A DNA stretch of 64,000 bases from Escherichia coli (lineage in GTDB: Bacteria; Pseudomonadota; Gammaproteobacteria; Enterobacterales; Enterobacteriaceae). Both the position numbers and the translations under genes were made by a program. The stretch is taken from the NCBI RefSeq assembly GCF_036507355.1, contig NZ_AP027877.1; one strand, written 5' to 3'. A model generated the notes under the pieces. It worked only from the letters and a program-made list of their open reading frames with translations. It was not told where the DNA came from and searched no databases. Position 1 is the first letter of the stretch, and the number at the start of each line of letters is the position of its first letter. Shown here piece after piece: positions 1 to 64,000 of the stretch.

Positions 1-1641
1 CGCGAACTGGCGGTACAGGTTGCTGAAGCAATGACGGATTTCTCTAAACACATGCGCGGCGTAAATGTGGTTGCCCTGTACGGCGGCCAGCGTTATGACG
101 TGCAATTACGCGCCCTGCGTCAGGGGCCGCAGATCGTTGTCGGTACTCCGGGCCGTCTGCTGGACCACCTGAAACGTGGCACTCTGGACCTCTCTAAACT
201 GAGCGGTCTGGTTCTGGATGAAGCTGACGAAATGCTGCGCATGGGCTTCATCGAAGACGTTGAAACTATTATGGCGCAGATCCCGGAAGGTCATCAGACC
301 GCTCTGTTCTCTGCAACCATGCCGGAAGCGATTCGTCGCATTACCCGCCGCTTTATGAAAGAGCCGCAGGAAGTGCGCATTCAGTCCAGCGTGACTACCC
401 GTCCTGACATCAGCCAGAGCTACTGGACTGTCTGGGGTATGCGTAAAAACGAAGCACTGGTACGTTTCCTGGAAGCGGAAGATTTTGATGCGGCGATTAT
501 CTTCGTTCGTACCAAAAATGCGACTCTGGAAGTGGCTGAAGCTCTTGAGCGTAACGGCTACAACAGCGCCGCGCTGAACGGTGACATGAACCAGGCGCTG
601 CGTGAGCAGACACTGGAACGCCTGAAAGATGGTCGTCTGGACATCCTGATTGCGACCGACGTTGCAGCCCGTGGCCTGGACGTTGAGCGTATCAGCCTGG
701 TGGTTAACTACGATATCCCGATGGATTCTGAGTCTTACGTTCACCGTATCGGTCGTACCGGTCGTGCGGGTCGTGCTGGCCGCGCGCTGTTGTTCGTTGA
801 GAACCGCGAGCGTCGTCTGCTGCGCAACATTGAACGTACTATGAAGCTGACTATTCCGGAAGTAGAACTGCCGAACGCAGAACTGCTGGGCAAACGCCGT
901 CTGGAAAAATTCGCCGCTAAAGTACAGCAGCAGCTGGAAAGCAGCGATCTGGATCAATACCGCGCACTGCTGAGCAAAATTCAGCCGACTGCAGAAGGTG
1001 AAGAGCTGGATCTCGAAACTCTGGCCGCCGCACTGCTGAAAATGGCACAGGGTGAACGTACTCTGATTGTTCCGCCAGATGCGCCGATGCGTCCGAAACG
1101 TGAATTCCGTGATCGTGATGACCGTGGTCCGCGCGATCGTAACGACCGTGGCCCGCGTGGCGACCGTGAAGATCGTCCGCGTCGTGAACGTCGTGATGTT
1201 GGTGACATGCAGCTGTACCGCATTGAAGTGGGCCGCGATGATGGTGTTGAAGTTCGTCATATCGTTGGCGCGATTGCTAACGAAGGCGACATCAGCAGCC
1301 GTTACATCGGTAACATCAAGCTGTTTGCTTCTCACTCCACCATCGAACTGCCGAAAGGTATGCCGGGTGAAGTGCTGCAACACTTTACGCGCACTCGCAT
1401 CCTCAACAAACCGATGAATATGCAGTTGCTGGGCGATGCACAGCCGCATACTGGCGGTGAGCGTCGTGGCGGTGGTCGTGGTTTCAGTGGCGAGCGTCGT
1501 GAAGGCGGTCGTAACTTTAGCGGTGAACGCCGTGAAGGTGGTCGTGGTGATGGTCGTCGTTTTAGCGGTGAACGTCGTGAAGGCCGCGCTCCGCGTCGTG
1601 ATGACTCTACCGGTCGTCGTCGTTTTGGTGGTGATGCGTAA
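1..1641 (+). CDS. deaD: DEAD-box ATP-dependent RNA helicase DeaD (CsdA), 5' end outside the window
   Basis: ORF 31..1641 is in frame from position 1. Translation matches the C-terminal ~535 aa of DeaD as recalled, including the [11 protein letters not shown] repeat tail. Confidence 0.93.
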
Positions 1642-1666
1642 TCATCGCTGAACAGCGAACACAGTC

Positions 1667-1684
1667 TGTAAAATAATATATACA
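1667..1684 (+). promoter_or_regulatory. TyrR-box-like palindrome TGTAAA-N6-TATACA upstream of mtr
   Basis: Sequence tgtaaaataatatataca fits the TyrR box consensus TGTAAA-N6-TTTACA at 11 of 12 positions. mtr is a known TyrR regulon member. Confidence 0.45.
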
Positions 1685-1716
1685 GCCCCGATTTGAACCA
1701 TCGGGGCTTTTTTTCT
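1685..1716 (+). terminator. Rho-independent terminator of deaD
   Basis: GC-rich hairpin gccccgat/atcggggc with a 7-nt loop, followed by a T-run of 8, about 45 bp after the deaD stop. Confidence 0.75.
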
Positions 1717-1721
1717 GTCTT

Positions 1722-1746
1722 TTGTACTCGTGTACTGGTACAGTGC
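1722..1746 (+). promoter_or_regulatory. Putative TrpR operator in the mtr promoter (GTACT repeats)
   Basis: tgtactcgtgtactggtacag contains repeated GNACT half-site motifs resembling the trp operator. mtr is known to be TrpR-repressed. Confidence 0.4.
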
Positions 1747-1794
1747 AATACATAACAACGCAGTCGCACTATTTTTCACTGGAGAGAAGCCCTC

Positions 1795-3039
1795 ATGGCA
1801 ACACTAACCACCACCCAAACGTCACCGTCGCTGCTTGGCGGCGTGGTGATTATCGGCGGCACCATTATTGGCGCAGGGATGTTTTCTCTGCCAGTGGTCA
1901 TGTCCGGGGCGTGGTTTTTCTGGTCAATGGCGGCGCTGATCTTTACCTGGTTCTGTATGCTGCATTCCGGCTTGATGATTCTGGAAGCTAACCTGAATTA
2001 CAGAATCGGTTCGAGTTTTGACACCATCACCAAAGATTTGCTGGGCAAAGGCTGGAACGTGGTCAACGGCATTTCCATTGCCTTTGTGCTCTATATCCTG
2101 ACCTATGCCTATATTTCTGCCAGTGGTTCGATTCTGCATCACACCTTCGCAGAGATGTCACTAAACGTCCCGGCACGGGCGGCGGGTTTTGGTTTTGCAT
2201 TGCTGGTAGCGTTTGTGGTGTGGTTGAGCACTAAAGCCGTCAGTCGCATGACAGCGATTGTGCTGGGGGCGAAAGTCATTACCTTCTTCCTCACCTTTGG
2301 TAGCCTGCTGGGACATGTGCAGCCTGCGACATTGTTCAACGTCGCCGAAAGCAATGCGTCTTATGCACCGTATCTGTTGATGACCCTGCCGTTCTGTCTG
2401 GCATCGTTTGGTTATCACGGTAACGTGCCAAGCCTGATGAAGTATTACGGCAAAGATCCGAAAACCATCGTGAAATGCCTGGTGTACGGTACGCTGATGG
2501 CGCTGGCGCTGTATACCATCTGGTTGCTGGCGACGATGGGTAACATCCCGCGTCCGGAGTTTATCGGTATTGCAGAGAAGGGCGGTAATATTGATGTGCT
2601 GGTACAGGCGTTAAGCGGCGTACTGAACAGCCGTAGTCTGGATCTGCTGCTGGTCGTGTTCTCAAACTTTGCGGTAGCGAGTTCGTTCCTCGGCGTAACG
2701 CTGGGTTTGTTTGACTATCTGGCAGATCTGTTTGGTTTCGACGACTCGGCTGTGGGCCGCTTGAAAACGGCATTGCTGACCTTTGCCCCGCCAGTTGTGG
2801 GGGGGCTGTTGTTCCCGAACGGATTCCTGTACGCCATTGGTTATGCTGGTTTAGCGGCTACCATCTGGGCGGCAATTGTTCCGGCGCTGTTAGCCCGTGC
2901 ATCGCGTAAACGCTTTGGCAGCCCGAAATTCCGCGTCTGGGGTGGCAAGCCGATGATTGCGCTGATTCTGGTGTTTGGCGTCGGCAACGCACTGGTGCAT
3001 ATTTTATCGAGCTTTAATTTACTGCCGGTGTATCAGTAA
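1795..3039 (+). CDS. mtr: Tryptophan-specific permease Mtr
   Basis: 414-aa ORF with multiple hydrophobic helices; matches Mtr as recalled; synteny next to deaD. Confidence 0.92.
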
Positions 3040-3047
3040 TCAGCGGT

Positions 3048-3138
3048 GCCTTATCCGACATTTCTGCTGCCTACACAATGCCTGATGCGCTTCGCTTATC
3101 AGGTCTATGTAGGACAGCGTTGCCAGCTCGGATAAGGC
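3048..3138. repeat. REP/BIME-like nested palindromic element
   Basis: Outer inverted repeat gccttatccga...tcggataaggc enclosing a REP-like core gcctgatgcgcttcgcttatcaggtc. Confidence 0.6.
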
Positions 3139-3156
3139 TTCCCGCGTTAAGACACA

Positions 3157-4164
3157 CTATCCCAACAACTCTTCCTTAACATCCATCGCCAGCTCAAACG
3201 AATGCAGCCGCGCCTGGTGGTCGAAAATCTGCCCGTTGACCATAATCTCATCGGCGTCGGTTTCGCGCAGGATCGACTGCAAGCCATGACGCACTTTCGC
3301 TTTATCACCTACCAACGACATACTCAGCGCCTGCTGCACGCCATACTGCTCAGACGGTGACCAGAACTGATCCATATTTTGAATCGGCGGCGGCAGTTGC
3401 CCGGTTTCGCCACGGCGCAGCTTCACAAAGGCTTGCTGCATTGAGGTAAACAGAAATTCAGCGTCGCGGTTGCTGTCGGCAGCGATAATATTGATGCACA
3501 CCATCGCGTATGGTTTTTCCAGTCGTGCCGACGGTTTGAAGTTGCTGCGATAAAGATGCAGCGCCTGGAACAACATATCCGGCGCGAAGTGTGAGGCAAA
3601 CGCAAACGGCAGACCAAGCTGCGCCGCCAGTTGCGCGCTGTAAAGGCTGGAGCCTAACAACCACACGGGGATTTGCTCGCCGTAGCCTGGTACCGGGCGC
3701 ACATGCGGATTGGGATCGCGGGCGTCAAACCAGTCCACCAGCTCCGCGACATCGCGGGGGAAATTATCAATATCGCCGCTCATATGACGACGTAGCGCCA
3801 TCATTGTCCGTTGGTCACTACCCGGAGCACGACCCAGCCCCAAATCGATTCGCCCCGGATAGAGTGTATTGAGCGTGCCGAACTGTTCTGCAATGACCAA
3901 CGGTGAGTGGTTAGGCAACATCACGCCGCCAGACCCCAGATGCAGCGTGGTGGTATTCGCCGCCAGATAGCCAATCAATACCGACGTGGCAGCACTGGCA
4001 ATGCCAGTCATATTGTGGTGTTCTGCCAGCCAGTAGCGATGATAGCCGCGCTTTTCAGCCAGACGGGCGAGATCGAGAGAGTGGGAGAATGCTTCTCGCG
4101 CTGAAGAACCTTCGGGAATGGGGGCCAGATCGAGTAGCGAAAACGCAATGGTTTTATCAGTCAT
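3157..4164 (-). CDS. yhbW: Luciferase-like flavin-dependent monooxygenase YhbW
   Basis: 335-aa ORF; recognised as YhbW; synteny. Confidence 0.85.
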
Positions 4165-4167
4165 AAC

Positions 4168-4238
4168 AGCTCACTTTGTTACCGATTAATCTTTAATACT
4201 GCATTAAAGAGTAGTTAAAGTTGTTAACAAAGTGAGCT
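4168..4238. repeat. Nested perfect inverted repeat between ubiV and yhbW
   Basis: 14-bp perfect arms agctcactttgtta (4168..4181) and taacaaagtgagct (4225..4238), with an inner palindrome ctttaat...attaaag. Confidence 0.7.
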
Positions 4239-4244
4239 ATTTAC

Positions 4245-5123
4245 TTAGGCTTGCAGCTCCAGTCCTGCCAGCCGCCGCCAGTAGCCGTTACAGTCGCTGT
4301 TCGCCGTCAACGGCAGTGGTGCAGCGCCATTTTCATTAGCGCGGAAGGCGTCGAGCATCGCGAAAGTGTCAGTACCCTGCGGTGACAGGCGGACCAGATC
4401 GACCAGCCCCTGCATGGATGCCAGCTCGTTACCGAGGTTGTAAACGTAGCCGCTCATGGTCTGAATGCCATTGAGTACAAACACTTGTTGGTTTTCCTGC
4501 GACAGCACGTTGCGCCCGTTCGGATACTTAATGCAGCAGGTTTCACACTCATCTTTCGGGCGGTCTTCCGAACGCGCGGTAAAGCAGCGGGCGGAGTAGG
4601 CCAGCGGTAGATGACCGTAGCTCAGGACTTCCACTTCAAACTGGTTGCGAATGCCCAGCTCATCGCACTGATTAAGCAGATTCACCAGCCAGTCGCGGGA
4701 AAGCTCCACCGGCATACACCAGCGCATCATGCCCTGTTTGAGCAATATTTTCAGCGTCACCGCGTTATAGCAGTTCAGCGCGTGTCCGGCGACGAACGGC
4801 AGTTTGCGTTCAGCGCACATATTCACCACGCCGAGATCGCTGGCTTCAATCAGAAACTCACCGTTCTCAACATAGCGTTTCAGTTCGCCCAGTTCAGATG
4901 ATGCCTGCACCAGCGCCAGCGTGGAGAGCACTATCTGCTTACCACTTCCGGCGAGCGATTTTGCCATCTCCAGCCAGTCGCCAACTTTGGTTGCCCGGCG
5001 CTTGCTGCATACCGCTTCGCCAAGATAAATCACGTCGGCGCTGCTGGTGGCGGCCTGCTGATAAAAATCTTCCAGCGTCTCTTTTGGCCAGTACCACAGC
5101 ACTGGCCCTAAGGAATATTTCAT
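4245..5123 (-). CDS. ubiV: U32-family protein UbiV (YhbV), O2-independent ubiquinone biosynthesis
   Basis: ORF 4245..5141; start placed at the MKYSLGPVLWYWPKE methionine (292 aa); synteny with ubiU. Confidence 0.85.
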   Translation of the reverse strand: MKYSLGPVLWYWPKETLEDFYQQAATSSADVIYLGEAVCSKRRATKVGDWLEMAKSLAGSGKQIVLSTLALVQASSELGELKRYVENGEFLIEASDLGVVNMCAERKLPFVAGHALNCYNAVTLKILLKQGMMRWCMPVELSRDWLVNLLNQCDELGIRNQFEVEVLSYGHLPLAYSARCFTARSEDRPKDECETCCIKYPNGRNVLSQENQQVFVLNGIQTMSGYVYNLGNELASMQGLVDLVRLSPQGTDTFAMLDAFRANENGAAPLPLTANSDCNGYWRRLAGLELQA

Positions 5124-5131
5124 TGCTCTTC

Positions 5132-6127
5132 TCACTGCCATTTACGGTGATACGCGCCAAGGGTGGTTTGCGTGCCTTCGGACATCGACCCGAGCGTCTC
5201 CATCCACGCGCTTTGCGGTACGAAGTTTTGCGGATCGGCCTTACAACGGTCGATAGCCTGACGCCAGACTTTCGCCACCTGGCTGACATACGCCGGGCTA
5301 CGCTGGCGGCCTTCAATTTTCACCGAAGCGATATTCGACGCCATTAACTCCGGCAGCAGTTCCAGGGTATTGAGACTGGTGGGTTCTTCCAGCGCGTGAT
5401 AGCGCTCGCCGTCCACCAGATAACGCCCTTTACATAGCGTCGGATAACCTGCGTTTTCGCCGTCCTGATAACGGTCGATCAGCACTTCGTTCAGGCGGGA
5501 TTCCAGCCCCTGCGGCGTTTGTTGCCAGCGCACGAAACGGGCCGGAGAACACGCGCCTACGGTGTTGGGCGACTCACCCGTCAGATACGACGACAGATAG
5601 CAACGACCTTCCGACATAATGCACAGGCTGCCGAAAGCAAAGACTTCCAGTGGTACAGGTGTGACCCGTGCCAGTTGTTTCACCTGATGAATCGACAACA
5701 CGCGCGGCAGCACCACGCGAGCAACGTCAAAATGGCGATGATAAAAGTTAATCGCCTCTTCATTGGTCGCCGAAGCCTGCACTGACACATGACGCTCAAT
5801 ATGCGGGTAACGCTCGGCGGCGTACTCCAGCATGGCGAGGTCGGCGAGGATCAGCGCGTCGGCACCCAGCTGCGCCGCCATATCCACGGCGCGCTGCCAA
5901 CGGGCGTAACCGTCCGGATGCGCAAAAGTGTTAATCGCGATGTGAAGTTTGCGGCGATGTTGATGGACAAAACTCACCGCTTCCTGCAATTTTTTCTCGG
6001 TAAAGTTAAGGCCGGCGAAGTGACGGGCATTGGTATCATCTTTTAGCCCGATATAAACAGCATCTGCGCCGTTTTCGATGGCCGCCTTAAGCGCCGGGAG
6101 ATTTCCGGCAGGGCAGAGCAGCTCCAT
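5132..6127 (-). CDS. ubiU: U32-family protein UbiU (YhbU), O2-independent ubiquinone biosynthesis
   Basis: ORF 5132..6154; start placed at MELLCPAGNLPALK (331 aa). Confidence 0.85.
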   Translation of the reverse strand: MELLCPAGNLPALKAAIENGADAVYIGLKDDTNARHFAGLNFTEKKLQEAVSFVHQHRRKLHIAINTFAHPDGYARWQRAVDMAAQLGADALILADLAMLEYAAERYPHIERHVSVQASATNEEAINFYHRHFDVARVVLPRVLSIHQVKQLARVTPVPLEVFAFGSLCIMSEGRCYLSSYLTGESPNTVGACSPARFVRWQQTPQGLESRLNEVLIDRYQDGENAGYPTLCKGRYLVDGERYHALEEPTSLNTLELLPELMASNIASVKIEGRQRSPAYVSQVAKVWRQAIDRCKADPQNFVPQSAWMETLGSMSEGTQTTLGAYHRKWQ

Positions 6128-6335
6128 AATTTTTCCTGAAGGTTGCGCTATCAAAACGCAAAAATGTTAACGAACTGGGATTTTAGTTAACCTTGCTGCG
6201 ACAATTTTTGATTTAAGGCAGTTAAAGTTGTATTGGTGGTAGCAGCAATTTCATATGGAATTGTTGATTTATACCGCTATGTTATTTTTCTGATATGGCA
6301 AAATAGGATGATTGTTGAAACAGGGAGTAAAACTC

Positions 6336-6860
6336 GTGTTGGATAAACTGCGTTCCCGTATTGTGCATTTGGGGCCATCTCTGTTGAGTGTACCGGTAAA
6401 ACTGACGCCATTTGCGCTAAAACGCCAGGTTCTTGAGCAGGTCTTAAGCTGGCAATTCCGTCAGGCGCTGGATGATGGCGAGCTGGAGTTTCTTGAAGGT
6501 CGCTGGTTAAGTATTCATGTGCGTGATATTAACCTGCAATGGTTTACCTCGGTGGTGAATGGCAAACTGGTGGTCAGCCAGAACGCGCAAGCTGATGTGA
6601 GTTTTAGTGCCGACGCCAGCGATCTGCTGATGATTGCGGCGCGTAAACAAGATCCGGATACGCTCTTCTTCCAGCGTCGGCTGGTGATTGAAGGCGATAC
6701 GGAGCTGGGGCTGTATGTGAAAAACCTGATGGACGCCATTGAACTGGAGCAAATGCCGAAAGCCTTACGCATGATGCTGCTGCAACTGGCGGATTTTGTT
6801 GAGGCGGGAATGAAAACCGCGCCTGAAACCAAACAGACATCGGTAGGTGAACCATGCTAA
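6336..6860 (+). CDS. ubiT: SCP2-domain ubiquinone biosynthesis accessory factor UbiT (YhbT)
   Basis: ORF frame 6312..6860; probable GTG start at 6336 preceded by agggag RBS (6322..6327), giving MLDKLRSRIVHLG. Confidence 0.8.
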   Translation: MLDKLRSRIVHLGPSLLSVPVKLTPFALKRQVLEQVLSWQFRQALDDGELEFLEGRWLSIHVRDINLQWFTSVVNGKLVVSQNAQADVSFSADASDLLMIAARKQDPDTLFFQRRLVIEGDTELGLYVKNLMDAIELEQMPKALRMMLLQLADFVEAGMKTAPETKQTSVGEPC

Positions 6861-7357
6861 TTCGAGTAGAAATTCCCATTGATGCGCCGGGTATTGATGC
6901 CCTGCTGCGTCGTTCATTCGAAAGCGATGCGGAAGCGAAGCTGGTTCACGATCTGCGTGAAGATGGCTTTCTGACGCTGGGGCTGGTGGCGACAGATGAC
7001 GAAGGTCAGGTCATTGGCTATGTGGCATTTAGTCCGGTTGATGTGCAGGGCGAAGACCTGCAATGGGTCGGCATGGCACCGTTGGCGGTTGATGAAAAGT
7101 ACCGTGGACAGGGGCTGGCACGCCAACTGGTCTATGAAGGACTCGATTCGCTTAATGAGTTCGGCTATGCCGCAGTGGTGACGCTGGGCGATCCGGCGCT
7201 GTACAGTCGTTTCGGCTTTGAACTGGCGGCGCATCACGATCTGCGTTGCCGCTGGCCGGGCACTGAAAGCGCCTTCCAGGTACATCGTTTAGCGGATGAC
7301 GCGCTGAATGGCGTAACCGGTCTGGTTGAGTATCACGAGCATTTCAATCGCTTTTAA
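6854..7357 (+). CDS. yhbS: GNAT-family N-acetyltransferase YhbS
   Basis: 167-aa ORF; recognised as YhbS; start overlaps the ubiT stop (operon-like). Confidence 0.8.
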
Positions 7358-7646
7358 TCTCCGGGGTTTGCAGACTGCTTAACAGCTCTGAAAACCCTGC
7401 GCCTTCCGCTACCAGACGCTCTTTTTGCAGTTTGGTCAGTTGCTTAACGCGATATTCCGCCCGTAACGCCAGCGAACGATCGCCCACTGGCGCAGAAAAC
7501 GCCAGCGTCAGTTCTCCTTTCCCGCGCAGTGCTTTCGCCCCTTTGCCGCTTTGGTGCTGCTGATAGCGGCGTTCGACATCCGTGGTGATCCCGGTATAAA
7601 GCTTATTGTCGGCGGTACGGATCAAGTAAAGAAACCAGGGTGTCAT
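7344..7646 (-). CDS. yhbQ: GIY-YIG nuclease-family protein YhbQ
   Basis: 100-aa ORF; recognised as YhbQ. Confidence 0.8.
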
Positions 7647-7696
7647 CGTCTGCGTCGCATGTTAAGGTCAGGCCCACAGTATAAAAGAGAACAGCA

Positions 7697-8119
7697 ATGG
7701 AAACACTCACCGCCATCAGCCGTTGGCTGGCAAAACAACATGTTGTCACCTGGTGTGTGCAGCAGGAAGGGGAACTCTGGTGCGCCAATGCCTTTTATCT
7801 GTTTGATGTGCAGAAAGTCGCCTTCTACATTTTGACGGAAGAAAAAACGCGCCACGCGCAGATGAGTGGGCCGCAGGCTGCGGTTGCCGGAACGGTAAAC
7901 GGTCAGCCGAAAACGGTAGCGTTAATTCGCGGCGTGCAGTTTAAAGGTGAGATCCGCAGGCTGGAAGGTGAGGAAAGCGACCTCGCGCGCAAGGCGTACA
8001 ATCGTCGCTTTCCGGTTGCCAGAATGCTGTCGGCCCCGGTGTGGGAAATCCGGCTCGATGAAATCAAATTCACCGACAACACGCTGGGCTTTGGTAAAAA
8101 AATGATTTGGCTACGCGGC

Positions 8120-8140
<21 letters not shown>
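7697..8140 (+). CDS. yhbP: UPF0306 / PNPOx-like protein YhbP
   Basis: 147-aa ORF; synteny. Confidence 0.8.
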
Positions 8141-9401
<1,261 letters not shown>

Positions 9402-9473
9402 TTATTCCCAAGAATTGATAGTGAGCGTAATATTCACGCGCTCAATTATCATGACTTATTCCTGGGGAATGCT

Positions 9474-10514
9474 ATGACTGGTCAGTCTTCATCTCAGGCG
9501 GCAACGCCCGTTCAGTGGTGGAAACCTGCGCTTTTCTTTCTCGTTGTCATTGCCGGTCTCTGGTATGTGAAATGGCAACCTTACTACGGCAAAGCGTTTA
9601 CTGCTGCCGAAACCCACAGTATCGGTAAATCTATCCTTGCGCAGGCGGATGCTAATCCGTGGCAGGCGGCGTTGGATTACGCGATGATCTATTTCCTCGC
9701 GGTATGGAAAGCGGCGGTGCTGGGGGTGATCCTCGGTTCGTTGATTCAGGTGCTGATCCCGCGTGACTGGTTGTTGCGTACGCTTGGGCAATCGCGCTTT
9801 CGCGGCACGCTGCTGGGAACGCTGTTTTCGCTGCCGGGCATGATGTGTACCTGCTGTGCGGCTCCGGTCGCGGCGGGAATGCGTCGCCAACAGGTGTCGA
9901 TGGGCGGTGCGCTGGCATTCTGGATGGGCAATCCGTTGTTAAACCCGGCGACGCTGGTGTTTATGGGGTTCGTCCTCGGCTGGGGTTTTGCGGCGATTCG
10001 TCTGGTGGCGGGGCTGATGATGGTGTTGCTGATTGCGACGCTGGTGCAAAAATGGGTGCGTGAAACACCGCAAACGCAAGCATCGGTCGAAATTGACATA
10101 CCGGAAGCACAGGGCGGATTTTTTAGCCGCTGGGGCAGGGCGCTATGGACGCTTTTCTGGAGTACGATCCCGGTTTACATCCTTGCAGTACTGGTGTTGG
10201 GTGCCGCTCGCGTCTGGTTATTCCCCCATGCCGATGGTGCTGTCGATAACAGCCTGATGTGGGTGGTGGCGATGGCGGTGGCAGGATGCTTGTTTGTCAT
10301 TCCCACGGCAGCAGAAATTCCGATTGTACAAACGATGATGCTGGCAGGTATGGGAACTGCTCCGGCGCTGGCATTGTTGATGACGCTCCCGGCGGTGAGT
10401 TTGCCGTCACTGATTATGCTGCGCAAAGCGTTCCCGGTGAAAGCCTTATGGCTGACAGGGGCGATGGTGGCAGTGTCTGGTGTGATTGTCGGCGGGCTGG
10501 CGCTGTTATTCTGA
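9474..10514 (+). CDS. yraQ: Permease-family inner membrane protein YraQ
   Basis: 346-aa hydrophobic ORF; synteny. Confidence 0.8.
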   Translation: MTGQSSSQAATPVQWWKPALFFLVVIAGLWYVKWQPYYGKAFTAAETHSIGKSILAQADANPWQAALDYAMIYFLAVWKAAVLGVILGSLIQVLIPRDWLLRTLGQSRFRGTLLGTLFSLPGMMCTCCAAPVAAGMRRQQVSMGGALAFWMGNPLLNPATLVFMGFVLGWGFAAIRLVAGLMMVLLIATLVQKWVRETPQTQASVEIDIPEAQGGFFSRWGRALWTLFWSTIPVYILAVLVLGAARVWLFPHADGAVDNSLMWVVAMAVAGCLFVIPTAAEIPIVQTMMLAGMGTAPALALLMTLPAVSLPSLIMLRKAFPVKALWLTGAMVAVSGVIVGGLALLF

Positions 10515-10526
10515 TTTGAGGGAAAA

Positions 10527-10615
10527 CATGTCGGATGCGGCGTAAACGCCTAATCCGACCTACGGTTTGCATCGTTGTAGGCCTGATAAGACGCGGCAAG
10601 CGTCGCATCAGGCAT
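10527..10615. repeat. REP pair (BIME) between convergent yraQ and dolP
   Basis: ggatgcggcgtaaacgcctaatccgacctac and inverted gtaggcctgataagacgcggcaagcgtcgcatcaggc. Confidence 0.7.
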
Positions 10616-10627
10616 TACAAGGGGCTG

Positions 10628-11203
10628 CTATTTAATAAACGTAAACGCCGTAGTTACCCGCTTCACGCCGCTCACCCGGCTGGCAATATCTGCCGCCGCT
10701 TTCGCTTCACGTTCAGTCACCAGCCCCATCAGGAACACTTCACCGTTTTCGGTGGTCACTTTCACGTTGGACGATTTCACCAGGTCGCTGGTTAAGAGCT
10801 GAGAACGTACTTTGGTGGTGATCCACGTATCGTTAGACGCTTCGCCCAGACCAATCGGCTGGCCCTGACGAATCTCGTTATACACTTCGTTGGCACCGTC
10901 TACGCCCATAGCAATCTGTTTGGCGCGAGCCGAAAGTTCAGCGTTTGGTGACTGCCCAACCAGCAGCACTTTGCCCTGATAGGCCGTTACATTAATGCGC
11001 GCTTCTTTCTTAATCTGTTCGTCTTTCGACAATGCGCTGTTCACGCGCACTTCCAGGGTACCATCGTCCACCTGGGTGCCGACACTGCGTGGGTCAGTTG
11101 CGGCTTTGGTACCCACAGCAGCGGTACCCACTACGGCAGCGGCAACACAACCTTGCAACAGCAGCGCGGAAATAAGGACTGCGATTGGCGATAATGCCTT
11201 CAT
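10628..11203 (-). CDS. dolP: BON-domain outer-membrane lipoprotein DolP (YraP)
   Basis: 191-aa ORF with lipoprotein signal (LLQGC); recognised as YraP. Confidence 0.88.
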   Translation of the reverse strand: MKALSPIAVLISALLLQGCVAAAVVGTAAVGTKAATDPRSVGTQVDDGTLEVRVNSALSKDEQIKKEARINVTAYQGKVLLVGQSPNAELSARAKQIAMGVDGANEVYNEIRQGQPIGLGEASNDTWITTKVRSQLLTSDLVKSSNVKVTTENGEVFLMGLVTEREAKAAADIASRVSGVKRVTTAFTFIK

Positions 11204-11212
11204 GTATTCTCC

Positions 11213-11803
11213 TTAATCATCCTGGTGAGGGAAAAGCGTGTTATCGATCAGATCGCACAGGCAATTTACCGTCAGCATATGCATTTCCTGAATGCGAGCA
11301 CTGCGATGCGAAGGGATGCGGATCTCCACATCCTGTGGCCCTAACAAACCTGCAAGTTCACCGCCGTCATAGCCGGTCAATGCCACAATGGTCATATCAC
11401 GCGTAACGGCAGCTTCTACCGCTTTTACAATATCGCGGCTGTTGCCACGGGTGGAAATGGCTAACAATACATCTCCCGCATGACCCAGCGCCCGCACCTG
11501 TTTTGCATACACTTCATCATGTAAGCGATCGTTGGCAATCGCCGTTAAGACAACATTATCAGTATTTAGTGCAATGGCAGGTAAGCTGGGCCGCTCCGTT
11601 TCGAAACGGTTGATCATGCTGGCAGCAAAATGCTGTGCATTGGCAGCGGAAGTTCCATTACCACAACAGAGGATTTTGTTGCCATTGAGCAGAGACTGAA
11701 CCAGCGTCATGGCCGCACGGGAGATGGCATCCGGAAGCGCCTCTGCCGCCGCAATTTGAGTTTGAATGCTTTCAGTGAAGCAAGCTTTAATTCTTTCTTG
11801 CAC
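11213..11803 (-). CDS. diaA: DnaA initiator-associating protein DiaA (SIS domain)
   Basis: 196-aa ORF; recognised as DiaA. Confidence 0.88.
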
Positions 11804-11822
11804 GCTAATCCTTAAACCTTAA

Positions 11823-12218
11823 TTATGAGTGGTCATTAAAGGCATCCTTAATCCACTCAACCTCATTCCCGGTGAAGGCTACCACATCGAACCGGCAATC
11901 CACAGTATCAAAACTCCCATTATGACGCGCGAGCCACAAGCGGGCAGTCTGTAATAATTTGTGTTGTTTGCTGCGGGTCACACTGGCTGCCGCGCCGCCA
12001 TAAAGCGCAGAACGGCGGTAACGCACCTCGACAAAAACGGTGGTCCGGCCTTCACGCATTATCAGATCGATCTCGCCGCCACGCTCGTTCACGTTAGCGG
12101 CGACAAATCGCAGTCCTTTGCCTTCCAGCCAGCGACGCGCTTGTACTTCCCACGCATCGCCGGTCTGTTTGGTGGTTAACTGGCGGGGACTACCTGACCT
12201 TGTTGGTACTGTAGCCAT
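11823..12218 (-). CDS. yraN: UPF0102 protein YraN
   Basis: 131-aa ORF; synteny; overlaps the lpoA 3' end. Confidence 0.8.
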
Positions 12219-14212
12219 GATAACTTCCTGTTAATCACGCAATCCGGGTTAGCCGTCAGGCTTCCGGTATTACCGTTGATTTCAAAACCCTGAACCTGGC
12301 GCATTTGTGAGAAATGATTTGCCAGCGACCAGGCATCGACGCCCATCGCATACATGCGAGCCAGTGAATAATCGTTATTCACCGCGCTGAGTGCCTGCTG
12401 CATTAACGGTAGATTACCGCCTGCCAGCATCGGGGTTTCGCTGTACTGCAAGCCTTCCATCTCCAGACGGAAATCCGGGCCAGCGGTCCCTTGCGCACTG
12501 CGGGAGCTGGCGTACAGCGTTGCACCGCTCTGGCTACCGTTACGCATGGCGATCATCGGTTTAATAAAAGCGATTTCACCCGGCGTTGCCACAATGTACA
12601 CCGCATCGACACGACCGCCATTATTGGTGAACTGGTCATCGGTTGGCGTGGTTTGCAGCGTGGGATTGTTGGTCGTCATGCCGGAGTCGGTTGTCGCTCT
12701 GAGAGTAATCGGGCTACCCGTTAAAGCAATACCAGAACCGCCGTTAACACCCGCGCGTAATTCGCTGGTGGAACCAAATTTTTGTTGCAGAACGGTGCCG
12801 CCGCCCAGTTTCTGCCACTCTTGCGCAAACGCATTGGCTACGCGATCGCCCAATGAACTGCGTGGGATCAGCACCAGCGGCGCTTGTTTACCCTGGTCAC
12901 GAATATGACGCGCTGCATCGCGCGCTTCGTCTTCCGGTGAAAGCGCGAAGTAACAAATATTGACGCGATTTTCGATATTCTCCGGCTGGTTCAGTGCCAG
13001 TACGTTCAGCGGAGTGTTGCTCTTCAGCAACTCTTCAACGTTATTTTTCAGCAACGGACCGACCACAATACTCGCGCCATCCTGCTGAACCTGGCTTAAG
13101 ATCTGACTAAGTGGTTGTGATGAGGTATCGTAGATTTTCAGCTCTGCGGATGGATTTGCGGGTGCGCTTACCGCTGCGGTGCTTGTCGCCGGGGCGCTTA
13201 CAGGCACCGGCTGGGCTGCAGGCTGTTCACCGGTCAGATCGCTAACCGAGGCTTGTGCCGGGCTGGCAACGCCATCCACGGTTTGCGGTTGAGGTTGTTC
13301 TGCTACGTCTGCGGCAGGTGCGGCAGCTACCTGAGCTGCCACTGGCTGAGTGCCGATATTTTTCGCCGCTTCAAAGCCTTGCTGAATAGTGCGACCAAAT
13401 ACCGCTGCCTGGCCATTCAGTGGCAACAGCAGGGCGATTTTGTTGGTCGAGGCTGGTTTAAACGCTTTTACGTTAACCAACTGCGTTGGCAGCATTTTCG
13501 CGCCCGGGTTGTTCGGATAACGTTTCTGCCAGTCGGCGATCCCGGCTTTCATCATGTCGGGATCGTTACGGTTATCAAACCAGACGCGCTGCAGATCCAG
13601 CCAGCCTTGCAGAATATTTTCGTCGGCGTTGATCACCAGCGTATTCGCCTGTTCCTGAGTCATGGAGGAGAGCGCCTGCCAGGTGGCATCAATATTCTGC
13701 TGTTTTTCTTTCGCGCCAAGCAGCGGTTCCTGAGCAATTAACGCGCGCAGTAAATCAATGGAAGGACGCCCCTGGCTGGCATCGATTTTTGCCTGCCAGT
13801 AACGGGCTTGCTGGTTTTGTTCTAAATCGGCGGGTGTAATTTTCGCCAGCAAGTTTTGCGCGCCAGCAAAATCTTTCTGCGCCAGTTTAATCTCTACCGC
13901 CAGCAGTGTTTTCTCGCGACGCTGAGAATCGTTCAGTTCTTGCGGTAGTTGGTTAAACAACTCAACCGCCTGCCCGGTTTTACCTTCTTTCACCAGTGCA
14001 CGAATGGCGAGTAATTGCCAGTTGATCCTGGTATCATCAGAGCTTTGCTGCATCTGCTGAAGATAAAAGGCAGAATCAGCCTGCGCCGTGCCCTGCATAT
14101 AAGCAGTGGACTGATCGGGAGTATGGGTGCCACAACCGGCGAAAATCAGGGCTGCCAGAACAACAGGCAGACAACGCGCGGCTTTCAAACGAGAAAATGT
14201 TGAGGGTACCAT
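12176..14212 (-). CDS. lpoA: Penicillin-binding protein activator LpoA (YraM)
   Basis: ORF 12176..14242; start placed at [10 protein letters not shown]; lipobox AGC; Ala/Pro/Gln-rich linker. Confidence 0.88.
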
Positions 14213-14276
14213 AATGTATCCAGTGATATTTTTTTTACGCAATGCTCAATATTAAATCGGCAATACGGACGACACA

Positions 14277-15140
14277 ATGAAACAACACCAATCGGCGGAT
14301 AATTCTCAGGGCCAGCTTTACATTGTACCGACGCCAATCGGCAATCTGGCGGATATCACCCAGCGTGCGTTAGAGGTATTACAGGCCGTTGATCTGATTG
14401 CCGCCGAGGATACTCGTCACACCGGTTTATTGCTGCAACATTTTGGGATTAATGCCCGGTTGTTTGCGCTGCACGACCATAACGAACAACAAAAAGCCGA
14501 AACGCTGCTGGCGAAGCTGCAAGAGGGGCAAAACATTGCGCTGGTTTCCGATGCCGGAACGCCGCTAATTAACGATCCTGGCTACCATCTGGTGCGTACC
14601 TGCCGTGAAGCGGGGATTCGTGTGGTGCCGCTACCCGGACCGTGTGCTGCTATCACTGCGTTAAGCGCCGCGGGTTTACCCTCTGACCGTTTCTGTTACG
14701 AAGGCTTTTTACCTGCCAAATCAAAAGGCCGCCGTGATGCGCTAAAAGCCATTGAAGCGGAGCCACGCACGCTGATTTTTTATGAATCTACCCACCGTCT
14801 GTTAGATAGCCTGGAAGATATCGTTGCGGTATTAGGCGAATCCCGCTACGTGGTTCTGGCGCGTGAGCTGACCAAAACCTGGGAAACCATTCACGGCGCG
14901 CCCGTTGGCGAGCTGCTGGCGTGGGTAAAAGAAGATGAAAACCGTCGCAAAGGCGAAATGGTGCTGATTGTCGAAGGCCATAAAGCGCAGGAAGATGACC
15001 TGCCTGCTGATGCCCTGCGCACGCTGGCTCTGTTGCAGGCAGAACTGCCGCTGAAAAAAGCGGCGGCGCTGGCAGCAGAAATTCACGGCGTGAAGAAAAA
15101 TGCGCTGTATAAGTATGCGCTGGAGCAGCAGGGAGAGTGA
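14277..15140 (+). CDS. rsmI: 16S rRNA 2'-O-ribose C1402 methyltransferase RsmI (YraL)
   Basis: 287-aa ORF; recognised as RsmI; divergent from lpoA. Confidence 0.88.
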
Positions 15141-15151
15141 TATCTCTCCGT

Positions 15152-15177
15152 GGCCCCGTTTGAAGAACCCAGGGGCC
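15152..15177. terminator. Hairpin between convergent rsmI and the antitoxin gene
   Basis: Stem ggcccc/ggggcc with a 14-nt loop, lying in the 42-bp gap between the two stop codons. Confidence 0.4.
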
Positions 15178-15182
15178 GCCTG

Positions 15183-15485
15183 CTAAACAATTAGTCTTTT
15201 TAGTGAGCCGAACAGATCGATGCCGATAGCATTTGCATAGCTAAAAACAACATCTAATGTTGGTGAACTTTCTCCTTTTTCAAATTTACTCACCGCTTGT
15301 CGGGTAACACCAAGTTGCTTCGCCACGGCAGTTTGGCTCAGATTGAGGGCTTTGCGTTTTTCCACGAGTTGGGAAAGAACCGCTTTGCGTTGTACAACAA
15401 CATCAAGAGCATTAGCGGTTGCTTCGTCCTTAAGTAATTCTGTTTTCACGTCTTCCCAGTGATGTAACTCGTTATTTTTCTTCAT
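15183..15485 (-). CDS. XRE-family helix-turn-helix protein, putative HigA-like antitoxin
   Basis: 100-aa ORF with HTH signature LSQTAVAKQLGVTRQAVSKFEKGE; 23 bp downstream of the toxin-like gene on the same strand. Confidence 0.7.
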   Translation of the reverse strand: MKKNNELHHWEDVKTELLKDEATANALDVVVQRKAVLSQLVEKRKALNLSQTAVAKQLGVTRQAVSKFEKGESSPTLDVVFSYANAIGIDLFGSLKRLIV

Positions 15486-15508
15486 TTCTATTTCTCCTGG
15501 AGGCTTGC

Positions 15509-15868
15509 TTAGTTTGTCGAAAGTAAGGCCTTATAACGTGCTAAACCTAACTCGATGTTGGCTTTAGGCGTTTTGTTCGTTTTTTTAGCAAAGATATGTG
15601 TGATGACCCATAGCCCTTGATGAAAGTGAAAATAAAAACCCCTTAACCAATGGCTCTGACTATGTGTTTTAATTTCATACATATCCCCTTGAACTTTTTC
15701 GGTATTCACCAGGGAAGAGCAGGGACCTAACTCTTCGAAATCGTCAATAGCAGCAATGAATTCCGCTCGATCGATTGCACTAAGATCAAACAATTCCTTT
15801 CTGGCCACACTTAACAGCATGACTGGAAAATTTTTATCACGTTTTTTGTTAGTCTGATTTTTCACCAT
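15509..15868 (-). CDS. Gp49-like RelE/ParE-superfamily (HigB-like) toxin
   Basis: C-terminal segment FYFHFHQGLWVITHIFAKKTNKTPKANIELGLARY resembles the conserved Gp49-like toxin core as recalled. Start is ambiguous: the ORF extends to 15961 (150 aa); I favour the M32 start at 15868 (119 aa). Confidence 0.6.
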   Translation of the reverse strand: MVKNQTNKKRDKNFPVMLLSVARKELFDLSAIDRAEFIAAIDDFEELGPCSSLVNTEKVQGDMYEIKTHSQSHWLRGFYFHFHQGLWVITHIFAKKTNKTPKANIELGLARYKALLSTN

Positions 15869-15991
15869 CTTTTTGTCAACCTTTAGGTTTACATTGTGAT
15901 GACATAATAACGGAGGACGTTCATACTGAACCGGAACGAAGTGCTCAAAACTCATGAGCACTTTTCTTATTTTTCCGGGCTAAGGGGGATG

Positions 15992-16759
15992 TTAACGACG
16001 ACACATCTCATCAATCACGCATGTGAAATGGTTATGCAGCCATAAAAACGAAGCCGGGATAGCGGTGGAGACTTTAGCCGTGAGAAAACGTTCTGTCGCA
16101 TCCTGCTTTCCTTCGCCAGTCACCAGTAACAAAACTTCGCGGGCAGTGAGAATATCTTTCAAACCTAAGGTGATCCCCCGGGTAACGGGGCGACCTGCGG
16201 TTTTTAACATCTCATGTTGCTGTGTTCTGGCATCAAGTTGGCTGATATGGCAGGCCGGTTGCAGGCTTTCTCCCGGTTCGTTCAGCCCCAGATGACCGTT
16301 TTTCCCCAGCCCAAGCATGCACAAATCGATACCACCTTTGAGCGCAATCAGGTTCGTTACCCGCTCACACTCTGTCTCGTTAATATCTTCAGAGCGAAAG
16401 CTGATGAACTGGTCTTCACGTAGCCCCAGCGGCTGTACGATATGTTGTTGAAGGAAGGTTTCGCAAGTGCCGGGCAGAGTTAATGGCAGATCCACCCATT
16501 CATCGAGTTTGACGACGGTGAGCTGGCTGACATCAACGTGCTGCTGGTGGATTTTTTCTACCAGATAATGATACGTCAGTAATGGCGTGGCTCCGGTCGC
16601 CAGGCAAATCACGGCATCCGGTTTGCTACGGATCACGGCCAATAAATATTCGCTGGCACGTTCACTTAACGCCGTATAGTTTTCAACTTGCTGAAGGGTT
16701 TGCACAGGATGAAATTCCTTAAGTAAAGGGGCACCGCCAGACGCAGTGCCTCGTTCCAT
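15992..16759 (-). CDS. agaI: Putative galactosamine-6-phosphate deaminase/isomerase AgaI
   Basis: 255-aa ORF; NagB-like; last gene of the agaS-kbaY-agaBCDI operon. Confidence 0.85.
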   Translation of the reverse strand: MERGTASGGAPLLKEFHPVQTLQQVENYTALSERASEYLLAVIRSKPDAVICLATGATPLLTYHYLVEKIHQQHVDVSQLTVVKLDEWVDLPLTLPGTCETFLQQHIVQPLGLREDQFISFRSEDINETECERVTNLIALKGGIDLCMLGLGKNGHLGLNEPGESLQPACHISQLDARTQQHEMLKTAGRPVTRGITLGLKDILTAREVLLLVTGEGKQDATERFLTAKVSTAIPASFLWLHNHFTCVIDEMCRR

Positions 16760-17551
16760 TTACAAAATGCCGAATGCGGAACAAACAATAGAGAGCACAA
16801 AAGTCACGCCGATTAACAGCACCGGATGCGCTTTTTTCACCCGCAGGAAGTAATACATCAGCAGGGTGTAGGCCATCGGTAAAATGTTCGGGAAGACTTT
16901 ATCGAAGAAATCCTGTTGCAGCGCGACGCTGTGGGTACTGTCGATGGCAAACGATGTCACCACGTTAATATGCACATACGAAGCGATCAGCCCGCCGATT
17001 ACCGTGATCCCGAGGATGGTTGCCGAACGGGCAATCATCTGCGAGTTCTCTCGCACTTTATCGATCGCCTTCACGCCGACTGAATAACCAACGTGGGTCC
17101 AGCTGACGCGCAGGAAAAAGATAAGCAGGTAAACGGCGAAAAATAGAATCGGCCCCAGCAGGTTTCCCTGGCTGGCAAATGATGAGCAAATTCCCGCCAT
17201 AATCGGCAACAAAGTAAACCAGAAAATCGCATCGCCAATCCCGGCGATTGGGCCAAACAGTGCCACTTTGAGGCCTTTAATGGTGTCGCGGTTTTCTCCT
17301 TTTTCTTCCATCGAAATTAATAACCCCATCAGGAATCCGACCAGATTCGGGTGGGTATTAATAAATTCGAGGTTATCTTTCATCGCTGCGCTTAGGCCCG
17401 GTTTGTCATCCTTATAAATCTTTTTTAGGATCGGCAACATCGCCCAGGTAAAACCGCCCGCTTGCATCCTTTCGTAGTTAAAGCTCGCTTGCAGCAGCGA
17501 CGAACGAAAGCCCAGACGGGTGATATCTTTTTTACTGATTTCAGATCCCAT
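16760..17551 (-). CDS. agaD: PTS galactosamine-specific EIID component AgaD
   Basis: ORF 16760..17698; start placed at MGSEISKKDITRLGF (263 aa). Confidence 0.85.
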   Translation of the reverse strand: MGSEISKKDITRLGFRSSLLQASFNYERMQAGGFTWAMLPILKKIYKDDKPGLSAAMKDNLEFINTHPNLVGFLMGLLISMEEKGENRDTIKGLKVALFGPIAGIGDAIFWFTLLPIMAGICSSFASQGNLLGPILFFAVYLLIFFLRVSWTHVGYSVGVKAIDKVRENSQMIARSATILGITVIGGLIASYVHINVVTSFAIDSTHSVALQQDFFDKVFPNILPMAYTLLMYYFLRVKKAHPVLLIGVTFVLSIVCSAFGIL

Positions 17552-18344
17552 TGCTGTAGTCCTCTTCTTCATTTTTACTGGCAACGGGCTGCGGTTGCGC
17601 TTGCTGCCGGGATTTCGCATTGAAAAACTCATACACCGCAAAGCCTGCGCCCAGTACGGCAACCGGCAACAGGTTGCTGACCTGGATGTAGCAAACAAAC
17701 AGGAAACCGGCGATCAGGTAAGGGATATATTGCGCTTTGAACATTACGCGCAGCAGCAAGCCAAAACCAACGGCAGGCAGAATACCGCCAGCCACTTCAA
17801 AGCCGTGGGTCAACCAGGCGGGCATCGCTTTCACCAGCGCCTGCATCGCCCCTTGTGCCAGGTAAGTACAGAGGAAAGCAATCACCGCATATGCTGAAGC
17901 GACGATGAGCATCGTTGTCCAGTTAAGCCGGGAAAATGCTGCCGTATCCGCCTCTTTCGCGCATTTATCGGCTTTGGTCATAAATAATGAGAAAGCGGAA
18001 TAGAAGAACAGAATGACGTACTGCATTAACAAACTAAACGGTAGGCCAAGACCAATTGCCGTTTTGGCATCAACGCCCGTAGACCATGCAATGACGGTGG
18101 TCATCAGACCCGCCATAATAGGGTTGGGCGGCTGAACACCACCTGCAGGGGTTAATCCGGCGAAAGCCAACTCTGTCAGACCACCGGTAATTAAGCCAGT
18201 CTGAATATCACCGAGAATAGCGCCAGTTAGGGTACAAACGATTATCGGGCGGAATAAAAATAAGGCTTCCAGCCAAAAATCAATCCCCAGAACGAAAACT
18301 AACGCCGCCAGGGATAATCCCTGAAGTAGGGTTATTTCATGCAT
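17541..18344 (-). CDS. agaC: PTS galactosamine-specific EIIC component AgaC
   Basis: 267-aa hydrophobic ORF; mannose-family IIC. Confidence 0.85.
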   Translation of the reverse strand: MHEITLLQGLSLAALVFVLGIDFWLEALFLFRPIIVCTLTGAILGDIQTGLITGGLTELAFAGLTPAGGVQPPNPIMAGLMTTVIAWSTGVDAKTAIGLGLPFSLLMQYVILFFYSAFSLFMTKADKCAKEADTAAFSRLNWTTMLIVASAYAVIAFLCTYLAQGAMQALVKAMPAWLTHGFEVAGGILPAVGFGLLLRVMFKAQYIPYLIAGFLFVCYIQVSNLLPVAVLGAGFAVYEFFNAKSRQQAQPQPVASKNEEEDYSNGI

Positions 18345-18382
18345 TTTTATTACCTCAAACCAATATTAAGGCGATTTTAGAT

Positions 18383-18859
18383 TTAGTCAGGGATTTGTTC
18401 TTTTTGATCGCCAGGGACGTCCTGAATGAAAACATTCACGCCACGTTGTTTAATAAAACGTAAGTCCGTGAGATCCTGGTCATCGACATAAACTTTACTG
18501 CTGATTTGCTTTTTCCCTTCCGAGAAATGCATATTGCCGACGTTGACCTCTTTCAGGTCAATGCCACCTTCTACCAATTTACGTACCGTTTGTGGCGTAC
18601 GGCAAATCAGGAAGATCTTCTGATGCGGTGCAGCTTTGCCGATGACGTTAATGGTTTTTTCGATAGTAAAGAAACGAATGCCAAAGCCGTAGGTTTCTGC
18701 GGTAATACCCATTAATTTCTGTTGAATATCATCGTTAGCGACAACATCATCCACGACTACCAGCAGATTCGCACCGATGGTGGATGTCCAGGTCACGCCA
18801 ACCTGACCGTGAACCAGACGGTTATCAATACGGGTTAAGAGAATATTTGGACTGCTCAT
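18383..18859 (-). CDS. agaB: PTS galactosamine-specific EIIB component AgaB
   Basis: 158-aa ORF; mannose-family IIB N-terminus NILLTRIDNRLVHGQ. Confidence 0.85.
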   Translation of the reverse strand: MSSPNILLTRIDNRLVHGQVGVTWTSTIGANLLVVVDDVVANDDIQQKLMGITAETYGFGIRFFTIEKTINVIGKAAPHQKIFLICRTPQTVRKLVEGGIDLKEVNVGNMHFSEGKKQISSKVYVDDQDLTDLRFIKQRGVNVFIQDVPGDQKEQIPD

Positions 18860-19025
18860 TGTGTAATCCTCACCATAAAGTTGAATAATATAATTTTTTT
18901 AAATATATTATTGTTGCGATATTGTACTGATGTATTTATTAAGGTTTAGTCATCTCCTTTTCCATTAAGGCACTCCCCGATATTAATCGGGAAGTACATT
19001 GGGATAAATCATAAAAAACTAATGA

Positions 19026-19898
<873 letters not shown>

Positions 19899-21053
19899 TT
19901 ATGCCTGCCACGGATGAATGATTACGCCTTGCACCACGCGGTTAACGGTGCCACTGGCTGATGGGGTATCCGGCGTATTGCCCATGTGCAGCGACTGCAT
20001 CAGTGCAAACGTCTGGGCGTACATCAGGAAGCAAAATGCCTGCTCAACGTCGATAAAGTGACGTGACGGTGGCAGGATGATATGTGGACCGGCAGCGACG
20101 ATGTCGCTGCTTTCCGCGGCGATGGCGATTACACGCATTGCCTGGTTGTCACGGCGAAGTTCAGCCAGCAGATCAAGATCATACTGACGGGTGTAAGGGT
20201 GGCTGGAGACAAATACCACCACCAGCGTTTCGTCATCGACCAGCGATTTTGGTCCATGACGGAATCCGGTTGGAGAATCATAAAAGGCCGCCAGTTTACC
20301 CGCCGTCAGTTCCAGCACTTTCAGCGCCGACTCGCGTGCTGCGCCCTGTAAGCCACCGCTGCCGAGATAAACGATCCGTTTCCACGGTGCGTAACCAAAC
20401 ACACCTTCGCTGAAATCGCCCAGTGAGGTCAGTATCGCCTGGCAACGATCCGCCACGTCGCGGAAGGTTTGGCTGTTGATCGTCTCAGGTGCGAAAACCG
20501 CGAGGCAGCTGGCCATCATGGTGGTAATGCTGCTGGTCATCGCAAAGCCGCGATCGTGCGTTTCTGCGGGCATCAGCAGGGCAAACGCGTTATCGCTGTT
20601 GATCGCGTTTTGGTAAAGAGCGCCCGCTTCGTTGCAGGTGATCGGCAGGTGATAGCATTCCGGTACAAATTGATTTGCCAGTTCCACGGCTGCGACGCTT
20701 TCCGGGCTGTTGCCGGATCGACCGAAGGAGATCAACAGCAGCGGATGGGCTGGGTTCAGGTAGTCCATCGGATTAGTGACCAGATCGGTGGTCGGTACGG
20801 CGCTGAAGTTTTTACCGGTATGGCTGGCGAGCCACGGCGCGATGATGTCACCGATAAATGCTGAGGTTCCGGCTCCGGTCAGGATGATCCGCAGATTCTC
20901 TTTGCGCAGTAACGGTTCAAGGAAGTTATTAAGCGCGGAACGTAGCGCGTCGATGTTGGTGAGTGAACGGATCCATGCGCGAGGCTGTTGGCGGATCTCT
21001 TCTTCAGTCCATGTACCGGTTGCGGCGGCAGCAGGGGTGTAATTTTCTGGCAT
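19899..21053 (-). CDS. agaS: SIS-domain sugar isomerase/deaminase AgaS
   Basis: 384-aa ORF; recognised as AgaS. Confidence 0.85.
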   Translation of the reverse strand: MPENYTPAAAATGTWTEEEIRQQPRAWIRSLTNIDALRSALNNFLEPLLRKENLRIILTGAGTSAFIGDIIAPWLASHTGKNFSAVPTTDLVTNPMDYLNPAHPLLLISFGRSGNSPESVAAVELANQFVPECYHLPITCNEAGALYQNAINSDNAFALLMPAETHDRGFAMTSSITTMMASCLAVFAPETINSQTFRDVADRCQAILTSLGDFSEGVFGYAPWKRIVYLGSGGLQGAARESALKVLELTAGKLAAFYDSPTGFRHGPKSLVDDETLVVVFVSSHPYTRQYDLDLLAELRRDNQAMRVIAIAAESSDIVAAGPHIILPPSRHFIDVEQAFCFLMYAQTFALMQSLHMGNTPDTPSASGTVNRVVQGVIIHPWQA

Positions 21054-21084
21054 AACTCAATCCTTAGTCTGATGAACTTGACGT

Positions 21085-21260
21085 CGGGCGTTGTCGCTTT
21101 CGCTTACCTTTCGTTTCATTTCACTTGGTGATGTCTTTCGTTGATTAAAATCTATAGAAAAGAAACCGAAAGTTCAATGGAGAAAAAGGAAATAAAACGA
21201 AATCTGTGATCATTGAAAGAAAAGACAAGGGAAGATTAAAGAATTGCGTAATGACGTCGC
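21085..21260 (-). promoter_or_regulatory. agaS promoter region with AgaR operator-like CTTTCG/CGAAAG repeats
   Basis: Clustered motifs ctttcgcttacctttcgtttcatttcac, gtctttcgttga, aaccgaaagttc and aaaacgaaatc upstream of agaS. Confidence 0.45.
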
Positions 21261-21273
21261 TATGTTCACCGAT

Positions 21274-21327
21274 TGCCGGATGCGGCGTATCGTAGGTCGG
21301 ATAAGACGCGTTAGCGTCGCATCCGAC
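21274..21327. repeat. REP element between agaA and agaS
   Basis: gccggatgcggcgtatcgtaggtcggataagacgcgttagcgtcgcatccgaca. Confidence 0.7.
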
Positions 21328-21403
21328 ACCGCTGCACAGATCAAAACGAAAGAAAAAGAAAGGCCTTACGGGAGAAGTGAAGGCCCAATAATGGAGCAAA
21401 CCA

Positions 21404-22537
21404 TCAAAACGAAGCTAATTGACCCTGAATCCAGATTTGTTGCACATGCAGCCCGCTATCCAGCGCAACGACGCTGGCGCGTTTGCCCGGTTTAAGCGAT
21501 CCCAGAACACCATCAACACCCAGCATTCGCGCCGGATGCAGCGATGCCATATGAATGGCTTCCGCAGGCGTTACGCCCGTCAACTCGACCATATTGCGCA
21601 CTGCCGCATCAACAGACAGCGTACTGCCCGCCAGCCCACCGGACGCGGTACGGACAACGCCACCGTGCATCTGCACTTCTTCGCCACATAACGTATAGCG
21701 ACCATCCGGCATCCCGGCTGCCTGCATCGCGTCGGTGATCAGCACGATTCTCTCTTTCGCACAGCAACAACACAGCGACATCGCCGCCGGATGCACATGA
21801 TGACCATCGGCTATCAGTTCCAGCCAGGCGCGCTTGTCCGTTAATCCCGCGCCAACCATTCCCGGTTCGCGGTGATGTAAACCTGTCATCCCGTTATAGC
21901 AATGCACCAGGCCGTCGGCACCAGCATCAAACGCGGCGCGAGTTTGTTGCCAGGTCGCCGCGCTATGCCCCAGCATCACTCGTACGTTTTGCTGTTTAAG
22001 ATGGCGTATGGCCTGCAATGCCCCCTCTTTTTCCGGTGCCAGCGCTACCACGCGTAAGGTGTGCTGAGAAACGGCAATCAATTGATCCAGCTCGGCAATT
22101 TCCAGCTCGCGGAACAGCTCTGGGGGATGCGCGCCTTTATTCTGCGGCGTGAAGTACGGTCCTTCGAGATAACTCCCCAGCACTTGCGCACCAGGTCCGC
22201 CGCGTTGGCAACGTTGAGCAATACGTTTCAGCGCCGCATGAATGGTATTAAGCGGCGCGGTTACGGTGGTCGGTAACCAACTGCCGACACCTTCGCGTGC
22301 CTTGTGCATTGCCAGCTTGTCGAGTACATCCGGCGCGTCATCCATTACATCAACGCCCGCACCACCGTGTACATGGGTGTCGATGTAAGCAGGGCAGAGC
22401 AGTTCCGCATCGCGTTCAGTCACGCCCACTGGAATCGGTTCGATTGCTGCGATGACACCGTCAGCAATACGCAACTGATGGTCATCGAGCCATCCCTCTT
22501 CAGTCAGCAGCCTTCTGGCGCGCAGAACGTGTGTCAT
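21404..22537 (-). CDS. agaA: N-acetylgalactosamine-6-phosphate deacetylase AgaA, full length
   Basis: ORF 21404..22558; start placed at MTHVLRAR (377 aa); metal-dependent amidohydrolase. K-12 has this gene truncated. Confidence 0.85.
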   Translation of the reverse strand: MTHVLRARRLLTEEGWLDDHQLRIADGVIAAIEPIPVGVTERDAELLCPAYIDTHVHGGAGVDVMDDAPDVLDKLAMHKAREGVGSWLPTTVTAPLNTIHAALKRIAQRCQRGGPGAQVLGSYLEGPYFTPQNKGAHPPELFRELEIAELDQLIAVSQHTLRVVALAPEKEGALQAIRHLKQQNVRVMLGHSAATWQQTRAAFDAGADGLVHCYNGMTGLHHREPGMVGAGLTDKRAWLELIADGHHVHPAAMSLCCCCAKERIVLITDAMQAAGMPDGRYTLCGEEVQMHGGVVRTASGGLAGSTLSVDAAVRNMVELTGVTPAEAIHMASLHPARMLGVDGVLGSLKPGKRASVVALDSGLHVQQIWIQGQLASF

Positions 22538-22968
22538 ATCCCTTCCTCGACCGGACATTCTTCATGGCAGCGGTCTAACTCGTCCACCAGACTGGTCAGC
22601 CCACGATGTCCACACTCCAGCGCCTGTACACGGAATTCTTCACCGCTTAACCCTTCGCGCTCCAGCACCATCTCCAGTAGCAGTTGCAAATTGGTGCCGG
22701 TGATCACTTCACAGCCCGGTTTTTGCATCGCCAGCGTTGAAGCTACGCGAAACGGCGTGCCGCCCAGCAAATCCGTCAGAAAAACAATGCCGTCTTCACA
22801 ATCCAGTTGGGCGATGGCCTCTTCAAGCTGCGATGTAAGCAGCGCGGTGCTTGAGGTTTCCGGAAAATCGATGGCGATAAACTGCGATTGCTCACCGAGG
22901 ATTTGCTTCATTGCTTTTTCCATGCCACTGGCAAACCCGCCATGCCCTGTCAAAATAATACTTAACAT
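22534..22968 (-). CDS. agaF: PTS N-acetylgalactosamine-specific EIIA component AgaF
   Basis: 144-aa ORF; mannose-family IIA N-terminus LSIILTGHGGFASG. Gene absent from K-12. Confidence 0.8.
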   Translation of the reverse strand: MLSIILTGHGGFASGMEKAMKQILGEQSQFIAIDFPETSSTALLTSQLEEAIAQLDCEDGIVFLTDLLGGTPFRVASTLAMQKPGCEVITGTNLQLLLEMVLEREGLSGEEFRVQALECGHRGLTSLVDELDRCHEECPVEEGI

Positions 22969-22985
22969 CTAATACCTCATTGTAT

Positions 22986-23870
22986 TTAAAGGAAATGGCA
23001 GAATTTACCGACGATGCCGAGAACCACGGTAACTGCAATCAGACGCAGCGGACTCCAGCCGCGGCGTACCAACCAAAACATGGTCAGGGTGTAGACCAAC
23101 GGTAAGAAGGCAGGCATCAGTTTGTCGATAACATCAGCCTGTAACTTAACCACTGCGTCGCCCGCTGTGATTTCCAGCGTGGTGCTTAAACGAACATAGG
23201 TTGCCACCAGCGCACCGATTACCGTCATCCCAACGATAGACGCAGCATGGCCGACTTTTTTGGTATTTGCTTTAATGAGTGGAATCGCCGCCACGCCCAT
23301 GCGGTAAGCATAATGCGCCAGACCAAAACGCAGCCCCAGGTGTACCACGTTGAACAGCACAATAAAGACGACTGCGCCAAGAATGGAGCCTTGCAATGCC
23401 AGACTGGCTCCAATCCCGCCACAAATCGGCAGTAGCGTTAGCCAGAACATTGCATCGCCAATCCCGCCGAGCGGCGCACCGACGGCAATTTTGGTGCTCT
23501 GAATACTGTTAACGTCCTGCTTAGAACGCTCCATCGCAAGGATAATGCCGATAACAAATGTCACCAGAAACGGATGGGTATTGAAGAAACCCATATGCCC
23601 CTTCATGGCGCGCGCCAGGTCGCGTTTATTAGTGTGGATCTTTTTCAGAGCAGGCAGCAGACCGTACAACCAGCCAGAAGCCTGCATACGTTCGTAGTTA
23701 AAAGACGCTTGTAACAGCATGGAACGCCAGGCGACGCGGTTGATATCTTTTTTCGTCAGCTCCGCGCCAATGCTCTGATCTTCATACACGTTTTCATTGA
23801 CGCCAGTCAGCAATGTTTCTTCGTTTTCACTGACGTTCGGCAGGGTGGTTTGATTAGATGCCATCTTCAA
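22986..23870 (-). CDS. agaE: PTS N-acetylgalactosamine-specific EIID component AgaE
   Basis: 294-aa ORF; paralogous to AgaD. Gene absent from K-12. Confidence 0.8.
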   Translation of the reverse strand: MKMASNQTTLPNVSENEETLLTGVNENVYEDQSIGAELTKKDINRVAWRSMLLQASFNYERMQASGWLYGLLPALKKIHTNKRDLARAMKGHMGFFNTHPFLVTFVIGIILAMERSKQDVNSIQSTKIAVGAPLGGIGDAMFWLTLLPICGGIGASLALQGSILGAVVFIVLFNVVHLGLRFGLAHYAYRMGVAAIPLIKANTKKVGHAASIVGMTVIGALVATYVRLSTTLEITAGDAVVKLQADVIDKLMPAFLPLVYTLTMFWLVRRGWSPLRLIAVTVVLGIVGKFCHFL

Positions 23871-24633
23871 ATTCCTCTTTCTGTGCCGCAGGTTGAGTCG
23901 GTTCAGGAGATTTACGCAGCAGATCGATCAGCGCCATCGCCAGCGCGGCGGCAGCAATAGCCAGCACCGGTAACTTGAGCCAGGCTGCGGCAACAAAGCC
24001 CAGGATGAAGTAGGGGATGTAGACGTTTTTCATCATGATTTTCAGCAGCACGGCAAAACCGATTGCTGGCATGATGCCGCCCGCGACGCCGAGGCCGTCG
24101 ATTAATCGTTGCGGCAGGACATCAATGATGGTTTTTGCATGTTCCGCGCCGAAGTAGATAGGCAGGAAAGCGCAGAGAAAATAGAAAGTGCCGAGTGCCA
24201 GCAGTGCCAGATAGTTTACGCGTTCAATGCCGCGAGTATCGGCGTTCTCCGCCATCCGGTCGCAGCGAGACATCACGCCAGACATCACCGAGAACAGGAA
24301 GGTAATCCCCATCTGTACTGCGACAGCGAAAGGTACGGCGACACCGACTGCGACATCGGGTTTCACGCCAGTAGTAATGGCAAACGCCGTGCCGACGATA
24401 GTACCGATAATCACGTTAGGCGGCTGTGCGCCCGCCAGCGGGGCCAGCCCCATCCACACCAGTTCCAGCGTACCGCCGGTTAAAATACCGGTATGCAGAT
24501 CGCCAAGTACCAGCCCGACTAACGGGCCGAGGACCACCGGGCGGTGCATATGGGTTAAGCCGTTAAACATATCCAGGCCAGCGATAAAGGCGATAATGCC
24601 CAACGCGAATGCCTGCAACAGACTGATTTCCAT
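23854..24633 (-). CDS. agaW: PTS N-acetylgalactosamine-specific EIIC component AgaW
   Basis: 259-aa hydrophobic ORF; paralogous to AgaC. Confidence 0.8.
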   Translation of the reverse strand: MEISLLQAFALGIIAFIAGLDMFNGLTHMHRPVVLGPLVGLVLGDLHTGILTGGTLELVWMGLAPLAGAQPPNVIIGTIVGTAFAITTGVKPDVAVGVAVPFAVAVQMGITFLFSVMSGVMSRCDRMAENADTRGIERVNYLALLALGTFYFLCAFLPIYFGAEHAKTIIDVLPQRLIDGLGVAGGIMPAIGFAVLLKIMMKNVYIPYFILGFVAAAWLKLPVLAIAAAALAMALIDLLRKSPEPTQPAAQKEEFEDGI

Positions 24634-24643
24634 GATGAATCCC

Positions 24644-25117
24644 TCAAAGTAATTTAAAGAGGTCCACAGCAGGCTCTGTCGGGACGCCCTGAACGAAGCA
24701 TTCCACCCCAGCGGCTTTCAGGTCGTTAAATGCTGCGATATCGCCCGCATCCACAGAAACCGTTTTGGCGATTTGTTGCTTGCCATTGGCGTAGTGCATA
24801 TTGCCAACGTTAATGCGATTCACCGGAACGCCACCTTTCACCAGCGTCAGGAAATCGGCGGGTGTTTTACAAACCAGCAGGATTTTCTGTCGATCGGCGG
24901 CGCGATGAATGTTGTCGATAACTTTTTGCAGCGTCCAGAAACGTACGGCGATCCCTTCTGCCAGTACCATTTCCATCAGGTTTTGTTGTACCGGATCTTC
25001 GGCAACCTCATCGTTGGCTACCAGCACCAGATTTGCCCCCGCAAATCCGACCCACTGAACGCCGACCTGACCGTGAATCAAGCGTTCATCAATCCGGCTT
25101 AAAACAATATTTGGCAT
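24644..25117 (-). CDS. agaV: PTS N-acetylgalactosamine-specific EIIB component AgaV
   Basis: ORF 24644..25153; start placed at MPNIVLSRIDERLIHGQ (157 aa). Confidence 0.82.
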   Translation of the reverse strand: MPNIVLSRIDERLIHGQVGVQWVGFAGANLVLVANDEVAEDPVQQNLMEMVLAEGIAVRFWTLQKVIDNIHRAADRQKILLVCKTPADFLTLVKGGVPVNRINVGNMHYANGKQQIAKTVSVDAGDIAAFNDLKAAGVECFVQGVPTEPAVDLFKLL

Positions 25118-25139
25118 AGCGTGTTCCTCTTTGTTTTGC

Positions 25140-26420
25140 TTATTGGCCTTCACAGGCTGTGTGGTACTGCGCCAGGATGTCCTGAATATGGTTGATAATG
25201 AGTTCCCGTGGCGTTGGCTGCAGCTCGCCGGAGCGAACTTTCACGTACTGCAGCGGCAGATACTGGCTGATCAGCGGCAGCGGAATTGGTGAATCCGCCA
25301 GATTACGTACCAGATGAGCGAAAGCGTCATCAATCTGGCTGTCCGGCCAGTAATAGCGCACGCGATCCGAGTAGCTATAACCACGCGCCAGACGACGCGC
25401 GTTGCCGTCACCGTGGTAGTGGCTTTGCCAGTATTCCGGGCGGTCGAGCATCACGTTTTCCAGCACCTGACGCAGACCAGAACAGGCTTTTGCTGGCACC
25501 AGTTCTTCTTCAATCGCTGCCAGAGAGAACAGAGCTTCACGCAGGGCGAAGGTCAGCGCCGGGCCAACTTTCAGAATGGCAAAGTGGTCAATCACCAGCT
25601 GGCGCAGCGATTGCGGCGTTTGATAATCGGTAGAGTGCGCTTCGAAAATCAGCGTTTCGTAGTTTTCGACCATCTGGCTTAAGGCGGTCGCTTTGGCGGG
25701 CTGATAATCAATAACGTTGGTGTGATCGAATTCGACGCCGGGTTGAACCACCAGGGCAATGATGCGTGGCTAGATGGCATTCAAACCTTGCTTTTCAAAG
25801 GCGTGACGATGGGCTTCCAGCGTGGCGCGGGCGGCATCCGGCGTGGTGACCGCCAGCTCGCTTAAGGTTTCATGCGCGCCGCCAGGTACCGGCACTTCGG
25901 TACCAATGACATACTCCAAATCGGCTTCGCCAAAGTGTTCGCGACAGGTTTCTTCCGCCACTTTCGCCAGACGGGCGGCGCGTTCAGCCACGATGTCATC
26001 AGTTAAGGGAATCGGATCGTCCTGACAGGACATGCTGCAATCAAGGTGAATTTTTTTGAATCCCGCCGCGACGTAGCTTTTAATCAAATCATCGGCATTG
26101 GTCATTGCCTGAGCGGCCGGCAGGTTTTGCCAGCGGTTTGGCCCCAGATGGTCACCACCCAGAATCAACGCATCCTGCGGGAAATTCAACGAGTCGGCGA
26201 GCTGACAAACAAAGCCGCGAAAATCGGCGGGCGTCATTCCGGTATAACCGCCGAACTGGTCTACCTGATTGGAGGTTGCTTCAATCAGTAACGGCGTTTG
26301 GTTTGCACTGGCGTAGCGGATTGCAGCCTCCAGCACCAGCGGATGTGCGGAACAAACAGCATAAATTCCATTTGTTTTGCCCGCTTTGTGCTGTCTCACC
26401 ATTTCTGTCAGATGTTTCAC
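25140..26420 (-). pseudogene. kbaZ: kbaZ (agaZ) tagatose-bisphosphate aldolase non-catalytic subunit, interrupted by an in-frame amber codon
   Basis: 1281 bp equals 427 codons, the full KbaZ length. One TAG (complement of 25770..25772) sits where K-12 has Trp (...QGLNAI*PRIIALV...); both flanks are in frame and collinear with KbaZ. Confidence 0.8.
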
Positions 26421-26668
26421 TTTCCTCTCCAGTTCAGATTACTGCGATATTAATCTTTCGTTTTGTTTCACTTGATACTGCGTCATGGTGAGATAAAAAT
26501 AAAACGAAAGATAATAGTTTTCTGATCTGATTCACAAAAGAAACATAATGAAAGCCACTGAAACGAGAGTAGCTTGCGTCAATGGGCAAGGTGGGCTTGC
26601 ATTTGCTTAATAGAAAGGCGTTAATAGGCAAAACGAAATGAAACGAAAGTTTTACGAAAGGACTTACT
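26421..26668. promoter_or_regulatory. kbaZ/agaR divergent promoter region with AgaR operator-like repeats
   Basis: Repeated ctttcgttttgtttcac, aaaacgaaag, gaaacgaaag and tacgaaagg motifs. Confidence 0.5.
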
Positions 26669-27478
26669 ATGAGTAATACCGACGCTTCAGGTGAGAAGCG
26701 AGTGACAGGCACCAGCGAGCGACGAGAACAGATCATTCAGCGTCTGCGACAGCAAGGGAGTGTGCAGGTTAACGATCTGTCGGCATTGTATGGCGTATCT
26801 ACCGTGACGATCCGCAACGATCTGGCGTTTCTGGAAAAGCAGGGGATCGCTGTGCGTGCCTATGGTGGCGCGTTGATCTGCGATAGCACAACGCCGTCAG
26901 TCGAGCCATCAGTGGAAGATAAAAGCGCGCTGAACACCGCAATGAAACGCAGCGTTGCGAAAGCTGCCGTTGAGTTGATTCAGCCAGGTCATCGGGTGAT
27001 CCTCGATTCCGGGACCACCACTTTTGAGATTGCTCGTCTGATGCGTAAGCACACTGACGTAATTGCGATGACCAACGGTATGAACGTGGCTAATGCGTTG
27101 CTGGAAGCGGAAGGCGTTGAGCTGCTGATGACCGGCGGGCATTTGCGCCGTCAGTCGCAATCTTTTTACGGCGATCAGGCTGAACAATCGCTGCAAAATT
27201 ACCACTTCGATATGCTGTTTCTTGGTGTAGATGCGATTGATCTGGAGCGTGGCGTCAGCACGCATAATGAAGATGAAGCCCGTTTAAACCGCCGGATGTG
27301 CGAAGTTGCGGAACGGATCATCGTAGTCACCGATTCCAGTAAGTTCAACCGCTCCAGTTTACATAAGATCATTGATACTCAACGTATCGACATGATCATT
27401 GTTGATGAAGGCATTCCTGCGGATAGTCTGGAAGGACTGCGAAAGGCTGGGGTTGAAGTGATTCTGGTCGGGGAGTGA
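26669..27478 (+). CDS. agaR: DeoR-family repressor of the aga regulon AgaR
   Basis: 269-aa ORF with N-terminal HTH and DeoR C-terminal domain; recognised as AgaR. Confidence 0.88.
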
Positions 27479-27485
27479 GAAAGGG

Positions 27486-27520
27486 TGCCCGCTGGTCAAC
27501 ACGAATGCGTTCGGCGGGCA
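27486..27520. terminator. Hairpin between convergent agaR and yhaV
   Basis: Stem tgcccgc/gcgggca with inner cgaa...ttcg pairing. Confidence 0.4.
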
Positions 27521-27532
27521 TTGTGAACACCA

Positions 27533-27997
27533 TCAATGGTTTTCTTCTGTCTCTTGGGTGAGGCTTTCCCAGTCGGCAGGAGGATGTCCTCTTTTTAACA
27601 TTTTACTGAATACGGTATAGGCATCTGTTTTTTTACCGTAGGTGCGCAGCGTGTTTTCATCGTTCATCCATCCCAGAATGATGACTTTCTCTTTTTCACT
27701 GTAACGAAAGAAGAGACGATAGCGACCAGCACCAAATTTTACCCGTGACCAGTCTTTATTTTTCCCAGAGCCTAACGACTTGCCATGACGGAATGCCGGT
27801 GATGATGGATTGACCGTGATATGCTCCTCAATCACTTTATGGACTACCGCCAATAACTTTGTGGCGGCTTTTCTCTGATAATTTTCAGGATCTTTTCCCT
27901 TTAATGTCTCGACTTCGGCAACTAAAGCGTCGTAGGTTTCCTGAAAACAGGGATGAGCATATAGCGCCCAACCATTAACCCTTTGTGGAAAATCCAT
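27533..27997 (-). CDS. yhaV: Type II toxin YhaV (ribosome-dependent mRNA interferase)
   Basis: 154-aa ORF recognised as YhaV; overlaps the prlF stop. Confidence 0.88.
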   Translation of the reverse strand: MDFPQRVNGWALYAHPCFQETYDALVAEVETLKGKDPENYQRKAATKLLAVVHKVIEEHITVNPSSPAFRHGKSLGSGKNKDWSRVKFGAGRYRLFFRYSEKEKVIILGWMNDENTLRTYGKKTDAYTVFSKMLKRGHPPADWESLTQETEENH

Positions 27998-28332
27998 TAT
28001 TCGTCGTCGCCAATCTCATCATCAATGTTGACGTCCATGCCAGCGACAAGTTTCTTTCCTTGTTGAATGTTGAATGGACGAGTTTTTTGCGGGTTGTTCT
28101 GGATATCTGCATCCAGAAAACGCAAAAATGCATTCATAGTATGATCCTCCTGTTCATCTCCCAGTCGGCACATAAATACTTGCCCACCAGGCAGAATTTC
28201 GTAATGAATGCTGTCCTGGCCTGGCTTCAGTTTTAAGGCCTCACGCACTGGCGCGGGGATAGTTGTTTGTCCGCGTATCGTGACCTTTGATTCAGTGGTC
28301 AGTACAGCGTGAGAGCGAGCATTAGCGGGCAT
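27997..28332 (-). CDS. prlF: Type II antitoxin PrlF (SohA), AbrB/SpoVT-type
   Basis: 111-aa ORF recognised as PrlF, with an acidic C-terminus; immediately upstream of yhaV. Confidence 0.88.
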   Translation of the reverse strand: MPANARSHAVLTTESKVTIRGQTTIPAPVREALKLKPGQDSIHYEILPGGQVFMCRLGDEQEDHTMNAFLRFLDADIQNNPQKTRPFNIQQGKKLVAGMDVNIDDEIGDDE

Positions 28333-28432
28333 GATTCACTGTCCTTTTACAGCCTGTTTTCTGCTCAAATTATAAGCTTGAACTAAGGTAATGCAAATGC
28401 ATTATTAATGGACGTGGGGGCTTTAAACAATA

Positions 28433-28458
28433 AAAACATGGCACTAAGGCCATGTTTT
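28433..28458 (-). terminator. Rho-independent terminator of garD
   Basis: 10-bp stem aaaacatggc/gccatgtttt with a 6-nt loop, 23 bp past the garD stop. Confidence 0.6.
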
Positions 28459-28480
28459 GCGAGGGACGTTCCAAAAGAAA

Positions 28481-30052
28481 TCAGGTCACCGGTGCTGGGT
28501 TAAACACCGCCAGCTGGTTATGCAGTCCCCATTGATCCGAGAAGGTTTTCTTCTTCCCGCTGGCGACGTCGAGAATAAAGTGGAACAACTTCCAGCCCAC
28601 CTCTTCAATGGTTTCTTCGCCGGTGGCGATAGTGCCCGCGTTAATATCCATTAAATCAAACCAGCGGTTCGCCAGCTCGGTGCGGGTCGCCATTTTAATG
28701 ACGGGTACCGCCATCAGGCCGTACGGCGTACCACGACCGGTCGTAAACACTTGCACGGTGATACCCGAAGCCACCTGTTGCGTGCCACAGACAAAATCGC
28801 TGGCTGGCGTCGCGGCGTAAATTAATCCGCGTTTAGTCGGGCGTTGACCGGGCGACAGCACTTCAACAATTGCGCTTTTACCCGATTTAGCAATGGAGCC
28901 GAGCGCTTTCTCCACTACATTTGCCAGACCGCCTTTCTTGTTGCCCGGCGAAGGGTTGGCGCTGCGGTCGGTTTTTCCCATATTGAGATAGTTATCGTAC
29001 CACTCCATCTCCGCCAGCAGCCGTTTGCCGACCTCTTCGTTCACTGCGCGTGGTGTCAGCAGATGGATCGCGTCACGCACTTCCGTGACTTCTGAGAACA
29101 TCACCGTTGCGCCGCAGCGCACCAGTAGATCAGACGCATACCCAACCGCCGGGTTTGCCGTTACGCCAGAAAAGGCATCGCTGCCACCGCACTGCATGCC
29201 GACAACCAGTTCTGAAGCCGGACAGGTTTCTCGCTGACGTTGATTCAGTTTTTGTAGATGGCGTTCGGCGACCTGCAAAATATCCTCGACCATGGACTGA
29301 AAACCGACATGCTTTTCATCCTGCAAACTGACAATGCTGGCGCTTTCTACTGGAATAGCTTGCACATCATCCGTTCCAGTCAGCAGGCGCTCAGGCTGCA
29401 ACTTTTCACAACCCAGGCCAATCACCATTACTTCGCCGCCAAAGTTAGGGTTCAGCGAAATATTGTGAATGGTACGAATAGGCACAGCTGCCGCCGGTGC
29501 GTTAATCGCCACGCCACAACCGTACAAATGATTCAGCCCCACCACGCCATCGACGTTCGGGTATTTCGGTAGCAGATCGCGTTCAATGATTTTTACTACA
29601 TAGTCCACCACGCCTGCCACACAGTGGACGCTGGTGGTGATGCCGAGCAGGTTTTTGGTGCCCACGCTGCCATCGGCATTGCGATAGCCCTCAAAGGTGT
29701 ATCCTTCCAGCGGCGGTAAGGGTTCCGGGACTTTGGTTGCCAGTGGCAGCGTGTGTAACGGCGGCGCTTCCGGTAGTACAACCATTGATTCGTCGATCCA
29801 GCTTCCGCGTGGGATTGCACGCACGGCGTAACCAATCACTTCGCCATAACGAATAATTTCACCATTAGCCGGAATGTCCAGCAATGCGACTTTATGCCCC
29901 TGGGGAATATGTTCAATTAATTCCAGCCCATCCGGAAAACGCGTTCCTGCTTTCAGGCCATTATCATTAACAATAATTGCCACATTATCTGTGTCGTGAA
30001 CTTTTATATAAAACGCAGTTGGCGTTTCTTGTCTGATTTCGATGTTGGCCAT
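28481..30052 (-). CDS. garD: Galactarate dehydratase GarD
   Basis: 523-aa ORF; recognised as GarD; paralogous to UxaA at 62336..63823 in this window. Confidence 0.9.
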
Positions 30053-30426
30053 TGTGCAATATTCTCCAGCCAGGGGTTATTAAAATGAGGACCTGGTCTC
30101 ATTTAAAAATAAATGACTTCATTGGGTGAAATAAGAATGTCAGGAGTTTAAACGCAGAAATGTGATCAATGTCAATCATTTCAGGGATTGCAGTGCCGCC
30201 CGGCAAGGTAAAGCGCAAATCTGTGCTTTAGCGCGCAACCTTATGTGCATATGCTCAAAATAATATTTAAATAGCATTAATTAAATTAGCATTTGCACAA
30301 TGATTATTATTCTCGCGCTGCTTATACTAATTCCCGAGTTCATTGCCGTTACGGCATAAATGAAACTCATAAATAACACCTTCCCCATAATAATAAAAAT
30401 CAGCATAAGTACCCGAGGTAAATAAA

Positions 30427-31761
30427 ATGATTCTGGACACCGTTGACGAAAAAAAGAAAGGCGTGCATACCCGCTATTTAATATTACTGATTATTTTTAT
30501 TGTTACCGCCGTTAACTACGCCGATCGTGCAACGCTGTCTATTGCTGGTACCGAAGTGGCAAAAGAGTTGCAGTTAAGTGCGGTTTCGATGGGTTACATC
30601 TTTTCTGCTTTTGGCTGGGCCTACTTGCTGATGCAAATCCCCGGCGGCTGGCTGCTTGATAAGTTTGGCTCGAAAAAAGTTTACACCTATAGCCTCTTTT
30701 TCTGGTCGCTATTCACCTTCCTGCAAGGCTTTGTTGATATGTTCCCGCTGGCTTGGGCAGGGATCTCCATGTTCTTTATGCGCTTTATGCTGGGGTTTTC
30801 GGAAGCGCCATCATTCCCGGCGAACGCCCGTATTGTCGCCGCCTGGTTCCCGACGAAAGAACGTGGTACTGCCTCCGCCATCTTTAACTCGGCGCAATAT
30901 TTCTCGCTGGCGCTCTTTTCGCCTCTGCTTGGCTGGCTGACTTTCGCCTGGGGCTGGGAGCACGTCTTTACCGTTATGGGGGTGATTGGTTTTGTGCTGA
31001 CGGCGCTGTGGATCAAATTGATTCATAACCCGACAGATCACCCACGTATGTCTGCGGAAGAGCTGAAGTTTATCTCTGAAAATGGCGCGGTGGTCGATAT
31101 GGACCACAAAAAGCCGGGCAGTGCGGCAGCAAGCGGACCCAAACTACATTACATCAAGCAATTGCTCTCTAACCGCATGATGCTTGGCGTATTTTTCGGA
31201 CAATATTTTATCAACACCATCACCTGGTTCTTCCTCACCTGGTTCCCGATTTATCTGGTGCAGGAAAAAGGTATGTCGATTCTGAAAGTGGGTCTGGTCG
31301 CCTCGATTCCAGCACTGTGTGGTTTTGCGGGCGGCGTGCTGGGAGGTGTCTTCTCGGATTATCTGATCAAACGCGGTTTGTCCCTGACCCTGGCACGTAA
31401 GCTACCGATTGTGATGGGAATGTTGCTGGCTTCCACCATCATCTTATGTAACTACACCAACAACACCACGCTGGTGGTCATGCTGATGGCGCTGGCTTTC
31501 TTTGGCAAAGGATTTGGTGCGCTGGGCTGGCCGGTGATTTCTGACACCGCGCCGAAAGAGATTGTTGGCCTCTGCGGCGGCGTCTTTAACGTCTTTGGCA
31601 ATGTTGCCTCCATTGTCACTCCACTGGTGATTGGCTACCTGGTAAGTGAACTGCACTCCTTCAATGCAGCACTGGTTTTCGTGGGATGTTCAGCGCTGAT
31701 GGCGATGGTCTGCTACCTCTTCGTAGTTGGCGACATTAAACGTATGGAATTGCAGAAATAA
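30427..31761 (+). CDS. garP: Galactarate/glucarate MFS transporter GarP
   Basis: 444-aa MFS ORF; synteny; divergent from garD. Confidence 0.88.
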   Translation: MILDTVDEKKKGVHTRYLILLIIFIVTAVNYADRATLSIAGTEVAKELQLSAVSMGYIFSAFGWAYLLMQIPGGWLLDKFGSKKVYTYSLFFWSLFTFLQGFVDMFPLAWAGISMFFMRFMLGFSEAPSFPANARIVAAWFPTKERGTASAIFNSAQYFSLALFSPLLGWLTFAWGWEHVFTVMGVIGFVLTALWIKLIHNPTDHPRMSAEELKFISENGAVVDMDHKKPGSAAASGPKLHYIKQLLSNRMMLGVFFGQYFINTITWFFLTWFPIYLVQEKGMSILKVGLVASIPALCGFAGGVLGGVFSDYLIKRGLSLTLARKLPIVMGMLLASTIILCNYTNNTTLVVMLMALAFFGKGFGALGWPVISDTAPKEIVGLCGGVFNVFGNVASIVTPLVIGYLVSELHSFNAALVFVGCSALMAMVCYLFVVGDIKRMELQK

Positions 31762-31776
31762 GCAAAGGTATAAGCG

Positions 31777-32547
31777 ATGAATAACGATGTTTTCCCGAAT
31801 AAATTCAAAGCCGCACTGGCTGCGAAACAGGTACAAATTGGTTGCTGGTCAGCACTCTCTAACCCGATTAGCACTGAAGTTCTTGGTTTGGCTGGGTTTG
31901 ACTGGCTGGTGCTGGATGGCGAACATGCGCCAAACGATATTTCCACGTTTATTCCGCAGTTAATGGCCCTGAAAGGCAGCGCCAGCGCGCCAGTAGTGCG
32001 AGTGCCGACCAACGAGCCGGTAATTATTAAGCGTCTTCTGGATATCGGTTTCTATAACTTCCTGATTCCTTTTGTAGAAACAAAAGAGGAAGCAGAGCAG
32101 GCGGTGGCATCGACGCGTTATCCGCCAGAAGGCATTCGCGGCGTCTCCGTTTCTCACCGCGCCAATATGTTTGGCACCGTGGCGGATTATTTCGCTCAGT
32201 CGAACAAGAACATCACTATTCTGGTCCAGATAGAAAGTCAGCAGGGCGTAGATAACGTCGATGCTATTGCCGCTACCGAAGGCGTAGACGGCATCTTCGT
32301 CGGCCCCAGCGATCTGGCCGCGGCATTAGGCCATCTCGGCAATGCATCACACCCGGATGTACAAAAAGCAATTCAGCACATTTTTAACCGTGCCAGCGCG
32401 CACGGCAAACCCAGCGGTATTCTCGCGCCGGTCGAAGCCGATGCGCGTCGTTATCTGGCATGGGGCGCGACGTTTGTGGCTGTCGGCAGCGATCTCGGCG
32501 TCTTCCGCTCTGCCACTCAGAAACTGGCTGATACCTTTAAAAAATAA
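31777..32547 (+). CDS. garL: 5-keto-4-deoxy-D-glucarate aldolase GarL
   Basis: 256-aa ORF; HpcH/HpaI aldolase family. Confidence 0.88.
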
Positions 32548-32576
32548 CCACCACCGCAACAAGAGAGATGATTGAT

Positions 32577-33467
32577 ATGACTATGAAAGTTGGTTTTATT
32601 GGCCTGGGGATTATGGGTAAACCAATGAGTAAAAACCTTCTGAAAGCAGGTTACTCGCTGGTGGTTGCTGACCGTAACCCAGAAGCTATTGCTGACGTGA
32701 TTGCTGCAGGTGCAGAAACAGCGTCTACGGCTAAAGCGATCGCTGAACAGTGCGACGTCATCATAACCATGCTGCCAAACTCCCCTCATGTGAAAGAGGT
32801 GGCGCTGGGTGAGAATGGCATTATTGAAGGCGCGAAGCCAGGTATGGTATTGATCGATATGAGTTCTATCGCACCGCTGGCAAGCCGTGAAATCAGCGAA
32901 GCGCTGAAAGCGAAAGGCATTGATATGCTGGATGCTCCGGTGAGCGGCGGTGAACCGAAAGCCATCGACGGTACGCTGTCAGTGATGGTAGGCGGCGACA
33001 AGGCTATTTTCGACAAATACTATGATTTGATGAAAGCGATGGCGGGTTCCGTGGTGCATACCGGGGAAAACGGTGCAGGTAACGTCACCAAACTGGCAAA
33101 TCAGGTCATTGTGGCGCTGAATATTGCTGCGATGTCAGAAGCGTTAACGCTGGCAACTAAAGCGGGCGTTAACCCGGACCTGGTTTATCAGGCAATTCGC
33201 GGTGGACTGGCGGGCAGTACCGTGCTGGATGCCAAAGCGCCGATGGTGATGGACCGCAACTTCAAGCCGGGCTTCCGTATTGATCTGCATATTAAGGATC
33301 TGGCGAATGCGCTGGATACTTCTCACGGCGTCGGCGCACAACTGCCGCTCACAGCTGCGGTTATGGAGATGATGCAGGCACTGCGTGCAGATGGTTTAGG
33401 AACGGCGGATCATAGCGCCCTGGCGTGCTACTACGAAAAACTGGCGAAAGTCGAAGTTACTCGTTAA
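32577..33467 (+). CDS. garR: Tartronate semialdehyde (2-hydroxy-3-oxopropionate) reductase GarR
   Basis: Rossmann motif GFIGLGIMG; start ambiguous among ATGs at 32568, 32577 and 32583. Confidence 0.85.
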   Translation: MTMKVGFIGLGIMGKPMSKNLLKAGYSLVVADRNPEAIADVIAAGAETASTAKAIAEQCDVIITMLPNSPHVKEVALGENGIIEGAKPGMVLIDMSSIAPLASREISEALKAKGIDMLDAPVSGGEPKAIDGTLSVMVGGDKAIFDKYYDLMKAMAGSVVHTGENGAGNVTKLANQVIVALNIAAMSEALTLATKAGVNPDLVYQAIRGGLAGSTVLDAKAPMVMDRNFKPGFRIDLHIKDLANALDTSHGVGAQLPLTAAVMEMMQALRADGLGTADHSALACYYEKLAKVEVTR

Positions 33468-33563
33468 TGACGTCGTGCCCGGATGGCGTATTGCAATCCG
33501 GGCCTGGAATCCAGGCCGAATAAGAGAAACGCCCTCCGGCGTCATGTGGTAACAGGCATAGGT

Positions 33564-34709
33564 ATGAAAATCGTAATCGCCCCAGACTCTTATAAAGAAA
33601 GTTTATCTGCCAGCGAGGTTGCGCAGGCGATAGAAAAAGGATTTCGGGAAATTTTTCCTGATGCACAGTACGTTTCTGTTCCTGTTGCCGACGGTGGCGA
33701 AGGAACGGTGGAAGCGATGATTGCAGCCACCCAGGGTTCCGAACGTCACGCCTGGGTTACAGGGCCGCTGGGCGAGAAAGTGAATGCCAGTTGGGGGATC
33801 TCCGGCGATGGCAAAACCGCGTTTATTGAAATGGCGGCGGCCAGTGGGCTGGAGCTGGTACCTGCGGAAAAACGCGATCCACTCGTGACCACTTCACACG
33901 GCACAGGCGAGTTAATCCTGCAGGCGCTGGAGAGCGGCGCGACAAACATTATTATCGGCATTGGCGGCAGCGCTACAAATGATGGCGGCGCAGGCATGGT
34001 ACAGGCGCTGGGGGCGAAATTATGCGACGCCAACGGCAATGAAATTGGTTTTGGCGGCGGTAGTCTTAATACTCTGAATGATATTGATATTTCCGGCCTC
34101 GATCCGCGCTTAAAAGATTGCGTCATTCGCGTCGCTTGTGATGTCACCAATCCGCTGGTGGGCGATAACGGCGCATCGCGCATCTTTGGCCCACAAAAGG
34201 GAGCCAGTGAAGCGATGATTGTTGAGCTGGACAATAACCTCTCTCACTATGCCGAGGTCATTAAAAAAGCGCTGCATGTTGATGTGAAAGATGTCCCCGG
34301 CGCAGGAGCTGCGGGTGGTATGGGCGCGGCGCTAATGGCGTTTCTTGGTGCGGAACTGAAAAGTGGTATTGAAATCGTCACTACGGCGCTGAATCTGGAG
34401 GAACATATTCACGATTGTACGCTGGTGATCACCGGTGAAGGGCGTATTGACAGCCAGAGTATTCACGGCAAGGTACCGATTGGCGTCGCAAACGTGGCGA
34501 AGAAGTACCATAAACCGGTGATTGGCATTGCGGGTAGCCTGACCGATGATGTTGGCGTTGTACATCAGCATGGCATTGATGCGGTCTTCAGCGTATTGAC
34601 CAGCATAGGTACGTTGGAGGAAGCATTTCGCGGGGCTTATGACAATATCTGCCGTGCTTCACGTAATATCGCCACGACACTGGCGATTGGAATGCGCAAC
34701 GCGGGGTGA
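33564..34709 (+). CDS. garK: Glycerate 2-kinase GarK
   Basis: ORF frame 33483..34709; start placed at MKIVIAPDSYKESL (381 aa). Confidence 0.88.
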   Translation: MKIVIAPDSYKESLSASEVAQAIEKGFREIFPDAQYVSVPVADGGEGTVEAMIAATQGSERHAWVTGPLGEKVNASWGISGDGKTAFIEMAAASGLELVPAEKRDPLVTTSHGTGELILQALESGATNIIIGIGGSATNDGGAGMVQALGAKLCDANGNEIGFGGGSLNTLNDIDISGLDPRLKDCVIRVACDVTNPLVGDNGASRIFGPQKGASEAMIVELDNNLSHYAEVIKKALHVDVKDVPGAGAAGGMGAALMAFLGAELKSGIEIVTTALNLEEHIHDCTLVITGEGRIDSQSIHGKVPIGVANVAKKYHKPVIGIAGSLTDDVGVVHQHGIDAVFSVLTSIGTLEEAFRGAYDNICRASRNIATTLAIGMRNAG

Positions 34710-34741
34710 CAAGGGCGCGCAAACCCTCTATACTTCGCGCC

Positions 34742-35118
<377 letters not shown>

Positions 35119-35127
35119 GATTTACGT

Positions 35128-35157
35128 AAAAACCCGCTTCGGCGGGTTTTTGCTTTT
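35128..35157 (+). terminator. rnpB rho-independent terminator
   Basis: Hairpin acccgc-ttcg-gcgggt followed by ttttgctttt. Confidence 0.7.
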
Positions 35158-35287
35158 GGAGGGGCAGAAAGATGAATGACTGTCCACGACGCTATACCCA
35201 AAAGAAAGCGGCTTATCGGTCAGTTTCACCTGATGTACGTAATAAACCGTTCCGGCGGGTTTCAGATTGTTGAGTGCGCTTTATTCA

Positions 35288-35388
35288 TGCTGGATGCGGC
35301 GTGAACGCCTTAGCCTGCCTACAAAAGCACGCAAATTCAATATATTGCAGAGATGGCGTAGGCCTGATAAGCGTAGCGCATCAGGCAT
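35288..35388. repeat. REP pair (BIME)
   Basis: gatgcggcgtgaacgccttagcctgcctac and inverted gtaggcctgataagcgtagcgcatcaggca. Confidence 0.7.
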
Positions 35389-35505
35389 TTTTGCGGTTGC
35401 CATCAGTTTCAAACCCGCGTCGATAAGTTTTTGCTTTTGGTGCACAGGGTAAGATGCATGAATATCTACGGTATTAATAATAGACTTTGTAAGAACTTAT
35501 TAAGT

Positions 35506-36693
35506 CTATATTGCGTTTAAAAGGTCGTAATCATACGTATAGTCCTCTCTGGTAAAATATTGATTCTCTGAGTTATATGCTTCATATGTGTTATATTCCC
35601 CGACCTCAAAACCATTGTCCGGAGAATTTTCGTCTTTCTCGAGGGTGTTATCTGAAAGTAACTCTTCTGAGCTAGAGTCTTCTATGTTTAAATCCATAGT
35701 ATAATTAATTTGGGGAATGATCAGATAAGCATTTTCTTTGATATTTTCATAATCTTCAATGATTATGTCGATATAATCATGTGTTTTTTCTGATGAGAAA
35801 TCTATCATCTCTGGTAATTTAATTCTGTTCAAGCAATTGTTGATTTTCGATGAGCTTTTATATATTTCTTTTGTTAATTCATTTTCTAATTTATCTGTAA
35901 GAGTTGCTCTTGGTATAGATTTTATAATTGCAAATCTCATAATTTTTAATTGTTCTTCGGTAATGTCTCCAAGCTCATTCAAACAACTTTCGACAAACTT
36001 GATTTTTTCTTCAGAATACATATCGCTAATGCTTATTAAAACAGGCGTTATTTTTAGTAAATAATCCCAGGAGATTGTGGTGTTTTGTTTTGAACTAACG
36101 AAATTTACCTGAAACATGTTGGCATTAGTAAAATCTGTGTCATCCAATTTAAAAGGATTTAAAATTGCATTGGCCATATGTTTATCTGTAAAATCATAAA
36201 GTTCTAAATCGACATTACGTAAGTCCAGAGAGGATAGATCAACGATATCTCCAGTCCCACAACTAAAAATTACGTTTAACCTACTGATTTCATTGTAAAT
36301 ATCTTTTAATGGGCAATTAATATTGATATTGCCTGTGGATATTTCCTAGTTTTTTAACGGTTCATTAATGGTAAGTTCACAAGTATTGTCCGATCGTTGA
36401 ATAATTTGGGCGTTATAACCTAAAAAATCCAGACGAAGAGACGAGTCATTATAAAGAATTACATTTTGTAAGTACGCTAATTCTTTTTGAAAATCACCAG
36501 TGATAATGCATTTTCCACCAGGTTGTAACGTGTTAAGTAAAGTGACCATTTCAATAGAGGTCTGTTTTAGTTTTTCTATACCTGGTGCTAGTGCTTCGAG
36601 GTTATTTCCTGTTGGGCTTTCAGGAAGGTCATTCATTTTTCGACGGACTAAATCACTACTAATATCATTACCAATTGATGAAACAGGGAACAT
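35506..36693 (-). pseudogene. yhaC: yhaC, interrupted by a single in-frame amber codon
   Basis: 1188 bp equals 396 codons, the full YhaC length. One TAG (complement of 36346..36348) in ...EPLKN*EISTGN...; translation is otherwise continuous across the 115-aa and 223-aa ORFs, with no frameshift. Confidence 0.75.
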
Positions 36694-36714
36694 TATTTTA
36701 TCCTTTATAAATAA

Positions 36715-37254
36715 TCAATAAAAATCATTATTAAAATGATCGGGTGAAAAAAAGAGAATTTGCCAACAATCTGAAGTAATGCTGGTTTTATTAAAGTACG
36801 CAGGGGGTGTTAAGATGGCTTCTTTTCGGGTGAATTTTGCACAATACTTAGAAATCGTCTCCTTAATACATTCCAGCTCTTTTTTATTGACGGCTGAGCA
36901 AGTACATTTTTCGCCAAAAGGTGCAAAAGTGCCTACATCTAATGTTTGTATGATATAATCGTCATGTTCTCCTGTAGAAATATCTATGATGAATGGACTC
37001 ATATTTTCCGGTTGGATTCGGATCATGACAGAAGGAACATCGCCTTGATAGAAATTCAATGCAGTAATTGCAGATAATACTCTCCGCAGTTCATTACTTA
37101 TACTGTAAATTTTATTAACGTCATTGGTGGAGACAATTTCTGCAAACTTTCTTTTTACCGTCCAATAATCAATATTTCTATTGTGATTATTAACCACTGC
37201 GTGCATTGGTGGGATTGAAGGGTGAAAAATATGTGCAATTGGGAAGCCTTTCAT
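36715..37254 (-). CDS. yhaB: Uncharacterized protein YhaB
   Basis: ORF 36715..37284; start placed at MKGFPIAHIF (179 aa); AT-rich gene; synteny. Confidence 0.7.
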   Translation of the reverse strand: MKGFPIAHIFHPSIPPMHAVVNNHNRNIDYWTVKRKFAEIVSTNDVNKIYSISNELRRVLSAITALNFYQGDVPSVMIRIQPENMSPFIIDISTGEHDDYIIQTLDVGTFAPFGEKCTCSAVNKKELECIKETISKYCAKFTRKEAILTPPAYFNKTSITSDCWQILFFSPDHFNNDFY

Positions 37255-37509
37255 TGATGCCTGCCTTGTCATCATGACAAACAATAATAGATGCTTATTT
37301 TCCTCGCAGGGTTCTTTCGCACTATCAAAAAACGCTCATTTACCCGGCGTTACAGTAAACGAAGCAACATTCTGTGGCCTACGCCGATCAAAAGCTCTGT
37401 GAAAATTTCCCTTGTTGTCTTTGTCTGACCTTATCGCGGCGATCAGCAATTATTCGTTTTGTGATCCTCAACACAAAATGCTATTTGTCGCCTATGAGGG
37501 GAGAAGAAT

Positions 37510-37728
37510 TTATGGAAAACGATTGCATTCACAAAATGACGTCCTGTCAGAAGAGAAAAAGTTGACGTTAATCAATTGTTCGAGATGATCAATACCTGTA
37601 TTCGAAATTTTAAAATATTGATAAAATAAATGTTTGTTCTCCAACAAATAGCGTGAAAAAATGTGACGTGCCGCATTATTTATCGCTGAAAATGGTTTAT
37701 TTATAATAAAATTTGAGAACTTGCTCAT
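37510..37728 (-). CDS. tdcR: Threonine dehydratase operon activator protein TdcR (small ORF)
   Basis: ORF 37510..37866; 72-aa version placed at MSKFSNFIINK; divergent from tdcA. Confidence 0.55.
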   Translation of the reverse strand: MSKFSNFIINKPFSAINNAARHIFSRYLLENKHLFYQYFKISNTGIDHLEQLINVNFFSSDRTSFCECNRFP

Positions 37729-37963
37729 TAAATTTAACTCAAATTTTGCCTGGTAATTATCCGGTAATTGCTTGAAATATGGTCTCAGCCCCTTTTTTGT
37801 ATTAACCACATAACGAATGATGTTATCGCCATAAAATATGGTTATCCCCGTCATTTTTTTTGACAAAAATCAGGGTTTATGCTGATTTTTATACTTTAAC
37901 TTATTGATATTTAAAGGTATTTAATTGACATGACGATACCCTGGAAAGTATTGAAAGTTAATT

Positions 37964-37979
37964 TGTGAGTGGTCGCACA
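37964..37979 (+). promoter_or_regulatory. CRP-binding site in the tdc promoter region
   Basis: tgtgagtggtcgcaca matches TGTGA-N6-TCACA at 9 of 10 positions, 64 bp upstream of the tdcA ATG. Confidence 0.55.
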
Positions 37980-38042
37980 TATCCTGTTCATTTCATTTTG
38001 ATACACTTCATGCCGTCAATGAGGTAATTAACGTAGGTCGTT

Positions 38043-38981
38043 ATGAGCACTATTCTTCTTCCGAAAACGCAGCACCTGGTAGTCTTTCAGGAAGTCATTA
38101 GAAGTGGTTCTATCGGCTCGGCTGCAAAAGAATTAGGGTTAACTCAACCGGCCGTCAGTAAAATCATTAACGATATTGAAGATTATTTTGGTGTGGAATT
38201 AGTGGTGCGGAAAAATACCGGTGTAACATTAACACCTGCCGGTCAATTGTTACTCTCTCGTTCCGAATCCATTACCCGTGAAATGAAAAATATGGTTAAT
38301 GAGATAAGCGGTATGTCTTCTGAGGCGGTGGTGGAAGTCTCATTTGGTTTTCCTTCATTGATTGGTTTTACTTTTATGTCAGGGATGATCAACAAGTTCA
38401 AAGAGGTGTTCCCGAAAGCGCAGGTTTCTATGTATGAAGCGCAACTGTCTTCGTTCTTACCGGCAATCCGCGACGGTCGACTTGATTTTGCGATTGGTAC
38501 GTTAAGCGCAGAAATGAAGCTTCAGGATTTACATGTTGAGCCGCTGTTCGAGTCCGAGTTTGTGCTGGTAGCCAGTAAGTCCCGAACATGCACCGGCACC
38601 ACCACGCTGGAGTCGTTGAAGAACGAACAGTGGGTGTTGCCACAAACTAATATGGGGTACTACAGCGAACTGCTTACTACGTTACAAAGAAATGGCATCA
38701 GTATTGAAAACATCGTTAAAACCGACTCAGTCGTGACAATTTATAATCTTGTTCTCAATGCTGATTTCTTAACTGTAATTCCTTGTGATATGACGTCACC
38801 TTTTGGTTCTAATCAATTTATTACTATTCCGGTTGAAGAAACATTACCTGTGGCACAATATGCCGCGGTATGGTCGAAAAATTATCGTATTAAAAAAGCA
38901 GCATCGGTTTTGGTGGAATTAGCCAAAGAGTATTCATCTTATAATGGGTGTAGACGAAGGCAATTAATAGAAGTTGGTTAG
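38043..38981 (+). CDS. tdcA: LysR-family transcriptional activator TdcA
   Basis: 312-aa ORF with N-terminal HTH; recognised as TdcA. Confidence 0.9.
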   Translation: MSTILLPKTQHLVVFQEVIRSGSIGSAAKELGLTQPAVSKIINDIEDYFGVELVVRKNTGVTLTPAGQLLLSRSESITREMKNMVNEISGMSSEAVVEVSFGFPSLIGFTFMSGMINKFKEVFPKAQVSMYEAQLSSFLPAIRDGRLDFAIGTLSAEMKLQDLHVEPLFESEFVLVASKSRTCTGTTTLESLKNEQWVLPQTNMGYYSELLTTLQRNGISIENIVKTDSVVTIYNLVLNADFLTVIPCDMTSPFGSNQFITIPVEETLPVAQYAAVWSKNYRIKKAASVLVELAKEYSSYNGCRRRQLIEVG

Positions 38982-39079
38982 TTATTTGTTTTTATTTAAA
39001 CATAAATAATCCACCTGTCTGTCTTGCAGGTGTCGGTTACGGTTACCTACATATTTAATTCAGGCGAAGAGGTTTTATA

Positions 39080-40069
39080 ATGCATATTACATACGATCTG
39101 CCGGTTGCTATTGATGACATTATTGAAGCGAAACAACGACTGGCTGGGCGAATTTATAAAACAGGCATGCCTCGCTCCAACTATTTTAGTGAACGTTGCA
39201 AAGGTGAAATATTCCTGAAGTTTGAAAATATGCAGCGTACGGGTTCATTTAAAATTCGTGGCGCATTTAATAAATTAAGTTCACTGACTGATGCGGAAAA
39301 ACGCAAAGGCGTGGTGGCCTGTTCTGCGGGCAACCATGCGCAAGGGGTTTCGCTCTCCTGCGCGATGCTGGGTATCGACGGTAAAGTGGTGATGCCAAAA
39401 GGCGCGCCGAAATCCAAAGTAGCGGCAACGTGCGACTACTCCGCAGAAGTCGTTCTGCATGGTGATAACTTCAACGACACTATCGCTAAAGTGAGCGAAA
39501 TTGTCGAAATGGAAGGCCGTATTTTTATCCCACCTTACGATGATCCGAAAGTGATTGCTGGTCAGGGAACGATTGGCCTGGAAATTATGGAAGATCTCTA
39601 TGATGTCGATAACGTGATTGTGCCAATTGGTGGTGGCGGTTTAATTGCTGGTATTGCGGTGGCAATTAAATCTATTAACCCGACCATTCGTGTTATTGGC
39701 GTACAGTCAGAAAACGTTCACGGCATGGCGGCTTCTTTCCACTCCGGAGAAATAACCACGCACCGAACTACCGGCACCCTGGCGGATGGTTGTGATGTCT
39801 CCCGCCCGGGTAATTTAACTTACGAAATCGTTCGTGAATTAGTCGATGACATCGTGCTGGTCAGCGAAGACGAAATCAGAAACAGTATGATTGCCTTAAT
39901 TCAGCGCAATAAAGTCGTCACCGAAGGCGCAGGCGCTCTGGCATGTGCTGCATTATTAAGCGGTAGATTAGACCAATATATTCAAAACAGAAAAACCGTC
40001 AGTATTATTTCCGGCGGCAATATCGATCTTTCTCGCGTCTCTCAAATCACCGGTTTCGTTGACGCTTAA
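39080..40069 (+). CDS. tdcB: Catabolic threonine dehydratase TdcB
   Basis: 329-aa ORF; PLP lysine motif SFKIRGA. Confidence 0.92.
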
Positions 40070-40087
40070 TTAATTCGTTGAGGATAG

Positions 40088-41422
<1,335 letters not shown>

Positions 41423-41447
41423 TCCGTAACTCAGGATGAGAAAAGAG

Positions 41448-42656
41448 ATGAATGAATTTCCGGTTGTTTTGGTTATTAACTGTGGTTCGTCTTCGATTAA
41501 GTTTTCCGTACTCGATGCCAGCGACTGTGAAGTATTAATGTCAGGTATTGCCGACGGTATTAACTCGGAAAATGCATTCTTATCCGTAAATGGGGGAGAG
41601 CCAGCACCGCTGGCTCACCACAGCTACGAAGGTGCATTGAAGGCAATTGCATTTGAACTGGAAAAACGGAATTTAAATGACAGTGTGGCCTTAATTGGCC
41701 ACCGCATCGCTCACGGCGGCAGTATTTTTACCGAGTCCGCCATTATTACCGATGAAGTCATTGATAATATCCGTCGCGTTTCTCCACTGGCACCCCTGCA
41801 TAATTACGCCAATTTAAGTGGTATTGAATCGGCGCAGCAACTATTCCCGGGCGTAACTCAGGTGGCGGTATTTGATACCAGTTTCCACCAGACGATGGCT
41901 CCGGAAGCTTATTTATACGGCCTGCCGTGGAAATATTATGAAGAGTTAGGTGTACGCCGTTATGGTTTCCACGGCACGTCGCACCGCTATGTTTCCCAGC
42001 GCGCACATTCTTTGCTGAATCTGGCGGAAGATGACTCCGGCCTGGTTGTGGCGCATCTTGGCAATGGCGCGTCAATCTGCGCAGTTCGCAACGGTCAGAG
42101 TGTTGACACCTCAATGGGAATGACGCCGCTGGAAGGCTTGATGATGGGTACCCGCAGTGGCGATGTCGACTTTGGTGCGATGTCCTGGGTCGCCAGCCAA
42201 ACCAACCAGAGCTTGGGTGACCTGGAACGCGTAGTGAATAAAGAGTCGGGATTATTAGGTATTTCCGGTCTTTCTTCGGATTTACGTGTTCTGGAAAAAG
42301 CCTGGCATGAAGGTCACGAACGCGCGCAACTGGCAATTAAAACCTTTGTTCACCGAATTGCCCGTCATATTGCCGGACACGCAGCTTCATTACGTCGGCT
42401 GGATGGAATTATATTCACCGGCGGAATAGGAGAGAATTCAAGTTTAATTCGTCGTCTGGTCATGGAACATTTGGCTGTATTAGGCGTAGAGATTGATACA
42501 GAAATGAATAATCGATCTAACTCTTTGGGAGAGCGAATTGTTTCCAGTGAAAATGCGCGTGTCATTTGTGCCGTTATTCCGACTAACGAAGAAAAAATGA
42601 TTGCTTTGGATGCCATTCATTTAGGCAAAGTTAACGCGCCCGCAGAATTTGCATAA
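41448..42656 (+). CDS. tdcD: Propionate kinase TdcD
   Basis: ORF 41436..42656; start placed at [19 protein letters not shown] (402 aa); acetate-kinase family. Confidence 0.9.
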
Positions 42657-42689
42657 TTTAGTTGAAGTATTGTAGAGAGATTATTTTTC

Positions 42690-44984
42690 ATGAAGGTAGA
42701 TATTGATACCAGCGATAAGCTGTACGCCGACGCATGGCTTGGCTTTAAAGGTACGGACTGGAAAAACGAAATTAATGTCCGCGATTTTATTCAACATAAC
42801 TATACACCGTATGAAGGCGATGAATCTTTCCTCGCCGAAGCGACGCCTGCCACCACGGAATTGTGGGAAAAAGTAATGGAAGGCATCCGTATCGAAAACG
42901 CAACCCACGCGCCGGTTGATTTCGATACCAATATTGCCACCACAATTACCGCTCATGATGCGGGATATATTAACCAGCCGCTGGAAAAAATTGTTGGCCT
43001 GCAAACGGATGCGCCGTTGAAACGTGCGTTACACCCGTTCGGTGGCATTAATATGATTAAAAGTTCATTCCACGCCTATGGTCGTGAGATGGACAGTGAA
43101 TTTGAATATCTGTTTACCGATCTGCGTAAAACCCATAACCAGGGCGTATTTGATGTTTACTCACCGGATATGCTGCGCTGCCGTAAATCTGGCGTGCTGA
43201 CCGGTTTACCAGATGGCTATGGCCGTGGGCGCATTATCGGTGACTATCGCCGCGTAGCGCTTTACGGCATCAGTTATCTGGTACGTGAACGCGAACTGCA
43301 ATTTGCCGATCTCCAGTCTCGTCTGGAAAAAGGCGAGGATCTGGAAGCCACCATCCGTCTGCGTGAGGAGCTGGCAGAGCATCGTCATGCGCTGTTGCAG
43401 ATTCAGGAAATGGCGGCGAAATATGGCTTTGATATCTCTCGCCCGGCGCAGAATGCGCAGGAAGCGGTGCAGTGGCTCTACTTCGCTTATCTGGCGGCAG
43501 TGAAATCACAGAACGGCGGCGCGATGTCGCTGGGTCGCACGGCATCGTTCCTCGATATCTACATTGAGCGCGACTTTAAAGCTGGCGTACTCAATGAGCA
43601 GCAGGCACAGGAACTGATCGATCACTTCATCATGAAGATCCGTATGGTGCGCTTCCTGCGTACGCCGGAATTTGATTCTCTGTTCTCCGGCGACCCAATC
43701 TGGGCGACGGAAGTGATCGGCGGGATGGGGCTGGACGGTCGTACGCTGGTGACCAAAAACTCCTTCCGCTATTTGCACACCCTGCACACTATGGGGCCGG
43801 CTCCGGAACCTAACCTGACCATTCTTTGGTCGGAAGAATTACCGATTGCCTTCAAAAAATATGCCGCGCAGGTGTCGATCGTCACCTCTTCCTTGCAGTA
43901 TGAAAACGACGATCTGATGCGTACTGACTTCAACAGCGACGATTACGCGATTGCCTGCTGCGTCAGCCCAATGGTGATTGGTAAGCAAATGCAGTTCTTT
44001 GGTGCACGCGCTAACCTGGCGAAAACGCTGCTCTACGCAATTAACGGCGGGGTGGACGAGAAGCTGAAGATTCAGGTCGGGCCGAAAACAGCACCGTTGA
44101 TGGACGATGTGCTGGATTACGACAAAGTGATGGACAGCCTCGATCACTTCATGGACTGGCTGGCGGTGCAGTACATCAGCGCGCTGAATATCATTCACTA
44201 CATGCACGACAAGTACAGCTACGAAGCTTCGCTGATGGCGCTGCACGATCGTGATGTCTATCGCACCATGGCGTGCGGCATCGCGGGCCTGTCGGTGGCA
44301 ACGGACTCCCTGTCTGCCATCAAATATGCCCGCGTGAAACCAATCCGTGACGAAAACGGCCTGGCGGTGGACTTTGAAATCGACGGTGAATATCCGCAGT
44401 ACGGCAACAACGACGAGCGCGTAGACAGCATTGCCTGCGATCTGGTTGAACGTTTTATGAAGAAAATTAAAGCGCTGCCAACCTATCGCAACGCCGTCCC
44501 TACCCAGTCGATTCTGACTATCACTTCTAACGTGGTGTACGGCCAGAAAACCGGTAATACGCCGGACGGTCGTCGCGCCGGAACACCGTTCGCGCCGGGC
44601 GCTAACCCGATGCATGGTCGTGACCGCAAAGGTGCCGTGGCCTCATTGACGTCGGTGGCGAAACTGCCGTTCACCTACGCCAAAGATGGGATCTCGTACA
44701 CCTTCTCAATCGTCCCTGCGGCGCTGGGCAAAGAAGATCCAGTACGTAAAACCAACCTTGTCGGCCTGCTGGATGGGTATTTCCACCACGAAGCGGATGT
44801 CGAAGGCGGTCAACACCTCAACGTCAACGTAATGAATCGGGAAATGCTGCTGGATGCCATCGAGCACCCGGAAAAATATCCTAACCTGACAATCCGTGTC
44901 TCTGGCTACGCCGTGCGCTTCAACGCACTGACCCGTGAACAGCAGCAGGATGTTATTTCTCGTACCTTTACCCAGGCGCTCTGA
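42690..44984 (+). CDS. tdcE: 2-ketobutyrate formate-lyase / pyruvate formate-lyase TdcE
   Basis: 764-aa ORF; glycyl-radical motif RVSGYAV near the C-terminus. Confidence 0.92.
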
Positions 44985-44997
44985 CGCCGGAGGATGT

Positions 44998-45387
44998 ATG
45001 AAAAAGATTATCGAAACGCAACGTGCCCCAGGCGCAATCGGCCCTTACGTTCAGGGCGTTGATTTAGGCAGCATGGTCTTCACCTCCGGTCAAATTCCGG
45101 TTTGCCCACAGACCGGTGAGATCCCGGCTGATGTGCAAGATCAGGCGCGTTTAAGCCTCGAAAACGTCAAAGCGATCGTGGTTGCTGCCGGGCTGAGCGT
45201 GGGCGATATCATCAAGATGACCGTGTTCATCACCGATCTGAATGATTTTGCCACCATCAACGAAGTCTATAAGCAGTTCTTCGATGAGCATCAGGCGACC
45301 TATCCGACCCGGAGCTGTGTGCAGGTCGCGCGTTTGCCGAAAGATGTGAAGCTGGAAATTGAAGCCATCGCAGTACGTAGTGCGTAA
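44998..45387 (+). CDS. tdcF: RidA-family enamine/imine deaminase TdcF
   Basis: ATG at 44998 preceded by ggagga RBS; 129 aa starting MKKIIETQRAPGAIGPY. Confidence 0.88.
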   Translation: MKKIIETQRAPGAIGPYVQGVDLGSMVFTSGQIPVCPQTGEIPADVQDQARLSLENVKAIVVAAGLSVGDIIKMTVFITDLNDFATINEVYKQFFDEHQATYPTRSCVQVARLPKDVKLEIEAIAVRSA

Positions 45388-45458
45388 AGCCTCGTGAGCG
45401 GGACGGTCGTAAGGTCGTTCCGCTCCACTTCACTGAACGGCAATCCGAGGGTGTGGAT

Positions 45459-46823
45459 ATGATTAGTGCATTCGATATTTTCAAAATTGGGATTGGTCCC
45501 TCCAGTTCGCATACCGTGGGGCCAATGAATGCCGGAAAAAGTTTTATTGATCGGCTGGAAAGTAGCGGCTTATTAACCGCGACGAGCCATATTGTGGTCG
45601 ATCTGTACGGGTCGTTGTCACTGACGGGCAAAGGCCATGCCACGGATGTCGCCATCATCATGGGACTGGCAGGAAACAGTCCGCAGGATGTTGTCATTGA
45701 TGAGATCCCTGCATTTATAGAGTTAGTAACGCGCAGCGGGCGGCTGCCAGTGGCATCTGGTGCGCATATTGTTGATTTTCCTGTAGCAAAGAACATTATC
45801 TTCCATCCCGAAATGTTGCCTCGCCATGAGAACGGAATGCGGATCACTGCCTGGAAGGCACAGGAAGAGCTATTAAGTAAAACCTATTACTCTGTCGGCG
45901 GCGGGTTTATTGTCGAAGAAGAACACTTCGGCCTGTCGCACGATGTCGAAACACCCGTACCTTACGATTTCCACTCAGCAGGTGAACTGCTGAAAATGTG
46001 TGATTACAACGGCCTGTCTATTTCTGGCCTGATGATGCACAACGAGCTAGCGCTGCGCAGTAAAGCGGAAATTGACGCCGGTTTTGCCCGTATCTGGCAA
46101 GTGATGCATGACGGTATTGAACGCGGGATGAACACTGAAGGCGTGCTGCCTGGTCCGCTCAATGTGCCGCGCCGTGCCGTAGCGCTGCGTCGTCAGCTGG
46201 TTTCCAGCGATAACATCTCTAACGATCCGATGAATGTCATCGACTGGATCAACATGTACGCGCTGGCGGTTAGTGAAGAAAACGCAGCTGGCGGGCGCGT
46301 GGTAACGGCACCGACTAACGGTGCGTGCGGCATTATTCCGGCAGTGCTGGCTTATTACGATAAGTTCCGTCGTCCGGTAAACGAGCGGTCAATTGCCCGC
46401 TATTTTCTTGCAGCCGGGGCTATTGGCGCGCTGTATAAAATGAACGCCTCCATCTCTGGCGCGGAGGTCGGCTGTCAGGGGGAGATTGGCGTGGCCTGTT
46501 CAATGGCGGCGGCAGGGTTAACTGAACTACTGGGCGGCAGTCCGGCGCAGGTATGCAATGCGGCGGAAATCGCGATGGAGCATAACCTTGGACTGACCTG
46601 CGATCCGGTTGCCGGACAGGTACAAATCCCGTGCATTGAACGTAATGCCATTAATGCCGTGAAAGCAGTAAACGCCGCGCGGATGGCGATGCGCCGCACC
46701 TCGGCACCGCGTGTTTCACTCGATAAAGTGATCGAGACGATGTATGAAACCGGCAAAGATATGAACGATAAATACCGCGAAACATCACGCGGAGGACTGG
46801 CCATTAAAGTGGTCTGCGGCTGA
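45459..46823 (+). CDS. tdcG: L-serine dehydratase TdcG
   Basis: ORF 45453..46823; ATG start at 45459 giving [23 protein letters not shown] (454 aa). Confidence 0.9.
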
Positions 46824-46847
46824 CATTGCTGTCAGCTTTCATCCTTG

Positions 46848-46873
46848 GGTGCACAAATGTGCACCTTTTTTTT
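46848..46873 (+). terminator. Rho-independent terminator after tdcG
   Basis: Perfect palindrome ggtgcacaaatgtgcacc followed by a T-run of 8; a second hairpin gctgacattgctgtcagc (46819..46836) overlaps the tdcG stop. Confidence 0.75.
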
Positions 46874-47097
46874 GTGATCTGCCGCAAATAGAGAATGAAT
46901 ATTCTCTTGCGATTAATTTAGTAGAAAATTCTTATCCATCTCCGTTATTTCAAAGTCTTGATTGTGAAGATTTTCTCTGACCTCGCGCGTATCATTTCTT
47001 TATTCTAATAACTCGCCTGCAAAAACGTAGACCGCATATCGCCTTGATGCGGCTCGGAAAAAAATGATAAGCCCTACAAAATATTGAGCGAGAAATT

Positions 47098-48429
47098 ATG
47101 GAAATTGCATCGAATAAAGGCGTCATTGCAGACGCTTCGACCCCGGCGGGTCGTGCTGGAATGAGTGAGAGCGAGTGGCGAGAAGCGATCAAATTCGACA
47201 GTACTGACACCGGCTGGGTGATTATGAGTATCGGGATGGCGATTGGCGCGGGGATTGTTTTTCTCCCGGTGCAGGTCGGTTTGATGGGATTGTGGGTATT
47301 TTTGCTCTCATCGGTGATTGGTTACCCGGCAATGTATCTGTTTCAGCGATTATTTATTAATACGCTGGCAGAATCACCAGAATGTAAAGATTACCCGAGC
47401 GTCATTAGCGGTTATTTAGGTAAAAACTGGGGCATCCTGTTAGGTGCACTCTATTTCGTAATGCTGGTGATTTGGATGTTCGTCTATTCCACCGCCATCA
47501 CCAACGATAGTGCTTCCTACCTGCATACCTTCGGCGTGACGGAAGGGTTGCTGTCAGACAGTCCCTTTTATGGTCTGGTACTGATTTGCATTCTGGTGGC
47601 GATCTCTTCACGCGGCGAGAAATTGTTATTCAAAATTTCGACTGGCATGGTGCTGACCAAGCTGCTGGTGGTCGCGGCGCTGGGCGTGTCGATGGTGGGA
47701 ATGTGGCATCTGTATAACGTCGGTTCGCTACCGCCGCTGGGGCTGCTGGTGAAAAACGCCATTATTACGCTGCCGTTTACCCTGACGTCGATTCTGTTTA
47801 TCCAGACGTTAAGCCCGATGGTGATCTCTTATCGCTCGCGGGAAAAATCAATTGAAGTAGCGCGGCATAAAGCATTGCGGGCAATGAATATCGCGTTTGG
47901 CATTTTGTTTGTCACCGTCTTTTTCTACGCCGTGTCGTTCACGCTGGCGATGGGGCATGACGAAGCGGTAAAAGCCTACGAGCAGAATATTTCCGCGCTG
48001 GCGATTGCCGCACAGTTTATTAGCGGTGACGGCGCAGCGTGGGTGAAAGTGGTCAGCGTCATTCTCAATATCTTTGCTGTCATGACTGCATTCTTTGGCG
48101 TCTATTTAGGCTTTCGCGAAGCAACGCAAGGGATCGTAATGAACATCCTGCGTCGCAAGATGCCTGCCGAGAAGATTAACGAAAATCTTGTTCAGCGCGG
48201 CATCATGATTTTCGCCATTTTGCTGGCCTGGAGCGCCATCGTACTGAACGCACCGGTGTTGAGCTTCACCTCTATCTGTAGCCCGATTTTCGGCATGGTA
48301 GGGTGCCTGATCCCGGCGTGGCTGGTTTACAAAGTACCGGCATTGCACAAATACAAAGGGATGTCTCTGTACCTGATTATCGTCACTGGTTTGTTGCTTT
48401 GTGTTTCTCCGTTCCTGGCATTTTCTTGA
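47098..48429 (+). CDS. cyuP: Cysteine/serine transporter CyuP (YhaO)
   Basis: 443-aa hydrophobic ORF; recognised as YhaO; paralogous to TdcC in this window. Confidence 0.85.
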   Translation: MEIASNKGVIADASTPAGRAGMSESEWREAIKFDSTDTGWVIMSIGMAIGAGIVFLPVQVGLMGLWVFLLSSVIGYPAMYLFQRLFINTLAESPECKDYPSVISGYLGKNWGILLGALYFVMLVIWMFVYSTAITNDSASYLHTFGVTEGLLSDSPFYGLVLICILVAISSRGEKLLFKISTGMVLTKLLVVAALGVSMVGMWHLYNVGSLPPLGLLVKNAIITLPFTLTSILFIQTLSPMVISYRSREKSIEVARHKALRAMNIAFGILFVTVFFYAVSFTLAMGHDEAVKAYEQNISALAIAAQFISGDGAAWVKVVSVILNIFAVMTAFFGVYLGFREATQGIVMNILRRKMPAEKINENLVQRGIMIFAILLAWSAIVLNAPVLSFTSICSPIFGMVGCLIPAWLVYKVPALHKYKGMSLYLIIVTGLLLCVSPFLAFS

Positions 48430-48456
48430 TTTACCTGAAATTTTAAGGTTTTTAAT

Positions 48457-49767
48457 ATGTTTGATTCGACTTTAAATCCGTTATGGCAGCGTTACATCCT
48501 CGCCGTTCAGGAGGAAGTAAAACCGGCGCTGGGATGTACTGAACCGATTTCACTGGCGCTGGCGGCGGCGGTTGCTGCGGCAGAACTGGAAGGTCCGGTT
48601 GAACGTGTAGAAGCCTGGGTTTCGCCAAATCTGATGAAGAACGGTCTGGGCGTCACCGTTCCCGGCACGGGAATGGTGGGGCTGCCGATTGCGGCGGCGC
48701 TGGGGGCGTTAGGTGGAAATGCCAACGCCGGGCTGGAAGTGCTGAAAGACGCAACTGCGCAGGCAATTGCCGATGCCAAAGCACTGCTGGCGGCGGGGAA
48801 AGTCTCCGTTAAGATCCAGGAACCTTGCAATGAAATCCTCTTCTCACGCGCCAAAGTCTGGAACGGTGAGAAGTGGGCGTGTGTCACCATCGTCGGCGGG
48901 CATACCAACATTGTGCATATTGAGACGCACGATGGTGTGGTGTTTACCCAGCAGGCGTGTGTGGCAGAGGGCGAGCAAGAGTCTCCGCTGACGGTGCTTT
49001 CCAGAACGACGCTGGCTGAGATCCTGAAGTTCGTCAATGAAGTCCCGTTTGCGGCGATCCGCTTTATTCTCGATTCTGCGAAGCTAAATTGTGCGTTATC
49101 GCAGGAAGGTTTGAGCGGTAAGTGGGGGCTGCATATTGGCGCGACGCTGGAAAAACAGTGCGCGCGCGGTTTGCTGGCGAAAGATCTCTCTTCATCCATT
49201 GTGATTCGTACCAGCGCGGCATCCGATGCGCGTATGGGCGGCGCTACGCTTCCGGCTATGAGTAACTCCGGCTCGGGTAACCAGGGGATCACCGCAACAA
49301 TGCCTGTGGTGGTGGTAGCAGAACACTTCGGAGCGGATGATGAACGGCTGGCGCGTGCGCTGATGCTTTCTCATTTGAGCGCAATTTACATCCATAACCA
49401 GTTACCGCGTTTGTCTGCGCTGTGTGCCGCAACGACCGCAGCAATGGGGGCCGCCGCCGGGATGGCATGGCTGGTGGATGGGCGTTATGAAACCATCTCG
49501 ATGGCGATCAGCAGTATGATCGGCGATGTCAGCGGCATGATTTGCGATGGTGCGTCGAACAGCTGCGCGATGAAGGTTTCGACCAGTGCTTCGGCTGCGT
49601 GGAAAGCGGTGTTAATGGCGCTGGATGATACCGCCGTGACCGGCAATGAAGGGATCGTGGCGCATGATGTTGAGCAGTCGATTGCCAACCTGTGTGCGTT
49701 AGCAAGCCATTCGATGCAGCAAACGGATCGGCAGATTATCGAGATTATGGCGAGCAAGGCCAGATAA
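48457..49767 (+). CDS. cyuA: L-cysteine desulfidase CyuA (YhaM)
   Basis: 436-aa ORF; recognised as YhaM; follows cyuP by 27 bp. Confidence 0.85.
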
Positions 49768-49787
49768 ACGCCAGGTTTTGGGTATCG

Positions 49788-49895
<108 letters not shown>

Positions 49896-49900
49896 TGTCT

Positions 49901-50065
49901 TTACGCGGTAGCTTCATCCTCGGCTAAACGCGTTTCAGCATCCGCGACGATAGCTTCCAGCTCGCTCAACATCTCTTCATAGCCAAAATTTTTGGCGGTG
50001 CGAGCAGGTTCTTTCGCCACCACGGGCTTCGCTGGCTGGCGCTTTTTGGCCGATTTTTTACTCAT
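49901..50065 (-). CDS. yhaL: Small protein YhaL (54 aa)
   Basis: Below the 60-aa ORF-track cutoff. Minus-strand translation: MSKKSAKKRQPAKPVVAKEPARTAKNFGYEEMLSELEAIVADAETRLAEDEATA, with ggag RBS and up to two further in-frame ATGs upstream. Confidence 0.6.
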   Translation of the reverse strand: MSKKSAKKRQPAKPVVAKEPARTAKNFGYEEMLSELEAIVADAETRLAEDEATA

Positions 50066-50087
50066 CATCATCTCCCTGTAAAAACAA

Positions 50088-50789
50088 CTAGACAGGCAAA
50101 TCTATCAGCAAAGCGCGCAGTGGGGAATCGGCAACCAGCGTAATGTTAGCCTCGTCACGAATAAACGCCCCATCACCGCAGGTCAGCGCCGCTTTCTCTT
50201 CATGATGCGTAATCGCATGAAATTTCCCGTGAATCGATTGCAAATACGCGCGTGGTCCATGCAACTGGAAATTCGCACTTTCGCCTTTGTCGAGCACGAT
50301 ATGGTGCAGCCATACTTGCTGGCGTAATTGCAGGCTTCCCATCGCACCCTCTGGCGAGGCGATTAATTGCTGCTTGCCCATATTAAGCGCCAGCTTTTGA
50401 ATCAGCGGATTCTCTCGCTGCGGGCAGGCGTCCAGCCAAAGCTGCATTCGTGTTAACGGTTTGTCTTTGCTGAGATTGTGTTCGCTATAGCTGACACCTG
50501 GCTGGGTAGAGAGCAGCAACGCCTCTCCGGCGCTGGCCTGAACATGATTGCCTTCGCTGTCGCGATACTCTGCTTCTCCATCCAGAATCACATTTAAAAT
50601 ATCGACTTTGGGATAGGTTCGCGGCTGAAAGGCGGCACCTGGGGCCAGCACTTCCTGGTTAAGCACACGCAGGGAGGCATAGCCTAACAATTTCGGGTCG
50701 AAGTAGTGTCCAAAGGAAAAAGTATACCGGGCCTGCAACCATCCGTAGTCTGCTTGTCCACACTGCCTGGCAGTTCGGGTAGTAATCAT
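50088..50789 (-). CDS. yhaK: Pirin-like bicupin protein YhaK
   Basis: 233-aa ORF; synteny. Confidence 0.85.
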   Translation of the reverse strand: MITTRTARQCGQADYGWLQARYTFSFGHYFDPKLLGYASLRVLNQEVLAPGAAFQPRTYPKVDILNVILDGEAEYRDSEGNHVQASAGEALLLSTQPGVSYSEHNLSKDKPLTRMQLWLDACPQRENPLIQKLALNMGKQQLIASPEGAMGSLQLRQQVWLHHIVLDKGESANFQLHGPRAYLQSIHGKFHAITHHEEKAALTCGDGAFIRDEANITLVADSPLRALLIDLPV

Positions 50790-50893
50790 AATTCTTGACC
50801 TCTCTTTACTTCCTTTTATGGTAAGGGGCTGGACGCTACATTGTTAGCCAGATATTCTGCCCGGTATGTTCAAATTTCCTGAATGAGAACGAA

Positions 50894-51790
50894 ATGGCCA
50901 AAGAAAGGGCATTAACGCTGGAAGCACTACGGGTTATGGATGCGATCGATCGCCGGGGCAGTTTTGCGGCGGCAGCGGATGAGCTGGGACGCGTGCCTTC
51001 CGCACTTAGCTACACCATGCAAAAACTGGAAGAAGAGCTGGATGTGGTGCTGTTTGACCGCTCGGGCCATCGCACCAAATTCACCAATGTCGGGAGGATG
51101 TTGTTGGAGCGAGGGCGCGTTTTGCTGGAAGCCGCAGATAAACTGACTACTGATGCGGAAGCTCTCGCGCGCGGTTGGGAAACGCATCTCACCATTGTGA
51201 CCGAAGCGCTGGTACCGACACCTGCCTTTTTCCCGTTAATCGACAAACTGGCGGCAAAAGCCAATACCCAACTGGCAATCATCACAGAAGTGCTGGCGGG
51301 GGCGTGGGAACGGCTGGAGCAGGGGCGGGCGGATATTGTTATCGCGCCGGATATGCATTTTCGTTCCTCGTCGGAGATCAACTCGCGCAAGCTCTATACG
51401 TTAATGAACGTCTACGTTGCCGCGCCTGATCACCCGATTCATCAGGAGCCGGAACCGTTATCTGAAGTGACGCGTGTGAAATATCGTGGAATTGCGGTGG
51501 CGGATACCGCTCGTGAGCGCCCGGTGTTGACCGTACAGCTGCTGGACAAACAGCCGCGCTTAACGGTGAGCACGATTGAAGATAAACGTCAGGCATTACT
51601 GGCGGGGCTTGGCGTGGCGACGATGCCGTATCCGATGGTCGAAAAAGATATTGCGGAAGGGCGGTTGCGTGTCGTCAGCCCGGAATCGACCAGCGAGATC
51701 GATATTATTATGGCCTGGCGTCGTGACAGTATGGGGGAAGCGAAATCCTGGTGTCTGCGGGAAATTCCCAAACTTTTTAGCGGAAAATAA
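50894..51790 (+). CDS. yhaJ: LysR-family transcriptional regulator YhaJ
   Basis: 298-aa ORF with N-terminal HTH; divergent from yhaK. Confidence 0.85.
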   Translation: MAKERALTLEALRVMDAIDRRGSFAAAADELGRVPSALSYTMQKLEEELDVVLFDRSGHRTKFTNVGRMLLERGRVLLEAADKLTTDAEALARGWETHLTIVTEALVPTPAFFPLIDKLAAKANTQLAIITEVLAGAWERLEQGRADIVIAPDMHFRSSSEINSRKLYTLMNVYVAAPDHPIHQEPEPLSEVTRVKYRGIAVADTARERPVLTVQLLDKQPRLTVSTIEDKRQALLAGLGVATMPYPMVEKDIAEGRLRVVSPESTSEIDIIMAWRRDSMGEAKSWCLREIPKLFSGK

Positions 51791-51802
51791 TATTTGTTAT
51801 TG

Positions 51803-51830
51803 TTAATAAAAAGGGGCGAAATATCGCCCC
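51803..51830 (-). terminator. Hairpin terminator between yhaJ and the yhaI 3' remnant
   Basis: Stem ggggcga/tcgcccc with a 4-nt loop; A-run on the plus strand upstream gives a U-run for a minus-strand transcript. Confidence 0.5.
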
Positions 51831-51874
51831 AATTCTAAGATTAATTTGAACCAAACTTCGGTAATGACTCCAAC

Positions 51875-52378
51875 TTATTGATAGTGTTTTATGTTCAGAT
51901 AATGCCCGATGACTTTGTCATGCAGCTCCACCGATTTTGAGAACGACAGCGACTTCCGTCCCAGCCGTGCCAGGTGCTGCCTCAGATTCAGGTTATGCCG
52001 CTCAATTCGCTGCGTATATCGCTTGCTGATTACGTGCAGCTTTCCCTTCAGGCGGGATTCATACAGCGGCCAGCCATCCGTCATCCATATCACCACGTCA
52101 AAGGGTGACAGCAGGCTCATAAGACGCCCCAGCGTCGCCATCGTGCGTTCACCGAATACGTGCGCAACAACCGTCTTCCGGAGCCTGTCATACGCGTAAA
52201 ACAGCCAGCGCTGGCGCGATTTAGCCCCGACATAGCCCCACTGTTCGTCCATTTCCGCGCAGACGATGACGTCACTGCCCGGCTGTATGCGCGAGGTTAC
52301 CGACTGCGGCCTGAGTTTTTTAAGTGACGTAAAATCGTGTTGAGGCCAACGCCCATAATGCGGGCTGTTGCCCGGCAT
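51875..52378 (-). CDS. insB: IS1 transposase InsB (normally made as an InsAB' frameshift fusion)
   Basis: 167-aa ORF recognised as InsB; overlaps insA in the -1 frame. Confidence 0.95.
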
Positions 52379-52572
52379 CCAACGCCATTCATGGCCATAT
52401 CAATGATTTTCTGGTGCGTACCGGGTTGAGAAGCGGTGTAAGTGAACTGCAGTTGCCATGTTTTACGGCAGTGAGAGCAGAGATAGCGCTGATGTCCGGC
52501 GGTGCTTTTGCCGTTACGCACCACCCCGTCAGTAGCTGAACAGGAGGGACAGCTGATAGAAACAGAAGCCAC
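52297..52572 (-). CDS. insA: IS1 protein InsA
   Basis: 91-aa [46 protein letters not shown]..., recognised as InsA. Confidence 0.95.
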
Positions 52573-52627
52573 TGGAGCACCTCAAAAACACCATCATACA
52601 CTAAATCAGTAAGTTGGCAGCATCACC

Positions 52628-52748
52628 GAATGACATTGATAATAGCGCCGACGATGGCGTTAATCAGAGTAAACATCCAGTACTCTTTACGACGTGCGCG
52701 ACCAGAGAAACCAACATAATTTTTTAATACGGCTAAATACCACTGCAT
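52628..52748 (-). pseudogene. yhaI: yhaI 5' remnant (DUF805 membrane protein), truncated by IS1
   Basis: Minus-strand translation MQWYLAVLKNYVGFSGRARRKEYWMFTLINAIVGAIINVI (40 aa) abuts the IS1 end; paralogous to the YhaH N-terminus. Confidence 0.7.
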
Positions 52749-52991
52749 AAAAACATCCCTTTAATTAAAAGTGACGAAAGTCTATTCCGGGTATTGTGTA
52801 AATGCTATTCGTATCTTTCTTTTTCGGATGTTATAAAGGTTTTGATATTTAAGATAAATACATGGTTATTTTTTTTATAGGTAATTTATATAACGACATT
52901 GAAATATTTTAAATAAACATTAGTAAATTATTCATTCATCAACATAATGATAAAAGCCGGATGAGTCAGACATCCGGCGAGCAGATTTGTT

Positions 52992-53357
52992 TTAAGGTTC
53001 CAGTTTTGGATCAGGTCCAAAGCGGTTTTCGCCTGGCGTACCCGCCTGGCAGTTAAAGACGATGATAATAAGCCAGCCGATAAACGGGATTAAGAACAGC
53101 AGTGCCCACCACGCCGAGCGGTCGGTGTCGTGCAGGCGGCGGAACTGAACCGCCCACCACGGTAAAAACACCAGAATACCGTAGATTGTCGTCAGGATGC
53201 CTTCGCCACCAGCGCGTTGCCAGCCTAACATTTTATCCAGCAGCCCCAGCACGAACGTAAAGATGATGTTGACCAGAATAAACATCCAGTACTCTTTGCG
53301 CCGCGCACGACCCCGGAAACCGACATAATTTTTTAGTACTTTCAGATACCAGTCCAT
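52992..53357 (-). CDS. yhaH: DUF805 inner membrane protein YhaH
   Basis: ORF 52992..53378; start placed at MDWYLKVLKNYVGFRGRARRKEYW (121 aa). Confidence 0.8.
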   Translation of the reverse strand: MDWYLKVLKNYVGFRGRARRKEYWMFILVNIIFTFVLGLLDKMLGWQRAGGEGILTTIYGILVFLPWWAVQFRRLHDTDRSAWWALLFLIPFIGWLIIIVFNCQAGTPGENRFGPDPKLEP

Positions 53358-53488
53358 TTTTGCCTCAATTTTGCTCAATCACTTGTTTTTAAAGCAGCAA
53401 ATTAAGAATAGACGTGAATGAAATGGCAGTAAATATTATCGCGATGAATTAATAAGGAGCTGTGAAGGATAAGGGCAAGCGCAAAATT

Positions 53489-53590
53489 GCCAGATGCGCT
53501 ACGCTTATCTGGCCTACGCGGCCTTTGCAACATATTGAATATAAAAGTTTTGTAGGTTTGATAAGGCGTTCATGCCGCATCCGACATGAA
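53489..53590. repeat. REP pair (BIME) between yqjG and yhaH
   Basis: gccagatgcgctacgcttatctggcctac and inverted ...gtaggtttgataaggcgttcatgccgcatccgaca. Confidence 0.65.
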
Positions 53591-53639
53591 CAACATGCAC
53601 TTAGCTAATTATCAGAGGCACCTCGTAAGGTGCCTTTTT

Positions 53640-54626
53640 TTAACCGAAGCGAACATCTCGTCCATGCGGTTCATCGAGATCCTGCCACGGACCAATTGAA
53701 ATAATCCCCGTAGGGTTGATGGTCTTATGACTGCGGAAGTAATGATTACGGATATGATCGAAATTGACTGTTTCGGCAATTCCCGGCATCTGGTAGATAT
53801 CACGCAGGAAGCCATACAGATTAAGGTAATCGCTGATGCGGTGCTTATCACACTTGAAGTGGGTCACATACACTGGATCAAAACGGACCAGCGTGGTCCA
53901 CAGGCGAATATCGGCTTCGGTTAGCTGGTTGCCGGTCAGGTAACGATGCTGACCTAAAATCTGTTCCAGTCGCGCCAGCGATTCAAACACTTTCTCCACC
54001 GCTTCATCGTAGGCTTGCTGGCTGGTGGCAAAACCAGCTTTATACACGCCGTTGTTAACGGTGTCATAAATCCAGCCGTTAAGTTCGTCAATTTTCGTTT
54101 GCAGGGCTGGTGGGTAGTAATCACCAGCTTTCGCGCCCAGCGCATCAAACGCGGTATTAAACATGCGGATGATTTCTGCTGATTCGTTGCTGACGATGGT
54201 GTGGTTCTTTTTGTCCCACAGCACGGGAACAGTAACTCGTCCGCTGTAGTGTGGATCGGCGTGGAGATAAAGCTGATACAAAAATTCATGTTGATAGAGC
54301 GTGTCTCCGGTTGCTCCCGGAAAACTGTCATCAAAGGTCCAGCCGTTTTCCAGCATCAGCGGGTTCACTACGGAAACGGAAATAAACGGTTCCAGTCCTT
54401 TGAGTTTGCGCATGATCAGCGTGCGGTGCGCCCACGGGCAGGCGAGTGAAACATAGAGATGATAACGATCTTTCTCTGCGATAAAACCGCCTGTGCCAGT
54501 GGGGCCAGGAGCGCCATCGGCAGTGAGCCAGTTACGAAATGCGGAAGCTGAACGTTGAAATTTACCGCCGGTAGATTTGGTATCGTACCAGGTGTCATGC
54601 CAGACGCCGTCAATCAGTTGACCCAT
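53640..54626 (-). CDS. yqjG: Glutathionyl-hydroquinone reductase YqjG (Xi-class GST)
   Basis: ORF 53640..54647; start placed at MGQLIDGVWHDTWYD (328 aa). Confidence 0.88.
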   Translation of the reverse strand: MGQLIDGVWHDTWYDTKSTGGKFQRSASAFRNWLTADGAPGPTGTGGFIAEKDRYHLYVSLACPWAHRTLIMRKLKGLEPFISVSVVNPLMLENGWTFDDSFPGATGDTLYQHEFLYQLYLHADPHYSGRVTVPVLWDKKNHTIVSNESAEIIRMFNTAFDALGAKAGDYYPPALQTKIDELNGWIYDTVNNGVYKAGFATSQQAYDEAVEKVFESLARLEQILGQHRYLTGNQLTEADIRLWTTLVRFDPVYVTHFKCDKHRISDYLNLYGFLRDIYQMPGIAETVNFDHIRNHYFRSHKTINPTGIISIGPWQDLDEPHGRDVRFG

Positions 54627-54695
54627 TTTTCTCTCCTCCAATAGCAAAAACGAGGAGCTTCCTCCTCGTTTTTTATCGTTAAGTATAGCGCGTGC

Positions 54696-55088
54696 TTACC
54701 ACTTTTTATTCAGCAGGCGGTCGATGCTATACGCGCCCGGACCGGTAATTGCCAGCAGCAGGAATCCGCCAGAAATTGTCAGGTTTTTCATGAACATCAG
54801 CGAGTTGACGCCTTCAGCAAAGTTGCTGTGAAATAAAAATGCCGTCAGCAGCGTAAAGCCCGCAGTAAACAGGGCTGTGGTGCGAGTCAGGAAACCGAAC
54901 AGGATTGCCAGACCACCACCAAACTCAAGCAGAATCACCAGCGGCAGCATAAAACCCGGGACGCCCATCGCTTCCATATATTGTTGGGTACCCGCGTAAC
55001 CAGTAATTTTTCCCCAGCCTGCGGTAATAAACAGAATCGGCATTAAAATGCGCGCTACCAGTACACCAACATCTTCTAATTTTTTCAT
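54696..55088 (-). CDS. yqjF: DoxX-family inner membrane protein YqjF
   Basis: ORF 54696..55178; start placed at MKKLEDVGVLVARI (130 aa). Confidence 0.8.
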   Translation of the reverse strand: MKKLEDVGVLVARILMPILFITAGWGKITGYAGTQQYMEAMGVPGFMLPLVILLEFGGGLAILFGFLTRTTALFTAGFTLLTAFLFHSNFAEGVNSLMFMKNLTISGGFLLLAITGPGAYSIDRLLNKKW

Positions 55089-55273
55089 CATACTCTCCAC
55101 TGCGCCACTCAGGCTGCTGATTGTTTTTTTGTGCAAGGGCGCGGTATTAGCGTCGTTGCTGTCGATGGAGAGAATCATAAACGTGGTGAATGATGATTGT
55201 TAGCAAGGAAAACTGTCAAAAATCTTCAAAAAATTTGATGGGTAAGGCCGGAATGGCTCCGGCCAGAGGGAAG

Positions 55274-55573
55274 TTAACCGCGAAGCTGTTGCTGCTTGAG
55301 GGTCGTTTTAACCAGACGCCAGGCGCTCCATACGCCAAAACCGCGTCTGGCCCAGCGGACCAGCATATTAGGATGGCGAATCGTCCAGATCGCCATCACG
55401 CTACTGCCAACCAGCGCCCAGGAGCGCAGACTTAGCAGCATATTCCAGCGACGATCGTAAGCGCCTGTTGCCTCCAGCCATTCACGACGACTGGCGGAAA
55501 GATCCAGCCGTTGTTGCTGGATCTGGCTAAGCAGTTGCGCCTTACGTCGTTCACGTTCGACTTTACTGCTCAC
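55274..55573 (-). CDS. yqjK: Uncharacterized protein YqjK
   Basis: ORF frame 55274..55675; probable GTG start giving MSSKVERERRKAQLL (99 aa); overlaps the yqjE 3' end. Confidence 0.7.
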   Translation of the reverse strand: MSSKVERERRKAQLLSQIQQQRLDLSASRREWLEATGAYDRRWNMLLSLRSWALVGSSVMAIWTIRHPNMLVRWARRGFGVWSAWRLVKTTLKQQQLRG

Positions 55574-55967
55574 GGGACTCCTCCTCGAGCAGCTGCCGAT
55601 CGTTTGCCAGCTCATGGCGTGTATGGCGCAGCAAGGTGGATTTACGCGATTTACGTAACGTCCAGATACCGCCAATCAGTGCCAGTAGCAGCAACACCAC
55701 GGTGGTGGCAATCATCGCATTCAGGCGATATTGCGGATCAACCGCCCAAATAATTAGCACCATCAGGCTCATAAGACCAAATGCAGCGAAAAGCATCGTC
55801 AGGCCCAGCATCAGTAAAAGTTGAAAGAGATTAGCTTTTTCCTCTTCCAGCTCCACCACCGCCAGCCGCAGACGTGTTTCCACCATTTCAACCATGATGG
55901 AAACAATTCGCTGCCCGATGCCCAGAACGCTTTTACCGGGCCCTTGCGCGTGATGAGTGTCCGCCAT
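55563..55967 (-). CDS. yqjE: Inner membrane protein YqjE
   Basis: ORF 55563..56036; start placed at MADTHHAQGPGK (134 aa). Confidence 0.8.
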   Translation of the reverse strand: MADTHHAQGPGKSVLGIGQRIVSIMVEMVETRLRLAVVELEEEKANLFQLLLMLGLTMLFAAFGLMSLMVLIIWAVDPQYRLNAMIATTVVLLLLALIGGIWTLRKSRKSTLLRHTRHELANDRQLLEEESREQ

Positions 55968-55969
55968 AA

Positions 55970-56275
55970 TTAACGACGCGACAGCAGAACGCCGAGCACT
56001 ACACCGATTGCAGCGCCAATGCCCACGCCCGTCCATGGATTTTCACGCACATACTCATCGGCACGCGCCGCCGCGACACGGGTTTGTTTGGCGATGGCAT
56101 CACCGGTTTCACCCAGGCGATAACGGCTCTGTTTCAGTGCCTGCTCCGCTTTGCTACGAATCTTACTCAACTCTTCTTTCGACTTCTCGCCAGATGAGCT
56201 AAGCACCTCTTCCAGCGTATCGGAAAGGGATTTCAACTCAGCACGCAGATGTTCCGTAGTGTGTTCTTTCGACAT
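55970..56275 (-). CDS. yqjD: Ribosome-associated membrane protein YqjD (ElaB family)
   Basis: 101-aa ORF with C-terminal transmembrane anchor; recognised as YqjD. Confidence 0.85.
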   Translation of the reverse strand: MSKEHTTEHLRAELKSLSDTLEEVLSSSGEKSKEELSKIRSKAEQALKQSRYRLGETGDAIAKQTRVAAARADEYVRENPWTGVGIGAAIGVVLGVLLSRR

Positions 56276-56312
56276 AGTTTTCTCCAGGTGAGTAAGTAGT
56301 GACTATTGTGAG

Positions 56313-56681
56313 TTAGTAGTCGCGCGCTTCCAGCTTTTTCAGCTCTTCCTGCGCTTCTGCCAGTTTCCGTTCGCGTTTGGCAATCTTATCGGCATCGCCT
56401 TTTTGCTTCGCCTCGGCTAAATCTTGCTGGCGTTCCGCCACCTCATCTTTCTGCTTTGCGATTTTCTTCTGATGATCGGCACGCAGCTGGCTATCTGAAC
56501 AGTTGGCCCGGACTTCACTCAGGGCTTTATTCAGACCGTCAATACGATTCTGGTTTTGGTGTTTTTCGGCATAGCTGATTTCCTTAAGGATATTTTGCTC
56601 CTTTTCCTGACACAGGGTAGTGGCATAACTACCGGCACTAAGAGCAAAAAGAGAAACAGCTAAAGCGATGCGGTATTTCAT
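56313..56681 (-). CDS. yqjC: Periplasmic protein YqjC (DUF1090)
   Basis: ORF 56313..56696; start placed at MKYRIALAVSLFALSAGSYA (signal peptide). Confidence 0.8.
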   Translation of the reverse strand: MKYRIALAVSLFALSAGSYATTLCQEKEQNILKEISYAEKHQNQNRIDGLNKALSEVRANCSDSQLRADHQKKIAKQKDEVAERQQDLAEAKQKGDADKIAKRERKLAEAQEELKKLEARDY

Positions 56682-56827
56682 TCTTGAACCTTCCATTGTG
56701 ATTCGGACCTATTACAAAGGAACGATTGTCCAGACAACGAAGCGGTAGTGTTAACCACCGCCTCATTAATCATAGACAGTTACGGTGAAATCACCAAAGT
56801 GGGTGATCTGTTTCGGATAACAGGAAG

Positions 56828-57211
56828 TTATCCGAAGCGATGAGAGTTATCCCGTAGCCGGGTCAGCCACTGCATAGCCTGATTGTTATTGTCCTGCTGC
56901 GCAATGATGTAGCCTTGGGGCAATGTTCTGTCGAGGACCGCTTTTGCAGCGGCGCTCTGGTCGCTGGAGTCAAAGGTAATTAACAGAGTGTCGTTTTTGG
57001 GGGTGATACTTTTGAAAGGAATGCCATGAGCGTCAAGGTGATGCCAGATTGAAAAACCGTCTGGCATCGTTGTGCCTTGATGAACGGCACGAATCGCCAG
57101 CGTAGACTCTTGCTGGCGAACCGCGGACCAGGCCAGCAACAGCGTGCCGACCAGAAGTAAAACAGCGCCGGACCAGGCTAGCTGGCGAAGCGACATGCGA
57201 GGTATTTGCAT
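56828..57211 (-). CDS. mzrA: Modulator of EnvZ/OmpR, MzrA (YqjB)
   Basis: 127-aa ORF with N-terminal transmembrane segment; synteny. Confidence 0.8.
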   Translation of the reverse strand: MQIPRMSLRQLAWSGAVLLLVGTLLLAWSAVRQQESTLAIRAVHQGTTMPDGFSIWHHLDAHGIPFKSITPKNDTLLITFDSSDQSAAAKAVLDRTLPQGYIIAQQDNNNQAMQWLTRLRDNSHRFG

Positions 57212-57214
57212 CCC

Positions 57215-57877
57215 TTACCCCCGATTTCCATATTTCTTTTTCCATAACACGACCAGAGAACCTGCCAGGCCAAACACCAGCAGCACCACCGGGAGCAGCA
57301 TCAGGCATGACATCAGCTGGTCCTCGTACTTTAAAAATACCGGCGTTTTGCCGAGCATGTAACCCAGAGTTGTCAGGATCAATACCCACAGCAGACCGCT
57401 CATCCAGTTGAAAAACTGAAAGCGCGCGTTATTCAGCCCTGATAACCCGGCAATCGTCGGCAGTAGTGTTCTGACAAACGCAATAAAGCGACCAATTAAC
57501 AGCGCCGATAAACCGTGTTTATGAAAAAGATGGTGTGCGCGTTGATGATAATGCGCGGGTAAATGAGATAGCCAGTTTTGTACGGTGCGGGTATTGCCCA
57601 GCCATCGCCCCTGAATATAGCTGACCCAGCAGCCGAGGCTGGCGGCAACGGTCAGCAGCAGAATCGTTTGCGGATAGCCCATCGCGCCTTTCGCAATCAA
57701 CACGCCGACCAATACCAGTAAACTGTCGCCCGGTAAAAAGGCCGCCGGAAGCAAGCCGTTTTCAAGGAACAAAATTACAAACAAGACAAAATACAACATG
57801 CCAATCATCGATGGATTGGCCAGGGTTTCAAAATCCTGCGCCCACAGGGCTTGCAGCAATTGGGTCAAAAGTTCCAT
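57215..57877 (-). CDS. yqjA: DedA-family inner membrane protein YqjA
   Basis: 220-aa hydrophobic ORF; recognised as YqjA. Confidence 0.88.
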
Positions 57878-58221
57878 TCATTATTCCTGGTGAATCGGTT
57901 AACGCCACGCTGGTTTTAAAAGATGCACTACCGCAATGTTATTGCTGTTTTGGTATGTTCTGCGGGTTTGATACATCAACACAGCCTGAACTATTCCCTG
58001 TTAAATCGTGAGATAAGAAAGCATTCAAAAACATAAATTCAAATTGAATCTAATTGTAACAAAGGTCAACGTTGTTCGTTATCAAAATTACATGTCCGTG
58101 GAGTCTGATTTTGCTGAATGCAGGGGAGGGTGGCGAGAGGATTTACACAGGCTGACACTTTATACTTTTCGCTTACCGACGAGACAAACAGGCGCGTCGC
58201 AGCGCCTGTCGGACAGGAATT

Positions 58222-58998
58222 TCATTTACTGCCGCTGGTGGCTGTATCGAGATGCACCACCGGGTTTTCGGCGAATAGATAGCGGTCGGCATTGAACTCG
58301 AAGTCGTCGCTGGTTTCGTTGAATAACATGATCTTGGTGTTTTCCAGGTGCTGCCACATTGCCAGCTTAGCAGCATGAGGATCTTTGCGAATCAGCGCCT
58401 TGAGGATTTGATCGTGGTCATCACACCAGTTATCGACGGTACGGGAATCAATGTGTTCGTGCAGTTTTTTCCAGTACGGGTTATGGCTACGCTGGGTCCA
58501 CATTTTTTCAACGATAGCCGCCAGGGCGGAGTTCTGCGTCGCCAGGGCTACCTGAATATGGAACTGCAAATCCCACTCGGAATCACGGAAGCATTGTTCA
58601 CCGCGCGCCTGCTCCTGGATGGCCATCAATTTCATGATGTCCTGTTTCGTTACCTGAGTTGCTGCGAACTCGGCAATATTACTTTCGATGAGTTGGCGAG
58701 CCTGGAGTAACTCAAACGGACCGTAATTGGCGAATTCCATATTATTGTCCGCAGCCTGCTGATGGCGCGGCTGGTTGGAAACCACGTGAATACCTGAACC
58801 TTTACGCACTTCGACATAGCCTTCAACTTCCAGCATGATGATGGCTTCACGAACTACCGTACGGCTGACGTTCTTTTCATCGGCAATAAAGCGCTCGGCA
58901 GGCAGTTTATCACCCACCAGATAGACGCCCTGTTCGATGCGCTCTTTCAGGTCAGCGGCAAGTTGTTGATACAAACGGCGTGGTTCAGTGATTTCCAT
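58222..58998 (-). CDS. exuR: GntR/FadR-family hexuronate regulon repressor ExuR
   Basis: ORF 58222..59013; start placed at [13 protein letters not shown] (258 aa). Confidence 0.88.
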
Positions 58999-59127
58999 AT
59001 GCGCTCCAGGCATGATACGGCAGACTATATTTGTTATACCACTTTTGCGAGTTTAGCTCTACTCGCAGTGATGAAAAAGCCGCCTGAGAAGGCGGCTTTG
59101 AAGGGAAACTAAAACTTACACGAAGCG

Positions 59128-60426
59128 TTAATGTTGCGGTGCGGGATCGTTATGTGTTTCCTGCGCCACCTCAATCGCCGGTTTGTTCTGCAATACGGTC
59201 CAGATAACCAGCGCACCCAGCAGGTCAAATACTGCCAGAACTGCGAACAGCGGGCTGAAGCCGATGGTGTCAGCCAGTGCACCGACAACCAGCGCAAACA
59301 GCGTACTTGCCAGCCATGCGGACATCCCGGTTAAACCGTTTGCCGTTGCCACTTCGTTACGACCAAACACGTCAGAAGAGAGCGTAATCAGCGCGCCAGA
59401 CAGTGCCTGGTGGGCAAAACCACCGATACACAGCAGCATAATTGCGACATACGGGTTGGTGAACAGACCGATCATACCCGGGCCAATCATCAGCACAGCA
59501 CCCAGCGTTACGACCATCTTACGGGAAACGATCAGGTTCACACCAAACCAGCGCTGGAACAGCGGCGGCAGGTAACCACCGAGGATACAACCGAGGTCAG
59601 CAAACAGCATCGGCATCCAGGCGAACATCGCGATCTCTTTCAGGTTAAAGCCGTAAACTTTAAACATGAACAGCGGGATCCACGCGTTAAAAGTACCCCA
59701 GGCTGGTTCTGCCAGGAAACGCGGCAGCGCGATACCCCAGAACTGACGGTTACGCAGGATCTGACCAACGGACATTTTCTTCGCCGTGCTCACCTGGTGC
59801 TGGGCTTCCTGACCATTAATAATATAGTCGCGTTCTTCATCGGTCAGATGCTTCTGGTCGCGCGGATGTTTATAGAAAATCAGCCATGCCATCGCCCAGA
59901 TAAAGCTCAATGCACCGGAGATGATAAATGCCATCTGCCAGCTGTGCATCACGATTGCCCATACCACCAGCGGCGGCGCAATCATCGCACCAATCGAAGA
60001 ACCTACGTTAAAGTAGCCTACTGCGATGGAACGCTCTTTCGCCGGGAACCATTCGGAGCTGGCTTTCAGACCCGCCGGGATCATCGCTGCTTCCGCGGCA
60101 CCGACCGCACCACGAGCAACAGCCAGGCCACCCCAGCTACCTGCCAGCGCGGTTGCACCACAGAACACGGCCCACAGCACAGCAAACATTGCATAACCGA
60201 TTTTCGTACCCAGCACATCCAGTACATAACCTGCTACCGGTTGCATGACCGTATAAGCAGCAGAATAGGCTGCGATGATATAGGAATACTGTTGGGTGGA
60301 GATGTTTAACTCTTCCATCAGAGTTGGCGCAGCTGCCGCCACAGTGTTACGCGTCAGGTAACCAAGCACGGTGCCGAGCGTCACCAGTGCGATCATATAC
60401 CAACGTAACCCTTTAATTTTACGCAT
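59128..60426 (-). CDS. exuT: Hexuronate MFS transporter ExuT
   Basis: ORF 59128..60546; start placed at MRKIKGLRWYMIALVTLG (432 aa). Confidence 0.88.
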   Translation of the reverse strand: MRKIKGLRWYMIALVTLGTVLGYLTRNTVAAAAPTLMEELNISTQQYSYIIAAYSAAYTVMQPVAGYVLDVLGTKIGYAMFAVLWAVFCGATALAGSWGGLAVARGAVGAAEAAMIPAGLKASSEWFPAKERSIAVGYFNVGSSIGAMIAPPLVVWAIVMHSWQMAFIISGALSFIWAMAWLIFYKHPRDQKHLTDEERDYIINGQEAQHQVSTAKKMSVGQILRNRQFWGIALPRFLAEPAWGTFNAWIPLFMFKVYGFNLKEIAMFAWMPMLFADLGCILGGYLPPLFQRWFGVNLIVSRKMVVTLGAVLMIGPGMIGLFTNPYVAIMLLCIGGFAHQALSGALITLSSDVFGRNEVATANGLTGMSAWLASTLFALVVGALADTIGFSPLFAVLAVFDLLGALVIWTVLQNKPAIEVAQETHNDPAPQH

Positions 60427-60654
60427 GTAAAACCTCATCGTTTTGTTATATCCGCAGGAAGCGCGGCCATCATCCCGCCAGAGGCTGAAGATGTTAGTTA
60501 CGACCGGGTAACCGAAAAAAAACCGGCACGCCCCGAACGTTGCCATGAAAGTTTCGTGCTAATTCGGCTTCCGTACCGGTTAACCCGATTCATCTAACAA
60601 ATGAATGAATCGGCAATTTGCATTCCGTCGACTTATGATTTGCGACGGCAGAAA

Positions 60655-60671
60655 GATAACTTGTCATACAA
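60655..60671. promoter_or_regulatory. Candidate ExuR/UxuR operator motif, copy 1
   Basis: gataacttgtcatacaa contains TTGT-N3-ACAA, a GntR/FadR-type half-palindrome; a near-identical motif lies at 60847..60862. Confidence 0.35.
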
Positions 60672-60806
60672 CTTTAAAAGGTGAGAGCCATCACAAATGT
60701 GCGAATATTTGTAGGGACATTACCTGACGACAGCGAGGCCAGTACTGGCGCGGCCTGCAGCGAGATTTACCACTTTGAGAGTAATTTTTTTAACTACGTT
60801 TATTGA

Positions 60807-62321
<1,515 letters not shown>

Positions 62322-62335
62322 GGTCTGGGGTTGAT

Positions 62336-63823
62336 ATGCAATACATCAAGATCCATGCGCTGGATAACGTCGCGGTCGCTTTAGCAGATTTGGCGGAAGG
62401 CACAGAAGTCAGTGTCGATAACCAGACTGTTACGCTGCGCCAGGATGTTGCTCGTGGACATAAATTTGCGTTAACGGATATCGCAAAAGGGGCCAACGTC
62501 ATCAAATATGGCCTGCCGATTGGTTATGCATTGGCGGATATTGCGGCGGGGGAACACGTTCACGCCCACAATACGCGCACGAATCTGAGCGATCTGGATC
62601 AGTATCGCTATCAACCTGATTTTCAGGATCTGCCTGCGCAAGCGGCAGATCGTGAAGTGCAGATCTATCGTCGCGCTAACGGCGATGTCGGGGTGCGTAA
62701 CGAGCTGTGGATCCTGCCAACCGTGGGCTGTGTCAACGGCATCGCGCGGCAGATCCAAAATCGTTTCCTGAAAGAGACCAACAACGCCGAAGGTACCGAC
62801 GGCGTGTTCCTCTTCAGCCACACCTACGGCTGCTCACAGCTGGGCGACGATCACATTAATACCCGCACCATGCTGCAAAACATGGTGCGCCACCCGAACG
62901 CAGGCGCAGTGCTGGTGATTGGCCTGGGCTGTGAAAACAACCAGGTTGCCGCATTCCGTGAAACGCTGGGCGATATCGATCCTGAACGCGTTCATTTCAT
63001 GATCTGCCAACAGCAGGATGATGAGATCGAGGCCGGGATCGAGCATTTGCATCAGTTGTATAACGTGATGCGCAACGATAAACGCGAGCCAGGCAAACTC
63101 AGCGAACTGAAGTTTGGTCTGGAGTGCGGTGGTTCTGACGGTCTTTCTGGTATTACTGCTAACCCGATGCTGGGGCGTTTCTCTGACTACGTGATTGCTA
63201 ACGGCGGTACTACCGTACTGACCGAAGTGCCGGAGATGTTTGGCGCAGAGCAGTTGCTGATGGACCATTGCCGCGACGAAGCAACGTTTGAAAAACTGGT
63301 CACCATGGTCAACGACTTCAAACAGTACTTTATTGCCCATGACCAGCCGATCTACGAAAACCCATCACCGGGGAACAAAGCGGGCGGTATCACCACGCTG
63401 GAAGACAAATCACTTGGCTGTACCCAGAAAGCGGGTTCCAGCGTCGTGGTTGACGTGCTGCGTTACGGCGAGCGTCTGAAAACGCCAGGGCTGAACTTGT
63501 TAAGTGCGCCGGGTAACGATGCCGTAGCGACCAGCGCCCTGGCGGGTGCGGGCTGCCATATGGTGCTGTTCAGTACTGGTCGTGGCACGCCGTATGGTGG
63601 ATTTGTGCCGACGGTGAAAATCGCCACCAACAGTGAACTGGCGGCGAAGAAAAAACACTGGATCGACTTTGACGCGGGTCAGCTGATCCACGGTAAAGCG
63701 ATGCCGCAGTTGCTGGAAGAATTTATCGACACCATCGTTGAGTTTGCCAACGGTAAGCAAACCTGTAACGAGCGTAACGACTTCCGCGAACTGGCGATCT
63801 TCAAAAGCGGCGTAACGCTATAA
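62336..63823 (+). CDS. uxaA: Altronate dehydratase UxaA
   Basis: 495-aa ORF; recognised as UxaA; paralogous to GarD. Confidence 0.92.
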   Translation: MQYIKIHALDNVAVALADLAEGTEVSVDNQTVTLRQDVARGHKFALTDIAKGANVIKYGLPIGYALADIAAGEHVHAHNTRTNLSDLDQYRYQPDFQDLPAQAADREVQIYRRANGDVGVRNELWILPTVGCVNGIARQIQNRFLKETNNAEGTDGVFLFSHTYGCSQLGDDHINTRTMLQNMVRHPNAGAVLVIGLGCENNQVAAFRETLGDIDPERVHFMICQQQDDEIEAGIEHLHQLYNVMRNDKREPGKLSELKFGLECGGSDGLSGITANPMLGRFSDYVIANGGTTVLTEVPEMFGAEQLLMDHCRDEATFEKLVTMVNDFKQYFIAHDQPIYENPSPGNKAGGITTLEDKSLGCTQKAGSSVVVDVLRYGERLKTPGLNLLSAPGNDAVATSALAGAGCHMVLFSTGRGTPYGGFVPTVKIATNSELAAKKKHWIDFDAGQLIHGKAMPQLLEEFIDTIVEFANGKQTCNERNDFRELAIFKSGVTL

Positions 63824-63848
63824 AGTCGAAATGAGTTGTTAATAAAAA

Positions 63849-63884
63849 ACGGCGTTTCATAATGTGAAGCGCCGTTTGCTTTTC
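63849..63884 (+). terminator. Rho-independent terminator after uxaA
   Basis: Hairpin aacggcg...cgccgtt followed by tgcttttcc. Confidence 0.65.
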
Positions 63885-63905
63885 CATACCTGCTAAGGAT
63901 TTATC

Positions 63906-64000
63906 ATGACCGCGTATTGGCTGGCCCAGGGCGTGGGTGTCATCGCCTTTCTGATTGGTATCACAACATTTTTCAATCGTGACGAACGTCGCTTCAAAAA
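63906..64000 (+). CDS. ygjV: Inner membrane protein YgjV, 5' fragment (continues beyond the window)
   Basis: ATG at 63906; N-terminus MTAYWLAQGVGVIAFLIGITTFFNRDERRFK. Confidence 0.7.
   Translation, partial: MTAYWLAQGVGVIAFLIGITTFFNRDERRFK

Follow-up and report, generated by a model that had tools for sequence, protein, structure and literature searches.

Two toxin–antitoxin (TA) modules lie on either side of the aga/kba cluster of this Escherichia coli chromosome, and the first-pass annotation took their closeness to mark the neighbourhood as a hotspot for small addiction modules. Do the two pairs share a site-specific history or function, or are they neighbours by coincidence? We addressed this in the whole stretch of DNA presented, a window of 64 kb. 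Open reading frames and Pfam/NCBIfam searches bore out the annotated identities of both pairs (prlF–yhaV and a Gp49-like/XRE pair), their gene orders and positions, and their bracketing of the cluster. The distance of 12–13 kb given for them was likewise accurate: 11.6 kb separate the toxin open reading frame of the second pair from yhaV and the outer span is 13.15 kb, the cluster filling everything in between.

15992..27478 (no strand assigned): aga/kba cluster of 13 genes, agaI-D-C-B, kbaY, agaS, agaA, agaF-E-W-V, kbaZ and agaR

The prlF–yhaV pair is the K-12 system

The antitoxin-first pair is the already known, well-studied prlF–yhaV of K-12, in its usual and nearly fixed chromosomal position. 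The segment 27533..28332 consists of exactly two minus-strand open reading frames, and the elements that matter for their expression lie immediately upstream.

27997..28332, minus strand: prlF (sohA), AbrB/SpoVT-type antitoxin and autorepressor, 111 aa (open reading frame, PF15937, NF007429)
27533..27997, minus strand: yhaV, RelE-superfamily ribosome-dependent mRNA endonuclease toxin, 154 aa (open reading frame, PF11663)
28369..28397, minus strand: candidate sigma-70 promoter of prlF–yhaV, a 10/12 match to the consensus with putative function
28389..28404 (no strand assigned): palindrome TAATGCA-N2-TGCATTA, a perfect inverted repeat that overlaps the -35 box
28433..28458, minus strand: garD terminator hairpin and T-run, the upstream boundary of the prlF–yhaV insert

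The antitoxin gene comes first, and the prlF stop and yhaV start codons share one base (TAATG). In the Pfam profile search PrlF matched PF15937 (PrlF_antitoxin) with E=6e-42 and 142 bits (cut-off 32), and it scored 170 bits against the NCBIfam equivalog NF007429 (cut-off 125); YhaV matched PF11663 (Toxin_YhaV) over residues 12–150 of its 154 (E=6e-54, 182 bits, cut-off 35). As in annotated E. coli genomes, the flanking genes are agaR (26669..27478, plus strand) and garD (28481..30052, minus strand). PrlF is 100% identical to the K-12 MG1655 protein WP_001307405.1, the 148 bp upstream of prlF are identical to those of MG1655, promoter and palindrome included, and YhaV is identical to its K-12 counterpart at 151 of 154 positions (98%). 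The K-12 system also occupies the same agaR–garD locus with the same gene order and 1-nt overlap, so that the sole differences here are three conservative changes in the C-terminal tail of YhaV (T145S, R148Q and T153N).

Toxicity of YhaV and its neutralization by PrlF were demonstrated with the K-12 proteins (PMC7781912, as summarised there from Schmidt et al. 2007 and Choi et al. 2017), and YhaV is described as a ribosome-dependent, frame-dependent mRNase (PMC7781912; PMC11980606). Because PrlF is identical and YhaV differs at only three residues, the published mechanism can plausibly be carried over to the present pair. The N-terminal AbrB-type domain of PrlF would bind DNA, the PrlF2–YhaV4 complex would sit on the palindrome of its own promoter, as in the published system, and PrlF would neutralize YhaV; YhaV that is free would bind the ribosome and cut mRNA in a frame-dependent manner. 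The candidate promoter comprises a -35 box, TTTGCA (28397..28392), a 17-nt spacer and a -10 box, TATAAT (28374..28369). According to a review, the PrlF2–YhaV4 complex binds a palindromic site within the promoter that precedes prlF (PMC7781912); the inverted repeat at 28389..28404 is a candidate PrlF–YhaV operator, presumably the same one as published. Sequence searches returned no solved structure of either PrlF or YhaV.

The second pair is a rare HigBA-like module

Judged by its sequence, the second pair is a rare module of a Gp49/HigB-type toxin and an XRE antitoxin, a predicted new member of a known toxin superfamily. It lies between rsmI (14277..15140, plus strand) and agaI (15992..16759, minus strand), with the toxin gene first and the XRE antitoxin gene next.

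15509..15868, minus strand: predicted Gp49/HigB-like RelE-superfamily toxin, 119 aa from the ATG at 15868 (PF05973)
15183..15485, minus strand: predicted XRE-family HTH antitoxin, 100 aa (HTH_3), with a strong Shine-Dalgarno sequence, AGGAGA, 8 nt upstream
15870..15991, minus strand: upstream region of the toxin gene, 122 bp, with a hairpin at 15938..15964 and a promoter not confidently placed
15152..15177 (no strand assigned): GC-rich inverted repeat, GGCCCC...GGGGCC, in the gap where rsmI and the antitoxin gene converge

The toxin matched the Pfam family Gp49 (PF05973) with E=1e-20 and 74 bits (cut-off 23.9), profile positions 1–90 being fully matched, and Pfam placed an HTH_3 domain at residues 42–91 of the antitoxin (E=5e-16). 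The open frame of the toxin extends over 15509..15961 (150 aa), with the PF05973 domain beginning only at residue 55. Its homologues, of 110–135 aa, have their first residue at the position of Met32, which makes the ATG at 15868 the likely start, for a protein of 119 aa, and the annotated N-terminus probably spurious; a later Met at 15820 provides an alternative, leaving the start codon uncertain between 15868 and 15820. RefSeq/PGAP places the start at 15955 (148 aa; locus L002, 15369..15815), 29 codons upstream of the one supported here.

An AlphaFold (AF2) model of the toxin, built from 17 homologues, reached a pLDDT of 84.9 and has a RelE-type four-stranded sheet, two N-terminal helices and a long C-terminal helix (residues 102–118). 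Its best PDB matches in Foldseek were S. pneumoniae HigB (6af4/6af3) and M. tuberculosis HigB1 (7awk), followed by RelE (1wmi/2khe) and V. cholerae HigB2 (5jaa). S. pneumoniae HigBA (6AF3/6AF4) was structurally closest to the toxin model (E=6e-5, TM ∼0.62), and its antitoxin, HigA (6af3_B), was the best sequence match of the XRE protein, at near-full length (E=1.3e-8, residues 3–89). Both systems are toxin-first, with an antitoxin that has an N-terminal extension and a C-terminal HTH, although the two toxins are only ∼19% identical and the pneumococcal system comes from a Gram-positive source.

The second toxin shares PF05973, the RelE fold and the long C-terminal helix with M. tuberculosis HigB1 (HigB-TAC; 7AWK, 7NBU) and V. 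cholerae HigB2 (5JAA), and it also has equivalents of E66, R68, R77, F93, K95, K99 and K113. Among the 17 aligned homologues E65, R76, F93, K95 and K99 are invariant and K67 is present in at least 90%. With the alignment register around FAKK shifted by one residue by eye, these positions are the equivalents of HigB-TAC E66, R68, R77, F93, K95 and K99, most of which are required for toxicity (PMC9098466). K113 is found in the window toxin, whereas the equivalent of HigB-TAC R117 is not conserved. A further difference from HigB-TAC lies in gene content: that system has a SecB-like chaperone, whereas the present module has two genes, with no SecB-like chaperone gene after the antitoxin and the convergent rsmI following after 42 bp, which does not fit a TAC system. 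PADLOC gave no defence-system match, only a weak NsnC hit and generic HTH hits. By analogy with HigBA of S. pneumoniae or HigBA2 of V. cholerae, the toxin would act as an A-site mRNase, and the N-terminal 40 residues of the antitoxin would wrap the toxin while the C-terminal HTH would repress the operon.

The toxin-then-XRE order recurred in nine of nine related loci from at least five genera (Pseudocitrobacter-like genomes, Yersinia, Pantoea, Klebsiella sp. and Sodalis), a taxonomic picture that is thin, the representative-genome scan having given only five loci. The Yersinia homologues (L009, L014 and L016) have a toxin identity of about 62–64%. Yersinia copies (L009, L010 and L011) sit between deaD and a yhbW-like luciferase gene, at the place that mtr holds in E. 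coli; broadly, the chromosomal neighbourhood is shared with E. coli. In a survey of E. coli, 11 groups of Gp49 toxins were distinguished, some confined to one sequence type (PMC10790755). A rare, lineage-restricted module fits these groups; the site and history of the second pair are not described there.

The two modules had been called unrelated. This is correct for the antitoxins (AbrB/SpoVT-type versus XRE-HTH) and for gene order, but not for the toxins, both of which fall in the RelE/ParE (BECR-fold) superfamily of ribosome-dependent mRNases, where YhaV has been placed (PMC11980606) and where membership of the second toxin rests on the fold search too. Because the antitoxin folds differ, cross-talk between PrlF–YhaV and the second pair would be unlikely.

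We considered whether the second pair might be a remnant, in decay or without toxicity, for instance a regulator whose partner is inactive. The E. coli toxin stops ∼10 residues short of the ends of its nearest homologues and so is without their C-terminal tail, and a consensus scan of the upstream region on the coding strand recognised no promoter or operator, only the agaI-proximal hairpin. Moreover, of three Gp49-type HigB toxins of M. tuberculosis that were assayed, two proved non-toxic (PMC9098466). Against this, both open reading frames are intact in all four carriers examined (the window and three further genomes), which differ by at most 1.8% in DNA and by no more than one residue change per protein; dN/dS is below 0.1 in the comparison described below, the counterparts of the HigB-TAC catalytic residues are conserved and the model has the RelE fold with good confidence. 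A remnant is on balance improbable. Downstream of the antitoxin gene, the inverted repeat at 15152..15177 is a possible two-way terminator.

The second pair looks like an old resident of the rsmI–agaI spacer

To place the module among the alleles of its site, we used complete RefSeq E. coli genomes, as in the survey of the agaR–garD junction below. Four states were found at the rsmI–agaI junction. In 3522 of 5426 genomes it is occupied by the yraHIJK fimbrial operon, and an empty 49-bp spacer is found in about 1700–1830 genomes, or roughly one third (19 of 60 evenly sampled rows, and by subtraction), including ST131, ABU 83972 and ATCC 25922. An MBL-fold hydrolase with a LysR regulator is present in 64 genomes and the Gp49-like/XRE pair in 12 of 5426 (∼0.2%). 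No alternative TA module was found at this junction in the 5426 complete genomes, so that one state of the four is a TA module. In the TA, empty and MBL/LysR alleles the 3′ ends of rsmI and agaI are the same, and the differences span exactly the stretch from one stop codon to the other, whereas the breakpoints of the yra allele fall inside the last codons of rsmI and agaI.

The MBL/LysR allele retains both ends of the TA module. In strain GF4-3 (locus L003, 5700..5764) the 65 bp that follow rsmI are 100% identical to 15141..15205 of the window, a relic that takes in the 15152..15177 repeat and the final 22 nt of the antitoxin gene. At the other end (L003, 8001..8122) the 122 bp upstream of the toxin gene are kept at 91% identity, ending 2 nt before its start codon. 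Survival of these ends indicates that the hydrolase/regulator pair overwrote the core of a pre-existing TA module.

The closest copies outside E. coli come from Pseudocitrobacter-like genomes (metagenomic contigs and a Pseudocitrobacter MAG), in which the toxin is 80–84% and the antitoxin 85–86% identical and the pair adjoins rsmI–lpoA. The site next to rsmI is the same in L006, L007 and L013, the first two of which also have agaI on the opposite flank. Compared with a Pseudocitrobacter-like copy, the antitoxin gene has a dS of ∼1.5 and the flanking lpoA a dS of 1.43; dN is 0.09–0.11 and dN/dS below 0.1, dS having been obtained for the antitoxin gene and that of the toxin gene being inestimable.

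These observations bear on whether the pair is instead a recent, horizontally acquired cassette that entered the empty rsmI–agaI spacer in a few lineages. Its rarity (0.2%) would fit such an origin, as would its low G+C (0.40 versus about 0.52), its breakpoints exactly at both stop codons relative to the empty allele, and a relative carried on an ICE in Pantoea. The low G+C and the Pantoea relative do indicate that the family can move horizontally. However, among 72,556 plasmids no copy of the second toxin exceeded 39% identity, and only two matches, both partial and ∼36% identical, came from phage records. At silent sites, the syntenic Pseudocitrobacter-like copy has diverged to the same extent as the core genes beside it, differences of up to 1.8% separate the carriers compared, and the 65-bp and 122-bp relics in the 64-genome MBL/LysR allele show that the module predates that allele. 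We therefore regard a recent acquisition as unlikely. Because it is syntenic in Pseudocitrobacter-like genomes, as diverged as its flanks and survived by its ends in the MBL/LysR allele, the second pair looks like an old resident under purifying selection that is gone from most E. coli (99.8% having lost or replaced it); its age we infer from one outgroup lineage.

A fuller history of the site can be put forward only tentatively. The rsmI–agaI spacer may be a long-lived, multi-allelic replacement site at which the HigBA-like module was ancestral, in common with Pseudocitrobacter-like relatives, and was then successively overwritten by a fimbrial operon, by the hydrolase/regulator pair or by nothing. 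If true, this would be a rare traceable example of the loss of a chromosomal TA module.

The agaR–garD junction carries prlF–yhaV or is empty

With a query that included the last 79 bases of agaR, we detected the complete prlF–yhaV locus at this junction in 5119 (94%) of the 5426 complete E. coli genomes. This leaves at most 307 of the 5426 without a complete locus, and a spread sample put the empty native site at ∼270. Among the absences examined, E2348/69 has an empty site, with another short spacer that contains its own hairpin between agaR and garD; UTI89 matches the query only over its 76-nt agaR end; and one strain retains a prlF fragment alone. Across the 5426 complete genomes this junction showed prlF–yhaV or the empty state, and no other TA family. 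YhaV has been reported as common in all sequence types except ST95 and ST12 (PMC10790755), a scarcity that agrees with the empty agaR–garD alleles found here.

The empty allele of E2348/69 (L018, 2091..2966) has an agaR of 274 codons, compared with 269 where prlF–yhaV is present. The breakpoint falls within the last agaR codons, and presence or absence of the TA module thereby alters the C terminus of AgaR.

A concatenated agaR+garD query had suggested 636 genomes without prlF–yhaV. We discarded this figure, since more than half of the matches were a relic agaR–garD′ copy elsewhere in the genome. In strain DC71 (L022, 900..8650) this is a decayed second copy of the neighbourhood in a malX/enterotoxin island, made up of rsmI′, an enterotoxin gene, a malY-like gene, malX, kbaZ′, agaR and garD′, with prlF–yhaV absent between agaR and garD′. 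Its agaR is of the long E2348/69 type, and we estimate that several hundred genomes carry such a copy (5 of 60 sampled rows).

The intervening aga/kba cluster

In this strain kbaZ (25140..26420, minus strand) has an in-frame amber codon, W217* (TGG to TAG), at 25770..25772, which is absent in three other E. coli genomes, and the gene is probably a pseudogene. Two other carriers of the second pair also have a broken cluster: ECNB21-M121 has ISKpn26 in agaD, and 14EC033 has IS1 in agaC together with a stop in agaA. Damage to the cluster was found in three of the four carriers examined.

The agaI gene differs in another way. It is 5.5–8% diverged from seven other E. coli alleles, whereas the neighbouring genes are 98–99% identical. 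In a search with agaI, 5255 of 5299 matching genomes fell in the 90–95% band, and the window allele was absent among the matches listed. With dN/dS of ∼0.1 and dS of ∼0.2, these comparisons suggest an intact allele imported from a diverged lineage. Elsewhere in the 64 kb, the RNase P RNA gene rnpB (34742..35118) was the sole Rfam family at gathering score.

Neither junction is a TA hotspot

A survey of TA content at both junctions had been proposed as a check on the hotspot, and across 5426 genomes it gives that reading no support: each junction holds one kind of TA module and no alternative, agaR–garD existing in two states and rsmI–agaI in four, of which one is TA. A neighbourhood subject to repeated integration of small addiction modules would account for two TA operons within 13.15 kb, for the polymorphism of rsmI–agaI, which with four alleles is real, and for the lower G+C of both inserts compared with their flanks. 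It does not account for the nature of the other alleles, since those at rsmI–agaI are a fimbrial operon, a hydrolase/regulator pair or nothing, and agaR–garD has either prlF–yhaV or an empty site. Nor did we find integration machinery: no tRNA was detected in the 64 kb (Rfam), no integrase is annotated in the matching loci and no flanking direct repeats were seen. Instead, one junction allele differs from another by replacement of the whole spacer, and the breakpoints fall at the 3′ ends of the flanking genes or within them.

The proximity of the modules is also no greater than chance would give, because 12–25 type II modules placed at random in 5 Mb would be expected to form 0.35–1.6 pairs within 13.15 kb per genome, the lower bound of 12 being the K-12 figure (PMC11980606). 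The two modules occur together in only about 0.2% of genomes. The three carrier genomes examined all have prlF–yhaV as well, as expected for a gene with a frequency of 94%. We consider a true hotspot highly improbable.

Chromosomal TA loci reduce large deletions, and the modules lie exactly at the two borders of the aga cluster, as they would if they acted jointly as anti-deletion clamps that stabilize it; we reject this reading as scarcely credible, since both modules are present in 12 of 5426 genomes while almost all keep the cluster, an aga gene is broken in three of four carriers examined, and K-12, which has prlF–yhaV, still bears the agaW–agaA deletion.

The arrangement is best described as two independent type II TA operons, each on the minus strand in a gap between convergent housekeeping or metabolic genes, that would have come to flank aga by chance. 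In conclusion, our data very probably reflect two separate insertions brought together by coincidence, with no joint function and no TA hotspot, the second pair being an old HigBA-like occupant of its site.

For TA biology the flagged locus itself has little consequence, as it is the textbook prlF–yhaV in its usual place. The analysis does provide, as by-products, a quantitative answer from 5426 genomes, namely that neither junction is a TA hotspot, and a likely mis-called start codon in the RefSeq annotation of the second toxin. It also brings to light a rare Gp49/HigB–XRE module whose site history can be traced, and which, as a small case study, could show how chromosomal TA modules disappear.

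Follow-up and report, generated by a model that had tools for sequence, protein, structure and literature searches.

The yhaC gene in the window (the whole 64-kb stretch of E. coli DNA analysed here) is a real, recent, single-hit null allele, and the kind of event that produced it is a familiar one: a premature amber codon, TAG, stands at codon 116 in place of the glutamine codon CAG. A C to T transition converted Gln116 to the stop and left yhaC without function. Taken as a whole, we judge it probable that this null allele arose by deamination at a Dcm methylation site and is tolerated as yhaC is dispensable. For biology at large it has little weight, as it simply adds to the null alleles of a gene that is dispensable and uncharacterised; under this reading it would also be a clean case, taken from nature, of the textbook amber hotspot at 5-methylcytosine, hit repeatedly among wild E. 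coli lineages.

The gene occupies 35506..36693 on the minus strand, with 395 codons and a terminal TAG, and aligns without gaps to intact alleles. Translation of the minus strand from 36693 to 35506 gave 396 codons with one internal stop (INEPLKN*EISTGNININ), and the comparison with E. coli DSM 103246, in which 1188 nt aligned with no gaps, left the CAG to TAG change at codon 116 as the sole disruption. The original prediction of a collinear yhaC broken by only one in-frame TAG, with no second stop and no frameshift, is therefore borne out, and the window allele has no indel either. By translation and alignment, the premature codon lies at 36346..36348 (minus strand). The substituted base is window position 36348 (gene nt 346), where the coding strand has gone from C to T and the plus strand from G to A, and this is the first codon position on the minus strand; the original prediction had placed the critical base at 36347 and needs correcting on this point. 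The ancestral codon, not assigned at the outset, is CAG (Gln), as found in the intact alleles of STEC17-190, M12 and DSM 103246 (1188 nt, ungapped) and in the alleles fetched without this stop. The open reading frame list splits the gene, in the way described earlier, into two pieces separated by 168 bp: an N-terminal residual ORF of 115 aa plus the amber stop (36346..36693, minus strand), which is the expected truncated product, and an orphaned C-terminal ORF of 223 aa starting from Met173 (35506..36177, minus strand). Both fragments are deposited exactly, the first as BED20813.1 (hypothetical protein VEE46_05810) and the second as BED20812.1 (locus tag VEE46_05800). The upstream neighbour yhaB (36715..37254, minus strand) is intact, with 0 amino acid differences from DSM 103246.

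The identity of the gene is clear from both its family and its locus. With Gln116 restored, the protein scores 886 bits (cutoff 765) against the NCBIfam equivalog NF007262, 'YhaC family protein', over positions 1-395 of 395, and a full-length yhaC match is present in 4,295 of the 5,426 complete E. coli genomes, which disposes of the idea that the homologues might naturally end at this position. yhaC lies downstream of yhaB and between tdcR and the convergent rnpB, the same gene order as in annotated RefSeq genomes. Membership in NF007262 supposes an uninterrupted coding sequence, and the window yhaC has a TAG at codon 116; judging from the reading frame, it is to be regarded as a pseudogene of the YhaC family and not as a functional member. 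The earlier description of a clean nonsense allele rather than a decayed pseudogene holds in the sense that there is a single lesion; functionally, however, it is still a pseudogene, as reflected in the RefSeq label 'internal stop' on the identical mutation.

Translation would stop after 115 residues, with ~70% of the protein removed. The next in-frame ATG, that of Met173, is 57 codons beyond the amber codon, and the bases immediately preceding it show no ribosome-binding motif of the GGAG/AGGA type. Since there is no obvious motif of this kind, the C-terminal ORF is likely untranslated, and its 223 residues are probably not made. Polarity on downstream genes is excluded, since yhaC is the last gene before the convergent rnpB. 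The part that would be lost includes a weak pentapeptide-repeat-like stretch (36094..36246, minus strand; aa 150-200) downstream of the stop. The sole recognisable feature found by Pfam in YhaC is Pentapeptide_4, with a non-significant i-E of 0.15, and a sequence search of the PDB gave 2j8k Np275/Np276 (E 0.1, non-significant), all hits being pentapeptide-repeat proteins with E >= 0.1. PADLOC returned nothing for YhaC or YhaB. A literature match for 'yhaC' (PMC6597613) was false, the string being the yield symbol YHAc/s, and was set aside.

In intact alleles, including that of DSM 103246, gene nt 345-349 read CCAGG, a CCWGG site, and the mutated nt 346 is its inner C. The inner C of CCWGG is the cytosine methylated by Dcm. 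In the window the site is destroyed and reads CTAGG (36345..36349, minus strand). We propose that the transition would have originated by spontaneous deamination of the 5-methylcytosine at this inner C, that the resulting T:G mismatch would have escaped very-short-patch (Vsr) repair, and that the allele may have persisted in a dispensable, AT-rich gene that E. coli lineages have lost repeatedly. Given the sequence context, the recurrence described below and textbook knowledge, deamination is the most likely origin. Amber hotspots at 5-methylcytosine were reportedly defined in lacI by Coulondre, Miller and colleagues in 1978 and by Lieb in 1991, and those of the 1978 work are said to be CAG to TAG changes within CCAGG. 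The yhaC case shares with lacI the ancestral CCAGG, the inner C, the C to T change, the CAG to TAG outcome and the repeated hits. It differs in that the lacI hotspots belong to a laboratory mutation spectrum, whereas yhaC shows standing natural variation among wild lineages; moreover, nonsense sites outside Dcm motifs recur within yhaC too, and methylation of yhaC is deduced from the motif, the dcm and vsr genes being located outside the window. T:G mismatches in CTWGG/CCWGG come from deamination of Dcm-methylated C(5me)CWGG and as a rule are corrected by Vsr repair, and C-to-T mutations are frequent at such sites without Vsr (PMC2715241).

A second Dcm site with amber potential, CCTGG over Trp209 (36067..36071, minus strand; nt 623-627), is intact in the window; two more CCWGG sites of yhaC begin at nt 109 and 172. 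It is the only other Dcm-linked amber-able position in yhaC, and one event was found there, in the single genome of strain ZH177, which carries TGG to TAG at Trp209, a change that deamination on the opposite strand would give. The 64-kb window has 162 CCWGG sites but only two occurrences of the words CTAGG/CCTAG, one of which is the new yhaC site. This scarcity fits the known depletion of CTAG-containing words, which is attributed to very-short-patch repair. As a marker site, nt 346 of yhaC could be of use for studying how Dcm and Vsr balance each other in nature.

In order to see how often this stop occurs elsewhere, we searched the 5,426 complete E. coli genomes with a 41-mer in which the T is placed such that no 28-nt megablast seed can match without it. 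TAG116 was present in 34 of them, or 34 of ~4,295 full-length alleles. In the matches that were fetched, yhaC was marked as a RefSeq pseudogene with 'internal stop' in 16/16 cases; a yhaC with this very mutation is already treated as a pseudogene in the annotation of other strains, and the kind of event is known. These RefSeq/PGAP 'internal stop' alleles (ATCC 8739, MS 69-1, NRZ14408, CRE444 and F8704-2) have the same TAG at codon 116 and the same yhaB-rnpB locus as the window. They stand, however, on other haplotypes, and several have added frameshifts or IS1, in contrast to the single lesion of the window allele.

The gene in which these stops recur is dispensable and highly variable. Roughly 590 of the 5,426 complete genomes keep only a yhaB-yhaC deletion remnant, and a further 540 are without a match. 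The remnant, found in EcPF18 (2398..2564 of the fetched locus) and in ~590 others, retains the 5′ end of yhaB and two parts of yhaC, namely 63 internal nt (nt 270-332) and the 3′ end; the tdcR gene adjoining it carries an internal stop in EcPF18. The yhaB-yhaC island has a GC content of 0.29-0.36 vs ~0.55 in the flanks, yhaC itself being at ~30% GC. In K-12, yhaC is predicted to be foreign and contains a 706-bp 'promoter island' that is H-NS-bound in all cited studies (PMC3661553). Alleles of yhaC differ by up to ~7-9% (classes go down to ~92.5% identity), compared with ~1% in the flanking genes (~99-100% identical). The gene is hypervariable and mosaic, and the complete-genome allele closest to that of the window reaches 98.1%. 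The yhaC alleles of H9Ecoli and E. coli C are only 4 nt apart, yet they carry different nonsense codons (69 and 76). In RM8385 and UTAK-1, both with Gln203 changed to TAA in yhaC, yhaB is frameshifted too (yhaB at 354..895 and 360..898, respectively), and the RM8385 yhaC has a second stop at codon 248; the combination of a yhaB frameshift with a yhaC stop suggests that the yhaBC pair decays together in some STEC lineages.

Because yhaC is dispensable, the window allele is presumably tolerated. It resembles the recurrent inactivation of dispensable, H-NS-silenced genes of horizontal origin in E. coli/Shigella, where pseudogenes form under relaxed or antagonistic selection, in being AT-rich, H-NS-bound in K-12 and represented by many null alleles. 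It differs from such cases in that the window genome is not broadly decaying, with 45 of 48 genes intact. The repeated loss of yhaC is relevant to anyone assigning it a function.

As a control for the frequency of TAG116, all remaining transition-type nonsense changes of yhaC (CAA, CAG or CGA turned into a stop, and TGG into TAG or TGA) were placed on four haplotype backgrounds and searched as a query of concatenated 41-mers. The query yielded 40 further genomes with stops at eight other codons (44, 69, 76, 99, 195, 203, 209 and 248), and the stops were confirmed in the nine control alleles that were fetched. Gln203 to TAA was the most frequent (18 genomes, three backgrounds), followed by Gln76 to TAA in 15 genomes, including E. 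coli C, WG5 and NCTC122 and also the unrelated GF8 class, and by Gln248 to TAA in 4 genomes; stops at Gln44, Gln69, Gln99 and Gln195 were seen in 1 genome each. Codon 116 is the most hit of the 16 transition-nonsense targets, with 34 genomes on at least 4-5 backgrounds, compared with at most ~18 genomes and ~3 backgrounds for any other site. With 17 inferred events and 16 sites, the chance that a given site receives at least 5 of them is a binomial p of 0.003, which becomes 0.05 after correction for any site, both values being based on haplotype counts; the event counts themselves rest on haplotype reasoning from 26 fetched alleles. The hotspot reading is well supported by context, and by frequency the data are suggestive rather than conclusive.

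Stops at two codons outside Dcm sites, Gln76 and Gln203 (each CAA to TAA), likewise recur, on 2-3 backgrounds, and part of the recurrence could come from selection for losing yhaC, or from how many lineages were sampled, instead of hypermutability. In its full form this explanation holds that nonsense alleles of yhaC, TAG116 among them, recur under selection for the loss of YhaC at an ordinary mutation rate, the Dcm context being coincidental. It would accommodate the nonsense events of transition type, at least 17 of them independent and spread over 9 codons, along with the frameshifts, IS insertions and large deletion class, as well as the recurrence at codons 76 and 203, and a study of 92 E. 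coli genomes from wastewater lists yhaC with the top genes under positive selection (PMC9110714). However, selection for loss does not predict that the top site should be the inner C of one of the two Dcm-linked amber-able sites, and the repeated neutral loss of an H-NS-silenced gene fits the data equally, the two ideas not being mutually exclusive. We therefore regard selection with a coincidental Dcm context as rather unlikely, and favour deamination at the Dcm site.

The haplotypes on which TAG116 is found indicate how many times it may have arisen. Group A comprises the window, GCA_905398585.1 and SRR17480487; group B, NRZ14408, OW967178, TUM14771, MS 69-1, GN02461, 4621, 755 and OX030728; group C, CRE444, 2020S05-013, 492 and TK3896; group D, ATCC 8739, EC1722-1 and 1506; and group E, F8704-2 and a metagenome contig. 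These groups differ mutually by 21-55 of the first 850 nt, and the TAG116 alleles of other strains have 22-39 differences from the window within the same 850 nt. The distinguishing SNPs nearest to the TAG are at nt 324, 334, 357, 363 and 373. Since shared descent would need conversion tracts shorter than ~50-115 nt, the parsimonious reading of these haplotypes is that the TAG116 origins are independent, at least four and probably five in number. TAG116 is homoplasic and unsuitable as a clonal marker.

It could be argued instead that the TAG arose once and spread by homologous recombination, the window allele having been imported. The haplotypes are visibly mosaic, and groups B and C are locally identical from nt 288 to 379. 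However, groups A, B/C, D and E are told apart by positions only 11-22 nt away from the TAG, which would limit every transfer to a tract of tens of bases, and very-short-patch repair of the heteroduplex turns T to C at CTAGG, which erases the allele and does not spread it (PMC2715241). A single origin followed by spread is in our view quite improbable. Under the preferred reading of separate deamination events, some groups also preserve a history after the stop. In group B, the TAG-only NRZ14408 differs from the others mainly by the +1 A frameshift of the TUM14771/MS 69-1 group, as one would expect had the stop preceded the decay. In group D, a further frameshift in ATCC 8739/EC1722-1 and an IS1 in strain 1506 both lie downstream of the TAG. 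The nearest CAG alleles to group B are 99.5% identical. For the Gln203 stop of the control, an intact allele that is otherwise identical was seen, CNREC_004-43 being the same as the intact M12 except for that one nt.

A further possibility is that CCAGG/CTAGG at codons 115-117 works as a natural two-way mutational switch of yhaC. Dcm-dependent deamination would take CAG to TAG, and Vsr repair of T:G mismatches generated at replication would take TAG back to CAG, and an H-NS-silenced, fast-evolving yhaC would in this way be toggled off and on across lineages, possibly even within populations. Under such a switch, contigs that end inside the pentamer could trace heterogeneity within a sample. 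Many public short-read contigs do stop within the CCAGG pentamer, with ends at nt 345, 348 or 350 (window-equivalent 36344..36349), and 64 blocks of the searched collection index a 116-aa 'partial' product. These ends could reflect graph forks due to heterogeneity within a sample, or a clone-specific insertion. However, we give them little weight because contig breaks are also common at many other positions of the AT-rich yhaC, and we consider the switch highly improbable. A deletion remnant of the EcPF18 type was rejected as the cause of the pentamer contig ends, as its yhaC fragment ends at ~nt 333. In an ENA metagenome contig with a coverage of 1.5x, the adjoining codon GAA117 reads TAA (CCAGTAA), which may be an error.

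Could the amber codon be read through, or suppressed by a suppressor tRNA or in a context-dependent manner, with full-length YhaC still being made? The 279 codons downstream of the TAG are still open in the window, and the exact wild-type protein would be regained if a suppressor inserted Gln. However, a recent mutation would likewise leave the downstream frame open, the codon that was there before is an ordinary CAG, and the stop, with its low frequency among full-length alleles, is not conserved among homologues. The downstream frame is also not maintained in other TAG lineages, where it decays through frameshifts or IS1 beyond the TAG (TUM14771/MS 69-1, ATCC 8739/EC1722-1 and 1506). A suppressor was sought as well, and no tRNA gene lies within the 64-kb window. 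We attach very little probability to read-through, and take the window yhaC to be a null allele.

The allele is also present in other members of its lineage. Over 6,348 nt the NCBI draft assembly GCA_905398585.1 shows a single mismatch to the window, and over 4,333 nt the Logan assembly SRR17480487 shows 2, both having the same 115-aa ORF ending in TAG; these two TAG-bearing public assemblies are 99.95-99.98% identical to the window. On this evidence, the yhaC TAG allele is heritable and fixed in the small lineage of the window. A sequencing or assembly error at the base, which had been raised with the original prediction and might be suspected in a single-base difference adjoining an A6 homopolymer, is practically negligible as an explanation, as the change is a substitution and not a homopolymer-length error, the same TAG occurs in two independent datasets from this lineage, an NCBI draft assembly and an SRA run, and the split ORFs are deposited exactly. 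Two Logan contigs 'encoding' the 115-aa product were discarded as evidence for the TAG, since they end one base before the variant. The closest complete RefSeq E. coli genomes are 98.1% identical over yhaC and 99.0-99.2% over the flanks (12-17 kb), so that this collection has no member of the lineage. The Gln-restored 395-aa version of the window haplotype was not found among ~15 billion proteins.

In regards to the rest of the window, 48 genes were compared with DSM 103246, and 45 of them are intact; the window genome is not broadly decaying. The disrupted genes are yhaC, kbaZ and yhaI. The kbaZ gene has an amber codon at W217 (25770..25772, minus strand; TGG to TAG) in an otherwise intact 426-codon frame. 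The likeness to kbaZ that had been drawn earlier is right in that each gene has a single amber codon. The two stops are nevertheless of different kinds, the one in yhaC being at a Dcm site and recurrent. A Dcm origin was rejected for the kbaZ amber, since its context, ATCTGGCC, is not CCWGG, and for the same reason no common Dcm explanation can cover both stops. The kbaZ amber also appears to be private to the lineage, because its 41-mer has no match in the 5,426 complete E. coli genomes (0/5,426). In yhaI, an IS1-like element of ~766 bp (51862..52627) replaces 215 bp of the gene, of which 121 nt still align.

Finally, the window lacks the yraHIJK fimbrial operon present in DSM 103246 and passes directly from agaI to the lpoA side, with the boundary at ~16035. 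The agaI gene (15992..16759) aligned over 725 of 756 nt, and its 3′ part is unusually divergent (93.8% over 725 nt). The arrangement without yraHIJK is found in some other E. coli too, at 99% identity.

Follow-up and report, generated by a model that had tools for sequence, protein, structure and literature searches.

The window analysed is a 64,000-nucleotide stretch of DNA, and the region described here corresponds to the yhaC-yhaB-tdcR / tdcABC locus of an E. coli-type chromosome (Table 1). A 901-bp query covering positions 37200..38100 found a match in 5,393 of 5,426 complete E. coli genomes, and the locus is tdcR/tdcA in 5,382 complete genomes. The best match is to O157 strain 493/89 (99.8%), with 98.8% to K-12; RefSeq features were transferred from these two strains. 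The locus is the same as that of the K-12 tdcABC(DEFG) promoter (RegulonDB/EcoCyc tdcAp; Datta and Sawers laboratories) at 98.8% identity, with the CRP dyad, the -10 element and the IHF core identical and nothing essential different. The strain differs from K-12 in a polymorphic patch at 37927..37932 (TTGACATGAC against TTGTAATAAC) and in three TdcR residues. The interval 37868..38042 has a GC content of 32.6% against 50.9% for the whole window, which bears out the AT-rich divergent region described in the earlier note. The tdc promoter, its CRP site and the curated tdcR annotation are already known and belong to textbook regulation.

Table 1. Features of the tdcR-tdcA region, in window coordinates.
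Feature	Position	Strand	Description
yhaB	36715..37254	-	E. coli-specific neighbour bounding the gap; RefSeq transfer
Distal CRP site	37460..37475 (centre 37467.5)		TGTGATCCTCAACACA (minus strand ttTGTGTtgaggaTCACAaaa); in the tdcR-yhaB gap
tdcR	37510..37728	-	72 aa plus stop codon; RefSeq
FNR-type site	37562..37575	-	TTGAT-TAAC-GTCAA; inside tdcR; 9 of 10 positions; candidate
Second IHF consensus match	37611..37623	-	TATCAATATTTTA; inside tdcR; predicted
N-terminal extension of the tdcR frame	37729..37866	-	Possible starts TTG 37866, ATG 37854 and GTG 37809
Conserved block	37822..37848		GTTATCGCCATAAAATATGGTTATCCC; most conserved upstream stretch, second to the CRP site
FNR/LysR-type dyad	37860..37873		TTGAC-AAAA-ATCAG; fits an FNR box and a LysR-type T-N11-A box
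IHF consensus core	37897..37909	-	TATCAATAAGTTA (WATCAANNNNTTR); exact match, predicted site
Proximal CRP site	37964..37979 (centre 37971.5)		TGTGAGTGGTCGCACA; sequence match and conservation
tdcA -10 element (putative)	37999..38007	+	TG at 37999..38000, one base, TACACT at 38002..38007
tdcA	38043..38981	+	LysR-type activator, first gene of the operon; RefSeq transfer
tdcB	from 39080		RefSeq transfer

For comparison, 64 tdcA loci from other species were collected by a genome-collection scan. These represent about 15 enterobacterial genera, among them Escherichia, Citrobacter, Salmonella, Raoultella, Kluyvera, Enterobacter, Lelliottia, Yokenella, Trabulsiella, Pseudocitrobacter, Silvania, Cedecea and Leclercia. 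An alignment of 32 sequences covering the 350 bp before tdcA (alignment A1) has a mean column identity of 64%, and column numbers given below refer to it. The proximal CRP half-sites, the -10 element, the IHF core, a TTGA-N6-TCA dyad and a GTTATC block are all invariant or nearly so in this alignment.

The proximal CRP site (TGTGA-GTGGTC-GCACA) matches 9 of 10 half-site positions of the CRP dyad TGTGA-N6-TCACA, which is defined with G at positions 5 and 7 of each half-site, and its centre lies 71.5 bp from the tdcA ATG. At no more than one mismatch the window contains five CRP sites, against an expectation of 1.8, and as many as five turned up in 2 of 100 shuffles; taken by itself, the pattern match could be due to chance. 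The match gains significance because its half-sites are conserved in an alignment of such low mean column identity. In 64 of 66 tdcA loci a CRP site with no more than one mismatch is located 68.5 to 73.5 bp before the ATG, and columns T265, G266, G268, A269, G270 and C277-A280 within it are invariant. Among orthologous regions the half-sites are conserved and the 6-bp centre is variable, as is also true of the distal site. Within E. coli, the segment 37945..38011 exhibits no polymorphism among 12 sequences.

The putative -10 hexamer occupies the same position across loci and reads TACACT in 36, TAGAAT in 26 and TACAAT in one, with columns T299, A304 and A306 invariant. In the TACACT lineages the hexamer is preceded by TG, giving an extended -10 element. 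No -35 element is present at the tdcA promoter, and a simple sigma-70 promoter scan found no promoter at this position, as expected for an activator-dependent promoter that has no -35 element. The CRP centre and the first base of the -10 hexamer are separated by 30.5 bp. At class II promoters this distance is 29.5-31.5 bp, and CRP is centred near -41.5 (range about -40.5 to -43.5) so that it overlaps the -35 region. From the position of the hexamer, transcription of tdcA would start at about 38013..38015, so that the CRP centre would fall near -42.5 (+/-1), in what appears to be class II geometry. A position of -43.5 has reportedly been published for the tdc CRP site. A literature search found no ChIP-exo report for tdcA. 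The earlier note had proposed a CRP site upstream of tdcA, and its sequence and coordinates proved exact, with conservation across loci and class II spacing to the -10 element. The catabolite control that it read from this site is supported as well, since tdcA is listed by RegulonDB as a CRP target and was recovered by genomic SELEX-chip (PMC3105977). Control of tdc has been summarised as involving CRP, IHF and TdcR (PMC9426608), the operon is listed as FNR-activated (PMC2634741), and H-NS binds and represses it (PMC3212961).

Upstream of the CRP site, the predicted IHF core is one of only seven IHF consensus matches in the 64-kb window. Of the 66 loci, 26 have the consensus at the homologous place and most of the others have a near-consensus sequence there, and columns A199, T206 and G207 of the core are invariant. 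The tdc operon reportedly requires IHF. The second predicted IHF match sits in a block that is conserved among Escherichia species. Further upstream, the dyad at 37860..37873 agrees with the FNR consensus TTGAT-N4-ATCAA at 8 of 10 positions, and the LysR-type T-N11-A box fits equally well. The form TTGA-N6-TCA is found at the homologous place in 62 of 66 loci, columns T161, T162, G163, A164 and C172 are invariant, and the dyad overlaps the TTG that opens a 118-codon frame containing tdcR. The conserved block at 37822..37848 would encode the peptide GITIFYGDN in that extended frame. Genera in which no ORF exists at this place also keep the block invariant or nearly so, which makes it a DNA element and not a peptide. 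This block may be a TdcA site, the -10 of a divergent promoter (TATTTT, 37838 down to 37833), or both; TdcA is the obvious candidate to bind both it and the dyad at 37860..37873. The FNR-type site inside tdcR coincides with the site TTGATTAACGTCAA proposed for an FNR ChIP-chip peak labelled yhaB (PMC1802558), and conservation of its half-sites was not found outside Escherichia.

Taken as a whole, the interval is very probably best explained as the core promoter of the tdcABCDEFG operon in an E. coli/Shigella-type genome. In the proposed mechanism, cAMP-CRP would bind the proximal dyad, which overlaps the -35 position of a promoter, TGnTACACT, that has a -10 element only. Because of this overlap, CRP would be expected to recruit RNA polymerase directly, in the class II manner, which would make the operon cAMP-dependent and so subject to catabolite repression. 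The bend induced by IHF most likely would let an activator bound upstream reach the promoter, and TdcA is the obvious candidate for this activator, with FNR as another possibility; the strongly conserved blocks 37860..37873 and 37822..37848 also lie upstream. Sequence and spacing are thus consistent with a tdc promoter that works like a class II CRP promoter with added IHF and LysR-type input, the start site being a predicted one. Known class II CRP promoters (galP1, melR, pmelR-type; Busby and Ebright 1999) likewise have a CRP dyad in place of the -35 element and share with tdc the 30.5 bp spacing from centre to hexamer and, for the TACACT lineages, the extended -10 TG. Simple class II promoters differ in that they do not need IHF and a far-upstream LysR-type activator, whereas tdc probably needs both. 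Binding of CRP in vitro has been shown by others for tdcA by SELEX (PMC3105977) and for the distal site by Footprint-seq (PMC12871828).

The distal CRP site lies in the gap between tdcR and yhaB, which the earlier note had given as 225 bp (37285..37509) and unassigned. No annotated feature is found there, but the gap does contain this CRP dyad. The length of 225 bp also presupposes that yhaB begins at the TTG at 37284, whereas the RefSeq start is at 37254 and lengthens the gap to 255 bp (37255..37509). The dyad, TGTGA-TCCTCA-ACACA, matches 9 of 10 positions of the CRP consensus. An identical sequence at NC_000913.3 position 3267646 is among the novel CRP sites in Table 1 of a Footprint-seq preprint, which lists it under yhaB and estimates its Kd at 3.8 nM (Wang, Stringer and Wade, bioRxiv January 2026; PMC12871828). 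That list gives no function for the distal dyad (PMC12871828), and what is added to it here is the conservation across genera, the fixed spacing and the position at the edge of a conserved module.

A distal dyad of the form TG[TC]GA-N6-[AG]CACA was found at 55 of 64 loci. Its half-sites are TGTGA/ACACA at 25 loci, TGTGA/GCACA at 10 and TGCGA/GCACA at 20, and the centres vary freely. The dyad is always situated 500-507 bp upstream of the proximal CRP site, with 503 and 504 bp the commonest spacings and 504 bp the one found here. In Enterobacter, Lelliottia, Pseudocitrobacter and Kluyvera the dyad reads TGCGA-N6-GCACA, so that the left half carries a T-to-C change. This change is typical of the Sxy-dependent CRP-S sites with their TGCGA half-sites (PMC1635313). 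The distal dyad differs from them in that a single half-site is of that type and nothing links it to competence genes.

Homology across genera begins within about 10 bp of the distal dyad and extends toward tdcA. Over the 613 bp to tdcA, 33 distinct sequences align in 628 columns, of which only 27 are gapped, and a six-frame search of these 33 sequences found no frame that is consistently open outside Escherichia. The stretch from about 37455 to 38042 thus appears to behave as one AT-rich, length-constrained regulatory module of about 590 bp. The Escherichia tdcR ORF lies inside this module, and the distal CRP site closes its far end. Such a module upstream of tdcA would be unusual in the degree to which its length is constrained. 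The malEp-malKp, acsP2 and deoP2 control regions likewise combine more than one CRP site in a single AT-rich region with IHF-type bends, but the tdc dyads, about 504 bp apart, are spaced far more widely.

The preprint assigns the distal dyad to yhaB (PMC12871828), and the dyad could accordingly be the CRP site of a yhaB(C) promoter with no relation to tdc. Its intergenic location upstream of yhaB in E. coli speaks for this, as does an RNA polymerase SELEX peak between tdcR and yhaB. We consider this assignment unlikely, given that the distance of 500-507 bp to the tdc CRP site is fixed in 55 of 64 loci of which nearly all are without yhaB. Most loci with the distal dyad have neither yhaB nor an intact tdcR; at the other loci, all that was found of yhaB is a fragment in E. 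albertii, and what lies beyond the dyad depends on the genus: rnpB, a transporter gene or a mobile element. The homology that starts at the dyad also runs toward tdcA and not toward yhaB, and in E. coli 213 bp separate the dyad from the yhaB ATG and about 177 bp separate it from a predicted promoter. Because of this conservation pattern the distal dyad probably belongs to tdc rather than to yhaB, and a CRP site recently reported as novel and of high affinity would be reassigned from yhaB to the tdc control region. At tdc it may counteract silencing by H-NS, take part with the two IHF-consensus bends in a long-range architecture, or control a divergent transcript. The two palindromes could also be read as RNA hairpins, such as a terminator or a 3' stabiliser of the tdcR transcript, and not as protein sites. 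A terminator scan flags 37455..37480, which contains the distal dyad, as a stem-loop; the distal palindrome follows the tdcR stop codon by about 30 nt; and RNAalifold on both strands of the module gives two hairpins only, which are the two CRP palindromes. This is extremely improbable, as the arms are invariant (TGTGA / CACA) and do not covary around a freely varying 6-bp centre, three of the nine pairs in the A/U-rich stem are G-C, and CRP binds the distal site in vitro with a nanomolar Kd (PMC12871828). An intrinsic terminator at 37455..37480 was rejected, since on the tdcR strand, which is the minus strand, the stem is followed by CGAATAATTG and there is no U-tract. Consensus folding of both strands found no conserved RNA structure beyond the two dyads, and an Rfam scan of 35000..39500 identified rnpB and REP-like elements before 35400 only, with nothing from yhaC to tdcB.

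The minus-strand frame at 37510..37866 begins with the TTG at 37866 and has 118 open codons, a length that the earlier note had given while preferring a 72-aa model for tdcR. That preference agrees with RefSeq, with the NCBIfam model NF008507 and with disruption of the extension in five other Escherichia lineages. NF008507 (72 positions, equivalog) scores 174.2 bits against a cut-off of 100, and its positions 1-72 align with residues 47-118 of the 118-codon frame. Of 8 Escherichia species, 7 retain the ATG at 37728. No interruption of the 72 codons is seen in E. whittamii, E1V33, E69, MOD1 or E. albertii, the last of which has ATA instead of a start codon, and SCPM has one stop there. The extension is open in E. 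coli and Escherichia sp. MOD1 only. The ATG is missing from E. whittamii, E1V33, SCPM and E69, in which a +1/-1 indel pair also displaces the frame over about 37856..37800; in E. albertii the extension has no ATG and two stops. No convincing Shine-Dalgarno sequence precedes any of the candidate tdcR starts when the sequence is read directly, and a literature search found no ribosome-profiling report for tdcR.

Many older records give a 114-aa TdcR starting from the ATG at 37854, and the 72-aa annotation would be a truncation if the true protein were this form or the 118-aa form from the TTG at 37866. Besides the open frame itself, entries of 114 aa named "DNA-binding transcriptional activator TdcR" are numerous (one cluster has 2,338 members), tblastn similarity in many genera begins at residues 1-2 of the 118-aa frame, and polymorphism within E. 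coli is 0.051 per site in the extension against 0.073 in the 72-codon core. The similarity across genera is nevertheless that of cis-element DNA, with no start codon there and stops within about 40 codons, and the curated NCBIfam model has only its 72 positions. The ATG at 37854 also sits within a conserved promoter-like block and has no Shine-Dalgarno sequence before it. Together with the frameshifts and stops in the other Escherichia lineages, this makes a long TdcR quite improbable. The gene is best annotated as the 72-codon ORF; that the 46 codons upstream of it are also open in E. coli is a matter of chance, and they overlap with conserved cis elements. The comparison thus provides a case for the 72-aa start, while the 114-aa start is still present in thousands of database entries.

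The 72-codon tdcR ORF has a dN/dS of 0.50-0.80 against six other Escherichia lineages, and two out-of-frame readings of the same DNA, used as a control, gave 0.27-1.21. For tdcA, dN/dS in the same Escherichia lineages except E69 is 0.008-0.024. Against E. whittamii, substitutions at the three codon positions number 9:11:12 in tdcR and 3:2:52 in tdcA; the tdcR counts against E69 are 7:13:8, and the 16 polymorphic tdcR sites among 12 E. coli sequences are distributed 7:6:3. Purifying selection or a third-position bias was not found in tdcR in these comparisons. The tdcR region diverges from E. whittamii by 0.15 per site, roughly half of the tdcA dS of 0.31, and because of this lower rate it appears to be constrained, though not in a codon-aware manner. 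Homologues of tdcR with a named source come exclusively from Escherichia/Shigella, making it an orphan. Among 1.84 billion representative proteins searched exhaustively there were 12 hits, none of them a relative from outside Escherichia; each is either a fragment of this protein or an artefact. The 117-aa hit P0052, which resembles an A-to-G-converted copy, was discounted as probably artefactual. No Pfam domain was found in tdcR, and an AlphaFold2 prediction of the 118-aa frame from a shallow alignment of 20 sequences has a mean pLDDT of 40.4. In strain AVS0153 tdcR is marked as a pseudogene by RefSeq, and C-terminally truncated TdcR variants are common, with one truncated allele having 110 members.

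These data put selection on TdcR as a protein in question, even though it is listed as a single-member transcription-factor family. One reading holds that tdcR is not a functional protein-coding gene and that the DNA is an ancient cis module in which the ORF has become open recently or is open by chance. On this reading, the effects in trans reported for cloned tdcR would arise because AT-rich DNA in multicopy titrates a DNA-binding protein such as H-NS, which does bind the region. A dN/dS indistinguishable from that of out-of-frame controls and the even spread of substitutions over codon positions favour this reading, as do the orphan status, the low pLDDT, the AVS0153 pseudogene and the truncated variants. 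In Citrobacter, Salmonella and Kluyvera, the apparent peptide motifs of TdcR are moreover co-linear despite one to seven stops and no start codon. On the other hand, if the observed substitutions were placed at random, the 72-codon frame would stay open in 12-48% of cases per lineage; that it is open in five lineages is a weak, though consistent, sign that openness is under selection. The start codon at 37728 is also kept in most Escherichia species, and young, fast-evolving small proteins can likewise reach a dN/dS near 1. Classical genetics, said to be that of Schweizer and Datta in 1989 and Hagewood et al. in 1994, reportedly named tdcR a positive regulator, and the original description of TdcR is said to have claimed a helix-turn-helix. 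Because the frame is open beyond random expectation and because of the classical genetics, TdcR is kept by default as a real but fast-evolving small protein, and a non-coding tdcR is regarded as possible but the doubtful choice.

It is conceivable, and put forward here only tentatively, that what is conserved upstream of tdcA is the module of about 590 bp with its two CRP sites and not tdcR, which would be a lineage-specific ORF (a de novo gene or a non-functional one), and that the distal site serves tdc. If so, two CRP dyads would be held about 504 bp (about 48 helical turns) apart across the Enterobacteriaceae. The tdcR gene would be a small gene born de novo from the regulatory DNA of its own target, or would encode no functional protein, and the distal CRP site would work for tdc through H-NS anti-silencing or a long-range architecture of IHF bends. 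Adaptive IS5 insertions in the mouse gut also hit the tdc control region (PMC7518454); like the FNR peak, they are described in K-12 coordinates, and their placement on the window depends on genome-version offsets and is tentative.

The sequence upstream of tdcA contains an AT-rich region of ~590 bp (37455..38042) that can be aligned across at least six genera and is nearly free of indels, with gaps in 27 of the 628 columns of an alignment of 33 sequences. Neither a conserved ORF nor a consensus RNA structure was found in this region across the aligned sequences, and the frame homologous to tdcR is broken within it by in-frame stops, not by frameshifts.

The upstream end of this region holds a second CRP dyad, located in the gap between tdcR and yhaB. 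This distal dyad is kept in 55 of the 64 loci, 500–507 bp upstream of the CRP site of the tdc promoter, and its conservation extends across genera in which yhaB is missing and tdcR is not intact. A 2026 preprint lists the identical sequence as a novel CRP site, with an estimated Kd of 3.8 nM, and assigns it to yhaB (PMC12871828). In Enterobacter, Lelliottia, Pseudocitrobacter, Kluyvera and other genera (tdcA loci L036–L066), the dyad reads TGCGA-N6-GCACA at about -575 from the tdcA ATG, and its left half-site carries a T-to-C change of the kind typical of Sxy-dependent CRP-S sites. The Rho-independent terminator of the upstream gene in these genera often stops ~30 bp short of the distal dyad.

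Features of the tdc–yha region and other CRP-like sites, in window coordinates
Feature	Coordinates	Strand	Remarks
Second (distal) CRP dyad	37460..37475		tdcR-yhaB gap; in L004–L066 (tdcA loci of other enterobacterial species), near position -575 relative to the tdcA ATG
FNR-type site TTGATTAACGTCAA	37562..37575		inside tdcR coding sequence; 9/10 consensus positions
yhaC	35506..36693	minus	in-frame stop, Q116 to TAA, at 36346..36348
rnpB 3' end to yhaC spacer	35118..35505		length-variable
naRNA4	35278..35319		sub-threshold Rfam match
ES036/CssrF	35323..35365		sub-threshold Rfam match
CRP-like site	26521..26536		pattern match, one mismatch
CRP-like site	60680..60695		pattern match, one mismatch
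CRP-like site	63950..63965		pattern match, one mismatch

Substitutions in tdcR (37510..37728) exhibit no codon-position bias, whether Escherichia species are compared or E. coli sequences with one another, and its dN/dS is 0.5–0.8 whereas that of tdcA is 0.01–0.02. For strain AVS0153, RefSeq annotates the gene as a pseudogene. An allele truncated at the C-terminus is common. An exhaustive protein search with the TdcR frame identified a 117-aa database protein (P0052) that resembles TdcR with nearly all A-encoded residues shifted (K to G, N to G/S and I to V) in a pattern like A-to-G conversion. This entry is probably a database artefact, assembled from chemically converted or hypermutated reads. 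The FNR-type site within tdcR is proposed as the site beneath an FNR ChIP-chip peak labelled yhaB (PMC1802558), and it is not conserved beyond Escherichia.

During the evolution of E. coli in the intestines of old mice, the intergenic region of tdcA and tdcR acquired IS5 insertions, at up to 65% frequency, and a recurrent A-to-C SNP (PMC7518454). Among the 12 E. coli sequences sampled, polymorphisms bunch in the stretch that separates the CRP site from the IHF core (37890..37944), including 37927..37932, which is TTGACATGAC in the window versus TTGTAATAAC in K-12; no variation was found at 37945..38011. Using reconstructed coordinate offsets, we tentatively place the mouse-gut changes at about 37958..37998; IS5 would then land at the TTAA immediately before the CRP dyad, and the SNP would create a TRTG extended -10.

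The yhaC gene of this genome is a pseudogene: compared with K-12 and O157 strain 493/89, in which yhaC is intact (395 aa), position 36348 has changed from G to A, which creates the stop. Across the yhaC-yhaB stretch (35506..37520), none of 5,426 complete E. coli genomes exceeds 98.4% identity, and the neighbouring tdcR-tdcA stretch reaches 99.8% in the same set. This lower identity and the nonsense mutation together suggest that the genome belongs to Shigella or to a lineage not yet sampled, or that recombination occurred at yhaC. The adjacent spacer between rnpB and yhaC measures ~219 bp in O157 493/89, 387 bp in the window and 613 bp in K-12, and Rfam models of REP-associated sRNAs match parts of it below threshold.

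Follow-up and report, generated by a model that had tools for sequence, protein, structure and literature searches.

Among the small RNAs (sRNAs) that derive from mRNA 3'UTRs and act with Hfq, CpxQ, GlnZ and UhpU are the closest described counterparts of the locus analysed here, together with the canonical intrinsic terminators of Escherichia coli. SdhX and NarS are further examples of Hfq-dependent sRNAs that come from a 3'UTR and end at the terminator of the parent mRNA. The features of an Hfq-binding module have been published: a terminator hairpin, a poly(U) tract of at least 7 T, a preceding U-rich stretch and a single or double hairpin. In mRNA terminators most U-tracts are shorter than 6 according to a published source, long tracts being typical of sRNA genes.

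The 3'UTR of tdcG has already been flagged as an Hfq-bound sRNA candidate in published Hfq co-IP, RIL-seq and RNAtag-seq data. The Hfq co-IP table lists tdcG as enriched and marks it 'sRNA*, likely 3' UTR sRNA', and one published paper describes interactions of the Hfq-bound tdcG 3'UTR with 20 transcripts. In the EPEC RIL-seq study the RNA, named tdcG.EST3UTR (Table S6; about 118 nt, NC_011601 minus strand 3543186-3543303), is one of five core-encoded new sRNA candidates, and it displays the properties by which RIL-seq recognizes sRNAs: it is the second partner in chimeras, carries a U-tract and has at least three partners, mostly in a CDS or 5'UTR. Read starts per position amount to 1.1-1.6 in the 3'UTR versus 0.012-0.017 in the tdcG CDS, which makes tdcG an outlier in three of three libraries (PMC10687069). 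The three papers all treat the RNA, a short and stable Hfq-associated species from the tdcG 3' end that stops at the tdc terminator, as a candidate; our literature searches turned up neither a northern blot nor a map of its 5' end nor an experiment on target regulation.

The window, by which we mean the whole stretch of 64,000 nucleotides that was analysed, covers the tdc-cyu region of E. coli. A 601-nt query was matched in 5398 of 5426 complete E. coli genomes; the matches sit between genes annotated as tdcG and cyuP, and the MG1655 gene map is concordant. Because these near-identical genomes carry RefSeq annotation, the identity of both flanking genes is fixed, and the earlier note on this DNA had named them correctly. 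The gene tdcG is the last of tdcABCDEFG and stops with TGA at 46821-46823; its ATG was placed at 45459 from the annotated length of 1365 nt and the ORF end at 46823. The tdc and cyu genes are reported to be neighbours that are transcribed independently, cysteine inducing cyuPA and leaving tdc unaffected (PMC9040844). Window positions x were converted to MG1655 coordinates as 3305108 - x, a conversion checked by the exact match of window 46758-46900 to MG1655. The span of the candidate sRNA was transferred to the window by anchoring its 3' end, its 5' end being uncertain by several nt, and its length of 118 nt is itself an estimate from read coverage. The features are collected in Table 1.

Table 1. 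Features around the tdcG 3' end and the start of the tdcG-cyuP spacer, in window coordinates.
Feature	Position	Strand	Basis
tdcG CDS, L-serine deaminase III	45459..46823	+	RefSeq annotation, 99-100% identical E. coli records
Candidate Hfq-bound sRNA 'tdcG.EST3UTR' / 'tdcG 3'UTR sRNA'	~46758..46875	+	EPEC RIL-seq, Hfq co-IP
Proposed seed AGUGGUCUGCGGCU, last tdcG codons (K V V C G stop)	46808..46821	+	complementary to MEME motif
Hairpin 1, GCUGACA-UUGC-UGUCAGC, internal stem-loop, non-terminator	46819..46836	+	repeat search, RNA folding
U/C-rich single-stranded linker UUUCAUCCUU between hairpins	46837..46846	+	unpaired in centroid fold
Hairpin 2, terminator stem-loop GGGUGCAC-AAAU-GUGCACCU	46847..46866	+	terminator scan, repeat search, folding
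T8/U8 tract of terminator	46866..46873	+	sequence
Published in vivo RNA 3' terminus cluster	46868..46879	+	MG1655 minus strand 3258229-3258240, tdcG rows of terminus table (PMC10687069)
Putative CRP-like site TGTGATCTGCCGCAAA	46873..46888		2 mismatches to TGTGA-N6-TCACA
cyuP (yhaO) CDS, first gene of cyuPA	47098..48429	+	ORF list, RefSeq annotation, MG1655 map

Hairpin 2 and the U8 tract are the Rho-independent terminator of tdcABCDEFG; they end the transcript about 52 nt past the tdcG stop and separate tdc from the independently controlled cyuPA operon. As RNA, hairpin 2 forms 7 bp with an AAAU loop (-12.4 kcal/mol, z = -3.6), and a G46847-U46866 pair may lengthen it to 8 bp (7 Watson-Crick pairs plus the G-U). 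It has the stable GC-rich stem, the 4-nt loop and, directly 3', the T8 expected of an intrinsic terminator, and the run of eight T was correctly noted before. A terminator scan of 46000-47600 called 7 sites versus 1.6 expected and ranked hairpin 2 with T8 at the top (8 pairs, 5 of them G-C). In another common E. coli allele the tract reads U6-A-UU in place of U8.

In vivo evidence comes from a published table of MG1655 RNA 3' termini, whose tdcG rows place a cluster at the end of the T-run, with dominant positions at 3258234 and 3258231 (window 46874 and 46877); the terminus is classed there as 'Primary', with a 3'UTR of 52 nt (PMC10687069). Mapping of transcript 3' ends was one of the checks that the earlier note had proposed, and since the tdcG rows hold a terminus at this place, the absence of 3' ends that it had named as the contrary outcome does not apply. 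The supplements of Adams et al. 2021, a 3'-end study, make no mention of tdcG and are uninformative on this point.

The alignment of hairpin 2 comprises 19 sequences (16 distinct), which come from one Enterobacter and from Escherichia, Citrobacter and Salmonella; 99.2% of its cells pair and 5 of the 8 pairs have changed on both sides, though its registration by hand on the stems favours the pairing counts. MAFFT with the T-run included shifted the 3' arm out of register, and the hairpin-only alignment was used instead. The covariation score was reached by none of 500 shuffles. Compensatory examples include a U-A to C-G exchange and, in C. sedlakii, the replacement of GCAC/GUGC by CACA/UGUG, and the loops vary freely (AAAU, AAAAU, UUUA, UUGA, UUCG, AGAA and CAUG). 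All tdcG-linked genomes examined have a T-run 3' of the hairpin; in Trabulsiella, Pseudocitrobacter and Kluyvera, tdcG is followed by an unrelated terminator, again a hairpin with a T-run.

The DNA of hairpin 2 had also been described as a perfect 18-bp palindrome, GGTGCACAAATGTGCACC (46848-46865), and as a possible site for CyuR or another protein ahead of cyuP. The palindrome is not perfect, for its centre is AA and the reverse complement of that centre is TT; GGTGCACAAATGTGCACC consists of the 8-nt arms GGTGCACA and TGTGCACC flanking a non-symmetric 2-nt AA. That GGTGCACA-AA-TGTGCACC is an operator for CyuR or another cyuPA regulator seems to us very improbable, even though the repeat lies in the tdcG-cyuP spacer and CyuR is published to bind somewhere in this spacer. 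The CyuR (DecR/YbaO) motif, GAAwAAATTGTxGxxATTTsyCC, was defined upstream of cyuR-mdlAB (PMC11408624). Within the spacer it is matched best at 46851-46873 (minus strand), where 15 of the 20 specified positions agree (5 mismatches); only 5 matches in the 64-kb window are equally good, and none with three or fewer mismatches was found. The resemblance is weak, with an AAAA-N7-ATTT core, and it draws on both the T-run and the AAAT loop; hairpin 2 is GC-rich, not AT-rich. In orthologous regions the match is not conserved: it has 7-8 mismatches, or falls below the two best, in E. albertii, Escherichia sp. E1V33 and Escherichia E69 and likewise in Citrobacter and Salmonella, and it is kept in Escherichia sp. 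MOD1 and the GTDB E. coli representative, where the allele is the same as in the window. Some 240 bp separate the repeat from the cyuP ATG downstream of it, and the repeat evolves like an RNA stem. Its arms change compensatorily and its centre is free to vary, as fits RNA pairing and would not fit protein contacts with specific bases. In genera such as Enterobacter, Yokenella and Superficieibacter, where cyuP and its downstream control blocks are retained but another gene lies upstream, this place is taken by unrelated terminator hairpins that belong to other genes. With an imperfect repeat and a weak, non-conserved motif match, the proposed protein-binding site is left unsupported.

The conserved control elements of cyuP begin directly after the T-run. 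The putative CRP-like site, which begins on the final T of the terminator T-run, probably marks the start of the cyuPA control region. A site of this kind, at a fixed distance from the cyuP ATG (-208 to -239), occurs with at most two mismatches in 45 of 80 loci, among them genera without tdcG upstream, and only 4.6% of random 86-nt zones contain a site with so few mismatches. Expression of cyuPA requires Crp, and direct binding is yet to be demonstrated (PMC9040844); the CRP-like site, if it acts, would settle whether Crp works directly at cyuPA, a question that is open in the literature. In the cyuP leader there is also a local stem that was seen when sequences were folded singly; RNAalifold misses it, and the stem registers differ between sequences.

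Upstream of the terminator, the perfect 7-bp hairpin claimed across the tdcG stop is present, and so is its spacing of 11 nt (46837-46847) from the second hairpin. The arms of hairpin 1, GCTGACA and TGTCAGC (46819-46825 and 46830-46836), are perfect over 7 nt and enclose the 4-nt loop TTGC; the stop codon lies inside the 5' arm. The RNA folds with -9.0 kcal/mol, and G46818-U46837 could give an eighth pair. Perfect 7-bp hairpins with loops of 3-8 nt are common in this DNA (57 matches at 41 centres in the window versus 29 +/- 4 in Markov-1 random sequence), with a chance rate of about 1 per 2 kb, which makes hairpin 1 by itself only weakly surprising. By comparison, the 64 kb hold only 2 places where two perfect hairpins lie 18-60 nt from each other, and the 71-nt stretch folds with z = -4.2, none of 200 shuffles being equally stable, so that the pair of hairpins is not a product of chance.

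The stem of hairpin 1 is intact in 10 of the 10 E. coli sequences compared, and that of hairpin 2 is likewise retained within the species; variable positions lie in the hairpin 1 loop and in the linker behind it. Other Escherichia species have a remodelled hairpin 1, and Citrobacter and Salmonella have none, which confines it to Escherichia. In its alignment 93.9% of the cells pair and a single pair has changed on both sides, in two species and at a place where the alignment is ambiguous; we saw no convincing covariation among the hairpin 1 sequences aligned. We also considered a REP element and rejected it, as hairpin 1 is unlike the REP-like repeats, which Citrobacter carries at this position.

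The earlier note took the two hairpins for a dual terminator, of which the second half holds, since hairpin 2 with T8 does terminate. The tandem arrangement, in which hairpin 1 would be a first, weak stop with hairpin 2 as its back-up, has hardly any probability in our view. An operon end that carries two stable stem-loops separated by 11 nt, with three U residues after the first, would suit it, but no U-tract follows hairpin 1, where UUUCAUCC is found instead, and the terminator scan of 46000-47600 did not call it. An RNA 3' end after hairpin 1, expected at about 3258268-3258272, does not figure among the tdcG rows listed in the excerpt of the published terminus table that was consulted, which pass from 3258229-3258240 to 3258851-3258861 with nothing between (PMC10687069). 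Moreover, a ribosome halted at 46821-46823 would be expected to cover hairpin 1 on translated mRNA, and Citrobacter and Salmonella keep the terminator and lack hairpin 1.

It is likely that the tdc terminator formed by hairpin 2 and U8 is at the same time the 3' end of an Hfq-bound tdcG RNA that has hairpin 1 inside it. Such an RNA would carry, in this order, the seed, hairpin 1, the U/C-rich linker, the terminator hairpin and the U8 tail, and it would be the Hfq-enriched species that stands far above the level of the tdcG CDS and is joined in RIL-seq chimeras to many motif-sharing mRNAs. Every feature of the published Hfq-binding module can be found at the tdcG 3' end in hairpin 1, the linker UUUCAUCCUU, hairpin 2 and U8. 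The sequence of the linker varies, yet it is U/C-rich throughout Escherichia, and by analogy it is a candidate for the internal U-rich part of the module. Together these four elements may form a module that stabilizes the RNA and presents the seed; hairpin 1 would therefore be a structural element of the RNA and not a terminator. The 5' end of the RNA would probably arise by processing of the tdc mRNA. No transcription start is listed within 150 nt (PMC10687069), and we propose no internal promoter because no sigma-70 consensus promoter was found in 46000-47600. An Rfam scan of 46300-47400 by E-value returned noise only (TarB, 22 bits versus a gathering score of 80; RyhB, 19 versus 55), and a scan of the whole window at gathering thresholds returned RNase P RNA only; the tdcG 3' element therefore matches no curated family.

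The RIL-seq partners share the MEME motif AGCCGCAGAnCACY, which is complementary to the proposed seed AGUGGUCUGCGGCU (EPEC RIL-seq). Predicted duplexes at the listed sites in ynfE, ytfB, hha, fruR and stbB all (5 of 5) use about 46808-46822, with energies of -24 to -36 kcal/mol that were matched by 0-6 of 200 shuffled targets. The seed is invariant in the representatives of six Escherichia species, has a synonymous C>T in one of eight sampled E. coli variants and is confined to Escherichia. The seed shares its last 3 nt with the start of hairpin 1, and in the predicted fold of the 118-nt RNA it is partly paired.

These data bear on two further readings of the RNA. In the one, hairpin 2 keeps its role as terminator, but hairpin 1 has arisen by accident and the abundant 3'UTR fragment is a decay intermediate without a regulatory role, which the terminator hairpin and Hfq protect. 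We regard this as unlikely, although the chance frequency of perfect 7-bp hairpins, the lack of conservation of hairpin 1 and seed beyond Escherichia and the lack of convincing covariation in hairpin 1 agree with it, as do the missing entry for a transcription start and the missing validation experiments in the literature. Many highly expressed genes are likewise enriched in their 3'UTRs (PMC10687069), but tdcG is an approximately 100-fold outlier despite very low expression of its CDS. The RNA also has the RIL-seq hallmarks of an sRNA, and its partners share a motif complementary to one stretch, which would be unexpected of random Hfq-bound debris; nor does a fortuitous hairpin 1 sit well with stems that are intact in all sampled E. 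coli next to a loop and linker that vary. In the other reading, a functional Hfq-dependent sRNA specific to Escherichia is encoded at the tdcG 3' end, and through its seed AGUGGUCUGCGGCU it regulates mRNAs such as hha, cra (fruR), ynfE and ytfB. We hold this to be a serious possibility, somewhat short of even. Such an sRNA would be released from the tdc mRNA or made from an unrecognized internal promoter, and hairpin 1, astride the stop codon, would insulate the seed from the terminator module; it would link anaerobic threonine/serine catabolism to other regulons.

The two hairpins, a terminator and an upstream stem-loop in the tail of a candidate Hfq-bound RNA, are an already known and fairly ordinary feature, and the finding alters nothing fundamental. 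In annotations the site should appear as terminator of the tdc operon, a name that covariation and the mapped 3' end both justify; the candidate sRNA tdcG 3'UTR, which three independent datasets flag and nobody has characterized, belongs there too. The tdc and cyu genes form a compact amino-acid fermentation locus in which the last T of the terminator opens a conserved CRP-like site.

Compared with canonical E. coli intrinsic terminators, the tdc terminator differs in nothing essential. It shares with them the GC-rich stem of 7-8 bp, the 4-nt loop, U8, the mapped 3' end and the placement of hairpin 2 some 25 nt past the last stop codon; its U8 exceeds the tracts of most mRNA terminators, and the last T of its T-run doubles as a base of the CRP-like site. 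In comparison with the 3'UTR-derived Hfq sRNAs CpxQ, GlnZ and UhpU, the tdcG RNA is a candidate and unnamed, and its seed lies within the last codons of the ORF and partly in the stem of hairpin 1. CpxQ is conserved along its length, whereas the tdcG seed and hairpin 1 are restricted to Escherichia. Like these sRNAs, the tdcG RNA consists of the end of a CDS and the 3'UTR, uses the intrinsic terminator of its parent and has a long U tail; it is likewise Hfq-enriched, and its many RIL-seq partners have a complementary motif in common.

The window comes from the E. coli chromosome and is reversed relative to MG1655, in which tdcABCDEFG is followed by cyuP-cyuA on one strand. At 99.15% identity to MG1655 over 6 kb the window is not MG1655 itself, and the two are identical across 46758-46900, where the MG1655 coordinate equals 3305108 minus the window coordinate. 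A 601-nt query around the hairpins matched 5398 of 5426 complete E. coli genomes, flanked by annotations of tdcG (L-serine ammonia-lyase) and cyuP. One match (H1, strain D7, NZ_CP010150.1) is in two pieces, and an IS1 transposase is annotated within its tdcG-cyuP spacer.

Features of the tdcG-cyuP region and related elements, in window coordinates
Feature	Position	Strand	Remarks
rnpB (RNase P RNA)	34742-35118		sole Rfam family at gathering score in the window
tdcF-tdcG spacer	45388-45433		GC-rich hairpin GAGCGGGACG...CGTTCCGCTC, without U-tract
Strong 3' end just 3' of the spacer hairpin	~45425-45440		dominant 45433; MG1655 3259668-3259683 (PMC10687069)
Seed AGUGGUCUGCGGCU	46808-46821		final tdcG codons and first three bases of hairpin 1
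Hairpin 1	46819-46836		arms GCTGACA (46819-46825) and TGTCAGC (46830-46836), TTGC loop
tdcG stop codon TGA	46821-46823	+
Hairpin 2	46847-46866		inverted repeat 46848-46865
Best CyuR-motif match in the spacer	46851-46873	-	15 of 20 specified positions
T-run of eight	46866-46873
Mapped tdcG 3' terminus	46868-46879		MG1655 3258229-3258240, dominant 3258234 and 3258231 (PMC10687069)
CRP-like site TGTGATCTGCCGCAAA	46873-46888		2 mismatches to the TGTGA-N6-TCACA core
Third perfect 7-bp inverted repeat	46890-46907		AGAGAAT-GAAT-ATTCTCT
AGAAAAT-type boxes	46921-46935
Second TGTGA element TGTGAAGATTTTCTCT	46963-46978		exactly 90 bp 3' of the first CRP-like site
TTTTTCTC block	46970-46980		conserved as far as Proteus
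TATCAT/TATGAT hexamer	46990-46995		conserved
TCTAAT hexamer	47004-47009
cyuP 5' leader	47016-47097		conserved; invariant CCTGCA, then stem-loop
Leader stem-loop	47032-47052		CCGCAU...AUGCGG
cyuP start	47098	+
Other close pair of perfect hairpins	59046-59105		GCGAGT...ACTCGC, then AAAAAGCCGCC-TGAGAA-GGCGGCTTT

The earlier note, which described two tandem perfect hairpins here, was largely correct as an observation and half right in its interpretation, as a single terminator is present and a CyuR site is unsupported. Hairpin 1 is as claimed, with the tdcG stop codon inside its 5' arm, and folds as RNA at -9.0 kcal/mol; an 11-nt gap separates it from the second repeat, which the T-run follows. 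This second repeat was called a perfect 18-bp palindrome but its arms, GGTGCACA and TGTGCACC, are separated by AA, a centre lacking self-complementarity. Its RNA fold has 7 pairs closed by an AAAU loop (-12.4 kcal/mol), and a G-U pair of 46847 with 46866 can bring the number to 8. A single perfect 7-bp hairpin is not rare (57 matches at 41 centres in the window, versus 29 +/- 4 in composition-matched Markov-1 random sequence). Two perfect hairpins at most 60 nt apart occur in only two places in the window, the 71-nt segment spanning both hairpins has a fold z of -4.2, and hairpin 2 with its T-run was the top match of the terminator scan; the combination is not due to chance. At the other close pair, the second hairpin looks like a terminator.

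Hairpin 2 with its T-run is almost certainly the tdcABCDEFG terminator. The 3'-end mapping that had been proposed as a check exists in published form: a minus-strand MG1655 terminus classed as 'Primary' for tdcG lies at the U-tract and just past it, and its tabulated upstream sequence equals window 46824-46875 exactly (PMC10687069). The neighbouring tdc and cyu operons are reported to be transcribed independently (Zhou and Imlay, PMC9040844). Among 80 cyuP loci, one genome per species, tdcG lies directly 5' of cyuP in Escherichia, Citrobacter, Salmonella arizonae and diarizonae, Yokenella, Trabulsiella, Pseudocitrobacter, some Kluyvera and one Enterobacter. An equivalent of hairpin 2 stands just before the T-run in Escherichia, Citrobacter, Salmonella and the one Enterobacter, with drifting arms (GGGUGCAC/GUGCACCC, GGGCGCAC/GUGCGCCC, AGGCGUAC/GUACGCCU, AAGCACAC/GUGUGCUU) and a freely variable loop. 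Across 16 distinct sequences, 99.2% of alignment cells are paired and five of eight pairs show changes on both sides, in an alignment biased towards structure because it was registered on stems by hand, MAFFT having misplaced the 3' arm. Its covariation score was reached by none of 500 shuffles, shifting the partner by 1-3 columns reduced pairing to 16-67%, and the pattern is visible directly in the raw sequences. Trabulsiella, Pseudocitrobacter and Kluyvera have other, unrelated hairpin and T-run terminators 3' of tdcG. Within E. coli, the 81-nt stretch 46800-46880 is exact in 3360 of 5394 genomes (406 at 90-95%) and varies more than the 601 nt around it, with two terminator alleles: a K-12 type (AAAT loop, T8) and a second common one, of EPEC / E. 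albertii type (5-nt AAAAT loop, CCC, T6-A-TT). In two of the cyuP loci, L020 and L007, unrelated sequence has taken the place of the terminator hairpin's left arm.

The proposed dual terminator stands for hairpin 2, with its mapped 3' end, and not for hairpin 1, which is followed by UUUCAUCC with no U-tract and was not called by the terminator scan. In the excerpt of the terminus table examined, no tdcG row falls between 3258229-3258240 and the next at 3258851-3258861 (PMC10687069). The arms of hairpin 1 are intact in all 10 E. coli sequences compared, with a variable loop (TTGC to TTAC) and linker, and in other Escherichia species a predicted stem-loop still spans the stop codon with different pairings. 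Its covariation is not convincing (93.9% of cells paired, one pair changed on both sides, in an ambiguous alignment region). Outside Escherichia the stop-to-terminator stretch is wholly different, and several Citrobacter loci (L006, L010, L011, L012, L015, L020) carry REP-like repeats (GCCGGATAAGGCG...CGCCGCCATCCGGC) there. The strong 3' end beside the tdcF-tdcG spacer hairpin probably results from processing or protection of RNA within the tdc operon, and bears on the amount of transcription arriving at tdcG.

The other suggestion, that the inverted repeat is bound by CyuR ahead of cyuP, is very improbable. The published CyuR motif (PMC11408624) has no match with three or fewer mismatches in the window. 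The best spacer match is one of five of its quality in the 64 kb, is built from the T-run plus the AAAT loop, and has 7-8 mismatches, or falls below the two best, in E. albertii, Escherichia sp. E1V33, Escherichia E69, Citrobacter and Salmonella. Genera with cyuP behind another upstream gene have unrelated hairpins at the terminator position and keep the downstream blocks. In its pattern of change, the inverted repeat behaves as an RNA stem. The AT-rich third repeat and the boxes after it (Citrobacter version AGAAAATATTTCT) make more plausible candidates for binding of an Lrp/AsnC-type regulator (CyuR) than the terminator repeat, which is GC-rich.

The cyuPA control region probably begins directly after the T-run, one T of which is the first T of the CRP-like site. 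At a near-fixed -208 to -239 from the cyuP ATG, 45 of the 80 loci have at most two mismatches to the CRP core (32 have only one), a level that only 4.6% of 86-nt zones drawn at random from the window reach; the site also occurs in Enterobacter, Yokenella and Superficieibacter loci without tdcG upstream. Expression of cyuPA requires Crp, whose direct action was stated to be open (PMC9040844). Further on, the second TGTGA element overlaps the TTTTTCTC block, with the two hexamers just downstream. The leader stem varies in sequence by genus, its loop is always (C/U)AUCGC and is complementary to an invariant GCGAG beside the start codon, and Rfam gave no match for the leader; this arrangement may serve translational control as an element that has yet to be described. 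One locus titled Chryseobacterium sp. (L053, CACSKA010000008.1) has an Enterobacteriaceae-type cyuP (89% identity) and an enterobacterial upstream region, and its assembly is probably mislabelled or contaminated.

Three published datasets agree in pointing to both hairpins as parts of a candidate tdcG 3'UTR sRNA. In RNAtag-seq, read starts per position number 1.1-1.6 in the 52-nt 3'UTR and 0.012-0.017 in the coding sequence, which makes the 3'UTR an outlier in each of the three libraries, and the tables list no mapped transcription start within 150 nt; the Hfq-bound 3'UTR was reported to interact with 20 transcripts (PMC10687069). Work on the C-terminal domain of Hfq found tdcG enriched in Hfq co-IP, labelled 'sRNA*, likely 3' UTR sRNA'. 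RIL-seq in enteropathogenic E. coli places tdcG.EST3UTR (estimated span 118 nt) among five new sRNA candidates encoded in the core genome, with a partner-RNA motif, AGCCGCAGAnCACY, complementary to the seed AGUGGUCUGCGGCU. The seed segment was used in all five predicted duplexes with listed partner sites (ynfE, ytfB, hha, fruR and stbB; -24 to -36 kcal/mol), and no more than 6 of 200 shuffled targets equalled them. Neither the seed nor hairpin 1 extends beyond Escherichia, and folding of the 118-nt RNA is predicted to pair part of the seed.

The tdcG 3'UTR therefore combines a terminator, an in vivo 3' end, over-accumulation, Hfq association and a shared complementary motif; a discrete band, 5' end or target regulation was not found in the literature searched. 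A stable Hfq-bound RNA from the tdcG 3' end very likely exists, and the case for a real regulatory role is nearly balanced, leaning slightly to the negative. Both the mapped terminator and the candidate 3'UTR sRNA have been published before, and the residual value of the feature lies in this candidate, which is still uncharacterised. No Rfam family covers the element, and the weak resemblances of the hairpin region to RyhB and TarB are of generic shape only. The candidate RNA runs from the seed through hairpin 1, a U/C-rich linker and the terminator hairpin to eight U; terminators of sRNAs carry at least seven T, and most other terminators fewer than six (source on the Hfq-binding module).

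Follow-up and report, generated by a model that had tools for sequence, protein, structure and literature searches.

Small proteins can be encoded in an operon with the larger protein that they bind, as CydX is with CydAB and KdpF with KdpABC. For XseB, the structure of the contact has been described: it is an alpha-hairpin which packs its helices round a partner helix into a three-helix bundle (PMC10835039). Nearer to the locus of this study, YhaJ binds the yhaK promoter and activates it, and hydroquinone and DNT metabolites act as its inducers (PMC7315121; PMC5031710). The yhaJ-yhaK literature, which deals with explosive-sensing bioreporters and with virulence regulation in EHEC and UPEC, leaves out the neighbouring gene yhaL. 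It is not mentioned in the published yhaJ/yhaK studies (for PMC5031710, in its accessible sections), nor in the RNA-seq and ChIP supplements on the yhaJ deletion, though yhaK is, and the 2024 EcoCyc y-ome paper places it among the uncharacterized genes (PMC11551758). How does yhaL compare with these systems?

The yhaL gene and its start codon

The window analysed here is a stretch of 64,000 nucleotides of Escherichia coli (contig NZ_AP027877.1). On its minus strand, an ORF of 56 codons with three leading ATGs lies at 49901..50071 (MMMSKKSAKKRQPAKPVVAKEPARTAKNFGYEEMLSELEAIVADAETRLAEDEATA in the ORF listing). A sequence-only reading of the window had pointed to a 54-aa "yhaL-like" peptide on the minus strand between the REP element and yhaK. 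That peptide is this ORF read from the third ATG, its placement agrees with the sequence in every detail, and the gene is in fact yhaL itself, annotated by RefSeq. Its features are:

49901..50065, minus strand: yhaL coding sequence as annotated, 54 codons plus TAA (stop at 49903-49901), beginning at the third ATG; from RefSeq and conservation
50066..50071, minus strand: two extra in-frame ATGs 5' of the annotated start; from comparative data, the 56-aa form being rare
50072..50077, minus strand: Shine-Dalgarno (SD) sequence AGGGAG, read directly; a GGAG-type SD occurs in most of the 78 loci described below

RefSeq annotation and exact-sequence naming together make the ORF yhaL, not a "yhaL-like" gene. 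In the best-matching genome, E. coli GDSC2227PM (L001), the region is 99.9% identical to the window, and the homologous position carries the RefSeq CDS "protein YhaL" (3202-3366, 165 nt, 54 codons, WP_021577985.1). The exact 54-aa sequence of the window bears the name protein YhaL on 1000 contigs or more; within its 90% cluster two variants are common, with A or V at position 12, and the window has A. A 701-bp query around the ORF was present, with a match over at least 80% of its length, in 5394 of 5426 complete E. coli genomes, and the features beneath the matches were yhaK, yhaL ("protein YhaL") and cyuA. The gene stands between yhaK and cyuA (yhaM) on the strand of yhaK, and no essential difference separates it from yhaL of E. 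coli K-12. Thus the flagged ORF is an already annotated E. coli gene with no function assigned, a correct but ordinary find. As the product of a genome scan it matters little, being in every E. coli annotation. Then why was it missing from the ORF track? Most simply, and probably, the track applied a minimum length: with fewer than 60 aa, the ORF falls below the default of the ORF lister.

Does the ORF code for a protein? Its length alone is not significant, since as many as 33 ORFs with 30 aa or more overlap the 3 kb around it; therefore the coding case rests on conservation. GTDB was scanned, one genome per species, with two conserved peptides as patterns. The scan gave 78 loci from at least 17 named Enterobacteriaceae genera, which include Escherichia, Salmonella, Citrobacter, Klebsiella, Raoultella and Kluyvera, and further Kosakonia, Phytobacter, Buttiauxella, Cedecea and Franconibacter. 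An intact yhaL ORF of roughly 49-66 aa was found at every one of these species-level loci (78/78). The sense frame is open in 79 of 79 sequences, and any other frame in at most 22. Column entropy, taken over 77 distinct DNA sequences of the core, is 0.32/0.29/1.29 for the three codon positions, and at invariant residues such as A38, V40 and L33 all synonymous codons are in use. Pooled over the core, pN/pS is 0.19 for the coding frame, whereas the two shifted frames give 1.75 and 1.82. The sequence-only reading had called the ORF conserved-looking and had proposed to check its conservation and dN/dS, a frame not conserved in related genomes being the outcome that would speak against it. The frame is conserved across Enterobacteriaceae, and dN/dS of the whole ORF within Escherichia is 0.05-0.14. 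Judged from this codon-level variation, yhaL is a genuine protein-coding gene under strong purifying selection, and we regard its identity and coding status as practically certain.

How far does the family extend? When 1.84 billion representative proteins were searched with an HMM, free of the peptide patterns, 75 matches were returned, almost all of them small family members, and no larger family was among the 75. Divergent members from this search (e.g. P0127, P0136, P0144) still keep ELEAIV. The 893-aa repeat protein P0134, also in the results, was set aside as a spurious, repeat-driven match. The YhaL family is confined to Enterobacteriaceae.

Which of the three ATGs is the start? They stand at 50071-50069, 50068-50066 and 50065-50063, which is 0, 3 and 6 nt from AGGGAG, and the optimum SD spacing is about 5-9 nt. 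In most of the 78 loci a GGAG-type SD lies 6-8 nt 5' of an M-S-K-K start. The number of ATGs at the start is three in E. coli and E. albertii, two in other Escherichia clades and one in Salmonella; at the position of the third ATG, a lone start codon (ATG, GTG or TTG) with S-K-K behind it is seen in Salmonella, several Citrobacter, Klebsiella, Raoultella and others. The 56-aa form is called on 2 contigs only. Because the comparative data and the SD spacing both favour it, the third ATG is taken as the start. On the same comparison the extra ATGs are an Escherichia-specific GAT/ATG run, and the two are probably not used. The sequence-only reading had noted a GGAG ribosome binding site and three consecutive in-frame ATGs, and both can be read in the sequence; the ambiguity that it drew from the three ATGs does not stand. 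Starts also vary elsewhere in the family: yhaL begins with TTG in the Citrobacter freundii complex (L019-L022, L056), and at two loci (L024, L031) a longer frame (MENNGVRLLSKK…) begins from an upstream ATG that follows the yhaK stop by only 2 nt.

Linkage of yhaL to yhaK and yhaJ

The surroundings of yhaL consist of the following features.

50088..50789, minus strand: yhaK, a pirin-like bicupin of 233 aa (stop TAG at 50090..50088), directly 5' of yhaL; presumed first gene of the operon
50066..50087, minus strand: spacer of 22 nt between yhaK and yhaL, in which no terminator was found and which leaves no room for a promoter
50790..50893, no strand: interval between yhaK and yhaJ (PMC7315121; PMC5031710), with coordinates derived from the gene ends
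50894..51790, plus strand: yhaJ, a LysR-type regulator, divergent from yhaK-yhaL, as in all 78 loci
49788..49892, no strand: two REP elements in inverted orientation, lying between the stops of the convergent genes yhaL and cyuA

The order of yhaJ divergent, then yhaK, then yhaL is found in 78 of 78 genome loci, and the gap between yhaK and yhaL is 16-35 nt in nearly all of them. The gene further downstream varies; it is cyuA in Escherichia, Salmonella, Citrobacter and Kluyvera and is not cyuA in Klebsiella, Kosakonia, Raoultella and others. Because yhaL keeps this position after yhaK whatever lies downstream, it most likely follows yhaK as second gene in an operon controlled by YhaJ. Four further loci, which hold three divergent members and were recovered without the peptide patterns, have the same yhaK-yhaL arrangement. 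The order at the divergent loci is DoxX-GST-DUF805-LysR-Pirin-YhaL, which corresponds to yqjF-yqjG-yhaH-yhaJ-yhaK-yhaL. In these four loci (L080-L083) the order yqjF(DoxX)-yqjG(GST)-yhaH(DUF805)-yhaJ-yhaK-yhaL is kept over about 1-3700, thus the known YhaJ target yqjF and the yhaK-yhaL pair make up one conserved island. In GDSC2227PM, an IS1A insertion (5146-6020) lies just past yhaJ and adjoins a truncated DUF805 pseudogene (yhaI/yhaH region).

Clean intrinsic terminators follow the yhaL stop at 26-70 nt in 29 of the 78 loci; in E. coli, REP elements occupy the place of these terminators. A stop-loss allele of YhaK (P0281, 243 aa) is carried by 141 E. coli contigs. Its TAG is changed to CAG, it adds QLFLQGDDDE across the gap, and it stops at a TAA which overlaps yhaL codons 2-3, so that yhaK and yhaL overlap in those strains. 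Taken together, the gap, the synteny, the downstream terminators and the stop-loss allele make a bicistronic yhaK-yhaL transcript the parsimonious reading, and from spacing and synteny we consider co-transcription of the two genes likely.

The REP copies 3' of yhaL are at 49788-49824 and 49858-49892, as recognised from inverted repeats and the REP consensus; their repeated nature is further borne out by the 701-bp query, which in the median E. coli genome matched at 29 places. Another copy, with 3 mismatches, is at 10530-10563. The copies beside yhaL (49758-49899) give sub-threshold matches to naRNA4 (RF02564), a REP-derived nucleoid-associated RNA family (42 and 34 bits; gathering score 59.5). 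Across the whole window, the gathering score is passed by one Rfam family alone, RF00010, the bacterial RNase P RNA rnpB, which lies in full length at 34742-35118 on the plus strand (318.6 bits), and there is no Rfam family inside the yhaL ORF. A terminator-like hairpin with a T-run lies antisense within yhaL (50033-50052, plus strand). It is probably due to chance, because 3 such sites were found where 2.0 are expected.

What is known of the expression and phenotype of yhaL? Its RNA has been detected and is higher in long-term stationary phase (PMC7406224), its transcript overlaps the convergent cyuA transcript (PMC12288877), and the gene is among those under selection in Salmonella transposon data (PMC3487940). 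The literature searched, including the Mori 2021 proteome supplements, gave no evidence on translation, proteome or partners of YhaL. A link to fluoroquinolone tolerance was considered and set aside: yhaL is truncated in an evolved line, but the MG1655 yhaL deletion is viable and is not among the strains named with altered ofloxacin tolerance. A deletion of yhaK raises yqjF induction by DNT 66-fold, and the accessible sections of that paper mention no yhaL control (PMC5031710). Since yhaL is only 22 nt downstream, yhaK deletions may perturb it, and their phenotypes, e.g. the 66-fold effect on yqjF, could partly reflect altered yhaL expression.

The YhaL helix and its candidate partners

The protein falls into two parts.

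49988..50065, minus strand: variable Lys-rich N-terminal tail, codons 1-26, predicted to be disordered; from alignment A3, AF2 and charge
49904..49987, minus strand: conserved acidic amphipathic helix, codons 27-54 (FGYEEMLSELEAIVADAETRLAEDEATA); from alignment A3, codon analysis and AF2

AF2 predicts one helix at residues 29-53 with pLDDT about 90, and no secondary structure at residues 1-28 (pLDDT 57-74). In alignment A3 (47 sequences), the N-terminal 25-30 residues are variable, the FGYEE lead-in is conserved, and M32, L33, E35, L36, E37, A38, I39, V40, A43 and R46 are invariant. The nine-residue helix core ML[ST]ELEAIV is invariant as well, and this invariance is partly due to ascertainment for ML[ST]ELEAI, which served as a scan pattern. 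The hydrophobic face of the helix is formed by Y29, M32, L33, L36, I39, V40, A43 and L47, and the invariant E35, E37, A38 and R46 sit off this face. Residues 32-40 are thus constrained on all helix faces, which we read as burial of the helix by an enclosing protein partner.

The sequence-only reading had described an acidic C-terminal helix, and this description is borne out by the AF2 model and by a net charge of -5 to -10 across the family. The lysine-rich basic N-terminus that it also described is the usual case, with a net charge of +4 to +8, but not a universal one, the family range being -1 to +8. In Kosakonia and related members (L032, L033, L040, L043, L044, L061, L064-L066), the helix is kept and the Lys-rich N-terminus is missing, the tail being near neutral (-1 to +2), as in MSSTMNFMTDPTQQ… and MNSCVTKISFES…; therefore the basic tail is dispensable for the family. 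At the other end, YhaL of Superficieibacter (L010, L012; match 4001-4198) has a C-terminal extension of ~10 residues (…DGAALSRTV, …DGVALSRTGL), found in no other genus.

Is there any known family that resembles this helix? Scans with Pfam, PHROGs and PADLOC matched no family to YhaL, and a PDB profile search gave a chance match only (a gyrase fusion, E=4.5). In NCBIfam, whose XseB models include NF002140, NF002141 and TIGR01280, YhaL of the window matched two XseB models only, at residues 22-44 with E of 0.025-0.04. Across the family, NF002141 was matched by 26 of 47 members with a best E of 1.5e-4, there were also matches to four further XseB models, and unrelated families came up once or twice. 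Membership in XseB was rejected: the best score of the window protein, 14.4 bits, is far under the XseB cut-offs of 71 and 92, the Pfam XseB model PF02609 matched 0 of 47 members at E<=10, and the two-helix alpha-hairpin of XseB (~80 residues) is not found in YhaL, which has one AF2 helix and ends at residue 54. No XseB was among the matches of the HMM search through 1.84 billion representatives. A pairwise BLASTP comparison of YhaL with XseB brought up nothing (E=15), so that only profile methods see the resemblance. With a profile of 17 enterobacterial XseB sequences, hhalign aligned YhaL 27-45 to XseB 9-27 at 47% identity (P=2e-4, probability 46%). The invariant XseB residues F11, E12, L15, E17, L18, E19, I21 and V22 fall on the conserved YhaL positions Y29, E30, L33, E35, L36, E37, I39 and V40, in keeping with the XseB helix-1 motif F-E-x-x-L-x-E-L-E-x-I-V, which is found in YhaL. 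In a shuffle control the real sequences have a median of 8.1 bits, while the 99th percentile of the shuffled ones is 5.0, and in the reciprocal test the values are 9.3 bits and a shuffled maximum of 5.2; by these controls the match depends on residue order. One JGI record calls a YhaL homologue "exonuclease VII small subunit". We read the motif resemblance to XseB helix 1 as real, though weak; it may come from common origin or from convergence.

How might YhaL act? We propose that yhaL would be co-transcribed with yhaK from the YhaJ-activated promoter, on induction by hydroquinone and DNT metabolites, and that its product would be a 54-aa cytoplasmic binding module, in which a single acidic amphipathic helix (29-53) follows a tail that is disordered and usually basic. 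A constraint of the ML[ST]ELEAIV core on every helix face would be expected if a protein partner encloses the helix. The likeliest partner would be a component of its own module, YhaK or YhaJ, and YhaL would tune the quinone/electrophile response and not act as an enzyme. For the whole chain, from a YhaJ-controlled operon with yhaL in second place after yhaK to a helix that binds a partner in the module, we see the chances as balanced; that the partner lies within the YhaK/YhaJ module is a tentative assignment, at best evenly balanced. YhaK has been crystallised alone (PDB 2VEC, titled "pirin-like protein YhaK"). A genome-paired AF2 model of a YhaK-linker-YhaL fusion gave no sign of docking, but the model is poor overall (mean pLDDT 58), and in it the pLDDT of the YhaL helix falls from about 90 to about 78.

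Other explanations must be weighed against this one. The conserved feature might be DNA or RNA, such as the yhaK 3' UTR, a terminator region or an "excludon" buffer against cyuA, with the ORF incidental to it. The REP elements 3' of yhaL and the listing of yhaL-cyuA as a convergent overlapping transcript pair (PMC12288877) would suit such a feature. But variation sits at third codon positions while the amino acids are fixed through synonymous changes, the dN/dS is low (0.05-0.14), the sense frame alone stays open, no Rfam family lies inside the ORF, and yhaL is kept though cyuA is missing downstream in roughly half of the loci. The codon-level analysis, the open-frame counts and the Rfam scan lead us to reject an RNA element or an antisense gene, and we consider an incidental ORF extremely improbable. 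If YhaL is then a protein, it might act alone, as a small stress or stationary-phase protein whose Lys-rich tail binds nucleic acid or ribosomes and whose helix self-associates as a short coiled coil. Such a role would fit the tail charge of +4 to +8 in most members, the heptad-like spacing of the hydrophobic face from Y29 to L47 (Y29, M32, L33, L36, I39, V40, A43, L47), the higher transcript level in long-term stationary phase (PMC7406224) and the selection in Salmonella transposon data (PMC3487940), though for a gene of 165 nt the transposon signal may be a short-target artefact. It is unlikely, because conservation is lowest in the basic tail, which Kosakonia-type members lack, the invariant residues lie on all helix faces and not on a coiled-coil seam alone, and the strict linkage to yhaK would be left unexplained.

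The XseB resemblance raises a further possibility, namely that YhaL is a one-helix derivative or mimic of XseB in which only helix 1 is kept. Its target would be ExoVII, with the XseA helical rod or XseB as possible binding sites, and the YhaJ stress regulon would in this way be tied to the repair of DNA-protein crosslinks. XseB models are the only recurrent NCBIfam matches, the hhalign result (P=2e-4) brings the invariant helix-1 positions into register, the shuffle controls hold both ways, and the JGI record name and the way XseB grips a partner helix (PMC10835039) point in the same direction. Yet about 14 bits stand against cut-offs of 71-92, PF02609 matches no member, the hhalign probability is only 46%, and no XseB came back from the full HMM search. 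Moreover, YhaL has one helix and not a hairpin, yhaL is linked to yhaK and not to xseA or xseB, and an acidic amphipathic helix of 19 residues can arise by convergence. ExoVII is reported, in titles and abstracts, to be important for quinolone survival, and the yhaL deletion has no named quinolone phenotype. An action on ExoVII is therefore doubtful. The bolder form of the idea, that YhaL is "half an XseB", a single-helix relic or mimic with the same helix-gripping chemistry placed under YhaJ control beside yhaK, is in our judgement equally a long shot. If it were true, YhaL might, under quinone or nitroaromatic stress, influence how ExoVII is assembled on the XseA rod, or alternatively clamp a helix of YhaK or YhaJ, and in either form it would be a previously unrecognised small-protein regulator in the electrophile response of Enterobacteriaceae. 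We continue to prefer a helix-binding partner within the YhaK/YhaJ module.

YhaL beside CydX, KdpF and XseB

For the y-ome gene yhaL, the analysis adds that its start is settled, that it is confined to Enterobacteriaceae, that it is under strong purifying selection and that it is inseparable from yhaK. The likeness to XseB helix 1 supplies in addition a concrete binding hypothesis. What does the comparison with the known systems tell? Like CydX and KdpF, YhaL is very short, and its gene lies immediately 3' of a larger gene, is tightly syntenic with it and has its own SD. However, CydX and KdpF are single transmembrane helices on membrane complexes, whereas YhaL is highly charged, soluble and without a hydrophobic segment. 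CydX and KdpF bind their larger partner, while an interaction of YhaL with YhaK is only proposed.

With XseB, YhaL shares the motif [FY]-E-x-x-L-x-E-L-E-x-I-V of helix 1, and both proteins are small, acidic, helical and cytoplasmic and start with M-[PS]-K-K. Unlike XseB, YhaL has a variable insertion of ~16 residues between the N-terminus and the helix, and it is a single helix which ends where the XseB turn begins, so no hairpin is formed. Its genomic context is yhaJ-yhaK and not ExoVII genes. By analogy, the packing of XseB helices on a partner helix may be a plausible mode of binding for YhaL.

Follow-up and report, generated by a model that had tools for sequence, protein, structure and literature searches.

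An IS1 element flush with a 217-bp deletion in yhaI of Escherichia coli and its probable origin by adjacent deletion

The yhaI gene in the stretch of Escherichia coli DNA analyzed here (64 kb, referred to as the window) is interrupted by a single complete IS1 element that has no target-site duplication and that stands directly against a deletion of 217 bp. Each of the two junctions between IS1 and yhaI falls at a site that IS1 has used independently in other strains, and comparison with a near-isogenic relative places the insertion and the deletion within this lineage. We consider it probable, if well short of certain, that a simple insertion at one of these recurrent sites was followed by intramolecular replicative transposition of IS1 into the other. 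The event is ordinary, textbook IS1 behavior by a mechanism that has been known for decades, and the allele was already present in GenBank as a hypothetical protein only.

Anatomy of the IS1 element and of the disrupted gene

The initial annotation of this region described a complete 768-bp IS1 with intact insA and insB lying within yhaI, with the first 40 codons of the gene on one side and the last six or so codons plus the terminator on the other. All of these elements were recovered at the positions given in Table 1. The element has its IRR end (GGTAATGACTCC...) on the left and its IRL end (...GGCAGCATCACC) on the right, and the two terminal repeats, whose ends were located by exact search, agree at 18 of 23 positions. 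The length of approximately 768 bp, the imperfect inverted repeats of approximately 23 bp starting GGT(A/G)ATG, and the insA and insB' frames with a -1 frameshift at an A6C motif are all those of IS1, and the element differs from the IS1A of K-12 MG1655 at 2 of 768 bases. The curated IS1 transposase model NF033558 (cutoff 100 bits) matches both frames, with 145.6 bits for insB and 91.3 bits for the insA frame, which covers the N-terminal part of the model. Homologous IS1 copies carry the RefSeq annotation 'programmed frameshift'. With both repeats, both open reading frames and the frameshift motif present, the window element looks active. An exact search for the element ends, aimed at a second IS1 that might carry a partner flank, found no other copy in the 64-kb window, and the one further structural difference revealed by alignment of the window to strain ABW_A19 is something other than an IS.

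Table 1 Features of the interrupted yhaI locus (positions in the window)
Feature	Position	Strand	Remarks
yhaJ, intact LysR-type regulator	50894-51790	plus	Convergent with yhaI; ORF and reference comparison
yhaI terminator hairpin GGGGCGATATTTCGCCCC, then T-run	51813-51830	minus	Retained, between the convergent yhaJ and yhaI
yhaI 3' remnant, 19 nt (nt 339-357)	51841-51859	minus	K F G S N, stop, 1 extra nt; alignment
Complete IS1, 768 bp	51860-52627	minus	IS1A type; transposase genes on the strand of yhaI
IRR, IS1 right terminal inverted repeat, GGTAATGACTCCAACTTATTGAT	51860-51882	plus	Adjoins the yhaI 3' remnant
insB, 167 aa, full length	51875-52378	minus	ORF and NF033558 match
insA, 91 aa, GTG start, full length	52297-52572	minus	ORF and NF033558 match
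A6C motif TTAAAAAACTC	52315-52321	minus	-1 programmed frameshift giving the InsAB' transposase
IRL, IS1 left terminal inverted repeat, GGTGATGCTGCCAACTTACTGAT	52605-52627	minus	Adjoins yhaI nt 121
Remnant ORF, 41 aa	52623-52748	minus	yhaI 5' remnant plus IRL end
yhaI 5' remnant, 121 nt	52628-52748	minus	Codons 1-40 plus 1 nt; alignment to intact yhaI
yhaH, intact DUF805 paralogue	52992-53357	minus	243 bp upstream of the yhaI start

An intact yhaI of only about 46 codons would have spoken against this reading; in all references fetched, however, the uninterrupted gene comprises 357 nt and 118 codons. Alignment of the window to strain E8 and to the near-isogenic genome L033 (GCA_014725255.1) demonstrated that exactly nt 122-338 of yhaI are missing. 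The deletion estimated at first as about 215 bp is real, and its exact size is 217 bp. The yhaI of L033 starts and ends with the two remnants of the window. Against both references the deletion is flush with the intact terminus of IS1, and the flanks of the element are collinear, same-orientation parts of yhaI. The 9-mers that flank IS1, CCAAACTTC and GAATGACAT, agree at one of nine positions, and the 15-bp flanks have no common k-mer longer than 4 nt; there is therefore no target-site duplication. The earlier observation that the flanking 9-mers differ was thus correct, and re-inspection for 8-9-bp direct repeats on the two sides of the element found none. Because this duplication is missing, the event is not a simple IS1 insertion, even though the element is IS1.

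A full-length YhaI/DUF805 (PF05656) frame of about 118 codons is no longer present, codons 1-40 and 114-118 being what remains. On sequence grounds, the yhaI of the window is a pseudogene or null allele that lacks codons 41-113 of 118. The 5' remnant reads into the IRL end to form the 41-aa ORF, which ends in NVIR followed by a stop and still matches PF05656 (DUF805).

The genes of the region are arranged in the order yhaK-yhaJ-yhaI-yhaH-yqjG, which is reversed relative to K-12. The paralogue yhaH had been described as intact and about 240 bp away, and both statements held; its predicted protein and the YhaH of strain GPEC1446 have identical sequences. yhaJ, the yhaJ/yhaI terminator and yhaH are untouched by the IS1 event. 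Transcription from the yhaI promoter is predicted to continue into IS1 and to read insA in the sense direction. A promoter-like hybrid that points outward from the element lies at 52614-52643 on the plus strand, with a -35 hexamer (TTGGCA) in IRL, an 18-nt spacer and a -10 hexamer (GATAAT) in the yhaI remnant; it matches at 10 of 12 positions. The only product of this putative promoter would be an RNA antisense to the yhaI remnant and yhaH, and nothing hints at its importance.

A separate observation concerns the rsmI-agaI interval of the window (15141-15990), where about 0.9 kb carries two small minus-strand ORFs. The ORF of 100 aa has an XRE-type helix-turn-helix and weak antitoxin-family matches, and the ORF of 150 aa has no family match. 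The counterpart of this interval in ABW_A19 is the 5.5-kb yraHIJK fimbrial operon, and the 0.9 kb looks like a toxin-antitoxin-like cassette in place of that operon.

Origin in place and records of the allele

The closest relative of the window, L033, represents a near-isogenic empty site in which yhaI is uninterrupted. It differs from the window by 1 mismatch in 50527-51859 (approximately 1.3 kb) and by 5 mismatches in 52628-55749 (approximately 3.1 kb), with no jump in divergence across IS1. This near-identity on both sides of the element indicates that the insertion and the deletion arose in place, in this lineage, and not by imported DNA. Leftwards of approximately 50526, inside yhaK and about 1.3 kb from IS1, divergence between L033 and the window rises from about 0.1% to about 1.2%; the breakpoint probably marks an old boundary of homologous recombination that has nothing to do with IS1. 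Among the genomes retrieved, no relative was found in an intermediate state with IS1 at only one of the two window junctions.

Queries with the whole region and with each junction separately found the window allele in none of the 5,426 RefSeq complete E. coli genomes, in which the best identity to the window flanks was 99.2% over 22 kb. The right junction is confirmed by an independent assembly, L008 (GCA_905398585.1), whereas the left junction is seen in the window alone. L008 has the identical passage from yhaI nt 121 to 74 bp into IRL; over 3.2 kb, 2 mismatches and 1 gap separate it from the window. GenBank contains the exact 41-aa remnant protein as BED20829.1, annotated as a 'hypothetical protein' (locus tag VEE46_05970) and encoded on an E. 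coli chromosome of 4.64 Mb. The 41-aa product is on record from 4 contigs, this chromosome among them. A search of the literature for work on yhaI and IS1 returned nothing.

Recurrent IS1 targets in yhaI and the surrounding interval

The left junction of the window is the exact junction of simple IS1 insertions found elsewhere, which are flanked by an 8-bp duplication (GAAGTTTG/GAAATTTG) of yhaI nt 339-346. In KE55 and L029 the inserted IS1 is only 91% identical and has the orientation of the window element, while L022-L028 carry two IS1 variants in the opposite orientation; the same insertion is present in CP010163 and in several other genomes. These alleles share with the window its exact junction to the 3' end of yhaI. 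They differ from it in having the 8-bp duplication, in keeping YhaI residues 1-116 of 118 with the loss of only the last 2, and in having flanks that are not close to those of the window. A search by predicted product found the resulting 116-aa YhaI to be widespread, in unrelated backgrounds only. The genomes with this simple insertion differ from the window at 36-37 positions per 3.1 kb, so they are not close relatives and not ancestors of the window allele.

The right junction, at yhaI nt 121, sits among at least four IS1 junctions located at nt 116-128. The right junction of strain GDSC2227PM at nt 122 is 1 bp from that of the window, and it pairs with the junction of L037 at nt 115 as the two sides of one 8-bp target. 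IS1 junctions in the opposite orientation occur at nt 116 in L018/19 and at nt 128 in L020. The 77-aa downstream product expected of a right-site insertion was found by a search with the predicted product at three loci, none of which is a close relative. By-eye inspection revealed no exact IHF-like consensus at this junction. In CP034843 (L017, approximately 2636-3831) an IS5-type element lies at about yhaI nt 136, a few bases from the cluster of IS1 junctions, and yields a 61-aa YhaI fusion ORF. More than 100 draft-genome contigs end within yhaI codons 38-46, where they are annotated as 'partial' DUF805 proteins; these ends fit frequent insertion of repeat elements there, and variable trimming of contigs may inflate the apparent number of sites.

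The IS1 junctions of other genomes were mapped onto an IS-free reference. Simple IS1 insertions with duplications of 7-9 bp were found at many positions between yhaJ and yqjG, in strains E8, 11A20CPO008, GPEC1446/IZSBS22, GN04592, NT1F34, 702/18, Z503, FDAARGOS_448 and KE55. Three further alleles consist of one IS1 flush with a deletion and without a duplication. GDSC2227PM has lost 246 bp comprising part of yhaI; LH10-b-1 has lost 295 bp including the 3' end of yhaH; and the O104:H4 clone has lost 566 bp including all of yhaI, so that its IS1 is bordered by the yhaJ terminator region on one side and by the yhaI-yhaH spacer on the other (NZ_CP023531, L006, and at least 11 other O104:H4 genomes). 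These three alleles share with the window the element, its orientation, the locus and the missing duplication. In each of them, however, both junctions are unlike those of the window, and they are therefore independent events and other alleles.

Two IS1 copies in the locus were found in none of the approximately 25 E. coli loci fetched. In Shigella dysenteriae 1617 (CP006736, L036) the stretch 982-2975 contains one full IS1, one partial IS1 and one divergent IS1-like stretch, a cluster that replaces the DNA from yhaH nt 263 to yhaI nt 98. Upstream of yhaH (reference 2814-2821), L002 and L009 share one 8-bp target, CAATTTTG, occupied by an IS1A-type copy in one and an IS1B-type copy in the other. 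The deletion endpoints of L006 and L007 in the yhaI-yhaH spacer (reference 2386 and 2393) are 7 bp apart.

In a simulation of junction clustering, P was approximately 0.001 for three identical sites and approximately 0.03 for four sites within 13 bp, values that are biased and supportive at most, as several of the events were found through queries or protein products built from the junctions of the window itself. We tentatively suggest that yhaI may hold two narrow preferred IS1 targets (nt 339-346 and about nt 113-128) and that, together with nearby yhaI-yhaH sites, IS1 repeatedly interrupts or deletes this DUF805 pair across E. coli and Shigella, including O104:H4 and S. dysenteriae 1617. 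IS1 might be attracted by the local structure of the DNA, or loss of these proteins might be favored by selection.

Probable history of the allele and comparison with known systems

The observed part of the history comprises the anatomy of the locus, the exact deletion, the origin in place and the fact that IS1 has used each junction site on independent occasions. For the steps in between, the initial annotation had offered either an adjacent deletion mediated by IS1 or a recombination of two IS1 copies, and the intact element, flush deletion, collinear flanks and missing duplication support that reading of the pattern. Adjacent deletion and recombination between IS copies are also the common sources of missing duplications in general (PMC11708052).

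The history that we regard as probable would begin with a simple IS1 insertion in yhaI, either at nt 339-346 or at about nt 113-122. InsAB' would then have driven an intramolecular replicative transposition in which one end of the resident IS1 attacked the other site, which lay on the same chromosome at a distance of approximately 220 bp, and did so in the orientation whose resolution yields a deletion. The 217 bp, one copy of the 8-9-bp target duplication and a second IS1 copy would have been lost as a non-replicating circle, and the chromosome would have been left with one intact IS1 whose ends adjoin unrelated sequences. We infer that transposase, and not RecA, made the deletion. As the site hit first, nt 339-346 is slightly favored, because an insertion there costs 2 residues, would be nearly harmless and can persist.

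Adjacent deletion by intramolecular target-primed transposition is typical of IS1 and Tn9, and its distal endpoint is a transposition target (PMC9330008). Each of the two window junctions coincides in position with IS1 junctions that arose independently in other genomes, a correspondence whose ascertainment is partly biased. When a target-primed attack falls on a nearby site of the same molecule, one of the two orientations deletes the intervening DNA and leaves one copy of the element (PMC9330008), and replicative movement of IS1 within the chromosome has been observed (PMC12428005). In the long-term evolution experiment, 14 of 14 IS-plus-deletion events without a duplication, all of IS150, were traced to an earlier simple insertion (PMC11708052).

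A less likely but serious alternative is that two IS1 copies in the same orientation, at nt 339-346 and at about nt 113-121, underwent RecA-dependent homologous recombination that removed one copy together with the 217 bp. Adjacent deletion and two-copy recombination leave the same product, and the sequence expected of this alternative is identical to that observed. Independent insertions of IS1 at both sites are known from other strains, so that two hits in one lineage are conceivable; S. dysenteriae 1617 demonstrates that this locus can accumulate several IS1 copies, and such recombination is a recognized cause of missing duplications (PMC11708052). It would, however, take two same-orientation insertions in one 357-bp gene and one lineage plus a third event, where adjacent deletion takes one insertion and one event. 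In addition, no fetched E. coli locus has two IS1 copies in yhaI, and the surviving IS1, with its 2 differences from IS1A, displays no informative chimerism. Our ranking of adjacent deletion above two-copy recombination is made on prior grounds only.

It is improbable that the allele arose in one step, with an incoming IS1 joining its ends to two nearby targets, or inserting with a deletion, and no simple-insertion intermediate. We know of no one-step insertion-with-deletion mechanism established for IS1, and no observation made here demands one. Both window junctions are IS1 target sites, which would suit such a step, and rearrangements without a duplication or an evident two-step history have been proposed for IS5 and IS481; all 14 of the IS150 cases, on the other hand, were insertions followed by deletions (PMC11708052).

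Very improbable is an origin from imported DNA, by recombination with a strain that had IS1 elsewhere in yhaI and a crossover inside IS1 that combined flanks from two genomes. Some strains do have mosaic flank similarity (between GDSC2227PM and the window, 2 of 1352 positions differ towards yhaJ and 12 of 2122 towards yhaH), but L033 is nearly identical on both sides of IS1, and its divergence breakpoint lies about 1.3 kb from the element, within yhaK. IS1 as the seam between imported and resident DNA was rejected on the same near-identity. An assembly artefact, in which the assembler collapsed a repeat or joined it wrongly at IS1, is the least credible explanation. IS1 does occur in multiple copies, and the window alone shows the left junction; however, L008 has the identical right junction to 74 bp into IRL, the 41-aa product is on record from 4 contigs, and both flanks come from one gene in correct order and orientation.

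Whichever route was taken, the window adds one more null allele of yhaI, a gene of unknown function for a small inner-membrane protein, and it provides a clean worked example of an IS without a target duplication. Of some wider interest are the base-pair-precise reuse of two IS1 targets in yhaI and the repeated loss of yhaI or yhaH through IS1 in unrelated lineages. In practical terms, the yhaI-yhaH interval might be used to mark lineages or as a natural system in which to test how IS1 chooses its targets.

Deletions adjacent to IS1 were reportedly described in the original gal papers and belong to the classic gal and Tn9 systems. The allele of the window resembles these classic deletions in that it runs from an intact IS1 end to an IS1 target, leaves no duplication and keeps one copy of the element; it differs from them in that it spans 217 bp only, within one gene, and in that its dependence on transposase is one that we infer. 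The IS150 events of the long-term evolution experiment involve an element of the IS3 family and were followed through intermediates seen in a time series, whereas the window case is known from its end product. The likeness lies in the outcome, an IS with a neighboring deletion and no duplication, which was reached there in two steps (PMC11708052).
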